In this document: positions 1 through 24,371 of the stretch, in pieces
Layout of the letters: each line of letters starts with the position of its first letter
Numbering within the stretch: position 1 is the stretch's first letter
DNA from: Acholeplasma sp.
GTDB taxonomy: Bacteria; Bacillota_I; Bacilli_A; Acholeplasmatales; UBA5453
DNA: 24,371 bases
Assembly: GCA_036677365.1 (NCBI GenBank)
Contig: JAVBWN010000005.1
Coordinates: 1 to 24,371, forward strand
Reading direction: 5' to 3'
Position numbers and translations under genes: made by a program
The notes under the pieces: generated by a model
The model's input: the letters and a program-made list of their open reading frames with translations, nothing else
Databases searched by the model: none
Told to the model about the DNA's origin: nothing

Positions 1-463
1 TATCTAACGCGATAACCAAGCGTTACGATTTGGTAAGTGTAGAAGGTTTGAATCTTAAAGATATGTCTCAAACAAGTCCCTATTATGCCAAACAGATTTC
101 TAGGTTTGGATGGACGAGATTTGTTTCATTCTTGAAGTATAAGTTAGAAACACAAGGTAAGACTTTGATGGTGATGGACGAGTGGTATCCATCGTCAAAG
201 ACATGTAGCTGTTGTGGGGACATCAAAACAGATTTGAAGTTATCTGAGAGAGTTTATCATTGTCCAAATTGTGAGTTACATTTGGATAGAGATCATAACG
301 CAGCGATCAACATCAACAAAGAAGGGTTTAGAAAGTATAAGTTAGCATTTCAGTTATAAACAAATAAGAACCGTAGGCACTACGGGGATAGCCTATTGAG
401 TCACTGGTGAAGACTGGTTTGGATAGGAAGCCCCCACTTCTATTTAAGTGGTGGGTAGTTCAC
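1..463 (+). mobile_element. IS200/IS605-family element, right part; right end at ...GTAGTTCAC (463)
   Basis: tnpB is followed by AACCGTAGGCACTACGGGGATAGCC...GGAAGCCCCCACTTCTATTTAAGTGGTGGGTAGTTCAC, a subterminal hairpin ending in TCAC, typical of right ends in Bacillota members of this family. Confidence 0.85.
3..359 (+). CDS. tnpB: TnpB RNA-guided endonuclease (IS200/IS605 family), C-terminal part, 5'-truncated by window edge
   Basis: The frame is open from position 3 (SNAITKRYDLVSVEGLN...). It shows the RuvC-II Glu region (VSVEGL), the W..F...LKYK motif, YPSSKTCSCCG...CPNC zinc finger and RuvC-III DRDHNAAINI. Confidence 0.95.
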   Translation, partial: SNAITKRYDLVSVEGLNLKDMSQTSPYYAKQISRFGWTRFVSFLKYKLETQGKTLMVMDEWYPSSKTCSCCGDIKTDLKLSERVYHCPNCELHLDRDHNAAININKEGFRKYKLAFQL

Positions 464-483
464 AGCGCGTTATTGTTATATAA
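360..483 (+). ncRNA. Putative TnpB omegaRNA/reRNA: scaffold to 463 plus ~16-20 nt guide from the flank (AGCGCGTTATTGTTATATAA); 5' boundary uncertain
   Basis: Established TnpB biology: the RNA derives from the element right end and the guide from the adjacent host DNA. Hairpins CCGTAG-GCA-CTACGG and CCCCAC..GTGGTGGG are visible. Confidence 0.65.
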
Positions 484-505
484 TAAAGTAAAGGTGTGTG
501 ATGCT

Positions 506-1729
506 ATGCGATGGATTATGTTCATCCGTTTATTCAAACAAATATTTTCAAAAAAGAAACTACCCGATTTAGACTTTATCCAAAATCAAGGTTTACTCGC
601 AGTAAAGATTGCACAAACCTTCGCATTAAGAATCGATTTTTTAAATGAAGCGACGTGTACACATTTAGCGAAATTATATACGCGAACCACCCCAATCCAA
701 GGGGAGGATTTTAAGGTTTTACTCAAACAATATACGAATGAAGATTGGTTAAAACAATTTAAACACATCGAAGAAACGCCGATTGGCAGCGCATCGGTTG
801 GACAAGTCCACCGTGCGACTTTACAATCGGGTGAAGAAGTAGTCATCAAATTCATCAAAAAGGATTTCAAAAAGAAGTTTGAAAAAGATGTGCGCTCTTT
901 AAGAAGATTCATTAAATTCATCATATTTTTCTACCCTAAATTGGCGAAAGTGGCCGATCCTGTGGGTATCCTTGAACACATTGAAGCATACACGCTGGCA
1001 GAACTCGATTTGAGAAATGAAATCAGTCATGGGGAAGTCCTCAAAAGAATCTATGAAGAAAATAAAGACAAATTTGATTTATCGCGATTGAAATTTCCTA
1101 TCATATATAAAGACCTATCCAATGAACACGTCTTGGTTTCACAGTTTATCGAAGGCAAAACGGTAGATGATTTGTTAGAAGAAAAAGCGATGCCATTTGA
1201 AGATATCTTAGAAATATTCCATATCCACGGTTTTTATATTTTCATTGTGGGCACATTCCACGGGGATTTACACCCTGGCAACCTCATCAAAAAAGGCAAC
1301 GATTTCTATTTCATCGATACCGGCGCGATTTCAGAGGTTGGTAAGAAAATTCAAATGGGCTTATTTGAGTTCATGGAAAAATTAGCTTACTATGATTTCC
1401 CTGGGTGTGCACTGGCATTAAACCACATGGCATACAAAGAAATCCATGGTAAAACTTACGATGCCTACTATGTGAAACTCCTCGATTTGTATAAAGATTT
1501 TTCAGGCAAATCGGTATCTGAAGTATCGTTGACACGAAAAATGATGGAAACCATCAAACTCGGTGTCAATTCTGGTATGGTGTTTGAAAAAGGGATGTTC
1601 CCCATCATTAAAAGCATGATGTACTTGGATGGTATGGTTTTAAAAGGCGCACCAGACACGGTATTGATGATTGAAATGAGACGGTTCTTAGAAGAGTTTC
1701 ATCAAGCAAATGAGGCGATCAACGCATGA
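506..1729 (+). CDS. ABC1/AarF/UbiB-family atypical kinase
   Basis: Motifs VKIAQ (KxGQ-like), PIGSASVGQVHRA, VVIK, ELDLRNE, FHGDLHPGN and FIDTG. The ORF-track start (407) lies inside the IS; ATG 506 follows AAGGTG (ATG 518 is an alternative). Confidence 0.9.
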   Translation: MRWIMFIRLFKQIFSKKKLPDLDFIQNQGLLAVKIAQTFALRIDFLNEATCTHLAKLYTRTTPIQGEDFKVLLKQYTNEDWLKQFKHIEETPIGSASVGQVHRATLQSGEEVVIKFIKKDFKKKFEKDVRSLRRFIKFIIFFYPKLAKVADPVGILEHIEAYTLAELDLRNEISHGEVLKRIYEENKDKFDLSRLKFPIIYKDLSNEHVLVSQFIEGKTVDDLLEEKAMPFEDILEIFHIHGFYIFIVGTFHGDLHPGNLIKKGNDFYFIDTGAISEVGKKIQMGLFEFMEKLAYYDFPGCALALNHMAYKEIHGKTYDAYYVKLLDLYKDFSGKSVSEVSLTRKMMETIKLGVNSGMVFEKGMFPIIKSMMYLDGMVLKGAPDTVLMIEMRRFLEEFHQANEAINA

Positions 1730-3177
1730 AAAAAATAGCGATTATTGGGGCTGGACCTGGGGGTCTAGCGGCAGGGATGGTCTTATCTAAAAAAGGCTAT
1801 GACATCCATATATATGAAAAAGACAATCAAGTCGGTGGCCGTTCCAAGCAACTTACTTTAGGAGACTATCGATTCGATGTGGGACCAACCTTCTTAATGT
1901 ATCTAGAAATATTAGAAGAAGTCTTCAAAGCGGCGGGTTATGATTTACATAAAGAATTAGACCTCATCAGGTTGGAAGAACTTTACACATTGATGTTCAA
2001 TGACGTCACTTTCCATATGAGTCAAGACCCCGCTGAGAATGCGAAAATGTATGACAAATACCAACCAGGTATGGGTGAAAGCTATTTGAAATGGCTCAAA
2101 GCTCAAGAAAAGAAATTAAACGCCATCGCACCCATCCTGAAAAAACCATTCCCGAATGTGTTTCATTTCTTAAGACCAGACGTCATCAAAGCGGCACCGT
2201 ATGCCCATATCTTTCAATCGGTTTATACCCATTTATCGACATTCAATAAAAACGAGAACTTTATACATTCTTTATCATTTCAAGCGAAGTATCTCGGGAT
2301 GGCTTCTTATCAAGCCCCATCCATCTTCACCATATTGCCTTATTTAGAACACGCCATGGGGTTATATCATGTCAAGGGCGGGCTCAATCAAATCAACCAT
2401 AAGATGGCGGAATTGATCGAAAAAAATGGGGGGCAAATCCATCTAAATCGACCTGTGGAAGAAATCATAGTCGATAAAGGGGTTGCGAAAGGGTTGAGGG
2501 TCAATGGGGAAGCGATTTTATTCGATGAAATCATCATCAACGCTGACTTCGCTTATTCAATGAATAAACTCATCAAACCAGAACACTTAAAGAAATACAC
2601 CCCAGAAAAACTACAAAAGAAAAAATACAGTGTGTCTACCTTTATGCTTTATATTGGACTGGATAAAGAATATGACTTTGCACACCATGAGATATTATTC
2701 TCTAAGGATTATGAAGCCTATCTCAAAGGATTGACTACGAATCAATTTACGGATGATTTTAGTGTTTATGTCCATAACCCTGGTCGGACAGATGATTCCT
2801 ATGCCCCGAAAGGTCATACGAGTTTGTTTGTCTTAGTACCTGTACCAAACACACAAGCAAAACAAGACTGGTCTATCTATCAAAAGCATCTCAAAGAAAA
2901 GACATTAGATCTCATTGAATCTAAACATGGGGTGGATTTGAGAAGCCATATCCAAGTGATTGAAATGCTCAATCCAACCGATTGGGAACATGATTTCAAT
3001 GTGCACTATGGGGCTGTGTTTAATTTAGCCCATAATTTGCCTCAAATGTTACACAGAAGACCACACAATCAATTTGAAGATATCAGTCATGTGTACTTAG
3101 TCGGTGGTGGCACCCACCCAGGCAGTGGGTTACCAACCATCTATCAATCGGCACTGATATTAAAACATTATCTATAA
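1726..3177 (+). CDS. crtI: Phytoene desaturase family (CrtI/CrtN-like) FAD oxidoreductase
   Basis: N-terminal IIGAGPGGLAA Rossmann motif, YEK..VGGR, FDVGPT, NADF and C-terminal YLVGGGTHPGSGLPTIYQSA. ATGA overlap with the upstream gene. Exact subfamily (crtI, crtN, crtP) is not resolvable. Confidence 0.85.
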   Translation: MKKIAIIGAGPGGLAAGMVLSKKGYDIHIYEKDNQVGGRSKQLTLGDYRFDVGPTFLMYLEILEEVFKAAGYDLHKELDLIRLEELYTLMFNDVTFHMSQDPAENAKMYDKYQPGMGESYLKWLKAQEKKLNAIAPILKKPFPNVFHFLRPDVIKAAPYAHIFQSVYTHLSTFNKNENFIHSLSFQAKYLGMASYQAPSIFTILPYLEHAMGLYHVKGGLNQINHKMAELIEKNGGQIHLNRPVEEIIVDKGVAKGLRVNGEAILFDEIIINADFAYSMNKLIKPEHLKKYTPEKLQKKKYSVSTFMLYIGLDKEYDFAHHEILFSKDYEAYLKGLTTNQFTDDFSVYVHNPGRTDDSYAPKGHTSLFVLVPVPNTQAKQDWSIYQKHLKEKTLDLIESKHGVDLRSHIQVIEMLNPTDWEHDFNVHYGAVFNLAHNLPQMLHRRPHNQFEDISHVYLVGGGTHPGSGLPTIYQSALILKHYL

Positions 3178-3180
3178 AGT

Positions 3181-3210
3181 AAAGCACCTCAAAAAGGTGT
3201 TTTTTATTTT
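3181..3210 (+). terminator. Intrinsic terminator after crtI
   Basis: AAAGCACCT-CAAAA-AGGTGTTTT followed by a T-run. Confidence 0.7.
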
Positions 3211-3330
3211 TAAGCAGGTTATTTATATAATAAAAACAGTGAAATTTGGAAATAGTATAAAAAAACGCTCCCATTTGTGTTATTATAAAGATAAAGAAAT
3301 GCACTCATAACGAGTGGAAGGGAGAAAACA

Positions 3331-3645
3331 ATGAAACAAAGAAGTATCGGTATGATGATTTTGTTATTTTTATTCACCTTTGGTATTTACCCGATTTATT
3401 GGATCATTATGTTCCAAGTCGAACTAAAGAAACAAACAGGTGAAGGCTTTGGTGGGTTAGGCCATGTCTTAATGTTACTATTTACCTTTGGTATTTATGG
3501 CATCTACTGGCAATATGCAGCCGGCAAACGTTTAGCCAAACAAGGTGCTGAAGATATGTCTATCATCTATTTGATTCTTGCCATCGTCGTTGGTGGGTTC
3601 CTTAACCCATTCTTGATGCAAAATCAAGCAAACAAACTTGCATAA
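3331..3645 (+). CDS. Small membrane protein, DUF4234-like
   Basis: KQRSIGMMILLFLFTFGIYPIYW with an internally repeated FTFGIY.IYW motif and terminal MQNQANK. GGGAG RBS. Confidence 0.75.
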   Translation: MKQRSIGMMILLFLFTFGIYPIYWIIMFQVELKKQTGEGFGGLGHVLMLLFTFGIYGIYWQYAAGKRLAKQGAEDMSIIYLILAIVVGGFLNPFLMQNQANKLA

Positions 3646-3651
3646 AAAAAC

Positions 3652-3676
3652 AAAGGACAGCGTTGGCTGTCCTTTT
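3652..3676. terminator. Bidirectional terminator between convergent genes
   Basis: AAAGGACAGC-GTTG-GCTGTCCTTTT flanked by A and T runs. Confidence 0.8.
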
Positions 3677-3681
3677 ACTTT

Positions 3682-3966
3682 CTACTTAATTTGTTCTGTG
3701 GGTTTCTTTAGTGCTTTGATGAGTAAGGTAATTAAACCAACAACTAAACCCACAAAGAAGAAGAATAATCCAAATAAAACATACATCAAATCATTCCAAG
3801 AACCTGCAGGTTGTGGCATTTGAGATAACCAAATGAACACCAAACCTAAAGCGAGTAAAATCAAGGTTGGAACGAAGGCGAATTTTTGTTTTACAAAGGA
3901 AAATCCAAGACCAACTGCGATAGCAAGCAGTCCAAAACCAGCGATATAAGGGATAAATGGTACCAT
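3682..3966 (-). CDS. Small 3-TM membrane protein (YesK-like)
   Basis: Three hydrophobic segments and a GSWNDL motif. ATG at 3966 follows an AAAGGAGAG RBS. Confidence 0.65.
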   Translation of the reverse strand: MVPFIPYIAGFGLLAIAVGLGFSFVKQKFAFVPTLILLALGLVFIWLSQMPQPAGSWNDLMYVLFGLFFFFVGLVVGLITLLIKALKKPTEQIK

Positions 3967-4130
3967 ATAATCTCTCCTTTTCATTCATCATACTTGAAAT
4001 ATTGACATTTGTCAAATAGAGTTGTTTTACGCCATATTAAGCCAAAAAATGTGATGATTTGACAGTCAAATCAATTGAAATTAACCTAACCTTTCTATAC
4101 AATGGTGTTATGTATGAAGGAAGTGTGCAC

Positions 4131-4754
4131 ATGATTAGTGACATAAAAGCATCGTTTATATACAAGACCATCTATTTGGTGATTGGTTTTATTGGATTAT
4201 TTCTAGCCACTGAAATCATCACAGGTAAGTTCAATGATGGATTTTTCGTCTACTATACCAATTTATCGAATTTGATTGCTTATGGATTGATGGTTGCCTT
4301 ATGGTGGGTGGACTACCAATCCTTAAAAGGGAAACCTCAAGCATTCAACTACCCAACCATTCGATTTGTCATCACCATCATGATTTTGGTGACTTTGATC
4401 ATCTACAATACATTGCTTGGTAATATGTTTGATCCGAATTATTGGCGCGTCCGTAACGTCATCATGCACCTGTTAGGGCCGATTCTAGTGGTGCTTGACT
4501 TCTTATTATTCAATCCATCGAATAACCTAAAATGGCGTGTGATTTTAGATAGTTTGATTTTACCTTATACCTATGTCATCGTTACATTGATCATTGGGGT
4601 ATTCACAAATTCATATCCTTACTTCTTCTTAAATGTGAATAATATCGGATATGGTGGCGTGCTTGGTTGGGTATTCATCTTGACCTTAGGATTTTTGGTA
4701 TTGAGTTTAGGTTTGGTAGGATACAACAAAACTATATTAAAAAATAAAAAATAG
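4131..4754 (+). CDS. Pr6Pr / FAR-17a-AIG1-like multi-pass membrane protein
   Basis: YYTNLSN, MH..GP..V.LDFLLF and YPYFFLN motifs. Start chosen at ATG 4131, after GAAGGAAG. Confidence 0.75.
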   Translation: MISDIKASFIYKTIYLVIGFIGLFLATEIITGKFNDGFFVYYTNLSNLIAYGLMVALWWVDYQSLKGKPQAFNYPTIRFVITIMILVTLIIYNTLLGNMFDPNYWRVRNVIMHLLGPILVVLDFLLFNPSNNLKWRVILDSLILPYTYVIVTLIIGVFTNSYPYFFLNVNNIGYGGVLGWVFILTLGFLVLSLGLVGYNKTILKNKK

Positions 4755-4781
4755 TGTGATTTCGATTCACATTATTTTTTT
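4747..4781 (+). terminator. Intrinsic terminator
   Basis: AATAGTGTGA-TTTCGAT-TCACATTATT followed by a T-run. Confidence 0.6.
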
Positions 4782-4814
4782 AGATGATACAATGGAAAGT
4801 GAAGTGGTGATCTT

Positions 4815-5720
4815 ATGCGCGTTGGTTTTATTTATAACCCCGAAAGTGGCAGTGGCAAAATTGAACGAAATTCTCAGTATATCATCGACGCATTTACCGC
4901 TAAAGGCCATGTGATGGATGTTTTAAAAACGAAAAAAACGTTGGACGCCAAAAGATATGCCATGGAAAGTGACCATGATATGTTGTTGGTGGCCGGTGGT
5001 GACGGGACTTTAAATGAAGTTGTGAATGGCTTAATGACCAGAGAACAAAGACCTAAAATCGCCTATATCCCGACCGGAACGGTTAACGATGTCGCACACA
5101 TGCTGGGGATATCGATGAATGTTAAAAAAGCGGTTAAATTGATTTTAGAAACGGGCGAAGTCAAAAAAATGGACATATCCAAAATCAATGATACCTATTT
5201 TACCTACGCAGCAGCAACCGGTCGTTTCACCAAAGCCAGTTATGATGTGAAGCGGAAAGATAAAAAACGTTTTGGCATACTGGCGTATGTGGTCAGAGGT
5301 ATAACCGATTTATTATTTGATTACAAAATGCCGATGAAAATCACCTATGAAGGTGGGGTATTGGAAAAAACCTTCACACTATTGTTATTCTTAAATGGTC
5401 CCCGTGTCGGTGGAAGAAACCTCTACCTCATGAAAAAATCCAAACTCAATGATGGTAAAATCGAAGCGCGCATCTTTGAACATAGACGCTTTTGGATGTT
5501 GATTAAAATTTTGACATTCTTCGCGATCGGTGGTTTAGTCATGCGAGGTGGTCACCGTTTGACTTCGTCGTTTTATGAAATTGAAGCTGAACATGACCAA
5601 GCCGATATTGATTGGAACACCGATGGTGAAAAAACAGAGAAAAACAGTGTTCGTATCGATGTCATCCAAGAAGCGATTGAGATTTATGTCTCAAAGAGAG
5701 CAGCCAAATACATATTCTAA
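4815..5720 (+). CDS. Diacylglycerol/lipid kinase family (YegS/DagK-like)
   Basis: IYNPESGSG, AGGDGTLNEVVNGL, IPTGTVND, LNDG and NTDGE motifs. Confidence 0.92.
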   Translation: MRVGFIYNPESGSGKIERNSQYIIDAFTAKGHVMDVLKTKKTLDAKRYAMESDHDMLLVAGGDGTLNEVVNGLMTREQRPKIAYIPTGTVNDVAHMLGISMNVKKAVKLILETGEVKKMDISKINDTYFTYAAATGRFTKASYDVKRKDKKRFGILAYVVRGITDLLFDYKMPMKITYEGGVLEKTFTLLLFLNGPRVGGRNLYLMKKSKLNDGKIEARIFEHRRFWMLIKILTFFAIGGLVMRGGHRLTSSFYEIEAEHDQADIDWNTDGEKTEKNSVRIDVIQEAIEIYVSKRAAKYIF

Positions 5721-5745
5721 ACCACCACACGGTGGTTTTATTTTT
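5719..5745 (+). terminator. Intrinsic terminator
   Basis: AAACCACC-ACAC-GGTGGTTTT followed by a T-rich tail. Confidence 0.75.
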
Positions 5746-5784
5746 CACAAAAATACACATATTTGAAAAACTTGTGCAAAGTTA

Positions 5785-5841
5785 TTGATTGTGTATGCGT
5801 ATGATGGTATACTTTGAAATACCGACCGACCGTTCGGTCGG
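5785..5841 (+). promoter_or_regulatory. Sigma70-type promoter plus palindromic TetR-type operator for the RND-TetR operon
   Basis: TTGATT (5785-5790), 17-nt spacer, TG-extended TATACT (5808-5813). Perfect inverted repeat CCGACCGA-ccgt-TCGGTCGG at 5822-5841, just downstream of the predicted start site. Confidence 0.75.
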
Positions 5842-5861
5842 CTTTCTATGGAGGATTATAC

Positions 5862-8800
5862 ATGAGCGGATATAGTGTTAGAAAACCAATCACTGTGATC
5901 ATGGGTGTACTCATTGTCATCGTGTTAGGGTTATTCTCAATTACCAGATTACCTTTAACCTTGTTTCCAGATATTGAGTTACCATTTGTCGTAACCATTA
6001 CAGAGTATCAAGGGGCATCACCAGAAGAAGTGGAGGCCGAGGTTTCGAAGAAAATCGAATCTACTGTCGCAACCATTTCCAATTTCGCAGAAGTATCCTC
6101 GATGTCGAATGAACATTTCGCCATTTCCATCGTGACATTCGCCGATGGGGCGAATATGGATTCGGTCGTCATCGAACTACGTGAATTACTCAATAACATC
6201 CAGTTTGTGGATGGGGTGGGGAATACCCGTATCTTAAGAATCAGTCCGGACATGTTACCGGTCATGACAGTAACATTATTTAGAGATTACGAAGAAACTT
6301 TAACCGATGAAGAAATCTTGATCCGCAACACTGAATGGATTCAAAGAGATTTACTCATCGACTTACAAAGCATCCCAGGGGTCGCCGATGTTTCAATTTC
6401 CGGTCAAGCCGATGTTGTTTTACAAATCAATTTAGACAATACCAAACTCGCTACCTATGGTCTAGACCACGCCACAGTTTTACAAACCATCGAAGATCAA
6501 AATGAAGGCGGTTTGATTGGGGTGGCATTAGATTCAGGCGAGCTACGCATGCTCTATTTAGGTAACAAAATTACCCAATTAGATGAAATCGCAGCCTTAC
6601 CGATTCATTTTGATGGTGCTGAAGTCATTTATTTGAATGATTTAATCGTTGAAGATGGGATCAAATACATCAATGCCAATACCGATACCTATTCTAAAAT
6701 CAATGGCACACAAGGCATTCAAGTGTCGTTTACCAAACAATCCAATTACGGGATCACAGAAGTTTCAAGTGCGATTACCAGACGATTAAACGACATCATG
6801 GACCGTGAAGGTGAAACGGCACATTATGAAATATTATTAGACCAAGGGGAATACATCACACAATCGATTGGTTCAGTACTCAATAACCTCATTGTAGGGG
6901 GCGTACTCGCGATTGTCATTCTATTCTTATTTTTAAGAAACATCAAACCTACCCTCATCGTTGGGTTGGCTATTCCAACCTCGGTTATTGGTGCATTTAT
7001 GTTGATGTATTTTACAGGCGTTACCTTGAACCTCATTTCGATGGGGGGACTCGCTTTAGGGATAGGGATGCTGGTTGATAACGCGGTTGTTGTTATTGAA
7101 AACATCTATCGTATGATTTCTGAAGGTAAATCCAAACGCGAAGCAGCAACCCAAGGGGCGAAGGAAGTCGCCGGTGCGATTACATCATCGACCATCACAA
7201 CAGTCGCGGTATTCTTACCGATTGTATTCATTGAAGGCATCATCGCGGATGTATTCATCTCGATGGCGCTTACGATTGCTTACTCCTTAGGGGCATCCTT
7301 AGTCATCGCTTTAACCCTAGTACCAATGATGGCATCCCGTATGTTGGATGACCATAAACCACAAAAAGATGGTAAGTGGATGACATCCATGAAACAAGCC
7401 TATGAACGTTCGGTCCTATTCACATTAAAACATAAAATAACCACACTACTCGTTGTTTTAGGGTTATTGATTGTATCGGTATGGATCGTCGCTTCAAAGG
7501 GATTCATCTTATTACCTGAATCCGATGAAGGTGTGATTGACATCAGTATCCTGACGACCTCACAAACGACTTTCCAATCCAAAGCTGCATTCACGGACTT
7601 ATTAACCACAGAATTGCTTAAGATGAGTGATATCGAAACCGTTTCAGCATCCATTGGTGGGTCTGGTGGCTTTGGTGGCTTTGGTGGTATGATGGGTGGC
7701 GGTTCAGACATTGAACTTTCCATCAACTTAAAGGAAAATCGTAGTAAATCCACACAAGAAAACGAAGATTTAATTAAAGCCCTATTGGCAGATTTTGATT
7801 ACTCAAGCCTAACAGGGTTTAACACAAGCAACATCATTGAAACCACGGTATCTTCTCAAAATTCTACGGGTGCTTTAGGTGGTGCATCCGGTATATCGAT
7901 CAAAGTATCGGGTTATGATTTACAAACCCTAGAAGCGATCGCCAATGACATCACAGCCATTCTAGAAAACACACCAGGGGTCGTTAAGCCAGACAATGGG
8001 GTATCACAAGGCGCAGACAATGTTAAAATCACCATCCATAAAGACAATGCTATGGTGTATGGTTTAACCTCTGCGGATGTGAATGCGAATATAGCTTACC
8101 TTTATCAAGGCTTGGGTGGTTTGGGAGAAACCCAAACATTGACCCTAACCATTGAGGGGGTAACCTATGATATCTCATTACCAAATGACGCCATTTCAGG
8201 GGGATTAACCTTTGATTTATTTGGAGATTATTTGAACTTCTTATCAGGCATTATGTTATTCAGTGATGCAGACCGCGCGATGATAGATCGCTATACAGCA
8301 GCCACTGGTCAAGGCATTTACACCATTGACCCAAGTGCATTAGCCACAGGTGGATACCTTAAATTTATGGTCAACCCATTCTTACGTGTGGTCGGTGGTG
8401 AAATCGTCTTTAATCCAGACATGATGAGTGCAGACCCAATGCTCATCACACGGGCAGTATCACCACTTTATGTCGATAGCGCAGGTTCAGTAGCATCCAT
8501 CGATTATATCACCGGTTTTACAACCATCAATACCGATGGCTCTAACCGTTATGTCAATGTCACAGCAGAAATCGAAGATGGTAAGAATGTAACTTTGGTT
8601 TCTCAAGAAGCCACCAGAAAAGTCAATGATTACTTGAATTCAGATGACTTCAAACAATATGGTAATGGCTATTATGTATCCTTTGAAGGTGAGTCCGAAG
8701 AAATTCTTCAAGCGGTCAATGACCTCATACTCGCCGCGTTGGTTGCGATACTGTTGGTATACATGGTCATGGCGATTCAATTCCAATCCTTGGTATACCC

Positions 8801-9245
8801 ATTCATCATTTTATTCACCATCCCACTCGCATTCACTGGGGGGATGCTCGCACTATTGGTTACCAATTCGTACCTAAGTTTGGTATCCATTATGGGCTTG
8901 GTCATCCTCGTGGGTATCGTTGTCAATAACGGTATCGTGTTGGTAGACTATATCAATCAATTGAGAAATGAAGGTATGACCATTAAAGATGCGATTGTCT
9001 TGGCAGGTAAAACCCGCTTAAGACCGATTTTCATGACATCGTTGACCACCATTTTAGGCTTAGCTGCTTTGGCTTTAGGCTTTGGTGAAGGTTCGGAACT
9101 CCTACAACCGATGGCGATCACAACCATTGGTGGGTTGATCTACTCTACCATTTTGACCTTGGTTGTTGTCCCAACCATCTATGCATTACTCAACCGTAAA
9201 ACGATGAAAAAAGAGGCAACTGCACATGTCACAAACCAAAGATAA
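5862..9245 (+). CDS. RND-family efflux transporter permease (AcrB/SwrC-like)
   Basis: LFPDIELP, YQGASPEEVE, GMLVDNAVVVIENI, GIVVNNGIVLVD and RLRPIFMTSLTT motifs. ATG 5862 follows a GGAGG RBS. Confidence 0.95.
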   Translation: MSGYSVRKPITVIMGVLIVIVLGLFSITRLPLTLFPDIELPFVVTITEYQGASPEEVEAEVSKKIESTVATISNFAEVSSMSNEHFAISIVTFADGANMDSVVIELRELLNNIQFVDGVGNTRILRISPDMLPVMTVTLFRDYEETLTDEEILIRNTEWIQRDLLIDLQSIPGVADVSISGQADVVLQINLDNTKLATYGLDHATVLQTIEDQNEGGLIGVALDSGELRMLYLGNKITQLDEIAALPIHFDGAEVIYLNDLIVEDGIKYINANTDTYSKINGTQGIQVSFTKQSNYGITEVSSAITRRLNDIMDREGETAHYEILLDQGEYITQSIGSVLNNLIVGGVLAIVILFLFLRNIKPTLIVGLAIPTSVIGAFMLMYFTGVTLNLISMGGLALGIGMLVDNAVVVIENIYRMISEGKSKREAATQGAKEVAGAITSSTITTVAVFLPIVFIEGIIADVFISMALTIAYSLGASLVIALTLVPMMASRMLDDHKPQKDGKWMTSMKQAYERSVLFTLKHKITTLLVVLGLLIVSVWIVASKGFILLPESDEGVIDISILTTSQTTFQSKAAFTDLLTTELLKMSDIETVSASIGGSGGFGGFGGMMGGGSDIELSINLKENRSKSTQENEDLIKALLADFDYSSLTGFNTSNIIETTVSSQNSTGALGGASGISIKVSGYDLQTLEAIANDITAILENTPGVVKPDNGVSQGADNVKITIHKDNAMVYGLTSADVNANIAYLYQGLGGLGETQTLTLTIEGVTYDISLPNDAISGGLTFDLFGDYLNFLSGIMLFSDADRAMIDRYTAATGQGIYTIDPSALATGGYLKFMVNPFLRVVGGEIVFNPDMMSADPMLITRAVSPLYVDSAGSVASIDYITGFTTINTDGSNRYVNVTAEIEDGKNVTLVSQEATRKVNDYLNSDDFKQYGNGYYVSFEGESEEILQAVNDLILAALVAILLVYMVMAIQFQSLVYPFIILFTIPLAFTGGMLALLVTNSYLSLVSIMGLVILVGIVVNNGIVLVDYINQLRNEGMTIKDAIVLAGKTRLRPIFMTSLTTILGLAALALGFGEGSELLQPMAITTIGGLIYSTILTLVVVPTIYALLNRKTMKKEATAHVTNQR

Positions 9246-9807
9246 AATCATCCAAGTTTTGGTTGAACACATCAAACAGGGGACGAATTTAAACGAGATA
9301 TCGTTATCTAAAGTGGCTCAAGAGGCAGAAATTGGTAAGAGTACAGTTTACGAACATTTCAAGAACAAAGAAGAAATGATATCGAGTACGTATGCATATT
9401 TACTCCATAAGTATCAACAAATCTTATTAGAACCGATTGTTATGGCATCATTTAAAGAAGCCTTCATCGCACAAATCAAGCGCATTTTATGCGTGATGAG
9501 TGATGCGAAAAGCATCATGGATGCCATCATGAACACCCAGTTGGATGGGATACCATCGCTCAGTTTAGAACATCAAAAGTTAATGGAAAACATCCAAGAA
9601 CAAATGAATCTACGATTCACAGATATCATGACTTTAGGTATTCAATCGAATGAAATCCAAGTTCAAAATATCACCCCATTTACCAAAAACATCATTCAGG
9701 CTTTAATTTCCGGACTGCTCCTACAATATGTGAAGGGTGAAATGGATTTAAATGATGATGGTATTTGTGAACTCGTATTTAACCAAGTATTAAAAGCAAT
9801 CTCATAA
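9226..9807 (+). CDS. TetR/AcrR family transcriptional regulator
   Basis: N-terminal HTH ISLSKVAQEAEIGKSTVYEHFKNKEEM. Overlaps the end of the RND gene. Confidence 0.92.
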   Translation: MSQTKDKIIQVLVEHIKQGTNLNEISLSKVAQEAEIGKSTVYEHFKNKEEMISSTYAYLLHKYQQILLEPIVMASFKEAFIAQIKRILCVMSDAKSIMDAIMNTQLDGIPSLSLEHQKLMENIQEQMNLRFTDIMTLGIQSNEIQVQNITPFTKNIIQALISGLLLQYVKGEMDLNDDGICELVFNQVLKAIS

Positions 9808-9814
9808 TGAAAAT

Positions 9815-9852
9815 AGACACCAATGATTTTTCATAAAATCTGGTGTCTTTTT
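9815..9852 (+). terminator. Intrinsic terminator after tetR
   Basis: AGACACCA-atGATTTT..AAAATC-TGGTGTCT followed by TTTT. Confidence 0.7.
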
Positions 9853-9868
9853 GCTTAAAATACATCTA

Positions 9869-9942
9869 TAAAGCGGTTATCAGTCTTTATTATTAGTGAA
9901 AGTGTTATGAAAACATTTTCAAAAATGACGAAAACGTTTTAG
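9869..9942 (+). promoter_or_regulatory. cre/LacI-like operator candidates upstream of adhE
   Basis: TAAAGCGGTTATCA (9869-9882), palindromic TGAAAACATTTTCA (9908-9921) and AAAACGTTTT (9931-9940) resemble the CcpA cre consensus TGWAANCGNTNWCA. Confidence 0.4.
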
Positions 9943-10015
9943 AGTTTAGAACGATTGCTTTCCTATATTTGATTTGAGACAATAGGGGTAAAGAACACGA
10001 AAGGAAATTGAATAT

Positions 10016-12613
10016 ATGGAATCAGACATCCAACAAACACAGTCTCATGTGGGTGGTCTTGTCCAAAACGCTCAGGCAGCTCTTGAGGCTTTTTATACCT
10101 ACACTCAAGAGCAAATTGACCACATCATTGCGAAAGTATCGGTTGCTGCATTAGAAGCACACGGTAAGCTTGCCATGATGGCGGTTCAAGAAACCAAACG
10201 CGGCGTTTTCGAAGATAAGGCTACAAAGAATTTATTTGCAGTAGAATATGTCGTCAATCACATCCGCCACTTAAAAACAGTGGGCGTGATCAGTGAGGAC
10301 GAAGTGAGTGGCATCACTCAAATCGCTGACCCTGTGGGCGTCATCTGTGGCATCATCCCAGTGACCAACCCAACCTCAACCACCATCTTCAAATGCATCA
10401 TCGCTTTAAAAACCAGAAACCCAATCATTTTTGCTTTCCACCCCAACGCACAACAATGCTCGGCTGAGGCAGCACGCATTGTCAAGCAAGCAGCGATTGC
10501 TGCCGGTGCGCCGAAGCATGCCATCCAATGGATTGAAACCCCATCGATGGAAAATACATTGGAACTCATGAAACATGAAGGCACCAACCTCATCCTCGCC
10601 ACAGGTGGTAATGCCATGGTAAAAACCGCCTATTCTTGTGGGAAACCTGCCCTTGGGGTTGGGGCTGGGAATGTGCCTGCTTATATCCATAAATCAGCCA
10701 ACATCAAACAAGCGGTGAATGACATCGTGATGTCAAAAGCATTTGATAACGGGATGGTATGTGCCTCTGAACAAGGGTGCTTCATCGATCGTGATATCTA
10801 CGAAGAAACCATCGATCGCTTCAAACAATTCGGTACTTACTTTTTATCTGAAACCGATAAATTAAAACTTATGAAACTATCTTTTGGTGTAGATGCTTAT
10901 GAAGACTATGCCAAAGCAAAACTCAATCCAAATATCGTTGGACAATCTGCTTTATGGTTGGCCAAAGAAATTGGTATTGAAGTCCCAGCGAACACGGTAA
11001 TTTTAGGCGTTCACTGTAAAGCAGTAGGGCCAGAAGAACCATTCAGCAGGGAAAAACTCTCCCCAATCCTTGCCTTCTATGAGGTGATGGATGATGCGGA
11101 AGGCATCGATTTGGCCAGAAAAATGGTTGAATTCGATGGACTCGGACACAGCGCTTGTATTCATGCCAACGATACCAGTGTGGTGAAACGATTTGGTACC
11201 GTCACCAAAGCCATCCGCATCATTCACAATTCACCTACGACATTTGGTGGTATTGGCCAAGTTTATAACCAATTCATCCCATCCCTAACGTTAGGTTGTG
11301 GATCCTATGGTAGAAACAGCGTTGGTGATAATGTCAGCGCGAATCACTTACTCAACATTAAGAAGATTGGACGTAGAAAAAATAATATGCAATGGTTTAA
11401 GATTCCATCGAAGATCTATTTTGAAAGGGACGCGATCGAGTATTTAAGACAGATGCATGATGTGTCCAAAGTATTCATCGTGACCGACCGTGTGATGGTC
11501 GATTTAGGCTATGTTCAAAAGGTCACCGACCAACTAAACCTTAGACGTAACAAAGTCCAAGTTCAATTGTTCTGTGATGTCGAACCGGACCCATCCATTG
11601 ATACCGTAAATAAAGGGTATCAAATCATGAGAAGCTTTGAACCAGACACGATTATCGCGATTGGTGGCGGTTCTCCAATGGACGCAGCTAAAGCGATGTG
11701 GTTGTTCTATGAACACCCAGAAGTGAACTTCAATGATTTGAAACAAAAATTTATGGACATTCGTAAACGTGCTTTTAGATACCCAGAATTGGGTAAAAAG
11801 AGCAGTTTGGTATGTATTCCAACCACCTCAGGTACAGGTAGTGAAGTGACACCATTCGCTGTCATCACCGACAAAAAAGACAACAAAAAATACCCATTGG
11901 CGGACTATTCCTTAACACCAACTGTGGCGATTGTCGACCCTGCTTTGGTACTGACACAACCTAAAACAGTCACTGCAGATACTGGTATGGACGTTTTGAC
12001 ACACGCGATTGAAGCCTTTGTTTCAACCCTCGCGAATGACTATACCGACGCACTTGCGCTATCAGCGATTGAAATGGTATTCAAGTATCTTAAACGTGCT
12101 TGGGACAATGGTCAAGATTTTGAAGCTAGAGAAAAAATGCACAATGCATCCACCATGGCTGGCATGGCTTTTGGTAATGCTTTCTTGGGGATATCTCACT
12201 CCATGGCTCATAAGATTGGTGGTTTATTCCATGTACCTCATGGTCGCTTAAATGCCATCTTGTTGCCAGAGGTTATCCGATACAATGGACAAAAACCATC
12301 TAAGTTATCTACTTGGCCAAAATACAACTACTATCAAGCCGATGAAAAGTACCAAAAGATTGCGAGAGTTTTAGGACTCAATGCGAATACACCCGCTGAA
12401 GGTGTGGAATCTCTCGCACAAGCTGTCTTTGATTTGGGTGAAAGTATCGGAATTCAAATGAGTTTACGTGCTCAAAAAGTCAATGAAAAAACATTTATGG
12501 CGAATGTTGAAAGCTTAGCCTATGCTGCATATGAAGACCAATGTACACCTGCCAATCCAAGACTGGCTTTGGTTGAAGATATGAAACAAATTATGATTAA
12601 GGTTTATCGATAA
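10016..12613 (+). CDS. adhE: Bifunctional acetaldehyde-CoA/alcohol dehydrogenase
   Basis: ALDH half (PVTNPTST, GVGAGN, FDNGMVCASEQ, EKLSP), linker LTLGCGSYGRNS, and Fe-ADH half (GGGSPMDAAK, PTTSGTGSEVT, HSMAHKIG, HG). Confidence 0.97.
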   Translation: MESDIQQTQSHVGGLVQNAQAALEAFYTYTQEQIDHIIAKVSVAALEAHGKLAMMAVQETKRGVFEDKATKNLFAVEYVVNHIRHLKTVGVISEDEVSGITQIADPVGVICGIIPVTNPTSTTIFKCIIALKTRNPIIFAFHPNAQQCSAEAARIVKQAAIAAGAPKHAIQWIETPSMENTLELMKHEGTNLILATGGNAMVKTAYSCGKPALGVGAGNVPAYIHKSANIKQAVNDIVMSKAFDNGMVCASEQGCFIDRDIYEETIDRFKQFGTYFLSETDKLKLMKLSFGVDAYEDYAKAKLNPNIVGQSALWLAKEIGIEVPANTVILGVHCKAVGPEEPFSREKLSPILAFYEVMDDAEGIDLARKMVEFDGLGHSACIHANDTSVVKRFGTVTKAIRIIHNSPTTFGGIGQVYNQFIPSLTLGCGSYGRNSVGDNVSANHLLNIKKIGRRKNNMQWFKIPSKIYFERDAIEYLRQMHDVSKVFIVTDRVMVDLGYVQKVTDQLNLRRNKVQVQLFCDVEPDPSIDTVNKGYQIMRSFEPDTIIAIGGGSPMDAAKAMWLFYEHPEVNFNDLKQKFMDIRKRAFRYPELGKKSSLVCIPTTSGTGSEVTPFAVITDKKDNKKYPLADYSLTPTVAIVDPALVLTQPKTVTADTGMDVLTHAIEAFVSTLANDYTDALALSAIEMVFKYLKRAWDNGQDFEAREKMHNASTMAGMAFGNAFLGISHSMAHKIGGLFHVPHGRLNAILLPEVIRYNGQKPSKLSTWPKYNYYQADEKYQKIARVLGLNANTPAEGVESLAQAVFDLGESIGIQMSLRAQKVNEKTFMANVESLAYAAYEDQCTPANPRLALVEDMKQIMIKVYR

Positions 12614-12645
12614 AAAAAGAGGACATCCATTGTGGTGTCCTTTGT
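12613..12645. terminator. Bidirectional terminator between adhE and the convergent gene
   Basis: A-run, AGGACATC-CATTGT-GGTGTCCT, then TT. Confidence 0.7.
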
Positions 12646-12647
12646 CT

Positions 12648-13763
12648 TTAGATGGCTTTTTTATAACAACGTCTTCGCTTATGATTGATGTAATCGAAAT
12701 CTTTCCATTGAGCCTGTATTGCGAGGTTATTTTCAAGTTCTGGTCCGGTTTCAGCGAATTGGATATTTCGTTTCATGGCTTTTTGAATACCATCATTCAA
12801 CATAAGCGCTGGTAAGCCTTTACCATGGTGTTTAGGGTCTACAGCGATGAAGTATAAATCGACCACATCGTGCTTCTTTAAGGCTCTTAGAATTCTAAAT
12901 AGACCAAATGGGAATAAGTGGCCATTGCTTTTTTTATTCGCCATCGCTAGTGAAGGCATCATCAATCCAAATCCAGCTACCTGATCTTCATTATCTAATA
13001 CAAACCACAAGTAATCGAGTTTAACGATGGTGATCATTTGCTTGATGTAATAATCCATGACTTTGTCACTAATCGGATGAAAACCATAGAGTTCATTGAA
13101 AGCCACGTTATACATTTTGAATGCAGGGTAGATATATTTAAAGACATCTTTCTTTTTCTTACAAACAACTAACTTAAACCCATAACGACGTTGGGTGATG
13201 TCGGCTACTTTACTGATTTTTTCTGGGATAGAGGTCATCATGATACGTTTTTCAATCCAGTCAGCATCTTTGATAAATCCCAGTTGTTCTAAGTGTTCAC
13301 TGTAGTATTTAGGGTTCCAAATCGTGATGAACATGTTTAAATATTCAAACCCATCGACCAACATACCCATACGATCCAAATCCGTAAATCCGATCGGTCC
13401 AATCAAAGTATCCATCCCTTTGGATTTATTCCATTCAGTGACCGCAGCCATCAGTGCTTTCGTAACTTCAATGTCATCAATCATATCGATTCGTGAAAAT
13501 CGACCAATCTTGGTTTGTTTGGCTTCATTCCATTGGTGGTTGATGATCCCAGCGACACGACCAACTATTTTGTTATCTTTATAGGCTAAAAAGCATTGTG
13601 AATCACAGTATTCATGGGCAGGGTTTTTCTTTTTATCGAAGACATGCATCTCATCTATCGATAATGCTGGCACGAAACTAGGTTCTTTTTTAAAGAGTTT
13701 GTTTGGAAATTCAGTGAAGCGTCTTAAGTCTCTTTTATTCTGTACTGGCTTAATCGTAATCAT
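12648..13763 (-). CDS. GNAT-like (YghO-type) N-acetyltransferase-fold protein
   Basis: FLAYKDNKIVGRVAGIIN, LIGPIGFTDLD..GMLVDGF, WNP.YY, YFIAVDPKHHGKG and ETGPELENN motifs. ATG 13763 follows a GAGGT RBS. Confidence 0.75.
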   Translation of the reverse strand: MITIKPVQNKRDLRRFTEFPNKLFKKEPSFVPALSIDEMHVFDKKKNPAHEYCDSQCFLAYKDNKIVGRVAGIINHQWNEAKQTKIGRFSRIDMIDDIEVTKALMAAVTEWNKSKGMDTLIGPIGFTDLDRMGMLVDGFEYLNMFITIWNPKYYSEHLEQLGFIKDADWIEKRIMMTSIPEKISKVADITQRRYGFKLVVCKKKKDVFKYIYPAFKMYNVAFNELYGFHPISDKVMDYYIKQMITIVKLDYLWFVLDNEDQVAGFGLMMPSLAMANKKSNGHLFPFGLFRILRALKKHDVVDLYFIAVDPKHHGKGLPALMLNDGIQKAMKRNIQFAETGPELENNLAIQAQWKDFDYINHKRRRCYKKAI

Positions 13764-13808
13764 AGGGTTACCTCGCACTCAATTACCCTTATTTTAGCAC
13801 AAATCAAA

Positions 13809-13837
13809 TTGCGAGAATCATTTTTTTGTGCTATGAT
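13809..13837 (+). promoter_or_regulatory. Promoter of the tRNA-Thr gene
   Basis: TTGCGA (13809-13814), 17-nt spacer, TG-extended TATGAT (13832-13837), about 10 nt before the tRNA. Confidence 0.65.
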
Positions 13838-13847
13838 AATGTCGCGT

Positions 13848-13923
13848 GCCGAAATAGCTCAGTCGGTAGAGCAGCTGTCTCGTAATCAGCAGGTCGTAGG
13901 TTCGATTCCTATTTTCGGCACCA
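13848..13923 (+). tRNA. tRNA-Thr (anticodon CGT), CCA encoded
   Basis: 76-nt cloverleaf: acceptor GCCGAAA/TTTCGGC-A-CCA, D arm GCTC..GAGC, anticodon CGT at 13881-13883, T arm GTAGG-TTCGATT-CCTAT. Confidence 0.97.
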
Positions 13924-14105
13924 TTTTTTGAATAATTCGTTTTTAGAGAAGGATCATTGAAGTTCAAAGGTCTTTTTTTTATGCAGTTATGTAAAATGGT
14001 TACTTTTGGAATAGATAACAAGAAATATCAAACATGAATTTCTAGGGTCAAATGGAGTGATTTGAATTTGATTTCACATTTAAACTTCTAAGGTTTTCAT
14101 TTAAA
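13901..14105 (+). repeat. att-like repeat copy 1: tRNA 3' core (23 nt) plus terminator hairpin and ~190-nt arm
   Basis: TTCGATTCCTATTTTCGGCACCA-TTTTTTGAATAAT...GATCATTGAAGTTCAAAGGTCTTTT...GGTTACTTTT...GAATTTCTAG..GTC...AACTTCTAAG, aligning by eye with 21370-21577. Confidence 0.9.
13949..13980 (+). terminator. tRNA terminator hairpin, also present in repeat copies 2 and 3
   Basis: AAGGATCATTGA-AGT-TCAAAGGTCTT followed by a T-run. Confidence 0.75.
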
Positions 14106-14119
14106 AAAACCACTAAAAA

Positions 14120-14935
14120 ATGCAGAAGATGAAATAAAAACATCGATGATGTACAAAAGAACTGTAGTTACTATTTTAAGAACACAAATTTGTTGCTTCA
14201 AGCTTTCACTAGAAAGTCTTATCAGCTGAATTTGGTGGAGAAAACAATGAGGTTTTAGAGTTCTTAGGCGATTGAGTATTGGATTTTTATGTGACCAAAG
14301 TCATCGCTGAAAGATATGGATTTTTCAAATCTCAAACGGATACATATGATGAGCAAGAAGATAACGATGAATATTGCATTAAGGCTCATCGAAACGAACA
14401 AGACTTTACTGAGCTGAAAAAGGAAATCGTAAGCAATGCGAATCTTGCTAGAAGAATTGAAGAACTAGGTTTCAAGACGATGATGTACTTGGGACAAAGC
14501 GATATTGATAATCAAGTATGGAATCAAGAAAAGGTTAAAGCTGACCTATTCGAAGCCATTCTAGGTGCCATTGCAATCGACAGTGATTGGGATCCAGATG
14601 GGCTCCAAAACTCTGTGGAATTCATGCTTCAAATTGAAGATCAACTACAAGATGTTGAAGATGGAATGGATGAGTTAAAAGAAAATCTAACACAAGAAAA
14701 TGCAGTCAGCACACTTAAAGAATTAGCTGAAAGTGGTAGATGTTCCATTCCACAATACGATATTCCAGATGAGCAAGTCTATGACGAAGGTGAGTATTGG
14801 TGGTCATGTACTTGTTATGTTAGAAGTTGGTCCATTCAAAAAACAGCACTTTCTAAGTCAAAAAAGGGTGCCAAAAGGTATGCTGCTTATCTCGTTTTGT
14901 GTGACTTCTTTGGTATTGAACCTGAAGAAAAATAA
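14120..14935 (+). pseudogene. RNase III family protein with C-terminal dsRBD, disrupted at the 5' end
   Basis: Upstream of ORF 14279 the sequence reads YYFKNTNLLLQAFTRKSY, then a frameshift at ~14222, then AEFGGENNEVLEFLGD*VLDFYV with an in-frame TGA at 14273-14275. Downstream are KVKADLFEAILGAIAIDS and a dsRBD-like NAVSTLKE...SKSKKGAKRYAAY. Confidence 0.85.
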
Positions 14936-14943
14936 TTAACGAT

Positions 14944-15042
14944 AAATGCCCAAAAGGTACTTGAATTACCATGATATAGAAATGTTTCCCAGATAACACT
15001 AAATTATGGTAATATTCCGCATACAAGTACCATTTGGCATTT
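14944..15042. repeat. Long imperfect nested inverted repeat (~100-nt stem-loop)
   Basis: Outer arms AAATGCCCAAAAGGTACTTG (14944-14963) and CAAGTACCATTTGGCATTT (15024-15042). Inner arms ATTACCATGAT (14965-14975) and ATTATGGTAAT (15003-15013). Confidence 0.8.
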
Positions 15043-15258
15043 TTATTTAGTTAAAATAGGTCACTGATATGGGGCAGTAATCTACACTCCAAAAACGAAA
15101 ACTAAATATTTTTTACACTGAAATTAAGTAAGGTTGGATAATTGTTGCCAGGTTATGCTAAACTATTATATAAGATGACATTACTTTTTAAGTATTTATT
15201 TCGCATATAATTGTGTTGCAATCTTGGCACTTTTTATTTAGTAAGGTTTGGTGATAAT

Positions 15259-15819
15259 GTGGGGGCAGGAATTATTGAATTTATATCTAACATTGTAAAT
15301 ATAACTGGTAATCCACTTCTTGACACTATCATTTTTGGTATTATTGGGGTTATCAGTTTTTCCATTGCTTTTGATTTGGTTGGATTTATATTTGCTTCTA
15401 TTGGAAAGTATGACTCTAAATCAATGAGTGAGTTGCATTGGGGTATAAGAGTATTCATATTTGCTTTTCTCACTTTTGTCTTAGTGAAGATTGCTCAGTT
15501 TTTTAAATGGATATTTACTCCTCCACAAGTGTATTTTCTATTAGGAATTGTAATATTCGTTATTTTAATGGTTGTTTTACTTTTAATTTATAAAAACAAG
15601 AAGAAGATCAATGAAGTTGAGAAACCTATGGAAGTAATGGTTACACCTCCACTTGAAAACGATGTTAAAAATGCAATAAAAGTAGACAACCAAAATAGCA
15701 ATATCGAGGATAGTTGTCCATATTGTTGTGGGAAGTTAGTTCAAAGAAAAGGTCCATACGGATACTTTCTTGGATGCTCTAATTATCCAGAATGTAAATA
15801 TACAAGAAACAAAGAATGA
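15259..15819 (+). CDS. Membrane protein with C-terminal topoisomerase-type C4 zinc ribbon
   Basis: Three hydrophobic segments, then CPYCCGKLVQRKGPYGYFLGCSNYPECKYTR. Start uncertain (GTG 15259 follows GGTGA). Confidence 0.8.
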   Translation: MGAGIIEFISNIVNITGNPLLDTIIFGIIGVISFSIAFDLVGFIFASIGKYDSKSMSELHWGIRVFIFAFLTFVLVKIAQFFKWIFTPPQVYFLLGIVIFVILMVVLLLIYKNKKKINEVEKPMEVMVTPPLENDVKNAIKVDNQNSNIEDSCPYCCGKLVQRKGPYGYFLGCSNYPECKYTRNKE

Positions 15820-15835
15820 AAGTAGGTATACCAAT

Positions 15836-16573
15836 ATGATTTGGATTGATAAAAAAGCATTCGAAGACACATACGCGATATTAAAGAAAGAAAAAACTCT
15901 TGAACCTGTCTATACCGATCTAAAACAGTTTATTGAGGATACATTTGGTATTACTGTGTTTAATATTATTTTACAACCTATAAAAACGGGTCTCTTTGAT
16001 AGAATAGTAAAAAATTCATATTTAAACGGTCACAAGTATAAATTAATTTGTTATGTCGGTTCGTATGCTGAAAGAGAGCAGATGCAAAATAGGATAGATG
16101 TTCAGTTACCAAACTTTCCTAATGCACACAAAATGGTAAATGATGAAAATAAACAACAGTTAATTTTGGATAAATTGTTTGAACTAAGTGTAAAGTACAA
16201 TTACACGATTAAGGCTAAAAAAGACCTGATTTGGGTTGATTATTTTTACTGGTTTCCGACTGACTATATGGGTTTTATTGTAAGTAAAGTACAAAAGCAA
16301 ATCATTAGAAGTGTTTTGACTAAATATAAACAAGAAGGTAATATTTGGGAAATTCATACCAGTGGAATTGGTATCTATATATTTTATGACACTGAAAATA
16401 ACAATTTGCTAAATCAACAAAATGGCATAACTGAGGATATTCATAGAATAATTTATACTTCTATCAAAGAGTTGGATGAATTTGATTTTTATAAAGTGGA
16501 ATATATAGCATTTGATACAAAGGAAAATCTAGACAAAAATTATCAAGGAAATCTTTATTACTATTTTAAGTAG
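15836..16573 (+). CDS. Hypothetical protein
   Basis: Long ORF in AT-rich DNA. ATG 15836 follows AGTAGGT. No motif recognised. Confidence 0.7.
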   Translation: MIWIDKKAFEDTYAILKKEKTLEPVYTDLKQFIEDTFGITVFNIILQPIKTGLFDRIVKNSYLNGHKYKLICYVGSYAEREQMQNRIDVQLPNFPNAHKMVNDENKQQLILDKLFELSVKYNYTIKAKKDLIWVDYFYWFPTDYMGFIVSKVQKQIIRSVLTKYKQEGNIWEIHTSGIGIYIFYDTENNNLLNQQNGITEDIHRIIYTSIKELDEFDFYKVEYIAFDTKENLDKNYQGNLYYYFK

Positions 16574-16629
16574 CAGAATCTAAATAAGCTAAGGCTTCAA
16601 AATAACTTTAATGTGAAGGAATAAACAAA

Positions 16630-17277
16630 ATGAGAAAAATCAAAGAAATTGTCAAGTTTGAAAAAGAAAACATGCCAGATTATCAGTACAAATTCAACTA
16701 TTATTTTTTGTTCCCATTTATTCTTGTATTTTTAGGAGGTCCAATTATTGCATTATCGATTTCAATTCCATTGGGAATAGCCAATTCGGAATATCACTTA
16801 TTACCTATTATCATATGGGCTATTATATTATTTACGATGTTGTTGATATTAATCCCATACGGAAGATCAATACAAAAAAGAGTGGTTGAAGATCAAGTAG
16901 AAAAAATAAACAAAATACTAACTACTGTAGACTATGACCTCGCCTTAAAAACACTGAATGATAGGGGTGTTTGCAATCAAGAAGGTTTTTTCACAGTGGA
17001 AAAAGATGTGATTCCATTTGAACAATTGAATTATATGTTTGTCGCTCAATATTGGGGTGGAAAAACATTTTTGTCGTTAGTAATTCATTCTGATAGGTAC
17101 CCAAACGATACTTTTTTGGAAATTGATAATAATGTATTCACCTTAATAAAATCAAAAAAACTAAAAGTTGAAAACCAAGAAATGATTAGGTTCATGGAAA
17201 CTAGTACTAAAGCTTTTACAAACAAGTTGGTCAAGAGAAGTAGTACAATGCGATTCACGAAGAATGATCTAATATAA
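16630..17277 (+). CDS. Hypothetical membrane protein (2 TM plus soluble C-terminal domain)
   Basis: 215-aa ORF with GAAGGA RBS and two hydrophobic segments. Confidence 0.75.
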   Translation: MRKIKEIVKFEKENMPDYQYKFNYYFLFPFILVFLGGPIIALSISIPLGIANSEYHLLPIIIWAIILFTMLLILIPYGRSIQKRVVEDQVEKINKILTTVDYDLALKTLNDRGVCNQEGFFTVEKDVIPFEQLNYMFVAQYWGGKTFLSLVIHSDRYPNDTFLEIDNNVFTLIKSKKLKVENQEMIRFMETSTKAFTNKLVKRSSTMRFTKNDLI

Positions 17278-17423
17278 TCATTGAATCATATTTGATTAGT
17301 ATGGTTTTTTACTTGGAATGAGATACCAAATTATTGAAATGTAAGAGTGTCACCTTTTGGGTGAAGGTGCTAAAAATTGTACTACGACTGTTTATCTAAA
17401 AATTCAAATAAGAGGTTAAACTT

Positions 17424-18152
17424 ATGAAAATTAAATTTAGTGTAACTGATAATAATAAAAACAATAATACATATTTGTCAGATGTTTTTGCTATAGCTGA
17501 ACTGCCTACACAAATTAAAACATCGAAATTTTTAGGTTGGACCTTAATAAAAGTGAGAAATAGACTTAATTACTTAGTTCTCATACCAGATGGTGATTTA
17601 TTTGTCTTATCATGGATTGATGAAAGCAAAATTGTCAAAGTAGAAGAAGGTTCAGAACCGACTGATTGGTTATTCATTAATAAGTATATTGATCAAATTC
17701 CGTATTATTCTAAAATCAAATTAAGAAATCTAAAGTGTTATGAATGGATGATAAAGAATCAAGGATTTTTTATTAATATATATGACAATAACGATTCTTC
17801 AAGAAACTTGTTATATCAAAATTTACCTGGTATATTGTCCAAAAAGCATTATAGTAAACAACAATTTTATGACAACATTCATTACTTAGTTAGATATGGT
17901 GATGAACCAGAGATCGATTTATATACCCAAAATGGCAAAAAATACTTCGTTATTGCATACAAAGATTTTTGTGATTTCTATGACGAAGATAATAATTACT
18001 TTAAGCTTAATAAGATTGAAGAAATTGAAAAGTTTATTTCTTTTGGTGATATAGTAGATATTCAAGGAGATTTTGTAGATTTTGATAGAGATATTAGAGA
18101 ACAATCAACTATAATTGACGGCAAATTGTGGATCAATACACAATCTAAGTAA
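17424..18152 (+). CDS. Hypothetical protein (acidic, aromatic-rich C-terminal half)
   Basis: 242-aa ORF with AGAGGT RBS. Confidence 0.75.
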   Translation: MKIKFSVTDNNKNNNTYLSDVFAIAELPTQIKTSKFLGWTLIKVRNRLNYLVLIPDGDLFVLSWIDESKIVKVEEGSEPTDWLFINKYIDQIPYYSKIKLRNLKCYEWMIKNQGFFINIYDNNDSSRNLLYQNLPGILSKKHYSKQQFYDNIHYLVRYGDEPEIDLYTQNGKKYFVIAYKDFCDFYDEDNNYFKLNKIEEIEKFISFGDIVDIQGDFVDFDRDIREQSTIIDGKLWINTQSK

Positions 18153-18235
18153 TGAATGATTTGTTGCTACTATTTTTTAAATTATAATTATAGATGTAGA
18201 AAATGAATAAGGTAAAATATTAAGGGGGATCAGTA

Positions 18236-18553
18236 ATGAAGAAAGATTGGCACCGAAAAGGCATAACTATAGATGAAAAACTGGCCGATTGTTACTTTCA
18301 ATGTATTTATTATCTATCTATATACAAGGGAATATCTAATGATAAAATTAAACATTTCAAAATAGATACTGCAAACAGATTCCATATTAATATAGACATA
18401 GACGAATTTGATTTACTAAGCGATATTCCATCAGACGATAGTTTTTTAATATCTATGGTTGAAGAAATAAAAACTATAATCAATGGAACAGAACTCTTAG
18501 ATTTTAGTAAAGTGGAAGAATTAACACTTCATTTAATTAAAGAAAATTGGTAA
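18236..18553 (+). CDS. Hypothetical protein
   Basis: 105-aa ORF with AAGGGGGA RBS. Confidence 0.7.
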   Translation: MKKDWHRKGITIDEKLADCYFQCIYYLSIYKGISNDKIKHFKIDTANRFHINIDIDEFDLLSDIPSDDSFLISMVEEIKTIINGTELLDFSKVEELTLHLIKENW

Positions 18554-18581
18554 GTATTTGATTTGATACAGGAGAAAGACT

Positions 18582-18890
18582 ATGAATAAGAAGCAAACTA
18601 GTTTATCGTTTTTACCAATCATTGGAATAATGGTTTATTTAATCCCAATCTTTTTCCAATCCGTTTTATCTAAAAATAACAGTAAAGGGCTAAGAGCGGG
18701 GTGGAGCTTTTTCCTTGGAATGATAAGTTTTATAGTTCTTTATGGGGGATTCGCTCTAATTAATAATCTTTTTAAACTTAACCTAGAAAACACTCTGTGG
18801 TTATTATACACAATGCTATATTTATCGTTCGTGATTTGGAATGTCGTGTTTTTCTTATCATATAATCGATTAACCAAAAACTTAGAGTAA
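18582..18890 (+). CDS. Hypothetical 3-TM membrane protein
   Basis: 102-aa hydrophobic ORF with AGGAGA RBS. Confidence 0.7.
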   Translation: MNKKQTSLSFLPIIGIMVYLIPIFFQSVLSKNNSKGLRAGWSFFLGMISFIVLYGGFALINNLFKLNLENTLWLLYTMLYLSFVIWNVVFFLSYNRLTKNLE

Positions 18891-18923
18891 TCACCTAATA
18901 TCACCCATAAGGGGGAATAACCA

Positions 18924-19418
18924 TTGAAAAATACAAATCAATTAGATATCAAAATTCTATGCACAAAAGAAGAATTATTGGAACATATTCGGGTATATCG
19001 TCATAAGGACGAATATATTAGAGTAGGAAGACATGATGATTATGATGTTTGCTTAGAATTGACTTGGCAACAGCACAGTAAACCATTTGTTGAATATTTA
19101 TATTTAGCTAATGTCATAGATAACCAGCTAATAGGTAAAATAGAAAAACCACAGAAAAAAATGATCGAGAAAGGCAAAGACAAGTTACCGTTTTTAGTCA
19201 AATTGCAGATTGTTGGAATGCTCCTTCTTGGGTTATTAATTCTCTATGGATTACCTTTTCTTATCATTTATAGTTTGAGTGATAGACTATTCCTATCATT
19301 GGGTTTAGGAGTAATACCCTTGATTGGGTTCATTATTTTTATAGTTGTTTCTGACGAAGATCATATTTCAGTACATAAAAGAAATATTATTCAAGTTATA
19401 ACAGAATTAGGAAATTAA
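18924..19418 (+). CDS. Hypothetical membrane protein (C-terminal 2 TM)
   Basis: 164-aa ORF with TTG start after AAGGGGGA. Confidence 0.7.
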   Translation: MKNTNQLDIKILCTKEELLEHIRVYRHKDEYIRVGRHDDYDVCLELTWQQHSKPFVEYLYLANVIDNQLIGKIEKPQKKMIEKGKDKLPFLVKLQIVGMLLLGLLILYGLPFLIIYSLSDRLFLSLGLGVIPLIGFIIFIVVSDEDHISVHKRNIIQVITELGN

Positions 19419-19462
19419 TAAATGAATGTTTACTTTGGTAGTATCCTATAAGGTAGGTATAA

Positions 19463-19942
19463 ATGAAAAAGATCAATTGTTATTCCAAATATACATACAA
19501 TGTTTATTTAGCAATTAGTTTGATGCTATCGATACTAGCTGCACTACCTGTAATTTTGTTCAAAGAGGATTCACAATCGATAAAATTAGTATGGTCAAGC
19601 AGTATGTTGTTATTTTCTTTTGTAATGATTTATGCATACTTTTATCATAAACAAATACTCATATACACAAACAACAAGTTAGTCTTAAGAAATCCTTTTG
19701 GTGTTATGCAAACCTTAGATTCAAAGAACTGTATTGTTGAAATTATGTCATTACCAACAGAATTTAGCTGGGTAGGAGTATCAAATAAAAAGTGGATTTG
19801 TATTTATGATAGTACTAGCCATATTGAAAAATTTAAAACTGGTGTTTCAAACAGTAAAAAGCATTCCAGAATACAGGTCATCTACAATGAAGTGAATGAA
19901 AGTATTATCAAGAAACTTTTGGATAGAGTTAATTGTAACTAG
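19463..19942 (+). CDS. Hypothetical membrane protein (2 TM plus small beta-rich domain)
   Basis: 159-aa ORF with AAGGTAGGT RBS. Confidence 0.7.
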   Translation: MKKINCYSKYTYNVYLAISLMLSILAALPVILFKEDSQSIKLVWSSSMLLFSFVMIYAYFYHKQILIYTNNKLVLRNPFGVMQTLDSKNCIVEIMSLPTEFSWVGVSNKKWICIYDSTSHIEKFKTGVSNSKKHSRIQVIYNEVNESIIKKLLDRVNCN

Positions 19943-19946
19943 TATA

Positions 19947-20020
19947 TAAAAACCACATTATTAAGCCATTTTTATAGGGGTGCTAAAAATCTACACGATT
20001 TGGGCTTAGGGTGCTAAAAT
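19947..20020 (+). repeat. ~75-nt intergenic repeat, copy A, with two GGGTGCTAAAA boxes
   Basis: TAAAAACCACATTATTAAGCCATTTTTATAGGGGTGCTAAAAATCTACACGATTTGGGCTTAGGGTGCTAAAAT, which aligns with 21177-21252. Confidence 0.9.
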
Positions 20021-20039
20021 CAACTTTTGAGGTGATTAA

Positions 20040-20462
20040 ATGAACATAATTAATAATGATAATCAAGAATTCGAAGCGTTATATAATTTCATATTATCTT
20101 GTGGATTTAGAAAAGAGAATATAACTATTTCAGAAAATTCAGAATCATTCAGAAGTTTGATAATGGATTGTCATAGTCAGTTAACGCTTATCATGTATTA
20201 TGATAGAGAGTGGACGATAGATTATTATTCAGGTAAGTTTACAACCCATAATCATGTTTTTAGTTGGAGTGATGATTTTATCCAGAATCTGTTTAACGGT
20301 GACATTTATTTATTAGTTAATAGCAGGTTCTTACATCGCGTTTCTGCATTCTCAGATATCGAATATATTCATAAATCAATACTAAGTAAAGTATTAAACA
20401 AGTATAAGAATAAGAAGAAGTATAAACTTTTTTCAACCAAAGAGATTCTAATTAATAACTGA
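20040..20462 (+). CDS. Hypothetical protein
   Basis: 140-aa ORF with GAGGTGA RBS. Confidence 0.7.
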   Translation: MNIINNDNQEFEALYNFILSCGFRKENITISENSESFRSLIMDCHSQLTLIMYYDREWTIDYYSGKFTTHNHVFSWSDDFIQNLFNGDIYLLVNSRFLHRVSAFSDIEYIHKSILSKVLNKYKNKKKYKLFSTKEILINN

Positions 20463-20556
20463 GATGAACTGTATTGGCAAATATTAACATTCAATTTGGA
20501 CTGATCCCGTTGTTAAGCCGTTTATATATTGCCGAGAAAAAATAGAGGAGGATTTT

Positions 20557-21141
20557 ATGGAATTTACGAATCAGATTGATAAACAAAAAGCCTTAATAAT
20601 TGCGAGAGAAAGTATTGTTTATGGTTATGGTTTTAGAAAAAAACAAGCTAAGAAAGCATTTGGAATAATGTTCTTAATAGGAACATTTGGTCTGGCTTGG
20701 GTGTTAGCATTTAAAGATTTATTCAATCAATTTTCAAACCCACTACTTTTTTTGTTTATATTTGGAATACTATTATCTGGCTTGTTATTTTTTAAAGCTG
20801 AACAATTACAAATTTACGCATTGCAAGAACAAACGAAAAGACTTTATAAAGAAAAATCTGTAATAAAATATGGCGTAATTATTGATAGCGAGCAATTAGC
20901 ATTTATGAAAAAAGATGGTACACAGAAGTCATACAAACTAGAATCTATAAAACACTTGATTTATAGATCAGATTTAGAAGGATTGTTTTTCTCGGAGAGC
21001 AAATTAGCTAGATTTGTATTTTTCGTAGATTTGTCAATTTTAGATGAATCATTACGACTAGAATTCTTTAATATTCTTTTGAAAAATCTGCAAGATGTTG
21101 ATGCCAAAAAAGAACTAAGAGAATCAATTTCTAAAGAATAA
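20557..21141 (+). CDS. Hypothetical membrane protein (2 TM plus soluble domain, YcxB-like architecture)
   Basis: 194-aa ORF with GAGGAGG RBS. The family assignment rests on architecture only. Confidence 0.7.
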   Translation: MEFTNQIDKQKALIIARESIVYGYGFRKKQAKKAFGIMFLIGTFGLAWVLAFKDLFNQFSNPLLFLFIFGILLSGLLFFKAEQLQIYALQEQTKRLYKEKSVIKYGVIIDSEQLAFMKKDGTQKSYKLESIKHLIYRSDLEGLFFSESKLARFVFFVDLSILDESLRLEFFNILLKNLQDVDAKKELRESISKE

Positions 21142-21176
21142 CTATGGAATGTACAGGGAAAACCAAAAATTATAAT

Positions 21177-21252
21177 TAAAAAACCACTTTGTTAAGCCAT
21201 CATTTAGGGGTGCTAAAAATATTACACGATTTGAAGGTAGGGGTGCTAAAAT
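21177..21252 (+). repeat. ~75-nt intergenic repeat, copy B, with two GGGTGCTAAAA boxes
   Basis: TAAAAAACCACTTTGTTAAGCCATCATTTAGGGGTGCTAAAAATATTACACGATTTGAAGGTAGGGGTGCTAAAAT. A single-box partial copy lies at 17365-17389. Confidence 0.9.
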
Positions 21253-21279
21253 TGTATTAAACCCCGATACCTTAGACAG

Positions 21280-21303
21280 TGGAGAAATGAGGATTTGAAC
21301 CCT
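21280..21303 (-). other. tRNA/tmRNA-like 3'-end fragment (att-core-like), different from tRNA-Thr
   Basis: The reverse complement reads AGGG-TTCAAAT-CCTCA-TTTCTCC-A: T-loop, 3' T-stem strand, 7-nt acceptor strand and discriminator in correct register. No 5' half is present. Confidence 0.6.
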
Positions 21304-21339
21304 GAATTATTTACTAATTGAAATTATCGCTTTGTAATG

Positions 21340-21577
21340 CGATAAATATATGAAAGTATATGTATAAACTTCGAGTCCTATTTTCGGCACCACTTTTTGA
21401 ATAATTAGTTTTTAGAGAAAGATCATTGAAGTTCAACGGTCTTTTTTTTTATGGTGAAGAAGAAGGGTTACTTTTTGATGCGATAATAAGATATGTAAAC
21501 ATTGAATTTCTAGAGTCGAATGAGGAGATTTGAGTTGTGATGCCACCCATGAACTTCTAAGAGTTGTATCTATAAAA
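21340..21577 (+). repeat. att-like repeat copy 2 (30-nt upstream arm, tRNA-Thr 3' core at 21370-21392, terminator, downstream arm)
   Basis: Core TTCGAGTCCTATTTTCGGCACCA is 22/23 identical to the tRNA. The downstream ~190 nt is similar to 13924-14105, and the upstream 30 nt is 24/30 identical to 23101-23130. Confidence 0.9.
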
Positions 21578-21715
21578 ATATAGTAACTATTATATTGATG
21601 AAAGCGACAAGAGAAAAATATAGAAACTAAAAGGATCTCAATTTTCCTAGACTCTTTAATGGCTTATATAGCCATGGAACCATATATTTTGAAACAAAAC
21701 AAAAAACAAACGATT

Positions 21716-21772
21716 CAAAATGAAACGATAATATAATGTATTGTTGCAAAATGAAACGTAAAGTGCTATGAT
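21716..21772 (+). promoter_or_regulatory. Promoter with overlapping 12-bp direct repeats
   Basis: TTGCAA (21744-21749), 17-nt spacer, TG-extended TATGAT (21767-21772). CAAAATGAAACG occurs at 21716-21727 and 21747-21758. Confidence 0.7.
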
Positions 21773-21792
21773 AGTATCAGAGGTGAACAAGC

Positions 21793-23064
21793 ATGAAATT
21801 TAGTGAATCGAAAACAGTCGAAATAAAAGAGAAGTATACAAAATCAGTACTAAAGACAGTTTCAGCATTTAGCAATTATCATGATGGTACGATTTATATC
21901 GGGATTAATGATCAAGGTGATATTGTTGGATTTTCTAGGGTAGATGAAGAGAAAATTTCAATTGAGAATTCAATTAATACGACAATTACACCAAAACCTT
22001 TCTTTGATATGAATATTTTAGAAATTGATAACAAGAAGATATTAGAAATTGTTGTTTCTAAAGGGGACAATGGGCCTTATTATTATCAAAACACAGCTTA
22101 TATGAGAAATGATACCTCAACCATACCTGTTGACGGTACTAATTTAACTAGACTCATTTTAAACAGTAAAAATCTAACATACGATCAGTTGAACGCTAGT
22201 CAAACAGAATTGAGTTTTAACTATTTAAAAGAAAAACTAAGCTTAGTTCTTAATATTAAAGATACCAATAAAGCTGTTCTAACGACACTTGGTTTATATA
22301 GTGGTAAAAATTACAATAATGGAGCGCTACTACTTTCTGATGATGGAAACCTGAGTCAATCATTTGTTGACATTGCAAGATTCAAATTGGACATTCATCA
22401 TTTTATGGATAGAAAACGATTTGAGCATCAATCATTATTACATTATTTTGATCAAACAATGGATTATTTTCAGGCACATTATCCACCATACCAAGCGATT
22501 GAAGGCATCCAAAGAACAACAAAGGAACAGGTTCCTCTTATTGCATTTCGAGAAGCTTTATCAAACGCTATCATTCATAGAGACTATTTGTTGAGTTCAG
22601 GTGTCCAAATATCTATGTTTGAAAATCGAATTGAGATTGTTTCACCTGGTGGTCTTCCTGAGGGCATGGATGAAGATCAATATTATAGAGGATTAACTTC
22701 GTTATCTAGAAATCCAATCATTGCTAATGTATTCTTTAGACTTAATTTAATTGAGCAATTTGGTACAGGTATTAAAAGAATTATCGATAGTTACAAACAC
22801 TATAAGATAAAACCATCTTTTGATATTCAAAAATCTCTGATCAGAATAATTTTACCAGTATCAAATTTTGATTATTCTAAACTAGAGAAAAAAGAAGCTA
22901 TTGTTTCATATCTACACGCTTATCCAAAATCATCAAGAAAAAGTATTGAAGATGCAATTTCTATTGAAAAAAGTACACTAATAAGAAGATTGAATGAACT
23001 TGATGAGCTTGGAATTATCTCAAAGATTGGAAATGGTCCAAGTACTATATATTTTTGTAGATGA
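21793..23064 (+). CDS. Schlafen/AlbA_2-domain protein with HATPase_c_4 (RecG-C-like) domain and C-terminal HTH
   Basis: ESKTVEIKE...KTVSAFSNYHDGTIYIGIND, REALSNAIIHRDY, RIEIVSPGGLP, RNPIIANVF..LNLIEQFGTGI and a terminal wHTH (STLIRRLNELDELGII..IGNG). Confidence 0.9.
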   Translation: MKFSESKTVEIKEKYTKSVLKTVSAFSNYHDGTIYIGINDQGDIVGFSRVDEEKISIENSINTTITPKPFFDMNILEIDNKKILEIVVSKGDNGPYYYQNTAYMRNDTSTIPVDGTNLTRLILNSKNLTYDQLNASQTELSFNYLKEKLSLVLNIKDTNKAVLTTLGLYSGKNYNNGALLLSDDGNLSQSFVDIARFKLDIHHFMDRKRFEHQSLLHYFDQTMDYFQAHYPPYQAIEGIQRTTKEQVPLIAFREALSNAIIHRDYLLSSGVQISMFENRIEIVSPGGLPEGMDEDQYYRGLTSLSRNPIIANVFFRLNLIEQFGTGIKRIIDSYKHYKIKPSFDIQKSLIRIILPVSNFDYSKLEKKEAIVSYLHAYPKSSRKSIEDAISIEKSTLIRRLNELDELGIISKIGNGPSTIYFCR

Positions 23065-23100
23065 TGCATTTATTTGTGTGAAAAATATAACACTATAAAA

Positions 23101-23210
23101 CGATAAATTGTTAAAAATATATGTATAAAATTCGGATCATCTTTTCGGCACCACTTTTTGAATAATGAGTAATTAGTGAAAGATCATTGAAGTTCAATGG
23201 TCTTTTGTTT
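23101..23210 (+). repeat. att-like repeat copy 3 (upstream arm, degenerate tRNA core at 23131-23153, terminator)
   Basis: TTCGGATCATCTTTTCGGCACCA (19/23 to the tRNA), then CTTTTTGAATAAT...AAAGATCATTGAAGTTCAATGGTCTTTT. Confidence 0.88.
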
Positions 23211-23432
23211 CGATTTATTTAGAAGAATAAAATACAAACCGATAAGGTGAACGAATCATTTAATTTCACTGATGTTGCTTTATCAGAATTAGATAGGCAT
23301 GGCGTAAAAACATCAGTTCATAATAACGGAAGTATAGAAAACCCAAAGTCCTAGTATAAAAATTATTGACAAAATATAGTGTTTCGGCTGAAATGGAGTT
23401 GTAATCCAATAAATACGAAGGAGTGTGATTTT

Positions 23433-24106
23433 ATGTATTATATTAGACATATCGAAAAGAAAATCCTCGAAGCCAAAGAAATGTTTAAGGTATTGTTAAT
23501 TACTGGACCACGACAAGTTGGAAAAACGACAACACTCAAACACCTATTTAAAGAAACATATCGTTATGTGACCTTAGATGATATTACAGAACTTGCCATT
23601 GCCAAAGAAGACCCCAAATTGTTTTTTATGAACCATCCACTACCTTTAGTCATTGATGAAGTACAGTTAGCGCCAAACCTCTTTACTGAAATTAAAAGAA
23701 TAGTCGACAATTCTGGTACTTATGGACAAATTATCTTGATAGGATCACAAACATTTCACTTGATGGAACATGTTACAGAAACCTTAACTGGTAGAATTGG
23801 AATACTTGAATTTCAGGGACTATCAACAAGAGAAATCAACAAAGATCTCTTTGATTTACCGTTTATTCCGACCAAGCATTTTTTAGATACTGTTCGTCAT
23901 TCAAGTTCGGATGATTTGTGGGCAGTTATCCATAAAGGTAGTATGCCGGAATTATATAATAAACCAGAAATTGATTGGCAGTTGTATTATGCCTCTTATG
24001 TAAGAACGTATATTGAACGGGATGTCAGAAGTTTGGTTAATGTCAAAATTCTGGATATATTTGCTAAATTCATCACAAGTATTGCTGCGAGGACAGGTAG
24101 TTTAAC
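23433..24106 (+). pseudogene. AAA+ ATPase (AAA_14/DUF4143-type), interrupted by IS insertion
   Basis: Walker A ITGPRQVGKTT, Walker B VIDEVQ, IGSQ, ETLTGR, KGSMPE and YVRTYIERDV. Homology stops at AARTGSL, after which the frame runs into the IS left end and stops at 24149. ATG 23433 follows AAGGAG. Confidence 0.88.
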
Positions 24107-24371
24107 AACACAATCAAGAAGTCCCCTTCCTCTTCAGGTAGCGGGATGAATTGATTCGTAAAATTCTTTCACATTTATTTCACAAAACCCATAAATAATG
24201 TTATAATATAGTTGAATAATCTCTATACATAAACACTATGAAAGGGTGAACCGGATGACCAAAGCTTTTAAGTTTCGAATCTATCCAAATGAATCTCAAA
24301 AGACTTTGATTCATATGACTCTAGGCCATAATCGCTTTCTCTGGAATAAGATGTTAGAAGATAAACAGAAA
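24107..24371 (+). mobile_element. IS200/IS605-family (IS1341-type, tnpB-only) element, left part
   Basis: After TTTAAC comes AACACAATCAAGAAGTCCCCTTCCTCTTCAGGTAGCGGGATGAATTGATT, a left-end hairpin similar to the right-end hairpin at 427-457. Promoter TTCACA-17-TATAAT at 24179-24207, then tnpB with no room for tnpA. The junction is uncertain by a few nt. Confidence 0.85.
24255..24371 (+). CDS. tnpB: TnpB N-terminus (HTH_OrfB_IS605 region), 3'-truncated by window edge; absent from the ORF track
   Basis: MTKAFKFRIYPNESQKTLIHMTLGHNRFLWNKMLEDKQK matches the KA(Y/F)KFRIYP...G..RF.WN pattern. AAGGGTGA RBS. Confidence 0.92.
   Translation, partial: MTKAFKFRIYPNESQKTLIHMTLGHNRFLWNKMLEDKQK

Follow-up and report, generated by a model that had tools for sequence, protein, structure and literature searches.

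SCC and SCC-like islands, as described in PMC10581047, PMC13739063, PMC10061031 and PMC6222049, encode one or two large serine recombinases (LSRs) after a helicase operon (Cch/DUF927), together with DUF960, and their att sites, of about 50–70 bp, are dyad-symmetric around a central dinucleotide. The same reports describe composites that grow by tandem accretion, with the outermost unit assumed to be the oldest, as well as recombinase-less pseudo-SCC units and restriction-type cargo. In Dehalococcoides, islands are described as lying in tandem at the 3′ end of a stable-RNA gene, ssrA; their serine integrase, DsiB, is CcrB-like, and the account in PMC3146451 counts 16 islands with an integration module and 15 without, the module being a six-gene dsiB set in which dsiB overlaps attL. 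Streptococcal CIMEs, presented in PMC5704250 as decay products of ICEs or IMEs, lack integration genes, keep attL and attR and accrete in tandem at the 3′ end of a gene. The logic of a pseudo-SCC-like composite is thus already known from SCC composites, the Dehalococcoides ssrA islands and CIMEs. Our search of the open-access literature found no paper on the tRNA-Thr site considered here or on SCC-like elements in Acholeplasmatales.

Integrons offer another comparison. They are polarised rows of mostly co-oriented cassettes of one to a few genes, variable in order and rich in toxin–antitoxin and defence functions, with a resident IntI tyrosine recombinase next to attI and with attC sites that fold as single-strand hairpins. 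The window analysed here, i.e. the whole stretch of 24,371 nt from an Acholeplasma sp. contig, carries an array with the following features, all on the + strand:

13848..13923, +, tRNA-Thr(CGT), the putative integration target, its 3′ end forming the B half-site and core
13913..21381, +, module 1: 7,469 bp, with 11 ORFs in one orientation and no recombinase
13924..14109, +, left end of module 1, made up of a T-rich arm, a hairpin resembling a terminator (~13945–13980) and a distal direct-repeat motif (~14033–14109)
14279..14935, +, ORF with an RNase III domain (Pfam PF00636), first cargo gene of module 1
15211..21141, +, ten low-GC ORFs inside module 1, mostly family-less, one with Zn_ribbon_Top1
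21208..21302, +, terminus of a second element family, with GGTGCTAAAA repeats and then an inverted tRNA-Ser-like half-site
21327..21381, +, right end of module 1 (P arm), with an outer palindrome and a conserved motif at −30 to −13
21382..21579, +, core of junction 2, TTTCGGCACCA, and left end of module 2, with hairpin and distal motif
21382..23142, +, module 2: 1,761 bp, a single gene
21793..23064, +, Schlafen/AlbA_2 + HATPase_c_4 + HTH protein of 423 aa, cargo of module 2
23091..23142, +, right end of module 2 (P arm), of the family consensus type
23143..23210, +, core and hairpin of junction 3, without distal motif
23379..24149, +, AAA_14 ATPase, PDC-S01-like, shortened by an IS
24101..24371, +, IS605-type (TnpB) element, multicopy, represented by its 5′ end where the contig stops; outside the cassette system

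The 23-nt 3′ end of tRNA-Thr(CGT) recurs at 21370 (22/23) and 23131 (19/23), copies 2 and 3 agree at 24/30 positions of their upstream arm, and copies 1 and 2 remain alignable beyond the core, over 212 nt (80.7% identity, E 1e-46). These observations of the original prediction were all reproduced, as was the hairpin that follows each of the three copies. The repeat family is 129 nt long, with identities of 71% and 81% and spacings of 7469 and 1761 nt. Folding of the hairpin is moderate (z −1.8, −1.2 and −2.4 for the three copies), and a strict terminator scan made no call for that of copy 1. Run genome-wide, an HMM built on the upstream arm matched strongly at 21327 and 23091 only, and the GC content falls from ~36–45% upstream of the array to 27–35% inside it. 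A decay of core identity with distance from the tRNA had also been read into the copies. Column statistics argue otherwise: where copy 3 differs from tRNA-Thr it matches the consensus of the family. The copy that stands out is copy 2, which resembles the tRNA, the right end of module 1 being unusually tRNA-like at positions −8 to −2. By these statistics, the gradient of copy identity is no evidence of age.

The distal motif is present in 61/71 window-type left ends, against 110/2000 random windows, and in 12/20 and 6/17 inverted-arm left ends (same background). Counts by array rank are 20/27, 17/27, 2/10 and 2/3; an age gradient across arrays was set aside, as it is weak and terminal junctions confound distal-motif counts by rank.

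The same site marks arrays in 39 of 80 chosen Acholeplasmatales genomes, and the copy count and locus comparison proposed with the original prediction bear out one element family with unrelated cargo, in which modules come, go and change order, the breakpoints lying in the core. Module sizes are mostly 1–8 kb (median 2.5 kb for 73 bounded modules), and 72 of these 73 carry no recombinase, the sole exception being an unrelated element. The cargo, about 50 natural cassette types, includes much defence or toxin–antitoxin content and many unannotated genes. The Schlafen module is at rank 2 in the window and at rank 1 in four other loci (L047, L052, L124 and L137); in other hosts it adjoins the tRNA directly, with matches of 96% over 1,722 nt in L047, from another family, 88.5% in L052 and 98.9% in L124. 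The RelB–Fic module stands at rank 1 in three loci and at rank 5 in one, with five other upstream neighbours. Locus L124 represents a conspecific lineage without module 1, the gap falling precisely at the core; it is 98% identical to the window over 8.4 kb, with module 2 directly at the tRNA, and run X10 joins 13906 to 21376, omitting 7,469 nt, the 17 ambiguous letters at the joint being the core. Both alignments end near 23551–23563; L124 and X10 may represent the same lineage. The comparison, made with assembled contigs, showed no circle joint.

The array resembles integrons in its polarity, its co-oriented ORFs (172/199), its variable order and its toxin–antitoxin and defence cargo. It differs from them in having no resident IntI and in its junctions, which are based on a tRNA end; a serine recombinase carried by a visiting element is the likely enzyme. 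None of the 24 ORFs scanned in the window encodes a tyrosine or serine recombinase, in agreement with the claim that the units have none of their own, and no tyrosine recombinase is present on the contig. The six tyrosine recombinases and five LSRs of this genome are all on other contigs, its LSRs belonging to other clades and lying at tRNA-Cys or on prophage, and a helper with a Cch/DUF927 and LSR operon was not found in it. No conjugation module was present in the ORFs scanned.

Several other sources of the enzyme were considered and rejected. The genes upstream of tRNA-Thr are GNAT, YegS-type or other host genes, and the recurrent 300-aa ORF that could have been a resident integrase there is mostly a YegS-type kinase. 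A tyrosine integrase had been sought beyond the terminal IS; synteny with G004 and G009 suggests C12 as the following contig and L124 suggests C8, and neither candidate contig has a tyrosine recombinase or LSR match. Recurrent unannotated ORFs of 991, 895/522 and 194 aa, examined as hidden recombinases, matched neither Pfam nor our own HMMs. The closed genome G008 has its nearest tyrosine recombinase ~175 kb away from the array, with the LSRs at a distance of >0.7 Mb. A prophage upstream of the L125 junction was discarded, the arm being absent from 22 viral loci of its family. A pattern search of the viral collection returned 0 matches, 80 viral loci with an LSR lack the arm, and plasmid and phage BLAST gave no match.

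A 24.4-kb element on contig C17 of genome G283 has the same kind of ends as the window units, with tRNA-Thr-core sites at 28324 and 25030 and a P arm at 633. Between 25030 and 633 it encodes a Cch-like helicase (DUF927+HTH_56), DUF960, DUF3846 and two LSRs, the order being DUF927+HTH_56, a 106-aa ORF and then the two LSRs. The LSR genes occupy L403:6215–7858 and L403:7966–9501. The best NCBIfam match of the LSRs is CcrB, with scores of 152.6 and 122.1 bits where the cut-off is 900; falling so far below it, the pair are related LSRs and not Ccr. SAUGI and DUF1643 gave no match in the element at E 1e-4. The LSRs lie 5.6 kb from the nearer element end, cargo is present at both ends, and the left end carries the distal motif. 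The arm is identical to those of the window junctions at 28 and 25 of 41 nt. The element lies on a single MAG contig that shows no intact tRNA; it has a degenerate right core and an arm of a variant type. Across the 306 further genomes of the order no close homologue of its LSR was found, the best of the remaining matches being 34–43% identical, and the viral collection yielded no relative. Proteins P0002 and P0003 are 59% and 54% identical to the G283 LSR. In a FastTree phylogeny of 88 LSRs the G283 proteins are long branches, and four Izemoplasmatales homologues have no tRNA or arm within 1.5 kb. In G070 and G208, SCC-like elements with a P arm nearby have tRNA-Glu-type sites as their boundaries, which shows that a nested passenger can account for a P arm close to an LSR pair.

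An element with the same ends and with LSRs suggests that the units would work like pseudo-SCC cassettes rather than as an integron; the integron-like reading of the original prediction gives way to that of a pseudo-SCC-like composite. Its proposal of an integrase from elsewhere stands in so far as the enzyme must come from outside the units, and the best candidate is the G283 LSR pair, not an integron-type tyrosine integrase. The probable agent of cassette insertion is a rare relative of the staphylococcal methicillin-resistance element.

Judged from its anatomy, the site would be cut by a serine recombinase at a TT dinucleotide. A C occupies position −2 in 82/93 arm-type junctions and an A in 40/41 tRNA-type sites, while positions −1 to +11 are common to both, and we infer a crossover at 13912/13913 in tRNA-Thr(CGT). 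In three junctions the arm is kept through +1 and is followed by a tRNA-Leu(CAG)-like sequence; the tRNA-Leu(CAG) end is absent from the G052 and G108 assemblies as searched, and a match to TACCTGCACCA in G108, within coding sequence, was dismissed as chance. Dyad symmetry is highest at −1/+1 both in L106 (15/22 matches, next best 11) and between the two ends of the G283 element (14/22, next best 9). Window-type junctions are weakly symmetric (mean 9.6/22 at the centre vs 9.2 either side). LSR-pair elements at tRNA-Ser in the same order have a comparable inverted motif ~14 bp from the centre. The idea that the right half of window-type junctions is native host DNA, with circles carrying an attR-like site, was abandoned, the distal motif being common to element left ends.

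Compared with SCC, the likeness lies in the Cch-like helicase placed directly before the LSR operon of the G283 element, in its DUF960, in the dyad-symmetric att repeats, in tandem accretion and in restriction-type cargo; modules 1 and 2, bounded by att-like sites without recombinase or transfer genes, resemble pseudo-SCC units and CIMEs. However, the target here is the 3′ end of tRNA-Thr(CGT), whereas the SCC and SCC-like elements described in the reports cited above use rlmH, rimL or ssrA. The window units lack ccr genes, their hosts are wall-less Acholeplasmatales, and recombinase-less units dominate (72/73), each bringing a terminator-like hairpin for the tRNA. With the Dehalococcoides islands, as described, the array shares tandem units at the 3′ end of a stable-RNA gene, a CcrB-like serine integrase, here on the G283 element, and units without an integration module. 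It differs from that description in the tRNA-Thr target, in having one autonomous element against about 70 passengers, in LSRs situated 5.6 kb inside the element and in the large share of defence or toxin–antitoxin cargo.

We consider it fairly probable that the array is a composite island of SCC-like elements that integrate at the tRNA-Thr 3′ end, made up of passengers dependent on an LSR helper. The LSR pair would cut at the TT dinucleotide, 11 nt short of the CCA end, and the incoming circle would rebuild the tRNA 3′ end, supply its own terminator and displace older units outward. With insertion of circles at the tRNA, each internal joint would consist of one unit's right arm and the next unit's left end. 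The window units would be pseudo-SCC-like passengers, excised and inserted only while a rare LSR-bearing helper is present in the cell; a search of this genome revealed no such helper, so that the array here is probably static. Such a composite would add wall-less bacteria to the hosts, and a tRNA to the targets, of SCC-like elements, and the candidate recombinase pair and two-base crossover, now named, are directly testable. It also bears on a point that PMC13739063 describes as open, namely recombinases acting on att sites of other elements within the same SCC stack, and the cassette types represent a pool for the discovery of anti-phage systems.

A contrary origin, in which the units are decayed remnants (CIMEs) of autonomous SCC-like islands that arose by internal deletion and move only in cis, together with an intact element next to them, or not at all, seems unlikely to us. 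Such a route to tandem islands has been described (PMC5704250, PMC3146451), some junctions are degenerate, and the G283 element has cargo at both ends, so that loss of its core would yield a cassette-like unit. However, 1–3 kb modules with intact ends recur at various ranks in two host families with up to 96% identity, no leftover recombinase or helicase fragment was present in the modules scanned, and, unlike the CIMEs as described, the same minimal modules are intact across host families. The small units could instead be a dedicated non-autonomous family, which rare SCC-like helpers excise, perhaps replicate via the distal motif and pass among Acholeplasmatales families and Izemoplasmatales, with parallel tRNA-Thr, -Glu, -Ser, -Gly, -Cys and -Val families nesting into each other's ends. 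We put this forward as a tentative possibility, with more doubt than belief; if true, it would constitute a serine-recombinase counterpart of integrons and a main route of defence-gene exchange among free-living Mollicutes.

The helper-dependent composite has also to be weighed against other enzymes. RecA-type recombination between the ~200-nt similar left ends could, after a site-specific origin, do most of the deletion and shuffling, and the similarity of copies 1 and 2 noted above would allow this. The arm of L124 seems to combine sequence of copies 2 and 3 as a mosaic, which, with the tRNA-like positions −8 to −2 of copy 2, indicates exchanges also outside the dinucleotide. We nevertheless regard homology as an improbable main route, since the X10 breakpoint lies within the 17-nt core and not elsewhere in the 212 nt, and since homology leaves unexplained both the sharp −2 boundary and a conserved right arm to which nothing in the tRNA corresponds. 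Action of a tyrosine recombinase on the tRNA 3′ end, either host XerC/D or a visiting integrase, appears less probable still. Window-type junctions do contain TTCR..YGAA around an 8-bp stretch, XerC/D-sized enzymes occur in 5/5 array genomes tested, and 11/40 relatives, several of them with arrays, have no LSR match; yet the boundaries at −2/+2 and the centre of symmetry agree with an overlap of 2 bp, and the sole autonomous element with the same ends encodes LSRs. One tyrosine-integrase element does sit at tRNA-Thr, in G255, but it was rejected as the source of the enzyme, as it duplicates the tRNA from the anticodon arm on and lacks the shared arm. Simple tandem duplication of the tRNA-terminator region would account for a hairpin repeated in three copies. 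It is refuted by the comparative data, and we give it almost no credence: the upstream arm is not in the tRNA, the units have unrelated cargo, and the same modules occur in more than one family.

Unit 3, claimed as a further member of the array, is at most a candidate cassette. It begins with the core and hairpin of junction 3 and lacks the distal left-end motif, so that junction 3 would be either a terminal junction or that of an older unit; IS605/TnpB interrupts it at ~24101, and its right end is not in the window. The remainder of the AAA_14 ATPase was not found as a separate piece in the assembly.

Module 1 is itself probably composite. Its front has DNA matches of 86–93% in four loci of other hosts (L046, L058, L060 and L122), relatives part from the window sequence near 15030–15047, and the ORFs at 15211..21141 are probably a second island nested in the module. 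Short-sided joints (20–51 letters) between GGTGCTAAAA repeats were set aside as evidence. Extra copies of the GGTGCTAAAA repeats lie at 17366 and 19978–20020, and the composite end of the second element family at 21208..21302 is also present in L070 and L071 and, more diverged, in L112.

The tandem array is a real feature, placed behind the sole gene called by ARAGORN in the window:

13848-13923, tRNA-Thr(CGT)

As the original prediction had stated, the 3' 23 nt of this tRNA are found again at 21370 (22/23) and 23131 (19/23), copies 2 and 3 agree at 24/30 positions of their upstream arms, and no recombinase is detected by Pfam among the 24 ORFs of the window. In pairwise alignment, copies 1 and 2 are 80.7% identical over 212 nt. 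The Pfam families found were RNase III, Zn_ribbon_Top1, Schlafen/AlbA_2 with HATPase_c_4, AAA_14 and the start of a TnpB; PADLOC matched 0/11 ORFs of module 1 (13913..21381). The genome (G000) encodes six tyrosine recombinases and five large serine recombinases (LSRs), all on contigs other than C5, which the window covers in full, and an upstream-arm HMM run against its 1.97 Mb gave strong matches only at the two window junctions. GC content falls to 27-35% in the array.

Both contig ends (1-465 and 24101-24371) consist of fragments of an IS605-type TnpB element that is present in many copies and terminates many contigs of this assembly; in locus L124 the same element lies at 23551, not 24100, within the same AAA gene. 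The RNase III-like cargo gene (14137-14929) has an 85.5% identical copy on contig C31 of G000 (58437-59230), directly behind a prophage LSR pair. A second repeat family, GGTGCTAAAA with TACACGA at a period of about 31-33 nt, occurs in the window at 17366, 19978-20020 and 21208-21302, on contigs C17 and C31 of G000 and at loci L070, L071, L112 and L122. These repeats mark element ends at tRNA-Ser(CGA) and tRNA-Val(GAC), and one such end, together with an inverted tRNA-Ser-like half-site, is nested inside the right end of module 1.

The exact junction pattern was present in 20 rows of the species-genome collection, whose titles name Acholeplasmataceae, Mariniplasma, Izemoplasmatales, unplaced Bacillota and, once, Cloacimonadota. 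It also occurred in 41 metagenome rows, with 0 matches in viral contigs. The host of the window is probably a member of the Acholeplasmatales. A profile of 55 arms matched 39 of 80 genomes picked from the order Acholeplasmatales, with up to 8 sites in one genome; in 3 of the 39 only the tRNA core was matched. We delimited 73 modules bounded on both sides, in 48 of the retrieved loci, after removal by hand of overlapping copies, some same-species duplicates remaining. They represent 51 DNA types and range from 714 to 15,725 bp (median 2,536); 172/199 ORFs are directed away from the tRNA. Recombinase HMMs built from G000's own recombinases matched 1/73 modules. Among chosen ORFs (139, 132 and 53 by Pfam, 35 by PADLOC), the cargo includes AbiE, RelB-Fic, Phd-ParE, SoFic-like, Schlafen, Shedu, CBASS, GmrSD, AbiL and PDC-S01-like genes, transporters, sugar enzymes and many unannotated ORFs. 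At L037 (15981-16670) and in homologues, the RelB-Fic module has a Fic ORF that terminates within the cassette right arm, replacing the outer palindrome. An Izemoplasmatales genome (G348; L362, 9433-15221) uses the same arms at tRNA-Thr(TGT). TRNA-like half-sites with the Thr core and no tRNA gene lie at L394 (near 12327, at the usual YegS locus), L404 (near 714) and L407 (near 6843); cassette ends still follow, and the landing site may persist where the tRNA gene has gone.

Module loss with a breakpoint in the core, expected from the original prediction, is seen in a contig of sequencing run X10, which joins 13906 to 21376 and skips 7,469 nt; the 17 letters fitting either side of the joint are the core. 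L124, which matches the window at 98% identity across 8,464 nt, carries module 2 (21382..23142) directly behind the tRNA. L124 and X10 may be one lineage, because both records end near 23551-23563. In G258, a genome of a different family, the module directly behind the tRNA (rank 1) is 96% identical to module 2 over 1,722 nt, and at L108 module 2 follows a RelB-Fic module. The latter occupies the first place in three loci and the last in an array of five modules. The closed genome G008 has a single module followed by IS3, with no recombinase nearby.

We number positions around an inferred T|T crossover at 13912|13913. Positions -1 to +11 are common to tRNAs and junctions, whereas position -2 is C in 82/93 arm-type junctions and A in 40/41 tRNA-type sites; -8 and -4 likewise distinguish the two. 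This makes copy 3 the consensus rather than a decayed tRNA end, and the supposed decay of core identity with distance from the tRNA is abandoned; copy 2 belongs to six exceptional junctions that have A at -2. In another three, the sequence follows the arm through +1 and beyond that resembles the tRNA-Leu(CAG) 3' end of G216 and L105; this likeness is only suggestive, because neither the G052 nor the G108 assembly yielded such an end. Some left ends are the right arm inverted, with maximal symmetry exactly at -1/+1. In window-type left ends the symmetry is weak; both types share a distal direct-repeat motif (61/71 window-type ends, versus 110/2000 random windows), and we read the window type as a diverged element end with a terminator-like hairpin for the tRNA. 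LSR sites consist of a 2-bp crossover within a 50-60 bp dyad. Passages of PMC6222049 and PMC10581047 are consistent with this anatomy. In a long left-end type (L043, L106, L144, L149), the distal motif forms an inverted pair that flanks a second GGCACCA, in degenerate form, some 250-300 nt away from the core.

A candidate enzyme is suggested by sites on a contig of another genome, G283:C17:

28324, minus strand, tRNA-like left half with Thr core and inverted arm
25030, minus strand, tRNA-like left half with Thr core and inverted arm
633, minus strand, right arm

The 24.4-kb element between 25030 and 633 encodes a type ISP restriction enzyme, AbiH, DUF3846, DUF960, a DUF927+HTH_56 helicase, a 106-aa ORF, LSRs of 512 and 548 aa and an RNase H-HEPN gene. 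Its two ends are symmetric about -1/+1 (14/22; next best 9). The helicase matches the Cch1 model of the staphylococcal cassette chromosome (SCC) and both LSRs match CcrB best, all far below cut-off; the LSRs are long-branch sisters of LSR pairs from SCC-like elements at tRNA-Glu. This pair is a candidate enzyme for the tRNA-Thr cassettes. Against this link, the element is a single case, its MAG contig lacks the tRNA, none of the remaining 306 genomes in the order has a close LSR homologue, and four Izemoplasmatales homologues have no arm within 1.5 kb. Moreover, in G070 and G208 right-end arms are located no more than about 150 nt from tRNA-Glu-type ends; arms can therefore be nested passengers. 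In G000, DUF927 gave no match and the LSRs belong to different clades.

The data establish that the units share their ends, lack recombinases, have breakpoints in the core and are reordered, and that one SCC-like element has ends of the same kind. An LSR would insert each unit at the tRNA-proximal site, newest first; single units would be excised while a helper is present, and units could be transferred. That the units are instead remnants decayed to a cis-mobilisable state seems unlikely to us. RecA shuffling through similar arms is more doubtful still, even with the mosaic-looking arm of L124. Action of a tyrosine enzyme on the site is very improbable; the sole recombinase-positive module, a tyrosine-integrase element with the tRNA duplicated from the anticodon arm on, lacks the shared arm. 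Plain duplication is hardly credible.

The logic of such stacking has been described for SCC composites with pseudo-SCC units (PMC10581047, PMC13739063, PMC10061031), enterococcal cassette chromosomes with multiple attR sites (PMC6222049), Dehalococcoides ssrA islands (PMC3146451) and CIMEs (PMC5704250). The integron-like array first envisaged stands as a tandem, recombinase-less array but not as an integron, since it has no IntI; it functions like a pseudo-SCC stack, although, unlike SCC proper, it has neither Ccr nor rlmH. We found no description of the tRNA-Thr cassette site in the open-access literature, and the word 'serine' is absent from the main text of a Mollicutes ICE survey (PMC12205969). 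The system is worth pursuing, because enzyme and crossover are now testable and the cargo pool is large.

Related LSR elements occur at other tRNAs. SCC-like elements at tRNA-Glu(TTC)-type sites (L392/L393 in G070, L396/L397 in G208, L408/L413 in G295, L211/L415 in G259) carry a DUF927 helicase, an LSR pair, restriction cargo and repeated Glu-type junctions, with DUF960 and RadC also in G070. Another LSR-pair family occupies the CCA ends of tRNA-Gly, -Cys, -Ser and -Leu (L196, L304, L308, L312, L314, L317, L212; L372-L374), with an identical left-end type at tRNA-Cys and tRNA-Gly and repeated recombinase-less junctions in G242. At L188 (2723-4321), an LSR gene on the other strand overlaps the 3' end of tRNA-Ser(GGA), an arrangement known from dsiB.
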